From Anolis carolinensis (Eukaryota), in contig NC_085842.1 in NCBI RefSeq assembly GCF_035594765.1, positions 235,053,747 through 235,117,746 of the forward strand: a stretch of DNA of 64,000 bases. Reading direction: 5' to 3'. The notes beneath the pieces were generated by a model. That model saw only the letters and a program-made list of their open reading frames with translations. It made no database searches and had not been told where the DNA came from. The translations under genes and the position numbers were made by a program. Shown piece after piece: positions 1 through 64,000 of the stretch. The first letter of the stretch is position 1, and every line of letters begins with the position of its first letter.

Positions 1-1076
1 AGGTGTCTCAGCAGTTGCCAGGCTTTTCGGCTACTCTTGGACATGTCAAGGTTCTCAAGCAGCTCTATCCAACGGTCTTTCTTAGCATTAGCTAAGGCTG
101 TAGATAGTTTTTGACCTGCTGCTATAGTCCCGTCACTGTATGGATTCTCTTGAAATAGTCTGAGATATTCCTGTAGCTGATTTAGCGATTCTTCGTTTAG
201 GCCTGGTAGGTAGCTTGTGCGACAGCCTCTAGGGATTGAGAGCCTTGAGGATCTTTTCACAGCTTCTACAAACAGGTCATAATTTTCTATAGAAGGTTCT
301 ATATCAGAAATAGCAGCTTCCATGGTCTCTGTAAACTTTGTCCAGTTAGCTTTATTGAAGTTATATCTTCTGCGGAATGGGACACTTTTTGGTCTTACAG
401 CTGCATATGCTACGCAGCATATTGGTCTGTGTTGTGTGTTAGGTATCGGGTTTAATACCCTTTTGACGCATTGGTGGCTTATGCTTTCCTTTACAAAAAT
501 CGGATCAGGGTTATAACCACGCTTCCATCAGCCGCTATTGAAAGATGGTGGTAATTTACTGTCATGGAGGAGGCTCATTCTACTATTGTCGGCCCACGTT
601 AGAACTGCTTCGCCATTTCTATCATCTTCGTCATAGCCCCAGACACAGCTATGGCTGTTGAAATCTCCCACAACAAAATGGGCTTCATGACTGTGGCAAT
701 TGGTTGGGGGCGTAAAATAGAAATCAGCCCCAGGTGGTTTATAGAGTGATGATACCTTGCAACTATCAAGTTCCACAGATAAGATTTCAATGTTGTTCGC
801 TTCTGTGAGGGAAGTTGCAGAGATTGCTACACCAGATCGTACAAAAATGGCACTGCCATATTGCCTGTGAGGTCGTTCCACTGCCAGTTGCATTCCAAGA
901 ATTTTTGGTCTTCTCATTGTGATGTCTCTGTGTGTTTCCTGTATACATAGGATGTCACACGAAATGTCCTCAGACATTTTGGCTAATAGTTCTTCCTTAG
1001 CAAGTGAAAAACCTTCTATATTAATAGACATAATCGTTAGCAATGGTCTCGATAAAGACCTTTGGTATTCATCCAT
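1..1076 (-). pseudogene. Vingi ORF (APE endonuclease plus linker) broken by one in-frame TGA at 528-530
   Basis: ORF 528..1076 ends FNSG*. The same frame continues open to the window edge (WKRGYNPD...QHRP...RKAWQLLRH). The stop fits CGA>TGA CpG decay (SGRW). Confidence 0.85.
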
Positions 1077-1097
1077 TTATCCAATGCTTTTGGGTGT

Positions 1098-1187
1098 GGA
1101 AAGATTGGCTGCTTACAAGAAACGTTGCCCAGGGGACGCCCGACTGAATCTTACTCAATCTTCGGGGAGGCTCTTTCCGTGTCCCCC
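1098..1187 (-). ncRNA. HDV-like self-cleaving ribozyme fold forming the Vingi 5' end
   Basis: P1 GGGGGAC/GUCCCCU with G1.U wobble; P2 GGAAAGA/UCUUUCC; P3 GCC/GGC; L3 starts UCCCCG; P1.1 CC/GG; J1.1/4 GGGCAAC; P4 GUUU/AAGC; J4/2 GCCAA. Confidence 0.8.
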
Positions 1188-1340
1188 ATAGGGCTTGTTC
1201 TCCAGACCTTTGATCATTTTAGTTGCCCTCCTCTGGACGCTTTCCAGCTTGTCAACATCTCCCTTCAACTGCAGTGCCCAGAATTGGACGCAGTATTCCA
1301 GGTGTGGTCTGACCAAGGCAGAATAGAGGGGGAGCACAAT
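1188..1340 (-). mobile_element. CR1 LINE fragment (RT C-terminal region)
   Basis: Translation [19 protein letters not shown]...[21 protein letters not shown]; near-identical to 46650-46790. Confidence 0.9.
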
Positions 1341-3700
1341 TAAGTGCAATAGATTGCACTTAATTTTACAATATTTAATAGAACAAAATAAGGTTTATAG
1401 CATTCCTTAACAAAACATGTAAGAAATGGATACACATACTTTTTTTCCCAGTCTTCGAATTACGCTGCTGTTCCAAAGACTAATATGAGAACCAAGTTGA
1501 TCTAGATTACCTCTAACAATAAAAGACATAAAAAAAACCAGCTCATTATAAAGGAGGCATTGTGAAGTTTACAGCTTGAATTCCAAACTGGAACTAGAAA
1601 ACACAGCTTTTCCATTTAAGCCTGTATGGGTGCATCCAGACAGTGCCTAAAACGTGAGAGCCCCTGCGTTTTTATGTGGGGTGTCCAAATGACACCAGCC
1701 AGGTTTTTGTGTGAACTTTTCTGCTGTGTGGAACAACCCTATTGTCTCATATTTTAGCTCCTTCTGAAATGTCCCACTTTCTCCCACACACACACACACC
1801 TTCAGCTTTTGTTCTCAACTTGCTTCAGTTGCTGCAAACTGAATTCAAAGTGCAAAAGGTTGTCCTCATTGGACTCAGCAGAAGAGGAGAGGATGGGACA
1901 GGCAGGATCTAGCCCTTCCCAGTAGGCTCAGACAAAAGCAAACAGCTGCAGCTTGTCCTAGCTTGTGTATTTTGATAACTTTTGCTGTCTTGGCCATACT
2001 CTGCTATAGTTTATGACACATCTCCTGGTTTTCCTCTGTGAAATTCTGAATAGTATGGATTATGGAACTCCTTTCCAGGATGTTCCATAATCCTAGTTTC
2101 CTTTCCGTGACAGGCAAGACCTTTTTGATCAAACAGGCCTTCAGCAGCTGACTGCCCATTACGGCCAGAGGTTATAAAATTGCCTTTTTCGATATGTTAT
2201 TGCTTATTTATCATTAGCTGTGGTGTTTTAACATTTTAAGTTGGTGTTTTAATAGTATGATTAATTTATTTTTATGTTGGCATATATAATTTATTGTATT
2301 TTTGCTGGCACTTAGAGAAAAGGTAAAATATAACCCAAATCAATGACAAAATTAATAAAATAAGGTGCCTTCCCCCCCTTTTCCTCAATAGCCTTTATAC
2401 TAGAAAGTGAAGTTGGCATCATCATAATCATCCAATAATTATCAATATATTGTTTTCTTTCTCTGTTTAAATATACCCATTGAATCTTTTTTAAAGCCCA
2501 CCTTTCTTTGAGCATACTTTTCTTGCATCCAACATTTCTCAGATCATTGGGCTAAGAATCTGTAAGAATTAATAGCCTTTGAACATTTGCCTTGGCTGGC
2601 AGCTTTAATAGACCCGTCTTGCTGATCCTCTGTTTCCACCCCCTCAAAACTAAAATAAACCCAAACTATAAATCAAAAGCATCTAAATGAAGTCCAGTCA
2701 CACATCACAGAGCAGCGGTTTTATGGATGGAACGTGGTCCAGATAATTTCTAGAACAAATAATTGCATTTTACTTAATGTGTCCCATGTACAAAGTTTGG
2801 GTTGCACAAAACACTGTGAAAAAAGTGACTGCCGACTTGAATATGTTCAACTTTGGCCCAGGTCTCCCTCTCAGCCTTATTGCTAGTTTTCCTCATTCAA
2901 AATGGAGAGTGGGCAGAAATCCATTTGATTAAAGAAATCTCCGATGCGCATTTTGTGAAGCTATATCATTTAATAGGATGATTGTTAAGAGAGTTGTTTT
3001 CTTATTGACATTCTATGCCTGCCCCCAAAGCAAGGAAGTCAATATTTAACACGTCAGATTTGGAAATAGCATTTCTTAAAATAAAAAAAAGCTGGCAAAA
3101 GATTAACTTCTACATGTAGGCTGAAATATGAAGTTATATACATAACCATTATCCAATCAATATGATGCCTCTATCAGTCTGAGAAGGGAATGGAGTGGGG
3201 GAGAGCAAGAATGATTTACTTGGAAAACAGAAGCCAAAGTTTCCCATTTGCTCTTTCAGAGATCTAAAAATCACCCCATAGAATCTGTTACTCTCATTAT
3301 TCTAAAGTGCTGCTCCATACAGCCTGTTGCACATGAAAGATGGCTATTTGATTCCCAGCACAGTTGGGTTCCACTGTTTCAGACCGCAGGGCTGCATGGA
3401 TTTAAGAGCACTTTCTACTTGAGGAAGTGAAAGCCCCAAGGAAGGGGAGGTTGGAGAAGCCGATAATGCCTCGCATTGATGGACAATTTGATGGACAATC
3501 TTAGACTGGCCATCCCAACCGCTGAGGTTCATCTATTCTACATCTAATCAAACAAATCAAGAAGTCACAAAAAAATTCCCAGATCAGAACACAGGCCTTG
3601 CTGAGTGGCACTCAGGGATTTTCATCTGTATAACCCATGAGTGGCAGATGTATCCAGAACTTATTTACATATAGAGAAAATTGGATGGGACAGTGCATTT

Positions 3701-3702
<2 letters not shown>

Positions 3703-3742
<40 letters not shown>

Positions 3743-3743
3743 T
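3703..3743. repeat. (TG)n microsatellite; others at 4148-4198 (AC/AG), 16835-16861, 59170-59208 (AC), 43491-43525 and 44455-44505 (TAA)
   Basis: Seen directly. Confidence 0.95.
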
Positions 3744-4145
3744 ATTACAGAAAAAAAAATCATTATATTAAAAATGTGAAAGATAGACACTGGATATGAA
3801 CACAGACAGAGAAAGAGAGAGAGGCAAGATATATTTTTCCAGGAAAAGAAATTTACATAGAGCTGAACATTGTCTGGTTATTATTTTTTTAATCACACTC
3901 TTTATTCTCTGCTAGATGTATTACAGTGGATACTTACGACCTCATCACATTGAGAGAGGAAAACATGGGTGACTGTCCTTTTAGTATAGAGAGTCACCCC
4001 TCTTATATCGTCAGCAGCCCCATTTTGAGTTCTGCCTCCCCATCACACTCACATGTGGAAACTTAAGTGCTGGCAATAAAATCTCTTGTAGTTTGATTCC
4101 ATATGAGTGCACGTCCAGTTATATTACGGTATATGGTGGTGTAGT

Positions 4146-4190
<45 letters not shown>

Positions 4191-4298
4191 AGAGAGAGTA
4201 TATACCTTATATAGAATGGCGACCTACTCTAATGAATGCAGGAAAAAGCCTAAGGATCTGTGAAATAGCAGGAGACAACATAAGGGTATGACTACACA

Positions 4299-4587
4299 CA
4301 GGACCATAGCCAGAAAAAAATTCGGGGGGGGGGGGGGGTGTTGAAACTTTTTTTTTTTTTTTTTTTAGCAAATCATGAAGAATAATTCAATAATTCAAAA
4401 TAATTTAGAAATCAGGCTCCATCGATAAACTTCAGTGGACACTCAAGATAGATAAACTTCAGTGGACACTCATGGGGATTTGTTTAGCCAGTTAAAATTC
4501 ATGAGTAAAACAGTTTTTTTAGCCTGAAAATTTCAGGGGGGGGGGGAGTGAACCCCAACCCCCCCCCCCCCCTTTACTACAGCCCTG
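4299..4587. mobile_element. Non-autonomous DNA transposon (hAT-like) with G/C-run subtermini
   Basis: Imperfect TIR CAGGACCATAG/CTACAGCCCTG; perfect 8-bp TSD ACTACACA (4291-4298, 4588-4595). Confidence 0.75.
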
Positions 4588-5094
4588 ACTACACATCAAT
4601 ATATTGTTTAGCACACAATAAAATCAAGGTTTGCTTTTTGGTGATTTTTTTTCTAGACATTTTTTCTGAAAAACCTCCACCAACATGTGACCATGTAAGG
4701 TGGAATTATGGGAGTTATAGTCCAAAGCATAACATGTCCAAGTTCCGCACTGAATCAATTACGTACTCAGATTGTTGTAACTACATCACATCTTTCTGTT
4801 TGTTTAGAAATTTTTAAGAAGAATCACCCTAAAATGTTTTCCAACTTGCCAATCCCGTGTCCATCTATTAATGATTTAATTGTTTCCTTTTAAAAAGCAT
4901 AGCCTTATATGGAAAAATGTATAGACATTTCACAGATTGTCTTGGTAAGCAGCACCCTCTAGGTCTGAAATGGGCATCATTGCACATTTGGCAAATTGGG
5001 TAGAGTTAGAAGACTGCATTTAGCCAATATGTTTTTTCCTGTTTATAAGATGTGTGTCAAATCATAGCTGCAGAGAAAAACATTGAAGCTTATA

Positions 5095-5411
5095 CACATT
5101 GAGTATCCCTTTTCCAAAATTCCTGGGACCAGAAGTGTTCTGAATTTTGGGTTTTTCTGATTTTGGAATAGCTGGATTTTCATATATATACATAATGTGG
5201 AATCCAAGTCTAAACAGGAGTTTACATATTTTTCCTATACACATTCTAAACTTATCCAGAATGTAATTTTATACACAATATTTTAAATTGTTTAGTGCAT
5301 GAAACAAAAGTTGTGTGCCCTAAACATTCAGAAAAGAAAGTCGTCATTTTCTTAGCCGCTCGTGTGGACTATTTTGGATTCTGGGCTTCCAGATAATGGA
5401 TACTCAACTTG
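5095..5411. mobile_element. Tc1/mariner (Tigger/MER2-like) MITE
   Basis: TIR CAnnTTGAGTATCC / GGATACTCAACTTG flanked by TA. Confidence 0.65.
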
Positions 5412-5879
5412 TACTATGCTAAATGACAGTGACAAGTAAAAAGAAGACCACATTGGATGATATCTACAAGCATACAGGAATTCCTGCCAGCATTTTCTGT
5501 GTCCATCCACCCTAGGCATACATTGCACACAGGAGACTGTGCTGGGTGTCTCCCTTGTGATAAACGTGGAAACCCGATCCTGTGATAACCGTGGACCTTA
5601 TGCCAGTACAATACCATCACTGGTTGATCATAATTATGGACAGGAAGAACCAGACTACCCCATTTCTACACTTTTTTTAAGTAATTGTGGTGTCTTTGCA
5701 CTACAGAACTGAAAGTCTGTAAATGGAGCATAAATATTTTCCATCAGATCTACGCCACTGCAAAGGAGAAGGAAGCAGCTGCTTCTTTTCTTCCCTCTAG
5801 ATGTGGAAGGATAACTGTTTTGGAACAAGGGAGCCACTATCAGGATTCTGGCTGTGTTTTTCATATTTGTGTGCAACTT

Positions 5880-6072
5880 CAAATAGCTTGTTGATCTGCA
5901 GCAACCACATAAATTTCTCAGGGTTTTCTTAGGCAAGGAATACTTGGAGGTTGTTTTGACTGTTCCTTCCCCTGGAATACAGCCTACAGATATAGTTGTT
6001 GATGTTCTCCCATCCAAGTAGTAACCCAGACTGAACCTGCTTAGCTTCCAAGATCAGATAGAGCCTGGTGCT
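5880..6072 (-). mobile_element. 5S rRNA-derived SINE (SINE3 type)
   Basis: Minus strand GATCTTGGAAGCTAAGCAGG...TACTTGGATGGGAGA matches the 5S internal control region, followed by a non-5S body (CTAAGAAAACCC motif). Confidence 0.7.
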
Positions 6073-6172
6073 TTTTGAGTATTTAAATACTAAATTTTCC
6101 TCTTTAGTGAAGGAACCTAAACAATTTGGGTACTCTTTCAACAGAAAGAGTGAGGGGTGAAGCATGCTAATA

Positions 6173-7365
6173 CCATATTTACTCGAGTCTAATGCACCAT
6201 CAAATCTAATGCGCACCTCAATTTTCAAAACCTTTAAACCAAAAAAAGTATTTGCTGCCTAATGCACAGCAGCAAAAAGTACACTTTTTTGTAATTCAGC
6301 CATTGAGGTTGCTGCCTGCTTAGAATTCCTTCTTTAAAAACAAAAGTATTAGAACACCAATGCTTTCAGCAATGGTGTAAAGTCTTGGCTCTGCCTTTTC
6401 CTCTCCTTTGCTTTAGTTCCCCCTGTTCATAGGCTTTCTCTATAGTGTAGATATCTCCATTTGTATTAGTTTTGGGGTGGAGCATAAAATCCCCCTAGAA
6501 GCCAACCTTAGTTGGTTTGTTTCATTTGCCTGTATAGAGCTTTCTTGCTAGACTCCTCCTTCTTTCTACAGTAGAGCTACAGTGATTAGAGGCCTCGTCA
6601 TTGTCTGGTAATCTTAGCCCCAGGCAATCCATAAACAGGCATTCTTATCACCTGAATTTAGCAGTTTTCACATACCATTAGTCCCAGAAACAACAGAAGC
6701 TTGTGGTCAACCCAAGTTTCACAAAGTAGAAAATCAAGACAGTTTATAAACATGAGCTTATAATCCATCGCTTTACATCAGAGGCAAAAGACTTCCAAGG
6801 ATTCCAGAGAGATGACTGCAACCAGCAAAAACTCCTTTCGTAATGTATTGTTTTAAGCTATCTTATTATCGTCCCAGTTGGAGTTTGCCCTTTGTCCTTC
6901 ATGTAAACTCGTTTTGGTTAACTTCCACCTTTCCTAAAGTGCCTCTGTCTGTCAAGGGTCTTGATCTTAACAGAAGGTATAGAGATAGCCCTTGAGTAAA
7001 GCCAGACACTATAGTTTTCTCAAAGGCTCGGGCGTGCTATTACAAATGGAAAAGTAAACCTTGAAGTGCATCTATGCTGTATAATGAATCAACTTTAGCT
7101 ATGGGGCTGTAGTTTTATAAGGTTTTGAGCCTTCTCTGCCAAAGAATGCTGATGCCCCATCAAACTACGAATTCAAGATTGTGTAGAATGGAGCTATGAC
7201 AGTTAAATTAGAAATGGGGTCCCTCAATAAAAGTTCCAGATGCAGCTTCCCCTTTTGCTTTGGCTTAACACTCTGATTACCACATTACGCAAATCTAATG
7301 CACACCCTAATTTGGCAAAGTAATTTAGCTAAAAAAAGGTGAGCATTAGATATAAGTAAATAGGG
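6173..7365. mobile_element. Non-autonomous Tc1/mariner-like element (~1.2 kb)
   Basis: TIR CCATATTTACTCGAGTCTAATGC / GCATTAGATATAAGTAAATAGGG, TA flanks, subterminal AAATCTAATGC repeats at both ends. Confidence 0.6.
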
Positions 7366-7439
7366 TATTTCATTCCTCCACAATCCACCTACCTTCCTCC
7401 CCCCACCATCAATAATTAAGCACAAGGACCTAATAGAAT

Positions 7440-7660
7440 GACACCTATACAGGAGGCTAGATTTCAATTGAATATTAGAGGAAACCTCTTGACTACAGGA
7501 GTGGTTCAGCAGTGGAGCCAATTGCCAGCAAGGCAATAAGGTTTCCTTTTCTGGACATTTTCAAAAAGAGGCTGGATAACTACCTGCTGGGGATCCTACA
7601 CTGAGCAGTGGGTTGGACTCAATGGTCCATGAGGCTTTTCCCAATTCTATAATTTTATGA
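7440..7660 (+). mobile_element. Old CR1 3' end
   Basis: GGGTTGGACTCAATGG...TTCCCAATTCTATAATTTTATGA resembles the CR1 3' stem and (ATTCTATG)n tail. Confidence 0.65.
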
Positions 7661-9045
7661 GAAAACCATGCATGCTGCTTTGGGCTCATTTATATTGTAC
7701 CTTTCTTCCAATGTCCTCAAAACATTAAAATAGGATATAAGTACAACGAATTAATAAGTAAATAGTTGCAACAATAATTGGGAGTCTATTGTAACTAATA
7801 ACTAAATAATTATTTGTATTCCTAGTTAGAACACATCTTACAAGTACTGTACTTTGAATGTGTTTCAATTCTGCAGTTGTTCCATGCCACTCTAATAAGA
7901 AAGCAAAGGAAGGAAAGGAATGGTAACCTCTGGACATTTCCAACATTCTTGCACCAGTTAAAAAATTAATATGGCATCTGTTTTCTGCTTTTAATTCCAT
8001 ATACCTCCCAGTGATACCACTCAGTGACTTGACTTGGCACCATTTGCGGGTTAGGATTTCAATTGCATTTTTCTCAAACTGTGAGGAGAGGATTATTTTT
8101 GTCCAAACTAGTGTTAAAGATTCAAAATGATAATATTATATCTCTGCCTCGCAAAGCAACATCTCTAATGAAAAGCAGCCAAGATACATTAAGAATGAGC
8201 AAGAGATAAGAGAGGAATTTCAGCTATAACTCTTTCTGGAGGATTATATTTAAGAACGCTTGGAAAAGAAATGTACATTTATGGTTCAACAAAGAAATAA
8301 GATCTCATCCAAATTGCCCAAGGTATGAAACCTTGTATTAAATCCATTAAAACCTACATATGGGAGACATATGACCATCGTACAACTGGTCAGCGGTAAG
8401 GTGTGCAAAGAATCCATTTGTGTCATCCCTTCCTCAAAGCTTGAAATATGAAGCCAGCAGAGGAAGCAGCAGCTTCAAAACATGCAGACTGTGCCTCCTG
8501 CTTGTGCAAAAATCCCATTGTAAATCCAAAGGCTTATTTGCACAGAGATGTTTGACAGCATCCAAATATGTCCTGCAGATGCCTAATTGTAGCTTTGTGA
8601 CTGCCAGATTGGACACTGGTGTGTGTCGGTGTGTGGGTGAATGTGTGTTTAATTAGCTGAGAATTGTATCTGTTGGCATGTTTCAGTGGTTTTACTGCCT
8701 GTGGCTATCAGTTCTTGCACCATCCAGAAAGCATTTAGAAAGCACAGAAGAGTTATGCCAGTGTGTCACTGTGACCTGTAGCAGTCATCTGGCATCTTGT
8801 AAAAACAACATGTTTGTGCCAGCAGCAATAAGTGTTGTTTAGATGCTGCCATGCCAAAAACATTCACTTTCAAAGGCAGGAATCTTATCCAAAGTTGCAG
8901 AATAGATGAGAACTGGAGAAAAAGGGACAAGGATAAGAATGTCGTGAAAATTGTTGCTTTGTGCTACTTGCCAACTTGGACACTGGTGTGTGTCCTAAAA
9001 ATATTCACACTGTGCAAGTAATTCAGTATTAAAACTTCTGATGAA

Positions 9046-9528
9046 TTTATTTTATTTTATTTATTTACTGTATTTGTATTCCACCCTTCTCACTCTGAAG
9101 GGGACTCGGGGTGCATCACAATACAAATATACATAGAAAATATTCAATGCCATTAGACATATGACATATAGACAGAGGCAACTTAACATTTTCCAGCTTC
9201 CGGCTTTATGAGGGTATGCTCAATTCCGGCCACAAGGGGAGCTGCCGCTTCATCGTCCTCCTTGATTGAGTACTTCCTCATTCCTTTCTGCATGCTGCTG
9301 GAAGTTTTTATGGTGTCGTAAATTAGTTAAATTAGCCTCCCCACATAAAGCGGTATCTAAATTTTCTACTTGATAGATGCAACTGTCTTTCGAGCTGCTT
9401 AGGTAAACAGCGAGCTAGGCTATTAATGGTTGGGAGCTTAATCCGATCCGGGCTTCGATCTCATAACCTTTTGTTCAGTAGTGATTTATTGCAGCTGGCT
9501 ACTAACCAGCTGCACCACAACCCGACCC
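9046..9528 (-). mobile_element. tRNA-headed SINE with L2-type 3' tail (Anolis SINE2-like)
   Basis: Homologous to 40073-40245+41160-41462; tail CCGAGTCCC...GAGAAGGGTGG plus (TAAA)n. Confidence 0.75.
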
Positions 9529-11406
9529 AAATCTATATAGGCTGATGAAAAAAATTGTTTGCCACCATATTGTCCTGGTCTGCCTTGACCCTCCAGTGAT
9601 CTTTTGGAATATGGGATGGCTGTGTAAACAATTGTCGCTGGTTCTATCTTGGATCCAAAGTTACAGTTTATATGGACCCAAAGTTACAATATACAATACA
9701 TAGGCTCAAAGTCCCAGTTTGCTCTGGATTCTTGGGGGGAAATCAGAGCAACCAGCAACTATTAAAATGTGGTTCAAGACCCCATTAAGCGCCTTTGGCC
9801 TATGTTAACCTGAATCAGCTCCATGCGTCATGCAGTTGTCATAGAGCTGATTCACTCCCTTTCAGGATAAATGGTCAATGTAGATGTGGCAAATGCAAAG
9901 TCCCATTGATAGATATTTAACATCTCATGGTTTTTATTTTATGAAGTGTATGGGTCTCACATTGCCATCCAGATTTCTTCTGTTGAAGTCACAGGGATCG
10001 CCCATTTCAAAATGGAAAATGATGTCTTACAACTAATAATTTCCCAATACAAAACTGACATACTTTTCCCACCTGCCCACCCCTGTTGTTGTGGCACTAA
10101 TATCTAATAGGAATGCAAAGCTTTATACCTAAATATTTGTGGTCAGAAGCTGTTCCAGCTACAATAAGCAGCAAAAACACAACTGATGGGTTTGACGTTT
10201 GCGGTTCAAGATTACAGCAGGCTGATGAGGACATCAAAAACATAAAGGTTTTGATCAATGAAAACTACTCACTGTTAACACAAAAGTTCTTAGCTACTCT
10301 GAATGAAAAGGAAGTGCACTGGGAGAGAAAGTAATGAACTCATAAAAAGCATGAGAGGACTTTTTTGATGACCAACCCATGAAATAATGAGACCACACAC
10401 AGTATCTGGGGTGGAACAAGGGTCACTTTATTTAACTACCACCTATTTATTTTGTATTCCTTATAGATAACATAGTTAGTCATGGGATTGACTTTGTGGA
10501 GTGTATGTATTTATTGTAACCCTGCAATCTATCCTGAGATCTTCTGGTCGAAACCATCAAGAAGATACTGGCTGGGAACTGGGTGAAAGAAATACAAACC
10601 CAGATCTGAATTACTGACTTAACTCATTTATTTATTTATTTATTTTGGGGGGGGGGGGGGATGTGCGACACATCATTACAGGAAAGAGTAACAGCAAAAT
10701 AGTGAAGAAAGTAGACTTTTCCAGTAGTCATTAATTGTAGCTCACAGTTTTTATATACATGCTGTTGTATTGACTGGGTGGTTGTATACAGCCATTATAT
10801 AAAGAATGTAGGCAATCTATTTGACAATAAGGAGCAGAGAGATGCCATTGAGGACGTGTTTTGGGTAGTCACATGTACTTGAACTTCAAAGCCATTTTTG
10901 GCATTTTAATACTGGATTCAGCAGAGTCATTCTGTGAAATTAATTGACTATGCATCCAGGATGGAGGGAAAAGGAAAGGAATAGGAAAGGAAAAGAAAAT
11001 ACGCCTTAGTAAGTTTCCAAAATTACCAATAAAATGAAAGATGTGGTGGTGATTGCTAGCCTATATTCCCCACCCACGCCGTTGTTAAAAGACATATTAA
11101 TGAAAGCTAGATAGATAATGAAGTTTGAAATGATTAGGCCCAAGTCAAGACATTGCACAGCCTAAGATGGAACAGAAAATGGCAACCCCTCCTTCTCCCT
11201 TCTATGTGTAATAGCTAAGGCCTGCAAAGCTGGCACTCAAGGATAACAATTTTGTTTTATATCAAGTTATTGGTATGAATTACACCAAGTTATTTAAATA
11301 TCCCAGAATTTGCATAGCCACAACCTTGCAATATCCAGCAGGCTGCTTCCTCTGCCTCACCGCCTTCTTTGTTCCACAAAACCTTATTCTAAGTAATGGA
11401 CTAGCA

Positions 11407-12176
11407 CAGGGGTCCTCAAGCTTTTTAAGCAGAGGGCCAGTCCACAATCCTTCAGACTGTTGAGGAGCCAAATTACCATTTGAAAAAAAAAAACAAATCA
11501 ATTCCTATGTGCATTGCACATGTCTTATTTGTAGTGCAAAAAACCCCCAACAAAAACAATAAAAGAACAATACAATATATAAAAATAAAAACAATTTTAA
11601 CCAACATAAACCTATCAGGATTTTAATGGGAAGTGTGGGCCTGCTTTTGGCTAATGAGATAATCAAGTTAATTAGGATTGTTGTTGTTGTTGTTGTGTGC
11701 CTTCAAGTCATTTCAGAATGTGGGCAAGCCCAAGTCTCAAACTGAGGGAGGGGGCCAGGTAAATGGCCTTGGAGGGCCGCATCCGGCCCACGGGCCTTAG
11801 TTTAGGGACCCTAACCCTAACCCTAACCTAAACCCTAATCCTAACCTTCAACAAAATCTCTCACCCAAACCCTAACTGTAACCCTAGCATAACCCTGATC
11901 CTAACCCTAATCTGAACCCTAACCTAATCGTAAACCCAACCCTAATCCTAACTCTAACCCTAACTTTAACACTAACCTTAACCCTAACCCTATCCCTAAC
12001 ACTAACCGAACCCTAACTGAAACCTTAACCTTAACTCTAACTCTCACTCTAGCCTAACCCTAACAATAACCCTAACAGTAACTCTAACCCTAACCCTAGC
12101 CTAACCCTAGCAGGGGCCAGGTAAATGACCTTGGAGGGCCGCATCCAGCACATGGGCCTTAGTTTGGGGACCCCTG
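11407..12176. mobile_element. hAT MITE with an internal telomeric array and duplicated right subterminus
   Basis: TIR CAGGGGTCC...GGACCCCTG; TSD GACTAGCA/GACTAGCG. Confidence 0.85.
11808..12110 (-). repeat. Degenerate interstitial telomeric sequence (TTAGGG)n, ~300 bp
   Basis: CCCTAA and variants in tandem on the + strand. Confidence 0.9.
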
Positions 12177-12249
12177 GACTAGCGCTACACACCAGAGGGA
12201 ATTTGCATAATCTCCTTTCTAATCATATCACCTTGGGAAATACAGCTAA

Positions 12250-12400
12250 GGCCCCTTCCACACAGCTGAATAAAATCCCACATTTTCTGCTTTGAACGGC
12301 AATATATGGCAGTGTGGACTCAGATAACCCAGTTCAAAGCATATATTGTGGGATTTTCTGCCTTTATATATTCTGGGTTATAGGGCTGTGTGGAAGGGCC
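12250..12400. mobile_element. Palindromic MITE (PIF/Harbinger-like, TIR GGCCC(C)TTCCACACAGC); related copies ~13328-13470, 14390-14830, 14991-15075, 15657-16817, 29675-29823, 63505-63585
   Basis: Long inverted ends, TAA/TGA flanks, shared internal CCAGTTCAAAGCAGATA motif. Confidence 0.7.
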
Positions 12401-15400
12401 TTGAGAGGAGAAAGCATGGATCACCATGAGAAAATCACCCATTTGGAATTTTGCCTCCCCATCAGACTCACACGATTTAAAATCTGGCAATACATTCATC
12501 TTACATTCATCACAAGGTCAGTATTTTTTAACCAGGAGATCCCTTGCCCTGCCCAAAGCCCCTTACATTAAAGGAGACTGACACCAGTTTAAAACCGGTT
12601 CTTTCCATGGAATCCTATGGTTCTGTCCAAGTCCCATAGGATACAAGAGACAGTGATGCAGGATAAAACCATTTCTTTTCATGGGATCCTATTATTCTTG
12701 AACCGCATAAGGTTCAAGAGACTGCTGAAAGGGGGCAATGAAACAGGATGGGAAACTTTTGATGGTTACCATCCTACCAGTTTTTTCATTGTAACGATGG
12801 GAGTAAAGTGCGATAAGAGATAGGAGCTCTGAACAGGATTGTTGGCCTGTATTCAGAATGCCCTCCTTTCAGGACATTTCTGCTTCTTTGCAACCCTGGA
12901 ACATGTGATGAGCTCTGTGCCTCACCATGCTAGAGAAGAGGCTGAAGTGTCCTAAGAGAAGGAAATTTCTCAATGTGATGAGGTCAGATAGCCAGAGCTT
13001 TCTCCTTTCAGGACACTTCTGCCTCTTTTCAACCAAGGAGGGCTATGCATGATGGTCAGAAGTAGTTTAACTCATGGGATGAACATAGTGCCTTTCCATG
13101 CTTGAAAAGAGGCTGAAGTGTCCTAAGGCTAGGAAATTTCTCAATGTGATAAAGTGGTAACAGCCGGAGACTATTCACGAAACATGAGCTCAACAATCCT
13201 TAGCATTTGTTCATAGTTTTCAAAGTAATCAAAATTAGCCAGTTCCAAGTTGATGGGTTTGTTTTTTAACTACTAAAACTTTTTAAAAGTAATAAGTTGG
13301 GTTCTAAACCTGACTTAAGTAGTTGCTGGGCCCTTCCACACAGCCATATAACCCAGAATATCAAGGTGGAAAATCACACAATATCTACTTTGAACTGGGT
13401 GATCTGAGTCCAATCTGCCATATATCCCAGTTCAAAGCAAATAATGTGGGATTTTATTCAGTTTGTTATAGTTGCATTTTAAAAGGAGCTCTTTCTTTTC
13501 TTATCATTCACAGCAAAGTAAAATTTTAGTGATTTTAAAAAAACACATCAGATTGCCACAAAGCTGACAGCATGTTCTACAAAATACAGTAATAGTCATA
13601 TCACAAAAGGAGTAAAATTATTGAACAACTTAATTATGGCTTTATTATTGCAAAAAAAAAAAATAATTACACATACCCCATTATTGAAAAAAAATATCTG
13701 TGATTCTGGGTAATACAACCCAAGGTCAAACATTAGAAGGAGTAGAACAAGAAGTCAAAATTTCCACAATTCCAGTATATCTTCTCAATCCCATGACTTT
13801 AATATGATATTTTCGTATGCCAAAATTTCTGCTAAAGGTCATAGAAGGCTATGGGACTGTATTTAATATCTACATCTTGTCTGCTGAGAAAACACATTCT
13901 CTCCAAGCTTATTAAAACCAGGAATCTGCCATGTTTGTCCTGAGCTGTGGTCTTTCTTGGGAAATTTCACCTACCTTGCCCATTAATATATCTGACCTAA
14001 ACTGAATAAATGTATTGAAAATAACATATTTTCAGAGTCATCTAGAGATTCGAATACATTTATATTTGATATCGGCTGGTTCTTGCTCCACAAGCTGTTT
14101 CACTTTGATGGCACACTTGTCATTTCCCCGGGGGCAAGTGACTAATGTGAAATATTTCCTACGGAAACTGAACATGCCCCATTTTGTCAGGTTATACTAC
14201 AATTTAAATTATATTTTATATTTGTAGTATTTCTGTCGCCCTTAAGTATTTACTAGCACTTCCTTTATTATTTGCTGGCCTTCACATTGCTCTTTAGCAA
14301 CACACCTCTTCCATGCCTTCCAAAATATGATGGATGAAACAAGGGAAATATGGATTCTGCACTATCCCATCTTCCCCCGCTTTCTAATGCTGGGTCTACA
14401 CTGCCCTACATCCCAGGATCCGATCTCAGATTATCTGGCAGTGTAGACTCATATAATCCAGTCCAAAGCAGATAATCTAAGATCAGATCTTGAGATATAG
14501 GACAGTGTAGATCCAGTCTAGTACTCATTGTTAAAAACTCCTCAGGGCCATTTAATCCAGATTATCAAAGCAGATAATCCACATTATATGCTTTGAACTG
14601 GATTATATGAGGCCCCTTCCACACAGCTGAATAAAATCCCACATCACCTGCTTGAAGTTGAATATATGGTAGTGTGGACTCAGATAACGCAGTTCAAAGC
14701 AGATATTATGGGATTTTCTGCCTTGATATTCTGAGTTATATGGCTGTGTGGAAGGGCCATGAGTCTACAATGCTAGATAATCCAGTTCAAAGCAGATACT
14801 CTGAATTTTATATGGCAGTGAAGAAGGCTCCTTATTTTCCAACACCCTGTAATTCATTAACATTGCCATTCTGCATACACTTGACTACTACTATGCCATA
14901 CAATGGCTCTTACTTTTGAGTAGAGCTTGTAAAATTTCAGAGGAAAAAATATTACTGCAGCCACTTTTACTCAAGCAAGATGAGGGTCTGAGGCCCCTTC
15001 TACACTGCCCTATATTCCAGGGTCTGATCCTAGATTATTCGAATATCCCAGATTATCTGGCAGTGGAGACTCAGGCTCCTTCTATACTATCTGTATATCA
15101 TGTCTTCTATGCCTCTTGCTGTTACTAGAATAGCTTCCACACAGCCAGCTCTGTCAGTTTGGGCAGTAAATATTTCACATCTATTGAGTGACTGCTGTGA
15201 CAGGCAAAACTAATACAGACAGGAAGTTACAACCAAAGGGTGAGGTGATGGAGAGCTACCTTTCCTGCAAAAGGAAGCTGTAGGAATATTGATAACAACA
15301 ATACGCAGGTTGCTATTTTCTCTGTGATAAAATGCCAGGACATTTCTTCTCTATTCAGAACACAGAGGCTCCTAGGAAGTTGATGAAAGCTTCACAAGAG

Positions 15401-15713
15401 ATGAATTTGCAAAATTAAATGACAACATTTTAAACAATAATGTGCTATTCACATGACAGGAAGGTTAATAAATAGGTTCATGTTTATGTGATCATCTATC
15501 ACAGCACAAAGTGTCAAGCACACTGTTAACACTACTCCCTTCATTTAATCACTTACCAATTTCAGAATTTTATTATAGTCCAGAAATAGAATCCAAAAAT
15601 TAGGTTATTTGATCTGGCGCCTTTTGTAACAAACTGCCCTTCCACACAGTCATATAACCCAGAATATCAAGGCAGATAATCCCCAATATCTGCTTTGAAC
15701 TGGATTATCTGAA

Positions 15714-16757
15714 GGCACTTCCAGACACCACTGAATTGCGGATTTTAGTCAGGGCAAAAAAATCCGGGCCTTCAGAAGAGGTCCACATACAGAACTATTG
15801 ATCCCAGGATTTCTGTCTCCATCGTCCAGACTTGATGCTTTGTTGCGGGATTTAGAGGCTCCCAAGATGACCACCACAGGATGTCCAACAGAAACTTTGG
15901 CATTTGTTTAACTCAAGATGCAGATATGAGGATATGCGAATCACCTTGCTGCCTGACCTTCTGTCCAGACAGATTTGATTGTGTACTTGTGGCATCGAAC
16001 AACAGATTGCTGTTCCTGGGTTATACATAGCTGTTCCTGATTGCTTTTATTGTGAAAAGATGTACAACATTGACTAGGGGAGCACAACTTTGTCCTGGCC
16101 AGAGAAACTGTGCCCTTCATACGTTTAATGAGGTTTCTGCTACACAAACAAACCTAATGGGGTAGGACCAATTCTGTCCAAGTCAGCACTACACAGTCAA
16201 ACAGGAACACACACTTTCAAGCCAGGAACAGAACGTTGTCATTATTGACACTTTTTAGAGGCTGCCTAGCCATCTGTCCATATGGGTTTTGTCATGTACT
16301 TATGGCATGGAACAGCAGGGTGATTTTCCTGGATTTAAAGTACCTGTTCCTGTTTCATTGTGTACTATTGTGGAAGTACTTGTTCCACCCCAGAAACTTC
16401 ATTTTTCTGCCACAAACTTCATTAAACAAGTGAAGGACAAAGTTCCTCTTCCCAGGACAAAGTTTTCGCCTTCTATTCAAGTGTCACCTTCTTTTTAGGA
16501 ACCAACCAATCAGGAACGAACATCTAAAACCTGGGAACAAATCTAGATAAAAAATCCCATGATTTCCAATTGCGGGAACATACAGACATGCGGAGATCCG
16601 CATTTTCTGCTCACAACCGGAATATTCCCGCACCTGAACATCTCACATTTTTTGCTGTTTGTAGCGCTTCCTCCTGCGTTTTGAGGGAACAGCATCTGGC
16701 CACCCTCCTGATTACTGCGGAAACTCCTGGGATAAAGTTACTGTCTGAGCGGGCCCT
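15714..16757. mobile_element. ~1-kb non-autonomous TIR element nested inside the 15657-16817 MITE; related ends at ~1628 and ~21715
   Basis: Ends GGCACTTCCAGACA / TGTCTGAGCGGGCC split the host MITE at GGATTATCTGA|GTCCACACTGCC. Confidence 0.55.
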
Positions 16758-16830
16758 GAGTCCACACTGCCATATAATCAGGTTCAATGTGGATTTTATA
16801 CAGCTGTGTGGAAAGGTAACATTTAACCTA

Positions 16831-16861
<31 letters not shown>

Positions 16862-16988
16862 CAAAATCCAAAACTAGTAATGATGGCTAAAAGTTTTCTC
16901 TGCTGTGAAAAGAACTGGCCATTTTAGCAAAATCAGAAGGTCTCTGCTAACTCTCCATCCAGTCCCATACTTAGTCTGCCTACTATAA

Positions 16989-17313
16989 AAGGTAAAGGTT
17001 TCCCCTGACATTAAGTCCAGTCATGTCTGACTCTGGGGGTTGGTGCTCATCTCCATTTCTAAGCCGAAGAGCCAGCGTTGTCCGTAGACACCTCCAAGGT
17101 CATGTGACCGGCATGATTGCATGGAGCGCCGTTACCTTCCCACCGGAGCGGTACCTATTGATCTACTCACATTGGCATGTTTTCGAACTGCTAGCTTGGC
17201 AGAAGCTGGAGCAACAGCGGGTGCTCACTCCGCTCCCGGGATTTGAACCTGGGACCTTTCGGTCTGCAAGTTCAGCAGCTCAATGCTTTAACACACTTTG
17301 CCACCGGGGCTCC
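16989..17313 (-). mobile_element. Sauria SINE, full length
   Basis: tRNA-like head, Sauria body, (ACCTTT)n tail, TSD-like CTGCCTACT. Confidence 0.92.
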
Positions 17314-19975
17314 TCCTGCCTACTGTATAAATCTAGAAATTTTCATCAGAAAATCAACCCTCCAAAACTGGGTCAACTTATCCACAGGTCAATGTACAAA
17401 CTGCACCTTAACTCTTATGTTTAAAGGAACTATCTCCTTCTCTGAATAGAGTGGTGAAAGGCAAGAGCACAGTCCATCTCAGGAGAACCTAAAAGAAGCA
17501 CCGATCCCCCTTTACTCTCCACCGTGACACCACTTCTGGCCTTTTTGAATGTCTGGATGGGAAAATGGCATTGGCAGCTCTTTGACACATTCCCCCAAAG
17601 GAATGCTGCGAGAGTAGAAATTTGTAGTCTCCCCTATTTCTTAGAAGTCATCACAAGGACAGATTAATGTTATTTCTAACAAACTGTCACTCCGATAATT
17701 ATAGGGTTTTTAAAAAATCAGATACTAGACCATTATTTACTGTGTTTGCCGTATAGTGTGCGTATCTTTAAAACGTTCAAAGCATTTGCAGGTCTCTAAA
17801 ATGACATAAGACATGGAATCAGGTGCCATCAGGTTCCCAAGATAATAACATTTTTAAAAGACAGAGCTCCACTAGATAACACATTGTTTGATACTACGAA
17901 TAGTCCAGTGGATATCCCAGACACCCGCATTCTGCAGCCGCAGATAAATGGCATAGAATAGTGTCAAATATCTGATAACAGAGTTCTTAAAACAGGATTG
18001 ATGCTACGTCTCCCTTTCTCCATCTTATCACGGTGGACATGCAACCGGACAGTCTCTCTGCACTGCTCACTTCTCAGGCATACAGCATAAATCCATACAG
18101 TACAAATCCACTTTTATATAAAACCTCCCTGAATAAGGCATGGCGCTTGTAATGGAAAATTAATTGGATTTCTTTATGACCGGCAACAATCCCATGGAAA
18201 ATTATGTAAGTATAGCATGATTCAATCTTGGTGTGCGCTTGAATCATGCTTTTAAAAAAATGTAGAAAAGAATGTGCTATCTCAAAGAGAGAGAGAGCGA
18301 GCCAGAAATGAAAATAGCAATTTCTAACCACGTGGCCCAACATCATTTGTAACGGCACAGACAATGTGCATGTGTCATTGTCCCAACCCAGTGTAACATA
18401 AATGCACAAATTATAAGCCATTCACTGTGAATTCCAAAGCCCTTTCAAGGCCTCTGGGCTTGACATTGTGAGGACATAATGCTCTCTTTTCATGTCTCCC
18501 CATGTTCTGAGCCAAAGTGTATGCTTCGTGCATTAAAGAAAAGGGGGAAAAGATTGCTTCATCTCATTATCAGATCTACCTTTCCAAATAATGACAAGCT
18601 TGAGTATTCTTGTGTACAAGTTTGTGGCTTTGTTAACACACATGGTTTCGCAATAAAGAGGAAGACAAATACATCAAAGACATTCTGTGAGTGCCTCATA
18701 GGGGACCAGATTATTTAGGGAGGGGGGAGAGAAAAGAGGAGAGAGAGAGGGAGAAGGCCTCTTGTTTTTTTAATAGTAGCATAGAAAAAAAATCTCAACC
18801 ACTAAGGTTTTCCTTCACCCCAAATGACCAGCTGCATCTGCCAATAGTTCCTCAGCAGTTACTTAATAATACGTTTCATCATCTTCCCTGCCCCATTTCA
18901 TGCCAAATTGGTCAAGGCATTGAACATGCAATCTATGTATAGTTCTCTGGAAAAACAGTGCATCTGTCATGAGATGAAATATGAATATATGGTTTGAATG
19001 AACTGTATGGTAGGAATAAATGAATGAGAGCTAATAATTTGGAGACACAATTCTAAAATTAAGGCCTGCAATGACTAACTGCCTGCTTGCTGAACTGTAA
19101 TTAAAAGTTGCTAGTGAGAACTGAAATGGTTGACCTGCCTAGTTAAGTGTGATAACTGTGACAGTGATAAGAGAAATGTTTACATCTGTTTACATCTGTC
19201 AACATTGCTGACTTGATGAACTTTTGAGGCAGAGACAATGACTCTTTTAAATTAAGGATGTTAAGAAGGAGGTCAACACAAGGGCAACACTAATCAAGAG
19301 AAGTCAACAACATCTGGCCAGAATACTCCAGGATGGAAGACATCTATCATTAATTTACAACTTTGGGACAACATCTGCAAAATATTGCTATATAAGTGAC
19401 CTTATGACAATTCAGAAACAGAGACACTGTTCACCTGCTATGCTCTGCTCCATGGGAAGGGGAAAGAAAGTGTACTTTTGGAGAGTGTCAGATCTGCTAT
19501 GGGAAAGCAGGATTTTGTACACTTGCTCCTTTTCTCGAGGGAAGAGGAAGGACTGCATTTTGGAATCATGATACGTATTGCAGTGTGATAGTTCTTCTGT
19601 AGGGAAAGCAGGATTCTGATCCTTGGCATTGTTCTTAGGGAAAAAAGGATGCATTTTAGAGTTTTGAAGTTTTGGCGTTTTGGCATTTTGGAACTATGTG
19701 TTGACAGGCTGCAGAGGAAGCAGGGCCTGGCCTAAGCAAGTGCTTCTCCAAGGAGGGAGGAAAGTATATGGTAATATTTCGATGCATGAGCATGAATGCA
19801 TGTAGATGTGTGTGAATGCTGAGTGAAAATATAACCCCTCCTTTTGTCTGTTTGCTAGCCAATGTAATGTAGTTGCATAGACTCTGTATGTCTGTATGTC
19901 TAAGTGTTGTTCTGTAAAAGTTCTGCTGAACCCTCTCACACTGAAATTGCAATATAAAGAATCTATGCTTTAAAA

Positions 19976-20297
19976 GCCCCTGGTGGCACAGTGTGTTAAA
20001 GCGCTGAGCTGCTGAACTTGCGGATCAAAAGGTCCCAGGTTCAAATCCCGGGAGTGGAATGAGCGCCCACTGTTAGCCCCAGCTCCTGCCAACCTAGCAG
20101 TTCAAAAACATGTAAATGTGAGTAGATCAATAGGTACCGCTCTGGCAGGAAGGTAATGGCCCTACATGTAGTCATGCCGGCCACATGACCTTGGAGATGT
20201 CTACGGACAATGCCGGCTTAGAAAGGGAGATGAGCACCAACCCCCAGAGTCGGTCATGACTGGACTTAACGTCAGGGGAAAACCTTTACTTTTACCT
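19976..20297 (+). mobile_element. Sauria SINE
   Basis: A/B boxes TGGCACAGTGTG / GTTCAAATCC, ACCTTT tail, TSD TATGCTTTAAAA. Confidence 0.92.
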
Positions 20298-21444
20298 ATG
20301 CTTTAAAAGATATTGGAAAGTTATTCATAGCGCATTCATACTGTAGAATTAATGCAGTTTGACCCCACATTAACTGCCATGGCTCAATAGTATGGAATCC
20401 TAGGAGTTTGGCCTAAAATACTAAAGATCTTTAGTCCTTTTGGCAGAAACGATTAAAGAACTTGTTAAGATTATAACTCCCAGGATTCCATAACATTGAG
20501 CTTTTAAATGAATTTAAGTAGTATCAAACCCCATTCATACTACAGTGTGTAAACAAAAATCCTAAATAGCTTCTGTCATAGAAAAGAAATGCAGGATTCT
20601 GGAGTCCAGGATATTTACTGGACCAATATATCTACCATATTAATTAGTTCTACTTGGCTGTGATCCTTCACACAATGAAAGTTGGATGAGAAGGTAGTGG
20701 AGGCATGCTTAACAGTCCCAATTACTCTGACATGTCTTTGTCACAGATTTCAATGCATTTACTAAAGGAAGGAAGTCTGAATTGAGGCGTTTAGTCACTG
20801 TGTGCAGACTGACCACAGGACCGAAGATTTTTATGACCCAGGATTCTGAATCATACAGAGAGATTTGGTCACAAACAGGGCTCCCCATCTCACCAGGGTG
20901 AACCAAGTTGTCACGTTAGGTTTCTCTCCATTTCTCATTTTTCCCAAGCTTAAGTATGGATCTATTTCAGAGGAAGGAACTGGAAAAATTATATCAGAAT
21001 ATTCCTCTCCTAAGAAAACCCTACCAAATTCATGTCAATTGGTGGCTTAAAGACTCATTCATGTGCGTCTACCAACAATATTGGTAGGATATTGATCTTT
21101 TGAGCTCCTGCTGACACTTTGATTCTCCCTCCCTCCCTCCCTCTTCAGAGAAATGACAAAAAAGATCTTCTCTACATGAGAAAGTGCAACCACTGGAGGG
21201 CCAAACCCTTCAAAAAACATTACTGTTTGCTTAGCTACATTTGGAGCCAAGATAATGATTTGATTTTTTAATAGCTCTGATTGACTGAGAGCAATGAAAA
21301 AGATGCATCTACAAATAATTAGAACTGTAAAGGAGATTGCAAAAGGAACAAATGAAATGAGGGAATTGAGGAGTAGGATGGGAGTAATTATTGTAAAGGA
21401 CTGAAATTTCACTTGTCTAGGGCCTAAACATCCTAAAGGTAACA

Positions 21445-21660
21445 GACCCTGTCTGCTGTTGGGAGCTAAGCAGGCTGAGCCTCAGTTAGTAATAGGATGG
21501 GATACCACTAATGGATAATAGGTGATGTACACTATGTTTCAAAAGAAGGAACTTGCAAAAGTATTTTTTTTTGTCTAAGAAAACCCTATGACACTCATGA
21601 GGTCATTGTAAGTCAACAAGCAACTTCAAGGTATGCCCATGCACACACACACACACACTG
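21445..21660 (+). mobile_element. 5S rRNA-derived SINE, diverged copy
   Basis: GGGAGCTAAGCAGG...TTAGTAATAGGATGGGATACC (5S-like) plus CTAAGAAAACCCTATG body shared with 5880-6072. Confidence 0.6.
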
Positions 21661-24562
21661 ATCCATTTAAATGAGAAAAAATGAACATTAAAATACTGTA
21701 AAAGAGCCTCTAAGGGCGCTTCAAGACAGCATCAAAATTCAGATGAAATAAATGGGTTTAAAAATTGGGGAACTGGATAGCAAGTCCAGACACAGACCTG
21801 TCAGTCCTGGGAAATAGTCCCCCTCCATCCTGACACCTTCCTTTGTAGAGGATTTTACAAATTGGAAAGATGGACAGGGGGCATCTGGCGGAAGGTGTGT
21901 TTTTAAAAATTCTCTCTGAGATGCTCTGGATCGTATATGCGATTATGTGAATATCTCAATGTACACACAAGCAGACTTCTTATTCTCACTCCTCACCCAA
22001 CTGTAGATTCAAGCTCTGTTTAATATCATAAAGATCTGAACAAAAGAATGGTTGCAGAGAGTTCAAATCATAATTGCTTTACATTTGTACTTTCTTTTAG
22101 CCACCTGTGTGTCCGTGATTCCATTTTTTTGACAGCCCTGATCAGCTGTTTCGGGCTTTTAAAATGTGCACATGCACTGGAGCAGTCCACACCAAGATAT
22201 ATGAAGGAAGTCACATGCTTTCCATGACTGCAGGGTTTTGAAAGTCAGCAAGACGAAGGGGAAAGTATCCGAGTGGCGAGGAAGGTGAGGGGGGAAGGGT
22301 TTGGGGTGAGGGAATCTGGAGACTTTTTGGTGACTTCCTGTTTTGAATTGCTTTGGTTATTTTTAGTGGTTTTATGATCAGTTAGAATAAAATAGAATAA
22401 CTTTATTATCATTGTAAATTGTACAACAAAATTAAATGCTTTCCCCAGCACACATCACAAAAACAACACACCCATCCTGCTACACTCCAACCACCACTGC
22501 ACATCCCCCAATGCCATATCAATACAAAACTATTGAGTTCAATATAGTTACAGCTCTAGAATAATTTTGGTGTAATTTTTCAACTAAAAAAATGTTCAAG
22601 AAATGAGGAAAATGCAAGAATGCCAAAACAACAATGGAGATCTCATGCAGTCCATGATACAGACACTTCCCAGACCACAAATAATGTGATGGGACACATC
22701 TTAGCTTGCCTGTGTTAGACTGACAATGTTCTCCTATAATTTGTTCGGTCAAGAGATAAACTCTCACCATCATGGTGTTTCCATGACATAGTTATGTTAG
22801 TAAGCCGAAAGTTTCTATGATCACAAAATAAGAACCTTTAAAAAAACCCAAAAAAACAATTGGGGTGATTACATCATATGCCACTTTTCCAAGCCAGGGT
22901 CCCTTATTATCTGTGAATATAACAGGGATCCTCAGGGAAGCTGCAGAGAAAACTTTTTCCCAGTGACTGGGTTTTGTTTTTGTTTTTGCAGTGATATGTT
23001 CTTGAAGAAACAATGGAGACTCAAATGACCTGCTGTCACTGGAGATGAAAACAGCCAAATCTTTTTTATTCGCAGGGATCAATATAGCAACTTGCATTTT
23101 GGAACTTTATTTTGGGGGCATGGCTATGGGGACTATCAGAATAAACACCTGCAGTTCAACATTAATAAGTTTCCTAACTCCTTGACTTCAAATTTCTACA
23201 TTTTATCATACATGTATTGAATTGGCCAAATACACTAGGGTTGAATTTGAGTGTATGCTAGCTTTCTTCTGTTGGCGTGGGCAAAAGAGTGGCCCCCACA
23301 CTTCATTATGCAGGAATGAGATCTCTGCAACAGAGGACTTCAGACCTACTTACAATTCACCAGTATGTCCATTGGACTGGCTTTAGGAGACCTCAGAAGT
23401 TAAGAATACCGCAGAGGAGGTATCAGAATAAAACATCAAACACATTGGTTCACAATAAGATGAGAATCAGCTCTTGTTCCAAAAAAGACAAACTTCCAAT
23501 TTACAGCAGACGCCTTGAGGGAGAACTCTGTCTGTCTACCCCTTCACCTTGGGATGGATAATATCTGTATCGGAGCCCCATTTCCCTTTCTAATTCTATT
23601 CCCACTTCTGTCTCTCTGACTTTGCAAACTGCTACCTGTGCTGCCTTGGGCCAAGGCATTGTTTACCTTTCCAATCCCTTTCCCCAGTCTGATTACACTT
23701 CTTCCATGTCTCCCTGACTCTTTGTGCCCTCCTATTCCCTTATTCAATGTCCTTTTGCCTTTTTGTATCACTCACACACATTGCTCTGTCTTGTCTGGTC
23801 CTTCTCCCACCTCCTGCCTCTTCTATAGCATTAACCGGACCGTTGCCAGGTTTGTGCTAATGCTGCTCATGTTTTTATTATATCTTTTCCCCATGCTACC
23901 AGCCCACTCTGCTCAGTTTCCTATAGGGAATTTGGACTCTTAATCTCTGCACATTGTCTTCTTACTCCTTTCCCCCACTTCTATGGCTTAAGTCCTGATC
24001 TGGTGCACTGTGACTTTGAGCTAAAGATCTCCACGCATATTTGAGAGTAAAGGTGGAATGCCACATACATATAGATGAGGGGATGTGGTAGCATTTGGGA
24101 GGTATATAGAATATAATCTTCTCACACATACATTTATGCACCAGTAGAGCATTTAGAACATTTTTGAAACAAAAGAATTCTCTTAGTGCACGATTCCAAC
24201 TGCATTTGGGGGTTCAGTATCAAATAAACAGAGAACATAGGAGTGATGGAATGGCATATTCTCCAAAAGAATAAATAAAGAGAGCAATGCATCCCTGCTC
24301 TCATAGGCAAATCTTAGGACTTTATCACACCATCCTGCAATCTCATCGCAATCACGTTGTTTAAGCAAATGGAAACATACTGTTGTTGGAACAATCTCTT
24401 TCACACCTTGGCACAATTACACAATCCTGGCACTTCATTGATTGAATTCCTGTTATTAGTCTTTCACACAGCTTCACTTCTTTACCCATATTTCCCCTAC
24501 TCCAGGCATTTGCTCTGTTGTTTTCCCCTATTTTTCTATTTTCCTCTTGCTTTGTTGCAACT

Positions 24563-24740
24563 GGGCACCCCTGATAGTGCAGCAGGTTAAGGCGGTTCGA
24601 ATCCAGGGAGCAGGGTGAGCTCCTGATGTTAGCCACAGCTTCTGCTAACTTAGCAGTTCGAAAACATGCAAATGTGAGTAGATCAATAGGTACCACTCTG
24701 GCAGGAAGGTAACGGTGCCTGAATGACCTCCATGTGGACT
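24563..24740 (+). mobile_element. Internally deleted Sauria SINE
   Basis: TAGCAGTTCGAAAACATGCAAATGTGAGTAGATCAATAGGTACC core. Confidence 0.85.
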
Positions 24741-25861
24741 TCATCTTTTCTTTCCACTTAATGGCTCAGCCCTACCAGGCATATGCCTCCTTTTCTGAAT
24801 AAATGCTCATGGACAGAGGACACTTATTCAAAGTCATTTATTATATAGCATTGATAACTGTGTTGACTCTGTATCGTCCTTTGCTGAGTACAGATTGTAT
24901 GGCCAGTGTGTGACACAAGCAGTCTTTAGGTACAGAAACTGAAAGGCTTGTGCCACTTTTATTTCTATGACAAGAAGACTTTGTGAGAGTAAATAGATGA
25001 GGGAGTCTTCAAGAAGACGTATGGGGGCAGCAGGGAATTGAGGTCCATTACCAATGCCTTCTCCAAGGTCCAGAATGTTTTGTGGGACTTCATTGTGTAG
25101 TACCATGCTTGACAGATTTTATTGTCTTATATTATTTTTTTAGGACAGCTCTGGAGTGACAAGCAATTCTCTGATGTCCCTGGAATAAATGTATGACTCA
25201 CCAGCTTTTCTCACAAATACAATTATTTTATATCTTGGAGCCACGATCCCTGGAAAATATCAGCATCTTGACAGTTTCTTCCACTCAAATGGTAACAATA
25301 CATTAGCTTCTTCTACTCATCTAATCAGCAATTAGGCCTATTCCTACCAGAACACAAGATCTCTTAATTTCATTTTGTTGAAGTAATTGTATATGATTAT
25401 GTCCGTCCCTAAATTCATATTATCCTGTGATGTATCTAACCCTACAGTTTCACAATTATAAATTACAAAAGAGCACATAGAACTATTTTTCTGTCATTTA
25501 CTGTATTTGCATTTTACTGAGACCTATTTATTTAGATTTTTTTTTATTAATAAGTTTTAAAAGCACATCAAAAAGGTGCCTCTGAGTCAGTGAGTAAAGG
25601 GTTGTCTAACTAGATTTTAGATGATAGATTGTTGTGCATGTGCCTTCACGTTCTCTATCAACTTATGGCAACCACATAAATTGCATAGGGTTTTCTTAAG
25701 CAAAAAATACCCAAAGATGATGTTGGCAGTTCTTGCCTGTGACATATTGGCTAAAACAAATGTTTCATTCATGCCCAAATCCAAATCCTTTCAGACTGAT
25801 CCAATTTACTTTGGTTCTAATTTGGCCTCATCTCTTTGCTCTAGGAACATCCATCTAAGAA

Positions 25862-26177
25862 TCTTATCATAAAGGCCATGGATTCAGCCCGCATTCATGG
25901 ACTCCTGGAAGGGGGCGTGGAGAAGCCGCCACTCCACACCCCACATTGCCCCCCTTACCATGCCCTCCTCCCATGGGGGGAAGTATCACCACTAGGCTTC
26001 CTTCAATTGCAGGGAAGACAACACTGGAAGGCTCCCGTGTTGCCTCAGCAGTGGCGGATACTGCTTTTTGTCCCTTTACGGCATGACTGAAAGTGCCTGT
26101 ACGTTGTTTGAAGGGCTCCATGCCGAAACAGGAAGGGAAGCAGTGTACAATGGGCAAATTGGCCCATCCGATGAGGT
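25862..26177. mobile_element. GC-rich MITE family with GACCTCATCA-type termini; other copies ~39402-39743, 43923-44253, 60842-61115
   Basis: Mutual similarity, e.g. GTACAATGGGCAAATTGGCCCATCCGATGAGG vs the reverse complement of 60842-60875; inverted termini GACCTCATCA...TGTGATGAGGTC in the 60.8-kb copy. Confidence 0.6.
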
Positions 26178-27743
26178 TGTAAAAAGGCATCTTTGTGTTC
26201 AGGATGGGTGAAAGCACATGCATTTTTTTTCTGTGTTAGGAAAAATGGTAAACATATATCTGAAAAGCAAGACTGGCTCCAATCTTGCATGCATCTTTGC
26301 AACATGCAAATGTCTTCAAACTAAATCAAGGCTTTAGAGGACCAGATTTCTTGGAGGTCTCTCATTCATAGGGTTGCCATAAGTTAAAGCTAACTTAACA
26401 GCAAGACATTAAAGAACAACTGCCTTCAGACATTACAGAAACATATGCAGTCAAGAATCATCACTGTTACAACATGGAGTGTATCCATGATTACAATTTC
26501 ACATCATACATATAATACAATCCCTGTTTATATAATACAATCCTTATTTATTTATTTATGGATGATGGTTGTGTTAAGTTAATATGTTTTGGTTCACTTT
26601 GCATCAATGTTGTGTTGTAACTTTTGTAGATTTAATTTAAATTGGTTATTTATTTTATTATTGTCTATTGTTGTATTGTTCACATTGATGTAAGCCACTC
26701 CGATTCCCTTTGGGGAGATGGAGCGGAATATAATAAAGTTATTATTATTATTCTTACTATACATTATTAAAAAGTAGTTGCGATCCTTCTGTGAGAAGTA
26801 GAATGTTACAGATCATAATTGACTCACACCAATTCTGAATATGAGATAGGAATTCTAGAGCTATGTCTTGATATTTATTTCTAGTAATGGAAAACCAGAC
26901 ATTGGGACAATGGTGAACACAAGTACAAATCAACACTGTTGTCCAACACAGCTTTCTCTGTGAGCAGAAAGCTCTTCATCATTAGCACTTAATCATATTT
27001 TCCTCTTTCTTGTAGCCCTGATGCTATTAGAGTAATGGGTTGGAATTGTGTGTTATTTACTCTTTAGGTCACTGCTGTTTCTAAGTACTGTGTTACATTA
27101 TCATGTAATTTGTCTGTATTAAAATAACAGGTGCCAATTGTATTTCTTTTTTATGGATAGCTATTACTGAGGCAATTTTTCTTCATTTATTGCACACACA
27201 CACACACACACACGCATATACACACCTATCTCTTAATGAAGTCCAACTTTTCATAAGGATTTGCAGTTCCATATTCATTAACTAACCTTAGCCATGTAGT
27301 ATTCTTCCAGTATTTTGGATGGGGGATACTTATCAGTATAATATAGTAGTTCCTTGACTCTCATGTGAATCCTAAATTCATTAATTTAGATGTAAATCCA
27401 TTGATATTAATGGAAATTACATAAGTTCTAAACTGCTGTGTTCATTGGTAATAGTAATGGGTTAGATGTGGCTGAAGTTAATCCAGACAACACAGAAGTG
27501 ATCTTAGGGTGCATCCACACAGTAGATGCTATGACTCAATGCGATGATATCCTAGGACTTGGGGTTTGTTGAATCACCTGCACTCTTTGGCAGAGAAGAC
27601 TAAAGACCTTGTAAAACCACAGCTCTTATGATTCTACTTATACCATTGACCATGTCAATTAAAGTGTTGTTGAACTGCTTTAATTCAACAGTGTGGGTGC
27701 ACACTCTGATTCATGGTCCAGCCACACTAGTTTGGCCTTAGAC

Positions 27744-28482
27744 AAGGGTTTCTCAACCTGGGGGTTGGGACCCCTGGGGGGTCACAAGAGGGTGTCAGAG
27801 GGGTCACCAAAGACCATCAGAAAACACATATTTCTGATTGTCTTAGGAGCCCCTTTGGCAGAGAAGGCTGAAGATCTCTTTGCCTGTTTGGCCCCAATTC
27901 TATCATTGCTGGGGTTCAAGGCGCTCTTTGATTGCAGGTGAACTATAAATCCCAGCAACTATAACTCCCAAATGTCAAGGGCTATTTCCCCCAAACTCCA
28001 CCAGTGTTCACATTTGATCATATTGAGTATCATATTGAGTCCTGATCCATCATTGTTTGAGTCCACAGTGCTCTCTGGATACAGGTAACTACAACTCCAA
28101 AACTCAAGGTCAATGCCCACCAAACCCTTCCAGAAGTTTCTGTTGGTCATGGGAGTTCTGTGTGCCACGTTTGGTTCAATTTCATCCTTGGTGGAGTTCA
28201 AGGGGCTCTTTGATTGTAGGTGAACTATAAATCCCAGCAACGACAACTCCGAAATGACAAAATCACCTCCAGTATTCAAATTTGGGTGTATAGGGTATTT
28301 GTGCTAAATTTAGTCCAGTAATGAAAATACATCCTGCATATCAGATATTTACATTACAATTCATAACAGTAGTAAAATGACAATAACGAAGTAGCAACAA
28401 AAATAATGTTATATTTGGGGGCCACCACACCATGAGGAACTGTATTAAGTGGTCGCAGCATTAGGAAAGTTGAGAACCACTG
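27744..28482. mobile_element. hAT MITE (CAGTGGTTCTCAAC-type TIR)
   Basis: TIRs; TSD CCTTAGAC; internal repeated TGATTG(C/T)AGGTGAACTATAAATCCCAGCAAC. Confidence 0.85.
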
Positions 28483-31094
28483 CCTTAGACAATATATGCT
28501 GATGAAAATGGGAACAGCAGAATGGATCCACCCATACTAAAACCACCCAGTTAATTCATTCTTATTTCCATCAAAATCATCAAGACAGCAGACAATGCAA
28601 ATTATTTATTCATTTTTGCTCCTTGCGCGCATAATTCTCTTTCTCGAACATTTCTCTTCCTATTGAGAGATCTGGTAAAGTGAGCGAATTGCTGCCCTTT
28701 TACAGTCAACATGGCTGGCAATTGGTGGGTGCTTGACCTTTGCCTTCTACAACTTCCTGATAGAGAAAAATCAAGGAAGCATAAGGACTGTATTTGTGTA
28801 GCTGTTGTAAATGGTTGCCTTGTGCTTTTTAAAAAAATATAGCCACTTAATGTGCTTGTTTTATAACCTTAACCCTCCCTGATGAATTTGTAACATAAGC
28901 TGGCACAAAACAGTTGACACGCGTGCTATTTTGTGACAACAACAAGGAATAGGTTAGAGGGAAATGTTCCAGCTAATAAGGGGTGAAATACAAAGCTCTT
29001 TGTCAGCAAAAGTGTCTGGGGCAGATTTGATAAGCCCTTTAACTGATCCAAATGCCGTAAAGTTAATTGGCAAGCAGACTTGGGTGACTCCGTCTTTGGT
29101 GTCTGCCCATGAAATGCAGTTCACTCTGAAAGGACTGGTTATGATTTCCACTGGCTCAAGTAAGAAGGAAACTAAACATTGTGAGAGTAGGAAAGCAATA
29201 TACACTGATTAGAATAACAGTCTCAACATAAATAGAAAAGAAACTGTCACATTGATGTATTCTTTTTTGCTTCTTAACAAGTTAAACAGAAAATGCAAAA
29301 TAAATTTGTGCCACAAGAGGCATATAAAACAACAAGTGATGATTTTATATGCGCTTTCTTTTTTTCTTTTTCTTTTTTCTTTATTTTTTATTTTTTATTT
29401 TATTTTTTTGCTTCTGTTTGTGGCAATTTGAATGGACTTTTTACATATAAAGAGTATGGGATGGCAAATATTTGACATTTGTCCAGCCTAACCCTTGCTG
29501 GATGATAGGAATTTATTAAACATATTCCCACAATGAGCACCTCTTGAAGGAAGAAGATGGATGAAGATCTGGGCTCATGAAAGGAAGGAGAAAAAAGAAA
29601 GAATTCTATGTGGCAAGGCATCTTCCTCCAAGGAATCTTTTCAGAAATAGTTGTGCTTCTAAATTGACACTTCAGCCCCTTCTGCGCTGTCCTTATACCT
29701 CAGGATCTGATCACAGGTTATCTGCTTTGAAGTGGATTATATGAGTCTTCAGTGCCAAATAACCTGGCATAAGCAGATAATCTGGGATCACATCCTGGGC
29801 TATAAGGCAGTGTAGAAGGGGCCTCAGACTGCATTTTGGACACCCACTGGAGACATATGAACACATAGAATTGCACTAAGAATACACATTCAGATTAGAA
29901 GTTACAGAAACACTGACTTGAGAAATGACATCTCAGTGCAACTCAATACAGATATCAGAACACAGAAGTATTTTATATTATAATTCTTACATTGTTTACA
30001 AACCAAACCCATTCATCTTCTCAATCTCTTTAACAAAATCTCCCCTCACCTGCTTACACTGTGATGTGTGAGGGGAATTCTTAGTAGATTGACAGGCCAG
30101 GGTTTCAAGTAAGGACCTGTGCTGAAAATTTGAAAGCTGCCTGAAACACAAGTTATATACATGATCTACTCCATTGGCCTATAGTTATTTATGAGTAGCA
30201 GAGCTGTGTGTTTTTTCCCCCTGATTAAGAAGGTCAAGAAAAACTTTTATCAGCGAGTCACTTTGGTATTGAAATCCTATTGCTCCAGGACAGAAACCCG
30301 GGACAAATTAAATCCATGTCTGTTTTGAGAAAAATTCACTGTAGGTGAAGGGAGGAATGGGGAAAATCTATTTTCAGTTGCATGTCCCCTACCAATTTAC
30401 AGCTGAAACAGATGGACAGGTTAGTCCAAGCAAAACCAGAGTGTTGCCAAAAAGCATGTGGCAAGACAAGAAGGCAAAAGGACACTGACAAAGGATACCT
30501 TCTCAATATGTTTAATAGACAGAAGTCTTGAAAAAGCCTCATATTCTTATTGCTTAAGCTTTGGTTTTTCTCCATGTTCTGTTCAGGAAAGTTTTATTGC
30601 ATTGAACAAACAATAATTAATTTCCTGGCAAATTAACCCAGAACATTGCAAACACCTCTATAGCTTTAAGAGATAGCTGGAAATTAGATTAATGACCTCA
30701 TTACATGCAGAATTTTCCCCATCGTAGGAACACTACATCTCCATTTCAAGGACAAAGAGTCATGGAGCCCATCACATGACATTTGCCTACCTCTGGCTGT
30801 CATCCATTGCCCTTCATCCTTGAAATGGAGAGGAAGTGTGTGTGCTGAAAGGAAGGAGTTCAGAACATGGATATTCTGAGCCCCCTATTCTGAGAACCAT
30901 CACTAACGGCAAAAAACACATGTGATGGGATCTGACAGATTCACCCATGTTGAACAGTTTCTGTGACATGGAGGAATGGGCATTCCTCACCATTTTGCTA
31001 AGAATTTGGCTTCTGAGCAGAAGAAAGATCACTTCCTAGCATCTCTTGATTAGAAACTATCTAAAGAAACCTAAGAACTAAGTAATAGTAATAC

Positions 31095-32114
31095 TGGTCG
31101 AGACTCGCACAAGAGCCCAAAAGGAGGGTTGTACAACACCTGGCGAGCTCCCGAGAAGCAAAATAGAGTTTTTCCTATTACCCAATAAAAGTCTCACCAA
31201 GGTCAAAGCAGAGGCCACCGAGTTTATTTCTGGTCCAGCTGGAGCAGGATGACGGTCGCAATAAGATGCAAGAAGAACTGGTATACCCGTGTACAAAAGA
31301 ATCTGCATTTTATACATTTTCTCTTTTGAATTTCCTGCTCCCGCCCACCCAACCGGCTTTGTGCTGATTGGTCAGGGAACTCCCTGGCATCAGAGGCCGG
31401 GAGGAGCGGTCGGGGGATCGCACACCTCGGCCAATGAGAGTGCGAGCCTTACCTGTGACATCTTTCCCCGGCTGGCCAATGGGAAAGATGGAGGTGCAGC
31501 AGTAGAGAAAATAAAGGAGATCATATGTTTATGAATGGATTATGGGTGACCCTATCTTGGGTCCATTGTCAAGTGGCCCGGCGAGAGCCTTCGGGCCTTC
31601 AAGCTGGACCTGTTCTATTGATAAGAAGATTGCAATAACAAGTCCTTTGAACTGGAGTCTGACACCTCGATGTCCGTTCCATTGTTCCAAAGTCAGCAGT
31701 ATCGATGATCTTGATGAGATTAGGTGATTCAGGATCCGGGGAAAGGGAGATGATATTGTCTTGGAACAGCTGCAGCATACCTGCCTCTCTGCAGAGGGGA
31801 TATGCCATTCATGAAAGATGATTAAAATGTTCAAAGGTTGCTCAATTCTTAAGTGGCCTGGCTTTGCCCTCCGAGGCTTAAGAAAAAGAGTCTATTTAGC
31901 TATTTCAGATGGTGATCATGTTAAGTCCATTGAGTAAGGATGTGGACCTGGGGCAAGCTTGTGGCACCCAGGTCAAAGGACTGTTGCAAGATAGGTAGCT
32001 ATTGATGGGTTTTACACGTTCAAAGTTAAGGATGGGAGAATAATGGGGATGAGGGGGGACAGACGGTTTGCTAGATGCACATGTATGATAGGGCCCATTA
32101 CCAAGGACCAAACA
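31095..32114 (-). mobile_element. Probable ERV-like solo LTR (~1 kb)
   Basis: TG...CA ends, near-TSD TAATAC/TAATGC. Minus strand has CCAAT (~31366), GC box (~31340), TATAAAA (~31310) and AATAAA (31223-31228) in LTR order. CpG-richer than flanks. Confidence 0.6.
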
Positions 32115-32185
32115 TAATGCTGGTATATCTGCTTCTTATGATGAAGTCCTCAGAAAAAATACAAAAGAATTTTTTTCTGAGTAAA

Positions 32186-32929
32186 AAAGGTAAAGGTTTC
32201 CCCTGACGTTAAGTCCAGTCATGTCTGACTCTGGGGGTTGGTGCTCATCTCCATTTCTAAGCCGAAGAGCCAGCGTTGTCCATAGACACCTCCAAGGTCA
32301 TGTGGCTGGCATGACTGCATGTAGCGCCGTTACCTTCCTGCCGGAGCGGTACCTATTGATCTACTCACATTTGCATGTTTTCGAACTGCTAGGTTGGCAG
32401 GAGCTGGAGCTAACAGTGGCCGCTCACATGCTGTGATGCTAACCTGCAGTGGATGCTCACAGAGGCGTGTATAGCCTTTCCTTGCAACCCCTTATATACA
32501 GAGTGTATATAAATTTCAAAGCAGTATATTTCATGATGGCAACATATTACAATTGCACAAAAAGTTACAAAGGCTTTTATGATCAATCAAGTTTTACTAA
32601 GGTAAAGGTAAAGGTTTCCCCTGACGTTAGGTCCAGTCGTGTCTGACTCTGGGGTTGGTGCTCATCTCCATTTCTAAGCCGAAGAGCCAGCGTTGTCCAT
32701 AGACACCTCCAAGGTCATGTGGCTGGCATGACTGCATGTAGCGCCGTTACCTTCCCGCCGGAGCGGTACCTATTGATCTACTCACATTTGCATGTTTTCG
32801 AACTGCTAGGTTGGCAGGAGCTGGAGCTAACAGTGGCCGCTCACACCGCTCCCAGGGTTTGAACCTGGGACCTTTCGGTCTGCAAGTTCATCAGCTCAGC
32901 GCTTTAATGCACTTCGCCACCGGGGTTCC
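32186..32929 (-). mobile_element. Composite insertion: full Sauria SINE (32598-32929) + ~165-bp insert (32428-32590) + 5'-truncated Sauria SINE (32186-32427)
   Basis: Single TSD TTTTCTGAGTAAA at 32173-32185 and 32930-32942; the two SINE parts are nearly identical. Confidence 0.85.
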
Positions 32930-33679
32930 TTTTCTGAGTAAAGCTTTAGTAAAAAAAAAAATCAATGTGATGATATGTAAAAAATTGAGATATATAAAAA
33001 GTTAAAACTTGATAAAATAAACATTAGAAAAATACAGTAAATCTCAGAAGAGATAGGCAGGTATGATAATAAATTAAGATAGAGATTAAATATTGGAATC
33101 CTTAGGAAACAAGATAGGTTATTCACTTACAATTAGCTGTGGAAATGGAGCAGAGTTTGTTAAGTGTGAAAGGATAATGCCAAAAGGATTGATAGAAGTG
33201 TGTTGGATAATTATGTAATATAATTAATATTATATTCTTGAAGCAACAAGAGATATACCATTCATAACATCATTGAAAAATTGATAGGTTAATTATTAGA
33301 CTTTGAAACAGAACAGATGATAATTAAAATGGCTAGATACCATCAAGATACATAAGCAAAAAAAACAGGTTTTGAAATATGAATCAAATGGCATGGCAAT
33401 GGCTGAAAGAAGGGTATTTTGTAGAACACCCTTCCCCAAGGTCTATTATCCAAGCAAATATTTGAGTAATCTCAGATCTTTCACCAAAGGCTTTTTAAAA
33501 TGAAGGTGTGAGTAAATACAATTACTATAGATTTCTTTTTAAAAAGGAAAAAGAATCAGATATCAATGTGGTTTTCCCTTAAATTACATTTATGCACATC
33601 AAGACAGTACTTGTTTCTAAGAAGCAAATAGATATTTTTAAGAGAGATTAAAAATCTGATAATACTGAGGATCAGTTTG

Positions 33680-33760
33680 ATAATAATAATAAATTTTATT
33701 TATATCCTACCCCATGTCCCCGAGGGGACTCAGAGCGGCTTACAACAATATAATAATGCA
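33680..33760 (-). mobile_element. L2-type 3' end fragment (similar + strand piece at ~26690-26750)
   Basis: CCCCGAGGGGACTCAGAGCGGCTTACA stem adjacent to (TAA)n. Confidence 0.6.
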
Positions 33761-36244
33761 AACAATATGGACAATAATAAATGTATAACCAATTTAAAAT
33801 TAAATCAACAATTCATAACTAAATGAAAAAGTACAAGAATAAAAACATATTAAATTGACATAAAACAATAAAAAACTATTATCATAAAATAAAGCATAAC
33901 ATGATGTAAGTCATGTTTTTTTTTCCTTTAATATCCTATACATGTTAACTTAGAACTAAGTAAAACAGGACATAAGGGAAGAATAAGACCTAACTCAGTG
34001 AAATAACTGAAGGTAAATAAAACAGTTAAGATATGAATATAAAATGTGTGCATGGTATGTGTGTATACCATAAATCATTAAAATAATTACTCAAATTAAC
34101 ACTATATAATCCATACTGTAAATAGCAGTTTGAGAGAAAGTCCCTGAGACATAAATCATTTGGTAAAAGAAAAAATGTGGCATTAGGTTTCATCTGATTC
34201 TTCATTCAAACAGAAGCCAGACAAATTTTGACTAGTAGTCTTCATCTGTGGCCAAAGGCTGTGGGGAGTGAATGGGAAGAAGCATTTTTATTTTGTGTAA
34301 TTGCGTTTTGTCTGGAGGAAATATTAAACGACATATGATTTACATCGGCCAAATGATTTGTGTTTTATGGGCCTTCTCCCATAGTGCTATTTATAGTTTG
34401 GACTGTGTAGTGTTAATTTAGAATCAACTCCCATTGAGTTCAATGAGGATTGTTCGCAATTAAAAAGGCATACTCACTTGACTGGAATTAAATCCCACTG
34501 GAGTCAATGGAGTTTACTTTGTGTACATGTGTGCTATAACAAGCAATGCAATATTAGATTGCTTTCTTTTTTATTTTTGATCTGCTTATTGTGTTTTATT
34601 AGAATGTCTCATTCTAAAAATATTCGCTCAAGAAGGTTTTCTTTTAAGTATGAATACAAAATATTTTTAAACCCTCTCTACCAATTGTCCTGAGTTATCA
34701 GAAAGTCAAAGAAAAATTAAGAAGACAGATTTTTAAATCTGCTATTATTATCTGAAGTACAGATGACTTATTAAATTTTGCCCATATTTTTCTGCTGTCA
34801 TGTACAATAGTTATTCAGGCATCTAGTATATGTCCAATTATGCTTATTACTTGGTTAGTTTTCTGGAAAATTAAGAGATCCATTAGGTGCGTGGGAGTTT
34901 GTTGCCTATGAACATGTGCATCTTTTAAAAGTGCAGGTTATAGAGATTTATAGCTTTTTTTAAAAAAAAAAGTATTTTGCACATTCCTTAAGTATGATAC
35001 ATTGTGCCTTCACCACGAGGAAAGACAGATGGAACATTTATCACAAATTGGAGGCAATCCATAAGCAAACTCATTTCTGTGGTTCAAAGATTTTGGCCAG
35101 TATTCTGTATCAGTTACTGAGTTGAGTATACTGAGTAACCTCTTCTGGCCCGAACCCCCTAAATCTGATGGAATTATCATTTGCCCATGCTCCAATTACA
35201 AGCAAAATGGACTTTTTTCTCCCCATGCAGTTGATATCTGATAAAGCAGAATTGTTTTCAAACCATGACTACCTCCAACCAAAAGGATCTATAGTTCACC
35301 AAGGGCTCATGAATAAAATGTATGATTTTTTCCTTTTTTAAAACAAATATTTTCTGGAGGTCTGGAGTTGCACAAGTTAAAAGTTTCAGAATATTGAGAA
35401 CAGCTGTACCTCCATGAAATATATCATATCTAACCCTTCAGTAAATAGTATCTACTTTATGATTTTTTGTAACTTGTATCTTTCACTTGCATACTGTATC
35501 TCTTTCCTGTATACATTGTATAAAAAGCCTCATATAAATGTATAAAAATGCCCAGAGACAGCCACACCTCCATGACCCTGCTGGAATAATCCCCTGAGAA
35601 TAAAAAGGTTGGGCAAATCCCTCTGGCTATTTCCCAAGCCAGATAACCATTAGGTTCCTTCTGTGTATATACAGATGGGTAATTTACCTTGCCAGTCAGA
35701 TAAGCAAAATGTTTATATAATTCACCTGAGGCTGACAGCCTGATGCTCCCTTTCGGAAAGAGGGGCTTAGAGTATGTGCATTAGTTAACTCTTGATTGCC
35801 CAGGATTGGCACCTTTATCCTCTGAGTCTCACACCTTTGTTTCCCAAGCCCTATATCTTTGTTTCACACAGAACTGGACAGTTGAGCTAAAAAGAAAATA
35901 TCATACCAAAATATCATACCAATGGTCATACATATCATTGGTATTACTTTTCCCTGGATCGCGCCCTCAGGGAGTATCTCTGCAGCTGATTGGTCCTTCG
36001 CCCAAAAAGGCCAAAAGCAACATCACAGTGGAGAGAGTAGAGGTTATTGGTACTTCTTTTAGATTCTTCTGTGATACACTAAGCTCTTGCCTTTCACCCT
36101 TCAGAGAAGGGAATGGTTCCTTTTTTTATATAAGTTAAAATGCAGTATTCATATTGACCAGTGGATAAGTTGGCACTGGGTTTTTGGGTTAATTGTTTGA
36201 CTAAAAATCTGAGACTTATATATCAGTATATAGGGTAAGTAAAA

Positions 36245-36851
36245 ATCTTGACTTTATATTTCTAGGCGCAAAGATCACTGCAGATGCAGACTGCAGCCAG
36301 GAAATCAGAAGACGTCTACTTCTTGGGAGGAGAGCAATGGCCAACCTTGACAAAATAGTGAAGAGCAGAGACATCACACTGGCAACGAAGGTCCGCATAG
36401 TCAAAGCAATGGTATTCCCCATAGTAACCTATGGATGCGAGAGCTGGACCATAAGGAAGGCTGAGCGAAGGAAGATAGACGCTTTTGAACTCTGGTGCTG
36501 GAGGAAAATCCTGAGAGTGCCTTGGACCACAAGAAGATCCAACCAGTCCATCCTCCAGGAAATAATGCCCGACTGCTCACTGGAGGGAAGGATATTAGAG
36601 GCAAAGTTGAAGTATTTTGGCCACATCATGAGGAGACAGGAAAGCTTGGAGAAGATCATGATGCTGGGGAAAATGGAAGGAAAAAGGAAGAGAAGCCGAC
36701 TAAGGGCGAGATGGATGGACGGTATCCTTGAAGTGACTGGCTCGTCCTTGAAGGAACTGGGGGCGGTGACGGCCAACAGGGAGCTCTGGCGTGGACTGGT
36801 CCATGAGGTCATGAAGAGTCGAAAACGACTGAACGAGTGAGACGACGACAA
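36245..36851 (+). mobile_element. RTE/Bov-B LINE 3' fragment (ORF 36337-36840, RT C-terminus)
   Basis: TKVRIVKAMVFPIVTYGCESWT...KIDAFELWCWRKILRVPWT...LKYFGHIMRR...WRGLVHEV is the Bov-B RT C-terminal signature. Confidence 0.93.
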
Positions 36852-37028
36852 AAAATCTTGAATACAGATAGATATTCATGATCACTAGTTAATCCCAATT
36901 GTGACAATATCACCCCAATCATGACTTACCTACTAACCTACTTTCATAAAACTTAATGGCAAACCATTGAATAAAATGTTCTTCAGATGTATCCAGTGAA
37001 AGTTGGTGCCATAACAAATACGCTGGCC

Positions 37029-37360
37029 TACCTTATATACTCATGTATACAAATCAAGCTCATGTATAAGTCAAGGAAAGATTTTGTGGCCAAAATTATA
37101 GACTTTCATATGACCCATGAATAAATTGAGGGTCATTCCCCAGAGAGGGAAAAAATCACTGTTGCCTCAGGGGGCCAGCTGTTCCTTGCTGCTGACACCA
37201 TTTACTCATCAAGGCATTCAAAAAGGTCAGAAACAGTGCCATGGCAGTGAGAGCCTAAGGGGTTGTTGCTTCTTTTAGGTTCTCCTAGTTGGACAAAGCT
37301 CTTTCCTTCTGGCACTCTACTCAGAGAGGGGAATGGTTTATTTTGTGATAAAGAGTTAAG
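37029..37360. mobile_element. Tc1/pogo-like non-autonomous fragment; related pieces ~17320-17590, 35960-36236, 62790-62850
   Basis: Terminus TACC(T/C)TATATACT; shared internal AGAGAGGGGAATGGTT and AGGCATTCAAAAAGG blocks. Confidence 0.5.
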
Positions 37361-40072
37361 ATATAAAACCCAATCTGATCCCCAAGCATTTCAGATAAGG
37401 GATACTCAGTCTATACTACTTTAAAGACGTAAACATTTATTATGATACAAAATCTAATTTGATGCTGCTGATATACTAGACTGCAATCCACAACAACATA
37501 TGCTGTAATGTAGTTGTTAATGTTTTAGATGCCATATAACATTCTTCGTAGTGGGTGCTGCAGTAGATTGATGTGGCCATCACTGTAAAATATTGGTTTA
37601 TGTAATTCTTTCAGGATTTTTTAAAAATGGAAGTGGCTTAAGTAAGGCATGAGGAACACTCCGGTATGCCAGGTGAGCAAATGCCAAATTCACCAGCAGA
37701 CATGCTTATCCAACAAATTGTGAGACTGGAGGGAAGTCAGGCACACCATGGTTGAAGAATTTGTTGCTGGGTCTCTCTTTACATTTGTCTGTCTTCTCCC
37801 CAGCGTGGCTGGAATTTTATGATGTGGCTGTAGTTCTTCTGAGCCAGAGAGCACGGTTCCTGGGCCTGCGGAGCTGGAGTGTCAGACCCCCGCTCATTGT
37901 CCTTGCTAGTCTGTACAGTCAGCTCAAAATGCCCTTGACCCCTGAGGAAACAAAATAAATGGCCAGGAAACCTATTTCAGATGTACTGTGCTGTGCTGCG
38001 TCTGGAAGGGAAAAGAAACTTATTATTCACAGATGTACTTCAGCAAACTTAGGGATGAAGCCATGAAGGGCCCCTTAGTATTTTCTTTGGCTTCTGCACA
38101 AACTGTTGACATCATTTTAGTATTCACCATTCATCTACTGCCGTTGAGACCTTAAGGCTGTGCACAAGCTGCATTTCAGAATCTGTTCAATAGCTTGGGG
38201 GATTTTTCTGGAAATGCATGTATCTTATTTTTCCTGGACCTTTGGAAAGTGCTTATGGTTCCCAAAGAAAAAAGAGGAGTATGTAGCATTACTTAACTGT
38301 ATTTTAAACTGATTCTATGTTTGTGCAATGCCAAGCCGCTGCTGTGCCCTGCTCCTGTGCCAAGGAGATGTAATTGCAGCCCTAGGCATTCCCACCAACA
38401 CACCAGAAAGTCAAAGAGAAGCTTTAGAAACAGCAATACAGAAAGTTACCCCTACAATAGACATAAAAATTCACTCATGAAATCCTTCTGCTAGCCATTC
38501 AGGGAAGACAAGAAGGGCACATTTTCCCCTCACACATAGCCCTTCTGCAAGCATACTCCTTATGGCCTTCTATGCTGCAATGATCAGGGGAGATGCTTGG
38601 TGGAGTTCCTTTTTCAGCATCATTGCTTCCTGGAGATTCAGATTCTGGGAGTTGTAGTTGGGATGTTCAGAATACTCTTCTGCTCTTACAGAACCATCTG
38701 CAGGTTGTGAAAGTGGAGAGGAATGCTTTGGGGACATGGGAAGATAGTGATATCCTTAGGACCAGGGGCTTATTGGCAAAAACAAGCGGCAAAAAACTCT
38801 CTCACCCTCTTTCACACACTTAAAAAACAATTTCCCTGCAGTTGCAATTGGTGGTTAGGTGGCTTACTATGTGCCCTTTCTTACAGAATATACTCCCCTA
38901 TGTCATGCACTATCAAGGGAGAGTCATCAACCCTGTATCTGAATAATTATCCATTCTTAACTTTTGTTTACACACAATTTGTGATTATATATGAAAGAGA
39001 ATACATGTAAATGTTATGTCCTCTTTGTTCCCTTTTTAAGTGATGCATAGATAAATAGACACACACATCATTAAATGGGCAAAACAATGCACATTCCCCT
39101 CAACAATGCACAAGTGAGAACAATGCTATATTGTAAACAAATGAAAACAACGGAATTTGTCTATGATAGTCTGTAAGAGATTCAAAGAATATCCACAGTT
39201 TCCCTTAGCTTGAAAATGTTCCTCGACTTAACATGTAAAACTATTTGAAGGTTGCTCAGAGGTGGGTACCCCTTTTTGATATCAGAGCTTTCCACAATGG
39301 CCAGGATTTTGGATGGAGCTCTGTGGATGGATAGGAGGGTGGTTCCAGCAGTGACATGGCACGATCCCATCCCTTTGCCGATGCTGATAAGCACAAGCCA
39401 TCTTATTACATGGGCAAAATTGCCCGTCCTATTACAGTTAGACCTCACTTCAGACATGGAGCCCACCAAATTACATCACACGACGTAGATCTACTTCCGG
39501 CGGGGTTTCATGCCTGAAGTGAGGGCAAACTGTTGTTAAGAGGCAGCAGCCAGTACACAGGAGGCTTCCTGTATTCCATAGAGAAGAACCAAGGGAAGCT
39601 GGGCAGCAACGCTTTCTCCATGGGATGAGGCAAGGGGTAATGGACAGCATGACAGGTTCCCTATGTCCCATGCCAGATTCGTCACGATCCGTGGCAAATC
39701 TCCCCACTATCAACTGGTTTACTGACCCGAATGTGATGAGGTCCAAGGAAAGAGTGATGATGTCAGTATCCAGTTTAGGCAGCAAAGCAGGTCAAATTAA
39801 ACTTGACCAGACTGCCCCAAAGCTTCAGAATACTCCAGTGTTTCCAGCATACTCTGAAATATCCTGCAACATTGGAGCAAAGCTGATTTAAAGCAAGAAA
39901 TAAAATACTGTGGCACACACTGGAAGTCACTGTGTGTTGTGAGGACAGCCAAGAGTTCATTTGCAGAAAATAACTAGATTTTTTGGACAATGTAGATAAG
40001 CCCAGAGTCTTAAGATTTCTGAATTGCTGTCACAGCTTTCAGGTGGCTTTACCATGAGATCTGGGTCCAAGT

Positions 40073-41462
40073 GGGGCCGGGCTGTGGCGCAGGCTGTTGA
40101 GCAGCTGCAATAAATCACTCTGACCATGAGGTCATAAGGTCGAGGCCAGCCCGTGGCGGGGTGAGCACCCGTCAATTAAAATTAAAAAAATAGCCCCTGC
40201 TTGTTGCTGACCTAGCAACCTGAAAGATAGTTGCATCTATCAAGTTGTGATGACTCATGGGCCATGTAGTCCCGTTCCTAGTGCTGTTGTGAATGATGAA
40301 GAGGAAAACTTGGGTTTTCCACCATTTCAGCCAGAAAAGGAACTATCCCAGCCAGAAATTGAGCCTTTGCACCTGCAGGAGGCTTGTCTTCCAGAAATCT
40401 GCCAAACAAGCCCTGAGTTGAGTTCTCCCCCTTTTTCGCGCCGTAATTATTATCTCCAGCAAAAAGGAGTGCAACAAGCTAATCGCAGGAGTTTGAGAAT
40501 TGCAGCAAAGCATTCAGATGATTAAGCCTGCTGCCATGAGAAATTTTAGGGAGTCATACATCTGGACACAGAGATTGACTTTCGTTTCTGATTCCCCAGA
40601 GAAGTGTTCTCTGGTGGGAAAACGAGGCCTATTTAGGTTCCTTGCTCCCGAAGGAATCTTGCGGAGTCAATTCGTCAGCTACCGGAGCAGCGTGTGTTGG
40701 ACAGCTACTCCTGTTTTCAAGCCTTTGTTCCTGTTCCAAGCCTTCGTTCTCAGCCTTGTTTTCTCCCCGGATCTTGCCTTGTTTTCCGGACCTCGCCAAG
40801 TAATTACCACGGATCTTGTTCTTGCTCCTCGTTTCCTTGTTGCCTTGAATCAAGCTTTGTGTGCCAAGAATCAAGTTATTTCCTAGCCTTGCTCAAGTTC
40901 ATGGACTAAAGGACCTTGTCATCTCCCCTCACTTGCTTGGCAAGTGAGTGTTTCGGTTATTGGATTACAACTTTGGACCTTAATATTTCATATTGGACAT
41001 TGCTTTTTTGGACTAATTTTGACCTTTCCTGAAAGGTCTACTTCTGGACTATTTCCTATACTTGTTTTTATTAACTTTATATATTTCCTTAATAAAGATA
41101 TTAGATAGATTCTGGCCTCTGTGTATGGTTATTGGTGCTCTGCAGCCTGGGTCGTGACACAAGTAAGAAATAAGGTACCACTTATAAAAGTGGGGAGGCA
41201 AGTTTAACTAATTTACGACCTGGAATGAGGAAGTGCCGTCAGAGTGGATGATGAAGCAGCTACTCCCCCCTGTGGCCAGAATCGAACATCACCTCAGAAG
41301 AAGGTTAAATTGCCTCTGCATCTGTCTGTCTCGGTCTCTGTTTGATGTGTTTATGGGCATTGAAAGTTTGCCCTATGTGTGTATAATGTGATCCGCCCTG
41401 AGTCCCCTTCGGGGTGAGAAGGGCGGAATATAAATACTGTAAATAAATAATAAATAAATAAG
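40073..41462 (+). mobile_element. tRNA-headed SINE with L2-type tail, split by a solo LTR
   Basis: Head GGGGCCGGGCTGTGGCGCAG. The empty site GCATCTATCAAGTA is intact in the 9046-9528 copy. Tail CCGCCCTGAGTCCCCTTCGGGGTGAGAAGGGCGG plus (TAAA)n. Confidence 0.8.
40246..41159 (+). mobile_element. Solo LTR (Gypsy-like), 914 bp
   Basis: TGTGATGAC...GTCGTGACA inverted ends, perfect 5-bp TSD CAAGT (40241-40245, 41160-41164), AATAAA at 41091. Confidence 0.9.
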
Positions 41463-43491
41463 TGAGGGGAAACATGTTCTGCGTGATCTTCAGGGTCAGT
41501 AAAGAGAGCTCCCTTATGAGACCATGGGGGTATGGGCAAGCAGGGTCACCCTCAGCTCAGTGGCTTTGCTCTACTCCCAGGGAACAGAGGAATCATGCAA
41601 TGACTTCTGTTTACACAACTTTCATTCCAGCTATGGACTTCATTCCATGGAACATCCCAACTACAATTCCTCCCTCCATTATGACATCCTCATTATGTTT
41701 ACAAGTGGGCAAGGGGGAATTCCCATCACATGGTAAATTGGGCATTTTTACATTACATTTCTCTATATGGGGAATTGAATAAGAATTTGATTGCCAATAA
41801 ACTTAGGAAGCATAAGAAAAAAAACCCACAATTTAGATATGGTGAAATACCTGGAACCCACTGTACAAGCTTGCGTCATGCGATCGGCTCTGTCAGTTGC
41901 CTTTTCTTAAATGTGTAGAAATGTTTTCATTGCATGTGATGAAGTCCCATGTATACCCAGGAGAAGGCCTAGTAAGTTGGTGCTGATTAGTCAGCAGATG
42001 TTTGAATCTGGATCCATGTTGTTACCAAGCCTTTTGACAATTTTAACCAATAAATATGTGACTTTTTATCCCAACATGTTCTGTCTATGTGATGATTGGT
42101 TAGGGAAACCATATTGGTTGCTAAATTGTCAAATGCCACAAGATTGAGCATTTGACAAGTCAGCACTCCTAATTTATTTTTGATTTGCTTTCTTTTGGTA
42201 GCACTTATGAAAAACAGTTTCATGAAAAATACATGTTTTCTTCACAAAAATGTAGGCTTTTGCACACACACAAATTCCCAATAGGGATAAAGATTTCGAT
42301 TTTTAATTTTTTTCATATATGAAAAAAATATGGGCAAAGTCTTCTATTACCATACTCTGCACTATGGAATACCTATTTAACCTGATGTATATAGGGATGA
42401 TTATTCCAAAACAAGGATCAGAATCCATCAATATTAGAATATCTTACAGTAGAAAAAAAGAAATGGAACTGTGGATTAAACAGGTCAGAAAAGATCCTGG
42501 TTATTATTATAGAGCAAAACAAGGAAAGAGATTTCTTAGTGTGGATTCACAGGCTTGGTAAACTTAATTCATAAAAGGGCACAACAAATTCAGAGTTGTG
42601 TAATAATTTTATGAGGATCACAGAAATATTCAAAACTTTCAAAACCTCACTACATTTTTGTGATGTTCTATTTCCTGAGGAAAAACATTAGACAACCTAG
42701 AATTGCATTAATACACATAGGTCACATGACAGCAGTCTGTTTCTTAAAGCATTAAGTGACAATATTGATTATATGTCTCTGTTAAGTTAATGTATGTGAT
42801 AACACTTTATTTCACAATTGTGGTAGATGTCGCTTCGCAGTAGCATTGCTCTCTTCTCTTAGGAGACCTGTGCCTTTGGAATATCACAATTATTTCAGTT
42901 CACTGTATCTCAGTTCTTTTATCAAATCATCGCATGATAAATGAGAGGTGTTTTTAGAAACATGTAAGTTGTAATAAGATATTTCCTTATCCTGCCTGTC
43001 AATTTGAAAATCTACCACCTTTAAAAATATTCATCTTGCGCACTGTCCCTTGGGCTACATTTTGCACTGTCGGACTTTCTGTCTAGTAAGGCATCCGTTT
43101 TCATGTGCTCCCTTTCATGCTAAAAGAAGTCCCCTTTTTACTAATAGATGAATGCGGTGCGTTTGCCTTAATTACAGTAACATGTTGTCCTTTTCATTTA
43201 TGTTGGTGCAATCTGCTTTTGACATTGTGTCATAAAAGTTTATGTGCTGTGTTCTCCATGCTCCTTACTAATATCCCTGCCATTCTCCCTTGCCTATCTG
43301 AAATCAATACCGTTGCTCCTCTCTTGATAAAAAAAGGCAAAGAAAGGAAAGAAATGTAAAGCAATGAACAGGACCAAATGTACATGCAGGCAATTTGCAG
43401 CAATTAGATACACTGCTCTCGCTTAAGGGATAAACCAGGATGACAAGGATCACAGTTGTCACAGTTCAGGGACCTTTGCAAGAAGGTTTAA

Positions 43492-43525
<34 letters not shown>

Positions 43526-44309
43526 GTTTCATCTAAAGATTCAAAGCTCAGTCTGTATCTTTCTATATGTGGACAGCAGAGGCAAAACAAGAGACAAATT
43601 GGGACAGAGAAGCATGTAAATTAGGAGCCCTTTGCAATCAATTTTTACTTGCATCTGGTGGATTGTAATCAATGTTAATTAACCAGGCTCCTTTTTCAGA
43701 ACAGGACAGATCAGGGGAGCAACTGCATACATTCTGGTCTATGACAACAGATTTTACAACTTTTCAGGAAGGGAGAGAGTGATGACTCTTGGAGCAGCAA
43801 GAGAATACAAGAGAGCAGGGGGATGGAGGATTCTTGAAACACTTGAAAAAAGAAATTGTTGGAATATTACACTGCCTAGGAAATGGGGATTGGAAGCAAT
43901 CTGGTTCCTTAACTCATACTTACGACTTCACCAGACGGGCTGATTTTCCCATCATACACCGCTTGCTTTGCCCTTTTGCTTCAGAGCCCATTACACGATG
44001 CACGGAGACTTCCAGCCGGGCTCTGTGGCAAAAAGGGAGAGCAAGCAGTGTACACCATCACCACAGCAACATGGGAGGTTTCCTGTATTGCCTTTGGGGA
44101 TAACCAGGCGGCAATGCCCCCCCCCCCCCGAGATGGCGCAGAAATTAGTCATGTGATGCGCGGCATGGAGCGAAAGGTTCTCTACACCACCCACCAGAAC
44201 CCAACGGATTCACCATGTTGCATGGCGAATCTATAGGCCTTTGTGATAAAATCGTTACTTTATGAAGTAGTATTTCATATCCACTGAGGCTTATTCCCTC
44301 GTGCTAGTG

Positions 44310-44444
44310 CAGTGGTTCTCAACCTGTGCATCCCCTGATGTTTTGGCCTTCAACTCCCAGAAATCCTAACAGCTAGTAAACTGGCTGGGATTTCTGGGAG
44401 TTGTAGGTCAAAACACCTGGGGACCCACAGGTTGAGAACCACTG
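44310..44444. mobile_element. Short palindromic hAT MITE
   Basis: TIR CAGTGGTTCTCAACCTGTG; flanks TGCTAGTG/CCCTAGTG. Confidence 0.85.
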
Positions 44445-44456
44445 CCCTAGTGAGTA

Positions 44457-44499
<43 letters not shown>

Positions 44500-44507
<8 letters not shown>

Positions 44508-45010
44508 CTTTATTTATACCCCGCCACCATCTCCCCAACGGGGACTCGGGGCGGCTTACATGGGGCCATGCCCAGAGCAAAACAATATAACAAGTATAAA
44601 TACAACATAACATAGAGCAATTAAACAATACAATAAGTAATAATATACAATATACACTACAATGCAAATCAAAGAAACAGTAAAAACAGGGCCGGCCACA
44701 TGAATACAAAGATAAAAACTCGGGTGAGAAAGATAAGGGGAATGGAGACCACGGGGAGCAGGGACATGCGAAAGTGGAACCGTCTAGAGGAAAGATGTTG
44801 GAGAGGAGCAAAAAAAGGAATAAATAACAGTTACTCTCCAAAAGCGCAGCGGAAGAGCCATGTTTTTAAATCTTTTTTAAAAGCTAATAGAGTGGGAGCT
44901 TGCCTAATCTCAATGGGCAGTGAATTCCATAGTCGAGGGGCCACAGCAGAAAAGGCCCTCTCCCTAGTACCCACAAGGCGGGCCTGGGATATAGGCAGTG
45001 GCGTAAGGAG
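44500..45010 (-). mobile_element. L2 LINE 3' end
   Basis: 3' stem GTAAGCCGCCCCGAGTCCCCGTTGGGGAGATGGTGGCGGGGTATAAATAAA plus (TTA)n; upstream coding remnant (AFSAVAPRLWNSLP...FKKDLKTWLF). Confidence 0.85.
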
Positions 45011-46247
45011 TAGCCATATGATTCAAGATGTAGCCATTTCATTATCCTTTTTTCTGCTTTTTTCCAATTCAGATTATTGAGTTTAGTCCATATTTATGTC
45101 ACCCTGGTTCAAAAGATGAATTTTCCACCTCTCTCCCTGAGCTTGAGGGAGTTGCTTTTGGACTTGAACTCCAAATGGCCAGGTCAGCTTAGCCACTAGG
45201 AATATTGAAGGAGCTGTAGTCGAAAGCTTTCCAGGACTTGCTATCCCCCATCAGAAAGCATGTTTTGCCCTTGCCTCTGTAGCTACCAGGAGACATCTCT
45301 TCAACAAACATTAAATTCACAAGAAAGGAGAAAATATACTGTACTCCAGGATTTATGCACCTCCTGTATACAAATCTTCCATCTCTATTGATTACTGTGT
45401 TCAGTGTATAAAGCTGTCTTTTCTAGGACTTTTGATAACAATTAGAATTAAGACCAAACCCTACCATGAACTAGATAGCACAACAGTCATATTTCCCCAC
45501 TACGTCTTGAGAAGGCACATTAATGTACTAATTAGATATATAGGCACAGTGTGTCATGGCTATTTATGCTAGCCACAATGCTTTCACCCTTCTAACAAAA
45601 CCAGTTCATAGCCCCCGTTCCCTTTGGCTACTGAGCCACTTAAGTATCTGCAGAAGTCATGTGAAGTAATGGGGAGAAAAAAATAAGAAAGTAGAACCAT
45701 CTCTCTGGTGAAGTGAATATTATTTGTAGCAACCTCTTCTTCATTTCAAGCTTTTTTATGAGGAATGCTGACTGTTAACACTATGTTTCACCATGAGGCA
45801 TATATCTCTATTTTACACACTTAAGTGTATTCCCCACTCACCCATTTTATCTGATTTTGTAAGTGTCAGGACAGCCTTCTCCTTTTGCTTGTTAATAGAT
45901 TCCATATTTTCATGGAAAATATGCCTAACTGTAGAATATACACACACAGGATATATTCTGTGAACTAACCTGGAGCGCTATGATTACACAATTGTAATAT
46001 TAGTAAGTGCCACTGGTACACAGAGATATGTAGTTTACGGAGTAGTACTTATGTATGGTTGCAAAAGCCTGGACAGTGAAGAAAGCTAATAGGAAAAGAA
46101 TCAACTCATACAAAATGTGCAACTCGAGGAGAGTTCTATGGATACCATAGACTGCTTTTTTAAAAAAAACAGATATTGTAAAGAGGTCTGAGAGCAAATC
46201 AACCCTGAACTCTCTTTAAAATACAAGAGGACTAAACTGAGGCTGGC

Positions 46248-47030
46248 ATAGAATCATAGAATCATAGAGTTGGAAGAGACCTCGTGGGCCATCCAGTCCA
46301 ACCCTCTGACAAAAAGCAGGAAAATCGCATTCAAAGCATCCCCAGCTGATGGCCATCCAGCCTCTGTTTAAAAGCCTCCAAAGAAGGAGCCTCCACCACA
46401 TTCCAGGGCAGAGAGTTCCACTGCTGAACAGCTCTCACAGTGAGGAAGTTCTTCCTGATGTTCAGGTGGAATCTCCTTTCCTATAGTTGGAAGCCATTGT
46501 TCCACATCCTAGTCTCCAGGGCAGCAGAAAACAAGCTCCTTCCCTCCTCCCTATGATTTCCCCTTACATATTTATACATGGCCCTCATCATGTCTCCTCT
46601 CAGGCTTCCCTTCTGCAGGTTAAACATGCCCGGCTCTTTAAGCCACTCCTCATAGGGTTTGTTCTCCAGACCCTTGATCATTTTAGCCGCCCTCCTCTGG
46701 ACACCTTCCAGCTTGTCAACATCTCCCTTCAATCGCCCAGAATTGGACACAGTATGATTCCAGGCATGGTCTGACCAAGGCAGAAGAGAGCGGTAGCATG
46801 ACATCCCTGGATCTAGAAACTATACTCCTATTTATGCAGGCCAAAATCTCATTAGCTTTTTTAGCCGCCGCATGACATTGTAGGCTCATGTTTAGCTTGC
46901 TGGCCACAAAGACTCCAAGATCTTTTTCACACGTAGTGCTATTGAGCGAGGCGTCACCCATTCTGTACCTGTGCATTTCATTTTTTTCTGCCTAGGTGGA
47001 CTATCTTATATTTGTCCCTGTTGAACTTCA
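46248..47030 (-). mobile_element. CR1 LINE 3' fragment
   Basis: EKDLGV...KANEILACI...SALVRP...VQRRAAKMIKGLE translation; (ATTCTATG)n tail at 46248-46268. Confidence 0.93.
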
Positions 47031-47964
47031 TACTTTGAACATATTATGAGATAACATGCCTCATTAGAAAAGATGGTAAAAGTAGGTTAAAAAGAGGCAG
47101 ACTGTATTATGAACTGATTCAATAAAAGAAGCCACAGCCCTCAGTTTCCGAGATATGAAGAGGGGTGTTGATGTCCAAGGATTGTAGAAGTTTCTCTCTT
47201 TCATAGCGTTGCCAAATGCTGAACCCAACCACACAGTGAACAACAACAACAAATTTAGGATTCCCTGATAGAGAGCTCTATTATCTCATCAAACTACAAA
47301 ACCACAGGATTCCATCGGATGCACTCATGGCACTTAAAGTGGAAAACATAGTGCTATAATTGTCTAATGTGAAAGGGATCCTGGTGTTTTACATTTCCCC
47401 CAAAATGTCCAGGATAATCCAATTCAACCTTCAAAAAGATAAGGAACTGACTTTTGCTAGTAAACAAGCTGCCTTTTTCTCCAACCCAGGTTAACTCTGT
47501 CCTGCATTTTATTATTATTGTTACAAGTTTATTGGAAGCATTTATTCTAATGAGCAATACAATTTTACATATCCCTGTTAAAACGATGGCTCATATTCAT
47601 ACTTACAGATATCTTATGTACTAATCAGTTACCTACAGCTTCCCCAATTTCCAATATCCCAAGAAGATAGCAATCAATAGCAGTTAAAATAGTTGAACAA
47701 AACAGATTTTCTTACTTTTCCAAACATAGTATGGGAGGATTATAGGGAAGTGGAGTGTTATAAAGAATATGACAAGTTGGTAATTATATTCCTTTAAACT
47801 ACCCAGGAACAGAATCACATTCCACACAAACGCCTGCCAATTTACAACAGTTTGATAAACTCTTTGCCATGGAATTTTATTCTATTTCAAAAAAGATTTG
47901 TAAAAGACAATACAAAGAACATATAAAACTACAAGACTAAAACGTGCTGATCATACAGTGCCGT

Positions 47965-48985
47965 GGGGTGCATCTACACTGCAGAATTAATGCAGTTTGA
48001 CACCACTCTAACTGGCATGACTCAATGCTGTGGAATCATGGGAGCTGTAGTTTTACAAGAGTGTTGAAATACAGCTTAATGGTATAATATTAGAAAATGT
48101 TGACCATTTCAGCTACCTTGGCAGCCACCTCTCCACAAAAGTCAACATTGACACTGAAACACCGCCTGAGCTCTGCGAGTGCAGCATTCTTCCGAATGAA
48201 ACAAGGAGTGTTTGAGGATCGGGACATCCATAGGGATACCAAGGTGTTTGTTTGTAAAGCTATTGTGGTCCCAACCCTGTTTTACATCTGTGAAACATGG
48301 ACGTCACACTCAACTCCTGGAACGATTCCACCCGCGTTGCCTCCGAAAAATCCTGCAAATCTCTTGCGAAGACAGGTGGACAAATGTCAGCATACTGGAA
48401 GAAACAAAGACCACTGGTATTGAAGCGATGCTTCTACGCCATCAACTCCGCTCGACTGGCCACATTGTCCGAATACACAATCACTGTCACCCAAAGCAGT
48501 TACTATACTCCCAACTCAAGAACGGGAAACGTAATGTTGGTGGACAGGAAAACAGATTTAAAGATGGGCTTAAAACTAACCTTATAAACTGTGGCACAGA
48601 CACCAAGAACTGGGAAACCCTAGACCTTGAGCCCTCTAGCTGGAGGTCAGCTGTGACCCTCAGTGCTGTGGAATTTGAAGAGGCACAAATGGAGGGCGAA
48701 AGGAAGAAATGTGCCAAGAGGAAGACAGATCAAGCAACCCTGACCAGGACCACCTTCCACTAGGAAACCTATGTTCCTACTGTGGAAGAACTTGCGGGTC
48801 AAGAATAGTCACCTACGTATCCACCACCAAAACACCACACTTGGAAGTCTATCATACTCGGACAACGAGGGATTGCCTAAGTGAATAAGGTGCCTCATCA
48901 AACTATGACTCTTAGGATTCCATAGCACTGAATGAAGACAATCAAAGTGGTGTCAAACTGCATTAACTATACAGTGTAGAGACAG
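47965..48985. mobile_element. GGTGCATCTACACTG-type MITE interrupted by an RTE fragment; related copies ~7065-7210, 20330-20550, 27507-27700
   Basis: Ends GGGTGCATCTACACTG / CAGTGTAGAGAC and AATTAATGCAGTTTGACACCAC inverted subtermini. Confidence 0.65.
48062..48885 (+). mobile_element. RTE-clade (non-BovB, RTE-1-like) LINE 3' fragment, frameshifted
   Basis: LENVDHFSYLGS...TKVFVCKAIVVPTL...LERFHPRCLRKILQI...GHIVRI...PKQLLYSQL...RFKD. Confidence 0.88.
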
Positions 48986-49039
48986 ACTTAGATATGATTT
49001 TGTAATAACTCGAGCAAGTTAGAGTAAGGAGAAACTTTC

Positions 49040-49188
49040 TATCTCTCATATCCCCGCAAGTTAGAGCTGATAGATGGGAGCTCACCCCGTCTCGCGGATT
49101 TGAACCGGCAACCTTCAGGTCAACAACCCAACCTTCAGTTCGACAATTCAGCAGGCACAAGAGTTTAACCCATTGTGACACTGCACCT
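49040..49188 (-). mobile_element. 5' half of the Vingi-related tRNA-SINE (same family as 62855-63143)
   Basis: Shared AACCGGCAACCTTCAGGTCA...AACCCAAC...GGCACAAG; ends within the ribozyme-derived segment GCGGGGATATGAGAGA. Confidence 0.75.
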
Positions 49189-49342
49189 CAAGTATACAAC
49201 ACAGTATTAAAATATTAAAGAGCAAGTATACAACACAGTATTAAAATCTGTATTTGCATTTCTTGGATTCCTGTTTTAAAAAGATGCTCAAGATGTTTTA
49301 CAGTTAAAATATATAAAAAAAATAAAAAGAGAAAATAATATA

Positions 49343-49665
49343 CAGTAGAGTCTCACTTATCCAACATTCGCTTATCCAACGTTCTGGATTATCCAACACA
49401 TATTTGTAGTCAATGTTTTCAATATATCGTGATATTTTGGTGCTAAATTCATAAATACAGTAATTTCTACATAGCATTACTGCGTATTGAACTACTTTTT
49501 CTGCCAAATTTGTTGTCTAACATGATGTTTTGGTGCTTCATTTGTAAAATCATAACCTAATTTGATGTTTAATAGGCTTTTCCTTAATGCCTCCTTATTA
49601 TCCAACATATTCGCTTATCCAACATTCTGCCGGCCCATTTATGTTGGATAAGTGAGACTCTACTG
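49343..49665. mobile_element. Tc1/mariner (pogo/Tigger-like) MITE, young
   Basis: Perfect 24-bp TIR CAGTAGAGTCTCACTTATCCAACA; TA TSD. Confidence 0.92.
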
Positions 49666-49986
49666 TAATAATAATAAATAATAATAAATTTGATAAACAT
49701 TTTCACTTTATCAAAATACAAAAGAAAAGAACTTTCCATGCATACTTTTTAGTCACAGGCAACCTATGGATCCCATCTCAGGAAAAAGGTGGGGTATATA
49801 TTCAAAGAACAAATGAAGAAATGTGCTATGCTATGATTTCACAACAAACAAAATGCTAGAGCTCGACACGTCGTGGGATTAATCAGTTTAATGACTGTTC
49901 CAAAAATGCACAAGGAATATCTAAAATTCCCATGCTCACATTTTGTTTTCACCAGCACTAGGCTGGGCTGTTGTAAGGCCCTAGTG

Positions 49987-50114
49987 CAGGGGTCCCCAAA
50001 CTAAGGCCCGGGGGCCGGATGCGGCCCATCGAAGCAGTTTATCCGGCCCCCATGGCACAAGGGCAGAAGGGGATTGGGCTAAATGACCCAAGGGGTCTCT
50101 TCTTCTCTTACAAC

Positions 50115-50167
<53 letters not shown>

Positions 50168-50579
50168 GAAACACAACAAGATGAGTCCACAGCAGACACT
50201 CTGCTGGCTGTTGTATTGGATCATATTCCGGACACTTCCCAAGTGTCTAGGACTGTGTGATGTATAGGCGAATAATACGTGCAGGTCCCAGTAAGGTGGC
50301 CTTCTGCAGCTGGCAGGTGGGGATTTTGTCAGCGCCGATTGTGTTTAAGTGCAGGCCAAGGTCTTTAGGCACTGCACCCAGTGTGCCGATCACCACTGGG
50401 ACCACCTTGACTGGCTTGTGCCAGAGTCTTTGTAATTTGATCTTTAAATCCTCATATCGTGTCAGCTTTTCCAGTTGTTTCTCCTCAATCTTGCTGTCAC
50501 CTGGTATTGCAACATCAGCAATCCATACTTTGTTTTTTAACACGATTGTGAGGTCAGGAGTATTGTGCTCCAAAACCCT

Positions 50580-50650
<71 letters not shown>

Positions 50651-50757
50651 ATTGAGGCTGGGTGGCCATCTGTCAGGGATGCTTTGCTTGTGCTTTTGGT
50701 GCACAGAGGCAGAAGGGGGTTGGACTAAATGGCCCAAGGGGTCTCTTCCAACCCTCT

Positions 50758-50801
<44 letters not shown>

Positions 50802-51047
50802 ATTGAGTCTGGGTGGCCATCTGTCAGGGGTGCTTTGCTTGTGCTTTCAGTACACAAAGGCAGAAGGGCATTGGACTCAATGGCCCAAAGGATCTCTTTC
50901 AACCCTCTTTTTTATTATTGTTGTTGCTGTTGTTGTTGTTATTATTATTAATTATTATTATTGCTTGGTGGCCAACTATAGTCCGGCCCTCCAACGGTCT
51001 GAAGGATCGTGAACTGGCCCCCTGTTTAAAAAGTTTGGGGATCCCTG
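49987..51047. mobile_element. hAT MITE carrying tandem CR1-3'-like units with (TAT)n and a nested R4/Dong fragment
   Basis: TIR CAGGGGTCCCCAAACT / AGTTTGGGGATCCCTG; perfect TSD CCCTAGTG. Confidence 0.88.
50167..50580 (-). mobile_element. R4/Dong-clade non-LTR 3' fragment with restriction-like endonuclease (ORF 50247-50573), inserted in (TAA)n
   Basis: HNTPDL...IADVAIPGD...EKLTRYEDL...VVPVVIGTLG is the PD-(D/E)xK RLE signature; flanked on both sides by (TAA)n. Confidence 0.9.
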
Positions 51048-51858
51048 CCCTAGTGTTTGGAAGCAGTGTAATATATTGATTCTTTGGGTGCCATTGTCAA
51101 CATGGTTCCTGGTGAGGGTTGTGTTGTTTAGCAAGCTATGCAAGATTCCACTGCCCAAGCCCACGAATTCTTGCACTGTTTCTTCCCTCTTTCTTTACTG
51201 TCTCCAGTTTGTGGAGTAGAAATAAACAAAGCCATCTCAGTATAAAATGAAAATATACGCACAATGATGCAAGATAGAAGAGAAACATTCTCACAGCCCA
51301 GAACGCAGAACCTTTGAAGTTCTAGCTTGGATTTATCCATGCAAATCTCCTGCTTTCCAAATCCAATTATACTTCTCTGGTGTTGGTAAAAAAGAAAGCA
51401 AATAAAACATTCCCTTGTGGCCAATTTGCACTTTTGACAGCACATAAGGGTCAGAGACCCCTGTCAGCTGTTTCTCTGCTGCAAAGCAGCAAGCTGGGAG
51501 TGTGATTTGCACTGTAGAAACAGTGGACAGTGTGTTTGTGGGAGTGTTCTGCTTAACCCTTCTTTTGCCCACCATTTCCCCCTACAGCTTTTCTAGATTC
51601 CCTCCCTTGCTCGATATAGAATTCATAAACCTGGAACTCTAGTTGGAGGGAATAATGCAGCCTGTTTCAAGAAGATGGGCATGATCTGAAATCACTATAT
51701 CTCTGCAACTATGAACTGCCCATGAATGAAACTCTTACCACTTGAAAGAACGGGGCCTAGGGTTGCAAAGGATTACTGCTAGATTACTATTCCCCCAGTG
51801 TACAAACAGTCCCTAGTCTCACTCATATAGAAAATTGTGAACCCGCAACATAAGGCCT

Positions 51859-52190
51859 GGAGCCTCCGGTGGCTCAGTGTGTCAAAGCGCTGAGCTGCTG
51901 AACTTGCAGACCGAAAGGTTCCAGGTTCTAACCCGGGGAGCGGAGTGAGCGCCCGCTGTTAGCTCCAGCTTCTGCCAACCTAGCAGTTCGAAAACATGCA
52001 AATGTGAGTAGATCAATAGGTACTGCTCCGGCAGAAAGGTAACGGCGCTTCATGCAGTCATGCCGGCCACATGACCTTGGAGGTGTCTATGGTCAACTCC
52101 GGCAATTCAGCTTAGAAATGGAGATGAGCACCAACCCCCAGAGTTGGACACGACTGGACTTAACGTCAGGGGAAACCTTTACCTTTACCT
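51859..52190 (+). mobile_element. Sauria SINE, full length
   Basis: TSD AACATAAGGCCT (51847-51858, 52191-52202); ACCTTT tail. Confidence 0.93.
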
Positions 52191-53147
52191 AACATAAGGC
52201 CTAATAAAATATTCTCCATGTGCAGAGTTTTGTTTTTTTTTTTAGATTTGTTTCTGGTTAGTTTCTGATTGATCAGGAAAGCCTTTGTAACTTTTTGAGT
52301 AATTGTAATATGTTGCCTTTGTGAAATATACTGCTTTGAAATTTATATACACCCTGTATATAAGGGGTTGCAAGGAAAGGCTAAATATATCCCTGTGAGC
52401 ATCCACTGCAGGTTAGCATCACAGCATCCATCCTTTTGCTGGGTAAGAGTGACACGCAGGGCTCCAAGGCCATACCTTCCAACCTTTCAAAGCTGAATAC
52501 TAGGACAGATGTGACATCAGAGTATGATCAAGATGGGAAAAGTTATTGATGAGTAAAAACATGCAAGCATTTTGCTTCTACTGACGTTATTAATATTATT
52601 ATCATCATGGACCAATCATTGAACTTCTTCTTGCCTAGTATACATTTTTATCTTCGGGTAAAGAAATAACCATGTGTTTATTTTTACTTGAATTTGGGAC
52701 ACTTTGGCAAAAGGCTGCAACTTCCATAGCAAGCTCTGATAAAGTTAAATAGCTTGTGTTGTGCTTTAACTGGCCCCTTGACTTATTTCTCATAATTCCT
52801 TTAGTTGGCCATTGGACACCATTTCCCCCTCAGAAACTGAACCATTGAGCACGATCCAACAAAGTTCTCTGTGTTGACTGCATTATACTGGAATTCCTTT
52901 CCAGTCCTCAGCATGAGGGCAGGGAAGCACATTGCTCCACTTCATTGACGGGAGAGAAAAATAGTCCCGGCTGGGACTCAAAGGGCAGGGACAGTGGAAA
53001 CACACTCCCTGCCCTGCTCATTTCTTTGTCGGCACTGACCAGCCCGCTCGCCTTTTTAACAGTGTACTTTACAAGGGTCCCGATGGGGCTGGGTAGGAAT
53101 TTTTCCCTCCCCCTATGTTCTAGGGTTTTTTTCATCTACCATACACA

Positions 53148-53295
53148 GTGCTCCATGCAGTCATGCCGGCCACATGACCTTGGAGGTGTCTACGGACAAT
53201 GCCGGCTCTTCGGCTTAGAAATGGAGATGAGCACCAACCCCCAGAGTCAGACATGACTGGACTTAACGTCAGGGGAAACCTTTACCTTTACCTTA
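53148..53295 (+). mobile_element. 5'-truncated Sauria SINE
   Basis: 3' half and ACCTTT tail. Confidence 0.9.
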
Positions 53296-56268
53296 CTACA
53301 CTGTTTAATCCATGGCAAATTGGGTGAGTGAGTTCTAAATAGGCTTCATGTGAGAAAAATAGGAATAGGTAGATATTGATATGCACCTCAGGAGAGGGGA
53401 GATTGAGGCTGAATTCTCCACCCATGTAACTGATGGTCTCCTTGGGAACAACATTTGGGTTGTATCAAAGTACTGTGGTGTCTCGCCATTGTTTATGGAT
53501 GAGTTGGTCTCTGATAGCCACTGCCTCATTTTATTACACAACAAAGTCAAGTGTAAATTCAAGTTCAAGTTCAAGTTCATGTCCTTAAATTGGTTGGCAG
53601 TTCACACAGAGATTGATTGGTAACATATAATAAAAGTTGACCATAGTTAACCCACACTGTTGTGTTGTCTCGTAATTTCACTGGTGGGAAATATTGGCCA
53701 ACGTAAGCCTCATTCACTTGAGCAGCTTGGGAAAGTTACTTTGTGGATTATAAACAGCCCCAAATCCAGCCAGCATAGTCATTGGCCATAAGAGCTGTGG
53801 GACTTGAGGAGTTGTGGTCTCAATAAGGAATTTCCCCAATCTCTGCAGTAACCCTATGTTACAGTAGGCCTGATGCCTGTGCAGCATCTCCAGATTAGCT
53901 CAAATGAAGTTTGCCATTAACTGTTGGTGATGGGTTTGTCATGGAATGACCTCACTCCCAGAAATCTGTTTGTAATGAGTAATAATAACAATGAAGATGT
54001 CATCAAGCTGTAAAATCCTCTGGAGAGCTGGAATCTGTTCTCGGCTCATAGTGTGTATAAACAGTCAAAATATATGTGGTGCTACAAGATTCTGGGGTCC
54101 TGCCTGTGAAAATAAGGCAAAATAAACTTGTTTCCTGTTGGACAAACACAAATAAATTGAGTATTTTTTCTGGAAGGAATTGAGTAGACCTCAAAACTCC
54201 CTCATTCCTGTAATCCTATCAAACTAGGAACAATAGTAAAGTGAAACCTGAAAGTATAAAATTGACCCAGGCTTGATTTTTTTTCTGGTCTAAAATGGCT
54301 AAACTCATACATTAGAATATACCACAGTTTAGAATAAAATAGCCGCTTAAACATTTCTGCCTCTGCTACCAAAGTTTCTGTTGCGGTTATGCCCAGGAAC
54401 ACGTCCACTTTGTTCAATGAGGTATATCTGTAATAGCGCTATAATTGGGTCCCTGGTTTTGGGGAAAATGAGAGATATAAAGAGGAAAAGTATAAAGAGG
54501 AGGAAGCAAAACAATACTTTTTTTGGAAAATCTCTCTTTCTCAACCCCTTTCCTTCCTCTATCTTCCCCCAAATGGGCATAGAATAGCCCTGTTGTGTTC
54601 ATTGTTAGAAACAAAACAGAAATCAGGTCATTTTTTTACTCTCCACTTATTGTTCTTGTCCTTGATGGGAAGGGAAGACATTTTTGTTGTTCGCAAAACC
54701 AAAAAAGCAGAGCAAAATCTACTCAGAGGAGACTGAGCAAGTAGCAGGTGGACTGCGGTCATAAACACATTGCCCTGAGAATGTTCACTAAGGCATGTCA
54801 GCTTGATTTGAATCACTTGCTAAAGTGCAGGCTCTCCAAAGCCAAAAGAACCTACGTTCCTCCAACAAAAGGGAATCCCAAAGCATAAATAAAAGATTTC
54901 ACCTGTGAAGAGTGATTTATTATCTCTCACTCATGAGAGAGATAGATGTGATTTTCCCTGTGATGGCCACTGCTCTTAGTTTTAAAGTAAAAAAAAACCA
55001 AACAACTCAACAAACAATCAATCCTTTGCAAAGAAAAAGAACCAGAAGAACCAGAAGAAGTAAAATTTGACTCACTCCAAGGCAAAATGTGAAATGCAAC
55101 CAGGTTGGCCTTATTGCTAGCAAACTGTAGGGGACCATTTAGAAGAGCGCTTGGCAGGGGGCAGCTTTCCCCATCCCGTGCCCCCCAGCATAGATTGCCA
55201 CCTTTTCTTCACTGAGGATCAATGCCTTTTAACAGCCAGGTGGCAAGCAAAAGTTCAACAGATGAAGCTCTTCGTATCACTTTCTCTGCATGCCAGGAAA
55301 AGTCGTGACTATTGAATTTCGATCTCTCGTGTAGCTCTTAAAGTCAAAATGCAGCAGGTGAGAACAGGGAGATCCTATTTCAGCAGCAGCAGGTGTAAAC
55401 ATGAGGCATGCCTTCTTAGCAATACTTTCCCAAAGGGATCCTGAGCTTTACACTCCATATTTTTGATAATTCAGGAAGCTTAGATTCTTGATTCATTTCT
55501 GAGCAGACCTCCTAAAGGTAAAGGAATTTCCAAGATCTGTGCCATGTTCATTCTTTATTTTTTATAAATTTTGTTTACCAATCATTATAATCCTGGAGAG
55601 GAACAGGATGCTTGGAGCCAACTGGCATTGATGTGGCTAAAAGCATATGTCATTAATACTACAGTTACTAGACTCAGCAAGGAGCAGGCATGTAGCTGGG
55701 GGGGGGGGGCTTGAGGGGCTTCAGCCCCACCCGAAATTCTCAGGGTGGTCCGTGAAAAGGTCTTACATTTATTATTTAAACTGTTATGTTTATTCATATC
55801 ATGATCTGATCACCATGCTCAATATATCCCATATGCATGGGGGTATTGGGATAATGATACAAAAGGTTTGCTAGGGTAGATCCTCTCTCACTCAGACTCA
55901 GCCCCAGACTCAGACTCAGGCATGGTTCTCCTCCTCCATATTCCCAATCAAGGTGAAGCCACATTGCTTTTACTCTGTTCTCAGGTTTTATTTTTTAAAT
56001 TTTGTTTTGCATTATTTCACAAGTGTTCAATTATGCTCCTGTGTGTGGGGGGGGGGGGGAGGGGTCACCAGCATGCAGCAATTCTCCAATTGCAACAGTG
56101 CCCTCCATTTCTGAGAAATGTTGAAACTATGCAACTGCGCAATTGAAGCATTAAAAGAAAAAATTCATCAACATGTGTGTGTTTTGTAGGGTGGGGTCAA
56201 ATGGCGCAATGCTGAAGACTTATTGCAAGAATTCGCATCACTGAAGCAGCACCATAATGCTATTAGAG

Positions 56269-56640
56269 CAGTGGTTCCCAACCTTTCTTTTGACTAGGGA
56301 CCACTTGACCAGGGACCATTGTGAACAGGGACTACTCTCCAACATTAGTACCAAAAAGGTTACAAATCAGTTTTTGGTCAACTTTAGATTGGGTTTGGTT
56401 ATTTGAGGTGCTGATTCAGAAAACTGTATTGGATAGACCACATCAGCTCTAGTTTCTGATACAGAACATATGTCATCAGGTAATCACCATTTGCTTGCCC
56501 ACAGAAAACCATATTTATTAATCTAGAGTTGATGTTGTCTATCCAATGCAATTTTCTGAATCAGCACCCCAAATAACCCCAGGAACAGGCCTAAAACCAA
56601 AGAGACCAATAATTTGTTTTTGTTGGGCTGCGTTATTATC
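56269..56640. mobile_element. hAT MITE fragment with internal inverted repeat
   Basis: Left TIR CAGTGGTTCCCAACC; inverted pair 56395-56452 / 56523-56578; right end not seen. Confidence 0.6.
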
Positions 56641-56691
56641 CATAGTAGTAACCCTCTCTACCTTCTCGACCTTCAGGAAACAGTTAAAAAC

Positions 56692-57258
56692 ATGGTTGTT
56701 GTATGTTTTCCGGGCTGTATGGCCATGTTCTAGAAGTATTCTCTCCTGACGTTTCACCCACATCTATGGCAGGCATCCTCAGAGGTTGTGAGGTATGGAG
56801 AAACTAAGCAAGGAAGGTTTATATATATCTGAGGAAAGTCCAGGGTGAGAGAAGCACTCTTGTCAGTTGGAGGCCAGTGTAAATGTTGTAGTTAATCACC
56901 TTAATTAGTATTGAATAGCTTTATCTCCTGACTTCTTCTTGCCTGGGGGCATCCTTTGTTCAGAGTCATTAGCTGCCCCTGGTTCCCATGTCTGGAACTC
57001 CTCTGTTTTCAGAGTGTTGCTTCTTATTTACTGTTCTGATTTTTGAATTTTTTAATACTGGTAGCCAGATTTTGTTCATTTTCATGGTTTCTTCCTTTCT
57101 GTTGAAGTTGTCCACATGCTTGTGGATTTCAATGGCTTCTCTGTGTAGTCTGACATGATAGTTGTTGGAGTGGTCAAGTATTTCTGTGTTCTCAAATAAT
57201 ATGCTGTGTCCAGGTTGGTTCATCAAGTGTTCTGCTATGGCTGATTTCTCTGATTGAG
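56692..57258 (-). mobile_element. Penelope-like element 3' fragment (GIY-YIG endonuclease C-terminus plus pseudo-LTR)
   Basis: KSAIAEHLMNQPGHSILFENTEILDHSNNYHVRLHREAIEIHKH...NFNRKEE. Confidence 0.9.
56745..56785 (-). ncRNA. Minimal type I hammerhead ribozyme motif in the Penelope pseudo-LTR
   Basis: CCU-CUGAGGA-U-GCCUGC(CAUAGAU)GUGGGU-GAAAC-GUC-AGG. Confidence 0.8.
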
Positions 57259-58258
57259 CTAGTCTGCAGTGCTTTTCATGTTCTTTGATTCATGTTCCAC
57301 CATATGAACCACTGGGAGTCCACGGATCACAGGTATTAGCATACCCCCAAGCATAAAGCATATTAGAGAAAAGGTGTGAAAGTCATTGTTTCCATTCCAG
57401 CATGTTTCCATTTGCTTAAACAATGTGACTGCTGCAAGACAATAGGCTGATGTGATAAAGCCTATAGACAGAATTGCACATAGATGGATGTACGTATAGA
57501 AAATTCCATCAGGAACTGCCTTTGTCAATACTGCCTGTAGTTATTTGACTTTCTGTACAGATATCAGCACATGCAACTACATTAAAGATGCAAGAGTATA
57601 TCTCCCCCATATTGACAGCATCTTCCAGTAAAATCAGAAGTTATGCCAAAGAACCAGAGCTGTGCTGAAATCATGTCCTTTTCCTACAATTTTTCAAAAC
57701 ATAAAAATGTATCCCTACTTTGTGTCAATTTTGTTTGAAAATACATTTGTTCATGCACTTAAGTTGCCATCATTTGCTTTTCATCTCCATTGCGCTCATT
57801 TGCTACCTTTATGCAGCCGTATTTCATTTTAGTTCATCTCAACCATTTGCTGAAACCAGGTTAAAACATCAGATAAAATACACAAAATCATTTTGTGATT
57901 GTAGATTAGTTGGGGCAGCACTTGAGTAACATACCTTCCAACACTGAACACATGGGGGAAAGGACATATGTGGTCAAGAAAGCAAAAGAAACATGGAAGA
58001 TATGATAAACTAGGAGAAGCTATAGCAGTTTGCTTTTGCCAGAGCCTATTCAGAAATCGAGATTTTATCCTCATCTCTCCCCTGCTACTGACTTGAGTAC
58101 AAATTTCTTTTACTTTTACACATCAGCTTACAGTAATTGAAGTAAACTGTGGGTGAAGGTTAAAAGTTGGAGGGAGAAAGGGGCATTTTAAAAGCTGAAA
58201 AAGTAAGATGACAGTGGATTAACTGAGACTATCCCTGAAAGACTTGGAGACTATAAAG

Positions 58259-58724
58259 CAGTGGTTCTCAACCTTCCTAATGCCGCAGCCCCTTAGTACA
58301 GTTCCTCATGTTGTGGTGACTCCCAACCATAAAATTATTTTCGTTGCTACTTAATAACTGTCATTTTGCTACTGTTATGAATTTTAATATAAATATCTGA
58401 TATGCAGGATGTATTTTCATTCACTAGACCAAATTTAGCACAAATACCCAATTTGCCCAAATTGGGATGCGGGGGGGGGGGGGGGGGGGGAGGTTGATTT
58501 TGTCATTTGGGAGTTGTACTTGCTGGGATTTATAGTTAACCTACAATCAAAGAGCATTTTGAACTCCACCAACAACGGACTTGAACTAAACTTGGCACAC
58601 AGAACTCCCCTGACCAACAGAAAATACTGGAGGTATTTGGGAGAAATTAACAGTCTTTGGCGACTTCTCTGATACCCCCCTTGCAAACCCCCAGGACTTC
58701 CGACCCTCGGGTTGAGAAACGCTG
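58259..58724. mobile_element. hAT MITE (same family as 27744-28482, opposite orientation, shorter)
   Basis: TIR CAGTGGTTCTCAACC / GGTTGAGAAACGCTG; perfect TSD CTATAAAG. Confidence 0.88.
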
Positions 58725-59164
58725 CTATAAAGTCTCCAACATTGCCTCTTCCCCTAAATAAGACACAATGCACACAATACCACTATATGACTATTTCAGG
58801 AAAAATGTGCAGCGGTCAATGGGTAAAATAGCATCAAACCGAACTGAAAAGCAAGTATTTGCACAACGGTCAGGTTCTAAGGGGAAATGTTTACTTTTAA
58901 GAGTACCATGGGACTGATATTAACACAATTAAGTTTTTACAGAACAGATCTGGTAGAAACCTTTGCAAACAAGAAGACGTATGGTGTTGTTTCTGGATCT
59001 CCTTCCTACCTGCTGTCCCTGCTTTTGGGGGAATGATGTTCCCTCGTGCATCTCTTTTCTCTTGGCTCCTGCTGTGTTCGAATGGCAGCCGCAGGAGGTG
59101 CAAATACAGCCTTAGTGTTAGGTGAATGCTCATGAAACATAATCAATATGACTGAGATTTTAAA

Positions 59165-59210
<46 letters not shown>

Positions 59211-61947
59211 CTTGCTATTAAACCAAAGACCTTGATTTTTTTGTTCCCTGCAACTCAGGATTCAACACTCTTGAAAACAGAGGAGCATTTCCTTTGTAAA
59301 TGACACTTTTTAAATGATATCCAGCTCTCGACTTGGTCCCTGTGATTGAGCTAATAGTCCAAACACGGTGTTTATTATTACTGTCTTTTTTTCATTTGTA
59401 CGTTCATCATCATCTTGGAGGGCTCCAAGTGGTTTCTGGTGACAAATGCAAAACTTGCAACCTGGTGATTGCATTCCAACTTAGTTTACTGACAAGAAAA
59501 CAATCATGTGCAAAATGCCAGAGATGCCCTACAAGTCTTTTTGTCTGTGCAGCAAAGAAAGAAAGGGGAGATAGTTGTAATTAAAGGAGCAGGAAAACCA
59601 CTTGGATAGCTAGCGGTGATTACAAGGGGCAGAACTGGAAAACAGCCAATCAGTTTCTGTCAAAGTGAGCTTGTCATTCAACAGCATTGGCAGTAGGGAA
59701 AGAAATTATGCAACTCATAAGCAAGGCATTTAAATGTACAGAAATTCAGAATGAGACATACACCCTTTGAATGATGTTGGGTAGCATGTACACGGTCTTT
59801 CGGACTCTCTAGTCTAGTATACCTCTCTCATATCTTCCAATATCCACAGAAGGAAACTGGGACACGCGTGGCCAAGCAACAACAGTGTAGTTCAAGATGC
59901 CAGACACTATTAATGACAAAGAACACCCAAGTTAGGAGAGACTGCAGCAGTTTGCTTTTGCCTGTGTCTACTGGGAAAGGCAAGCTACTACCCCTCTCTC
60001 CCCAGTAATTGAGTAGAAATTACTGTTGCAATTGGACATCACTTTCAAGTAATTTAAGTAACCAGAGAACACAGGGAAACATTGGGTGAAGAAAAGAGAA
60101 CCTGGGACATGTTAAAAGCAGCTGAAAAGTGAGACAGAGCAATAATTGGGATAGTGCCTGCTAAATAGGGACAGTTGAAGGGTATGTTTTTTATCAGAAG
60201 CCACATGACAGTTTTCAGGTATGGCAATATTTGTATGAAACCTAGCAGGGCCTAGTGCAAGGAAACAAAAAATATGGCACAGATGGTCCAGTAGATAGAT
60301 ACCAAAATGTTATACCCCCTTCTTCCTTTTATCAGTCCCTGAAGAAGGACAATAAATATTACAGGCCAAAAAGCAGAGGGCTAATAGAAAAATAAAACCA
60401 TCTTTTCTACACCCTGAGACTACATCTTTTCTTTAAATCCCTTCTTGTGGGTGCTTTCTATACAGATCACATTAGAAATCCTAAGCCTATGCTAGGGGTT
60501 CTTGTGCTGTGTAATGGTCTACTTCAGTCTTTCTCAAACTCTGGGCTTTTAGGCATTCTGGATTTCAGCTCCTTAAATCTCTGATCATTGGACAAGGCAG
60601 TTAAGGCTTCTGGAAGTTGCAATCCAAAACACTTGGAGAACTAGAGTTTGAAGATCATATTCTACATGACTTTCAGAGCTCTCTAATCTATTTGGATTTA
60701 CGAATCCTGGACTAGATTAAGCAGTACTTCTCACAATCTTTCCCTTTTCACTTCAGTTATCATGACTGTTTCTTACAATTCATTCTGGAGCAGCTGAGAC
60801 CTTGCTACTGCATTTCCCTTTATCTTTGGTGAATGTCATGAGACCTCATCAGATGGGCTGATTGCCCGTTGTACGGCACTTGCTCCCTCCTTTAGCCCCG
60901 GAGCTCATTACACAATACACAGGGATTTCCGGCCAAGCTCCATGCCTTTAGAATAATGAGGAGAAGCCAGTTGGCAACACTTCCCCCTGTGGGATGGGGC
61001 AGAGCTAAGTTGAGCAATGCGGGGCGTGGAACAACGGGTTCTCCACGGCCCCTGTTGGGACCCCATCAATTCTCCATGATACATGGCAAATCCATAGGTC
61101 TTTGTGATGAGGTCCTTAGATTACCAATATTTGACCTGAATGGACTTAACTCCACTGGACGTGCTTCCCTCTACTATTACCTGTCTTTTCTGGTGTCTGC
61201 TACTTTAAAACATAGGGCATACTCCTCTGTGCTGGATTGTACACCTTTTTGTGAGAAAGATAAGAATGAAAGTAAGATCTCAAGCACATGTTCAAACAAC
61301 ACGGACATCACATAAATCATCATCTTCCACTTTGGTCCAAACTGTGACTGTCCACCAGCAAAGTCAATATTCCCCTTACCTGCTTCATTTGGCAACAGAG
61401 AAACAGCATCAATCATGATTCTTTTTCACATTAGACTTTTACTGAGGAGTTTTCTTCCCATCTATAAGAACTATCCGGTGCAGTTCCCACTTTCTTAATA
61501 TTCCTTGCGCCTCCCTTTCTCTCCCTTCCCTCCTGGTCCCAAATCCCCCATCATAGAAAGGTGAGAGGTGACTGCTTTTTAAAAGGGTGCTGCTCAGTTA
61601 TACTGACAAAAGAAAAGAGTCAGAGGAAACAACAATAGAGAAAGCTCTCAGGCCCCGGCATTGCAAACCGTGCCTCTTGGTGAAAGCAGGAGGCAGTTTT
61701 AAGATGTGACCCATCAGGTTCTGTGCACACAGCAATAATGGAGAATGTGATAAACTGTCACCAGAAGACAAGCTCAATTCCCTGGGTCTTAATGGTGGGA
61801 TAACACAATAGGGTCAGACTAAAAAGGTTTCCTTATGAAAATTTTATCAGCAACTTTGGTAAATTGCTGTGGGGAAAGGTGCACGGCTTTCAGGCAGACC
61901 TGGAACCTGTTTTTTTACAAGGTAGGGCTAGCAGGCATTGCATCACA

Positions 61948-62087
61948 NNNNNNNNNNNNNNNNNNNNNNNNNNNNNNNNNNNNNNNNNNNNNNNNNNNNN
62001 NNNNNNNNNNNNNNNNNNNNNNNNNNNNNNNNNNNNNNNNNNNNNNNNNNNNNNNNNNNNNNNNNNNNNNNNNNNNNNNNNNNNNNN
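61948..62087. other. Assembly gap (140 N)
   Basis: N run. Confidence 1.
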
Positions 62088-62854
62088 AGACCACAGGGGT
62101 GGTGTAGTGTGTCATATACAGGAAAAGCCATAAGTAGAACTTAGAATACCGGAAAACCATGAACTTCAGGGGCTCTCAAATACCTTAGACCTAGCCATAA
62201 AGTAGATGGCCTATTTTGTGGTATGCAGAAAACAATTGATAAATAAATTACAGCCAATTTTCTTAGTGGTACAGTCTCCATTACCTCTGACAGCAGCAAA
62301 CTGCCTCGCTAAAATGATAAGAGGTGAATAATAGTGTATCGAGTAGCAGGCTGAGGAAATTCTTTCCGAGTCCTCTTTGCAACAGCAATGACACAAAGAT
62401 CATTCACAAAAGGGCATGGGATGAGCTGTGGAAGCTGAAGGAGGCAGACAGAAAGGTGGCTGTGAGGGAACTCACACCATTACTGGACTGGCTATGGGTG
62501 GTATTCATTTCCTCCTGTCTGCTTTGACTCAGACTTGTGGAATCTTCTTACAACTAATAGTAAGCATTAGACTTCCTCAGACAGATGTGGTGTGTAGCAT
62601 CAAATACTACTGGGCTCAGCGTCTTTCTCATTACTTCTTGATAGAAGCAGTCAAAATATCTCAATATCACCTCATCCCTTTTTCTAGCAAGCTATCTACA
62701 ATTTCTTCCCTCCCTCTATCGGAAAGATATAATATACAATTTCTACTGTGTTTACTATTAACAACCCAAAATGACTGGGATCCTATCTACCGGTCATATC
62801 AAAACCTTAATTTTGGCCCTAAAACCTGCCCTTGACATATACACAAGGTTGACT

Positions 62855-63143
62855 TTTTTTTCTGTCTGGAGCGACTTGAAAAACTGCAAGTTGCTTCTAG
62901 CATGAGAGAATTGGCCATCTGCAAGGATGTTGCCCAGGGGACGCCCAGACATTTTTGATGTTTTACTATCCTTGTGAGAGTCTTCTCTCATTTCCCTGCA
63001 TGGAGCTGGAGCTGACAGAGGGAGATCATCTGCACTCTCCCCAGGTTGGATTCAAACCGGCAACCTTCAGGTCAGCAACCCAACTTTCAAGTTAACAGTC
63101 CTGCTGGCACAAGGCTTTAATCCATTGCATCAACAGGGGCTCC
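62855..63143 (-). mobile_element. tRNA-headed SINE containing a Vingi 5'-derived (HDV-like) middle segment
   Basis: Head GGAGCCCCTGTTG..., B-box-like GGTTTGAATCC; the 18-mer GTTGCCCAGGGGACGCCC (62929-62946) is identical to Vingi 1124-1141. Confidence 0.75.
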
Positions 63144-63589
63144 AATGTGGGTTTACTCTTATAATTGTGTTAATTGTGTATAAGTGTTAATTGAAAAATA
63201 TGTGGGGAGGGGGATACTTCTACATGTCTAACAATAATTCCTTGTTTTTTGTGTCTCCACACTAACTTGTAGTAGGAAGGTACTACTTTTTAATAGTAAC
63301 CTTTGGTTTTACATTTTAGTTCCTTTTATGTATGTCTGGCTATCTCCTATTTTAAATGGCTGGCAATTTCAAGCTGTACTCCCTCAATGAAAAGCATGAA
63401 TGTTGATGTCTTTCAGGATTTAAAGTCCCATTCCACATTAATTTCTGACAAGGGAAAAGTACCATAAAGTTCATAGTTAACTAGCATATCATGTAGTAAT
63501 CTAAGGCCCAATCTACACTGCTACATAATCCAGTTTCCGAATGCAGATAATCTTCTTTAAACTGGATTATATGGCAATGTAGATATAGA

Positions 63590-64000
63590 CGGCAGGGCTG
63601 TATACTTTCACCCTACATATTAAACTTGTATGCAGAATACATCATGTGAAGTGCAGGGCTTGATGAATCCAAGGCTAGAGTTAAAATTGCTGGAAAAAAC
63701 ATGACAACCTTAAATATGCAGATGATACTACTTTGATGGCTGGAAGCGAGGAGGAGCTGAGGAGCCTTATAACCAAGGTGAAAGAAGGAAGCGCAAAAGT
63801 TGGGTTGCAGTTGAACATTAAGAAAACCAAGATTATGGCAACCAGACTGATTGATAACTGGCAAACTGAAAACGTGGAGGCAGTGACAAACTTTGTATTT
63901 CTAGGTGCAATGATTACTGCAGATGCAGACTGCAGCCAGAAAATCAGAAGACATTTACTTCTTGGGAGGAGAGCAATGACCAACCTCAATAGAATAGTGA
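63590..64000 (+). mobile_element. RTE/Bov-B LINE fragment (RT core, degraded; runs off the right edge)
   Basis: QGCILSP...YAEYIM...KYADDTTLMA...GLQLNIKKTKIMA; the final ~110 bp match 36250-36360. Confidence 0.9.

What the first reader, a model, noticed from the sequence alone, without database searches (positions are those of the whole stretch)
62904..62998. A SINE carries the same HDV-like fold internally, with compensatory stems but a broken cleavage site
Seen: behind the tRNA head, the minus strand has P2 GAGAGAA/UUCUCUC (Vingi: GGAAAGA/UCUUUCC) and P4 CAUC/GAUG (Vingi: GUUU/AAGC). The GGC-GUCCCCU-GGGCAAC core and GCCAA J4/2 are identical to Vingi, so sequence changed while pairing was kept. 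Position 1 of P1 is C instead of G in both this copy (CAGGGAA) and the second copy at ~49050 (CGGGGAU), giving a C/U mismatch at the scissile site, and L3 lacks the G25 equivalent. Inference: the SINE parasitises Vingi and keeps the pseudoknot as a non-cleaving scaffold (e.g. for RT/ribosome recruitment or 5'-end completion), since cleavage would remove its Pol III promoter. The compensatory pairs may simply be inherited from a different Vingi subfamily. LINE-5'-derived SINE middles are known in general; the active-LINE/disarmed-SINE pairing is the idea to test.
Basis: partly seen in the sequence, partly recalled or inferred. Interest (0 to 1): 0.7.

Follow-up and report, generated by a model that had tools for sequence, protein, structure and literature searches.

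The report
Disarmed delta-ribozyme fold inside lizard SINE
The middle of this lizard SINE copy is a captured front end of a Vingi jumping gene that folds like the hepatitis delta self-cutting RNA. The whole SINE family lacks the G at the cutting site, so it is most likely a switched-off relic that lets the SINE keep its promoter-bearing head.

Summary
Window 62998-62904 (minus strand) has P2, P4, the GGC-GUCCCCU-GGGCAAC core and the GCCAA J4/2 as described. It shares an exact 18-base core with the Vingi LINE 5' end at 1187-1098.

This copy is decayed: P1 pairs at 4 of 7 positions and P3 at 2 of 3. About 11,000-19,000 contigs from each of four public runs were laid on it. Their majority letters restore P1 (6 of 7), P3, P1.1 and P4.

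Position 1 stays C (T in 9-14%, no G listed at the 5% threshold). All six Vingi LINE 5' modules I could compare have G there and G at the G25-like L3 position; the SINE has neither.

The Vingi fold is real. It covaries across relatives, and two relatives reach Rfam's curated cut-offs (CPEB3 ribozyme; HDV-F-prausnitzii).

Homology to Vingi starts at nucleotide 2. Upstream, the SINE matches Sauria-type SINEs, so the join lies at the ribozyme's cutting site.

Best reading: a ribozyme captured and disarmed at the birth of the SINE. A selected scaffold role is untested. The P2 "compensation" was probably inherited from another Vingi lineage.

The SINE-Vingi link is published (Kojima 2011, 2018); I found no paper on the ribozyme fold. 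This scan noted the same module before on other windows of this genome. Cleavage is untested.

The parts
62853..63145 (-). Whole SINE copy: tRNA-like head, Sauria-SINE-like linker, Vingi 5' module, short Vingi 5'-UTR remnant, 3' hairpin tail, poly(A).
   Evidence: Summed contig depth rises from about 7 in the unique flanks to 0.9-1.35 million inside (run X1). Contigs with unrelated flanks break at 62854. Sequence.
63040..63145 (-). tRNA-like head with a B-box-like GGTTTGAATCC at 63058-63048. The family majority reads GGTTCGAATCC.
   Evidence: B-box pattern: 5 matches in the window against 0.42 expected. Position 63054 reads C in 64% of depth. ARAGORN and Rfam call no tRNA here. The head aligns with the heads of Sauria-type SINEs.
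62999..63039 (-). Linker shared with Sauria-type SINEs. Homology to them ends at about ...CAGCT(CCA)TGC, immediately before the Vingi-derived GGGGAC.
   Evidence: Alignment A4 with four Sauria-type copies from the same window.
62904..62998 (-). HDV-like module (the finding), derived from nucleotides ~2-90 of a Vingi LINE.
62992..62998 (-). P1 5' strand. It reads CAGGGAA in this copy and CGGGGAC in the family majority. Position 1 (62998) is C.
   Evidence: at 62998, C with 9-14% T and no G row listed; at 62997, G in 61-78%; at 62992, C in 98%..
62983..62989 (-). P2 5' strand GAGAGAA. It pairs with 62910-62904.
   Evidence: 7 of 7 paired.
62980..62982 (-). P3 5' strand. It reads GAC in this copy and GCC in the family majority.
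   Evidence: Position 62981 reads C in 94% of depth..
62946..62979 (-). L3. It starts UCUCAC (family UCCCAC), with the P1.1 partners at 62978-77. An inserted hairpin follows at 62971-67 / 62951-47 (family GGAUG/CAUCC). This subfamily carries a 9-base duplication.
   Evidence: Loose ends at 62945-49 show that most family members lack the duplication.
62936..62945 (-). P3 3' strand GGC plus P1 3' strand GUCCCCU. Identical to the Vingi.
62930..62935 (-). P1.1 GG plus GCAA. Identical to the Vingi and to the genomic HDV consensus in Rfam's RF00094 alignment.
62916..62929 (-). P4 hairpin. It reads CAUC-CUUGCA-GAUG in this copy and CGUC/GACG in the family majority.
   Evidence: 62928 reads G in 55-68% and 62917 reads C in 45-59%..
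62904..62915 (-). J4/2 GCCAA (the C75-like C is at 62914), followed by the P2 3' strand UUCUCUC.
62853..62903 (-). About 12 bases that continue the Vingi 5' UTR (family ACACCAGAAGC against Vingi ACACCCAAAAGC), then an inverted-repeat tail hairpin (62897-62868), then poly(A) at 62860-62853.
   Evidence: (loose-end consensus).
49042..49175 (-). Second, fragmentary copy of the same SINE type. It has the head, the linker and the 5' strands of P1 and P2 (CGGGGAT at 49056-49050). Homology ends inside P2.
1098..1187 (-). Reference module: the HDV-like fold at nucleotide 1 of a Vingi LINE. P1 GGGGGAC/GUCCCCU has a G-U pair at position 1, and L3 holds an 8-bp hairpin.
534..1076 (-). Start of the Vingi ORF (AP endonuclease domain). 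The ATG lies 22 bases after the fold, and an in-frame stop follows codon 181.

Best explanation
The stretch is the body of one decayed copy of a very abundant lizard SINE. By its description it is the SINE2-1_ACar type. The SINE is a chimera of three parts: the head and first linker of a Sauria-like tRNA-derived SINE; the first ~100 nucleotides of a Vingi LINE; and a short Vingi-type 3' hairpin tail with poly(A).

Shown by comparison: the Vingi part is an HDV-like double-pseudoknot ribozyme fold that heads Vingi LINEs.

Inferred: in the LINE this fold cuts in front of G1 and so defines the 5' end of the LINE RNA. In the SINE the Vingi homology begins at nucleotide 2, and position 1 is a C that belongs to the upstream SINE partner. 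The capture therefore happened at the ribozyme-made 5' end. It could have been a full-length insertion of a processed, internally deleted Vingi RNA into a SINE copy, or a template switch at that RNA end. Either way it lost G1.

Without the G1 pair, and without the G25-like G in L3, the fold is predicted to be catalytically dead or very slow. That is the condition for a Pol III transcript to keep head, body and tail in one piece and be copied whole by the Vingi enzyme.

The intact helices in the family majority are most simply inherited from the parent Vingi. Any present role of the fold is unproven.
For: Homology: an exact 18-base core is shared only by these two places in the window, and the similarity runs on for about 12 bases past P2.

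Family state (four runs, 11,049-19,120 contigs each at >=80% likeness):
- P1 positions 2-7, P3, P1.1 and P4 are restored.
- Position 1 is C. T at 9-14% looks like CpG decay. No G row is listed.

LINE state: G at position 1 in 6 of 6 Vingi modules (G-U in 2, G-C in 4), and G at L3 position 6 in 6 of 6. The SINE has C at both.

The fold is real in the LINEs:
- P1, P3 and P1.1 are 96.7% paired, and 7 of 12 pairs change on both sides. Slid controls give 30-48% paired.
- A descriptor finds it just upstream of the endonuclease ORF in L001, L007 and the window. It gave 9 matches from 5 distinct places, against 0-2 matches per shuffle.
- L006:45-119 scores 67.3 bits on RF00622 (cut-off 35). L001:146-212 scores 44.3 bits on RF02682 (cut-off 44).

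Junction: homology to Sauria-type SINEs ends at ...TGC, directly before GGGGAC. Kojima's table lists the alligator SINE2-1_AMi matching Vingi-2_Gav from position 2.

No efficient cleavage before copying: depth is 0.93-1.15 million on both sides of 62998, and no pile of contig ends at 62998 appears among the best-supported loose ends.

HDV literature: changing G1 or U37 lowers activity, and G25A lowers it ~3000-fold (PMC1874588).
Against: - Cleavage was never measured, either for the LINE fold or for the SINE fold.
- The L3 hairpin changes the loop geometry. The G that follows the hairpin (62946; 1141 in the Vingi) could play the G25 role, so loss of G25 is not certain.
- A 6-bp P1 starting at G2-C36 would mimic the G-C first pair seen in four LINE relatives, apart from one extra U before P1.1. 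Residual activity in that register cannot be excluded.
- Assigning C1 to the upstream partner rests on three aligned bases.
- The parent Vingi subfamily and the Vingi 3' end were not available.
- Depth from contigs is a poor measure, as the tool itself warns, and 1,388 loose-end places were not shown.
- This copy belongs to a subfamily in which one P4 pair (62928/62917) and one L3-hairpin pair (62967/62951) are changed on both sides and still pair. That hints at selection on structure in SINE master genes.
Confidence: 0.68

Rival explanations
1. Selected non-cleaving scaffold. The SINE keeps the pseudoknot because the fold itself is needed. It might protect the RNA, or the Vingi protein might recognise it, or it might help finish the 5' end of the new copy. 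Cleavage is kept off by selection.
For: - All helices are intact in the family majority.
- In the subfamily of this copy, the P4 pair 62928/62917 is A-U instead of G-C. These letters account for 32-55% of depth, against ~10% for ordinary CpG decay at 62943/62942.
- In this copy all four changes in the L3 hairpin keep pairing.
- Internally deleted Vingi elements that keep only the 5' and 3' ends are common (Kojima 2018).
- Engineered Vingi-1 donors keep both UTRs (PMC13708176).
Against: - Linkage of the paired changes could not be tested.
- Both P4 changes are CpG transitions, which are individually likely.
- The same subfamily breaks P1 pair 2 (G to A at 62997, 22-39% of depth).
- Helices in a consensus can be plain inheritance from a recent parent.
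- The P2 differences from the in-window Vingi resemble other Vingi lineages.
Confidence: 0.2
2. The module still self-cleaves, slowly or in a shifted register (in front of G2, with a G-C first pair). This would produce head-less RNAs equivalent to bipartite non-autonomous Vingi elements. Full-length copies would come from the uncleaved fraction.
For: - Four of six Vingi relatives have G-C, not G-U, at the first P1 pair.
- The C75-like C, P1.1, P3 and the GCAA are all present in the family majority.
Against: - The shifted register leaves an extra U between P1 and P1.1.
- The G25-like G is missing.
- Depth does not fall upstream of P1, and no pile of ends at P1 appears among the best-supported places.
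- A SINE that cut off its own promoter would leave few transcribable daughters, yet the family's summed contig depth is about 10^5 times that of the unique flanks. The tool warns that this ratio is not a copy number.
Confidence: 0.1
3. Chance resemblance: the SINE body is unrelated to Vingi and to HDV-like folds.
For: - Rfam finds nothing in this copy.
- blastn links the two places only through the 18-base core.
Against: - An 18 of 18 match is found at exactly these two places, with 0.06 expected even allowing 3 mismatches.
- Order, spacing and pairing are the same for five helices. Family-majority letters move the copy toward the Vingi at 62992, 62981 and 62977.
- The published SINE2-1_ACar/Vingi-2_ACar relation.
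Confidence: 0.02

Closest known systems
HDV-like self-cleaving ribozymes at the 5' ends of non-LTR retrotransposons (R2, RTE, L1Tc/Ingi, LOA; Ruminski 2011, Eickbush 2010, Sanchez-Luque 2011, as listed in PMC5786205)
   Same: A nested double pseudoknot sits at nucleotide 1 of the element. It has a GGGCAAC-type core and a C in J4/2, and the ORF starts shortly after it. Vingi is the sister clade of Ingi, whose L1Tc ribozyme is proven.
   Different: Vingi is not among the six ribozyme-bearing clades listed in 2018. The lizard version has a hairpin inserted in L3. The SINE version lacks G1 and the G25-like G, and it lies inside a Pol III unit instead of at an RNA 5' end.
SINE2-1_ACar / SINE2-1B_ACar, and SINE2-1_AMi (Kojima 2011, 2018)
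   Same: A tRNA-derived head with a middle taken from a Vingi 5' end (and, for the ACar families, a tail from the Vingi 3' end). For SINE2-1_AMi the match starts at Vingi position 2.
   Different: Those papers describe sequence similarity only. They describe neither a ribozyme fold in Vingi nor its disarmed state in the SINE. The name of the family here could not be checked against Repbase.
Genomic HDV ribozyme (Rfam RF00094) and mammalian CPEB3 ribozyme (RF00622)
   Same: The GGC-P1-GGGCAAC core is nearly letter for letter that of the genomic HDV ribozyme. A Vingi relative (L006) is a full CPEB3-type match at 67.3 bits.
   Different: The SINE copy scores on no Rfam model. The Vingi copy scores 22.4 bits against a cut-off of 50, because of the L3 insertion.
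Bov-tA, WALLSI and other SINEs born from bipartite (5'+3') non-autonomous LINEs
   Same: The same route of origin: a SINE head fused to an internally deleted LINE.
   Different: RTE-derived SINE bodies usually lack the extreme 5' end. Kojima suggested this is because of the ribozyme. Here the extreme 5' end is kept from nucleotide 2, with the cleavage-site base replaced.

Membership tests
HDV-like (delta) self-cleaving ribozyme | Nested double pseudoknot P1, P1.1, P2, P3, P4 in the canonical order | tested here: met
   Family majority: P1 6/7, P2 7/7, P3 3/3, P1.1 2/2, P4 4/4. This copy: P1 4/7, P3 2/3.
HDV-like (delta) self-cleaving ribozyme | G at position 1, paired (G-U or G-C) at the cleavage site | tested here: not met
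   C at 62998 in this copy, in the fragment at 49056, and in the family (C with 9-14% T; no G row listed at the 5% threshold). All six LINE modules have G.
HDV-like (delta) self-cleaving ribozyme | Catalytic C in J4/2 (C75 equivalent) | tested here: met
   GCCAA at 62915-62911, identical to the Vingi; no variant is listed there. The assignment is by alignment only.
HDV-like (delta) self-cleaving ribozyme | L3 with U20 and a G25-type G | tested here: inconclusive
   L3 starts UCCCAC in the family, against UCCCCG, UCUACG, UCCUCG, UCCGCG and UUCACG in the LINE modules. The aligned G is therefore absent. A G does follow the inserted hairpin in both the SINE and the Vingi and might substitute.
HDV-like (delta) self-cleaving ribozyme | Score on a curated covariance model | tested here: not met
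   No HDV-type match in 62880-63010 at E<=10. Vingi 5' end: RF00094 at 22.4 bits against a cut-off of 50. Relatives L006 and L001 pass.
HDV-like (delta) self-cleaving ribozyme | Site-specific self-cleavage | not testable with these tools
   No RNA run holds the stretch, and all runs are kept as contigs.
SINE with Vingi-derived body and tail (SINE2-1_ACar type) | tRNA-derived head with Pol III boxes | tested here: inconclusive
   B-box-like site at 63058-63048, perfect in the family majority. The head aligns with Sauria-type SINE heads. ARAGORN and Rfam call no tRNA, and the A-box pattern is not informative.
SINE with Vingi-derived body and tail (SINE2-1_ACar type) | Middle similar to a Vingi 5' end | tested here: met
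SINE with Vingi-derived body and tail (SINE2-1_ACar type) | 3' tail similar to a Vingi 3' end | not testable with these tools
   The window has no Vingi 3' end. Only the published statement is available. The tail is an inverted-repeat hairpin plus poly(A), and two complete-looking Vingi relatives also end in an A run.
SINE with Vingi-derived body and tail (SINE2-1_ACar type) | Dispersed high-copy family | tested here: met
   11,049-19,120 contigs per run align at >=80% likeness. Summed depth is about 10^5 times that of the unique flanks, though the tool warns that this is not a copy number.

The most novel reading that the evidence does not exclude
The disarmed delta fold is kept by selection because the Vingi machinery needs the 5' pseudoknot in cis, for RNA protection, protein binding or completion of the 5' junction. 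The SINE would then be a natural minimal donor: a non-cleaving 5' pseudoknot, a ~30-base 3' hairpin and poly(A). Its join at nucleotide 2 would record in the genome where the Vingi ribozyme cuts in vivo.
Probability: 0.2. Interest if true: 0.75.

Novelty: new variant of a known kind. Interest (0 to 1): 0.5.

Why it matters
- **SINE origins.** This is a concrete case of a rule so far only argued in theory: a LINE 5' ribozyme must be switched off before its sequence can serve as a SINE body. Here the switch-off coincides with the capture junction.
- **Vingi biology.** It supports a delta-type ribozyme at nucleotide 1 of Vingi LINEs, a clade not listed among ribozyme-bearing LINEs.
[quoted passage not shown] If that UTR self-cleaves, it would remove anything placed upstream, including a cap. 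The SINE's version is a natural variant predicted not to cleave.
- **CPEB3 ribozyme.** The CPEB3-type match at a Vingi 5' end bears on the open question of where the mammalian CPEB3 ribozyme came from.

Tried and rejected
- **Peptide look-up.** I searched the large protein collection with the 46-residue ORF that runs through the module, hoping to fetch SINE copies through called ORFs. No candidate was found.
- **Metagenome scan.** The 18-base core gave 24 hits. All are chance matches in G+C-rich bacterial coding DNA.
- **Viral contigs.** No hits.
- **Contig look-ups.** Two returned no DNA.
- **Other fetched loci.** L032-L034 and L002/L003 gave only 5'-cut or decayed modules of other Vingi lineages. 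None comes from a lizard lineage with the L3 hairpin, so the parent of the SINE module was not found.
- **Vingi 3' end.** tblastn with Vingi ORFs found no 3' end in the window, so the tail comparison was impossible.
- **MAFFT alignment (A2).** Aligning all modules misplaced L3 and P3 of the lizard sequences and used wrong coordinates for L006. I replaced it with a helix-by-helix parse and with A3 for the short-L3 relatives. I built no covariance model because the 3' halves do not align.
- **Descriptor scan.** The first version was far too permissive (1,345 hits). The tightened version still misses L004/L005 (J4/2 reads GCAGAA) and this decayed SINE copy.
- **RNA evidence.** No listed run is on record as RNA. 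The two runs guessed to be RNA behave like DNA, with even depth over the unique flanks.
- **Large HMMER protein search.** Not used, because the protein is not in doubt.
- **Chance resemblance.** Rejected.

Full report
**What is at the coordinates**

Read on the minus strand, 63145-62853 is one SINE copy. It has five parts:
- a tRNA-like head with a B-box-like site at 63058-63048;
- a linker;
- the 95-base module of the finding (62998-62904);
- about 12 more bases that still resemble the Vingi 5' UTR;
- an inverted-repeat hairpin tail and an A run ending at 62853.

- P2 GAGAGAA/UUCUCUC;
- P4 CAUC/GAUG;
- the core GGC-GUCCCCU-GGGCAAC;
- J4/2 GCCAA;
- C at position 1.

The 17-base core GGCGTCCCCTGGGCAAC (18 bases with the G in front of it) occurs exactly twice in the window. 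One is here. The other is at 1124-1140(-), inside the 5' end of a Vingi LINE. With up to 3 mismatches allowed, 0.06 matches are expected by chance.

It is only a fragment, because its homology stops inside the 5' strand of P2.

**The reference fold in the Vingi LINE**

At 1187-1098(-) the sequence fits the HDV-type double pseudoknot without a mismatch:
- P1 GGGGGAC/GUCCCCU, with G-U at position 1;
- P2 GGAAAGA/UCUUUCC;
- P3 GCC/GGC;
- P1.1 CC/GG;
- a short P4;
- J4/2 GCCAA;
- an 8-bp hairpin inserted in L3 (z = -4.65 when folded alone).

The endonuclease ORF starts 22 bases later and is broken by one stop after codon 181. Rfam's HDV model matches below threshold: 22.4 bits, E = 0.17, with a 22-base insertion in L3.

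To test whether the fold is more than a drawing, I fetched relatives of the endonuclease piece together with their DNA. The same architecture sits just upstream of the homologous ORF in L001, L007, L004, L005 and L006. P1, P2 and P3 covary among them.
- On the aligned 5' halves, 96.7% of cells pair and 7 of 12 pairs change on both sides. Slid controls give 30-48% paired.
- A descriptor gave 9 matches from five distinct places in 143 kb: three Vingi 5' ends and two spurious places. Shuffled sequence gave 0-2 matches.
- L006:45-119 reaches Rfam's CPEB3 ribozyme model at 67.3 bits (cut-off 35). L001:146-212 reaches HDV-F-prausnitzii at 44.3 bits (cut-off 44).

The Vingi 5' module is therefore a real member of the delta-ribozyme fold class, with cleavage untested. 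Kojima's 2018 list of ribozyme-bearing LINE clades does not include Vingi. Searches for Vingi or Anolis together with ribozyme terms found no description of it.

**This copy against its family**

This copy is decayed. P1 pairs at 4 of 7 positions and P3 at 2 of 3, and Rfam sees nothing in it.

I laid the contigs of four public runs of the same organism on 62780-63220 at 80% likeness or more. Between 11,049 and 19,120 contigs per run aligned. Summed depth inside the SINE is about 10^5 times that of the unique flanks, which the tool warns is not a copy number.

Majority letters, in RNA sense:

| Place | This copy | Family | Effect |
|---|---|---|---|
| 62997 | A | G, 61-78% | P1 pair 2 restored |
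| 62992 | A | C, 98% | P1 pair 7 restored |
| 62981 | A | C, 94% | P3 becomes GCC |
| 62977 | U | C, 95% | P1.1 becomes CC |
| 62967, 62951, 62950, 62947 | A, U, G, U | G, C, A, C | L3 hairpin GGAUG/CAUCC |
| 62928 | A | G, 55-68% | P4 becomes CGUC/GACG |
| 62917 | U | C, 45-59% | P4 becomes CGUC/GACG |

The family module thus has P1 6/7, P2 7/7, P3 3/3, P1.1 2/2 and P4 4/4.

Position 1 (62998) stays C. The only other letter listed is T, at 9-14%, which is what CpG decay gives. No G appears at the 5% reporting threshold. Eleven less-supported rows were not shown.

All six LINE modules have G at position 1 and G at the sixth L3 position. The SINE has C at both. For the HDV ribozyme, changes to G1 or U37 lower activity, and G25A lowers it about 3000-fold (PMC1874588).

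**Where the Vingi part begins**

The window also holds four Sauria-type SINE copies, near 17.2, 20.0, 24.6 and 51.9 kb. Their head and first linker align with those of the Vingi-bearing SINE up to ...CAGCT..TGC. After that the Sauria type continues with its own body, and this SINE continues with GGGGAC.

The Vingi starts GGGGGAC. The SINE therefore carries Vingi from nucleotide 2, and its C at position 1 looks like the last base of the upstream partner. That assignment rests on three aligned bases.

Kojima's table independently lists the alligator SINE2-1_AMi as matching Vingi-2_Gav from position 2.

The simplest reading has three steps:
1. An internally deleted Vingi RNA, whose 5' end had been made by its own ribozyme, was inserted into or joined to a Sauria-like SINE.
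2. It lost its first base in the process.
3. Only such a disarmed join could found a SINE, because a working ribozyme would separate the Pol III promoter from the tail.

The last step is Kojima's published argument.

**Is cleavage really off?**

Only indirect evidence is available. Contig depth is 0.93 million in the bin holding P1 and 1.15 million in the next bin upstream (run X1). There is no drop toward the head. The best-supported loose-end places include the 3' boundary at 62854 but not 62998. Most copied RNAs therefore still carried their head.

No run on record as RNA holds the stretch, and all runs are kept as contigs. RNA ends could not be examined.

**Are the stems compensatory because of selection in the SINE?**

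Against the in-window Vingi, four of the seven P2 pairs differ on both sides and still pair. P4 and the L3 hairpin also differ in sequence but not in pairing.

However, the SINE's P2 resembles the P2 of distant Vingi lineages (L004/L005) more than that of the Vingi in this window. The published parent is Vingi-2_ACar, which I could not obtain. These differences are most likely inherited.

Within the SINE family there is one hint of structure-preserving change.
- Sense A at 62928 and sense U at 62917, which pair with each other, account for 32-55% of depth. The unrelated CpG at 62943/62942 shows about 10%.
- The partner changes expected from symmetrical CpG decay are not listed.
- This looks like a subfamily with an A-U pair in place of G-C.
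- In this copy all four L3-hairpin changes also keep pairing.

Against this, the same subfamily seems to carry A at 62997, which breaks a P1 pair. Linkage could not be tested because the tool returns no contig sequences.

**Verdict**

- Homology to the Vingi 5' ribozyme fold is supported, and so is a family-wide missing cleavage-site G.
- The scaffold function is untested.
- The compensatory stems are probably inherited.

The SINE-Vingi relation and the logic of disarmament are already published (PMC5786205). The ribozyme fold in Vingi, its L3 hairpin, its disarmed state in the SINE, and the junction at the cleavage site are not in any paper I could find.

This scan has already noted the same module on several other windows of this genome. 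Those notes call the organism the green anole, which I did not verify. My tests agree with them.

I built no consensus of the LINE. The only majority-letter sequence I made was the 109-base stretch (62895-63003) around the SINE module, for folding.

Noticed in passing
L006:45-119 (ENA metagenome assembly ERZ27286572, contig of 2,095 bases): A Vingi-type LINE 5' end matches Rfam's mammalian CPEB3 ribozyme model in full, at 67.3 bits (cut-off 35, E = 5.5e-16). It lies directly upstream of the endonuclease ORF, which starts at 169. Decayed versions of the same type head the Vingi copies in L002, L003 and L034. A CPEB3-type ribozyme as a LINE 5' end bears on the origin of the CPEB3 intron ribozyme. 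The host organism of the contig is unknown.
   Followed up: partly
L001:146-212 and L007:324-394 (JGI metagenomes); L004:9900-9969 and L005:9901-9970: Minimal delta-type folds with a 7-base L3 (no hairpin) head other Vingi lineages. L001 reaches the cut-off of RF02682. Four of these have G-C, not G-U, as the first P1 pair.
   Followed up: yes
window 1098-1187 (-), ORF 534-1076 (-): Complete HDV-like fold at nucleotide 1 of a Vingi LINE, with an 8-bp hairpin in L3. The ORF starts 22 bases after the fold and has an in-frame stop after codon 181. The LINE runs off the start of the window. The upstream 1190-1320 reads like the C-terminal part of another LINE's reverse transcriptase. That resemblance is recalled from memory and was not tested.
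   Followed up: partly
window ~17000-17300 (-), ~19990-20300 (+), ~24560-24720 (+, partial), ~51870-52190 (+): Four copies of a different, Sauria-type SINE; three of them end in ACCTTT repeats. The head and first linker are homologous to those of the Vingi-bearing SINE, which shows that the latter is a chimera.
   Followed up: partly
window 62795-62854: The DNA directly downstream of the SINE's poly(A) is itself moderately repeated. Its summed contig depth is about 90-390 times that of the unique flank in run X1, so it is another, lower-copy repeat.
   Followed up: no
window 62946-62960: This copy and a minority of the family carry a 9-base duplication (AAAAAYRUC) in the 3' side of the L3 hairpin. 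Most family members go straight from ...AAAACAUCC to GGGC, as shown by the loose ends at 62945-62949.
   Followed up: partly
window 62868-62897 (-): The SINE tail is an inverted repeat. In the family it is about 11 bp, GAAGCGACUUG / CAAGUCGCUUC. In this copy it is weakened at a decayed CpG. It is likely the hairpin recognised by the partner LINE's enzyme.
   Followed up: no
window ~4470-4575 and ~4107-4187 (-): A long G run and a (TG)n microsatellite. They produced spurious hits in my first, over-permissive fold descriptor.
   Followed up: no
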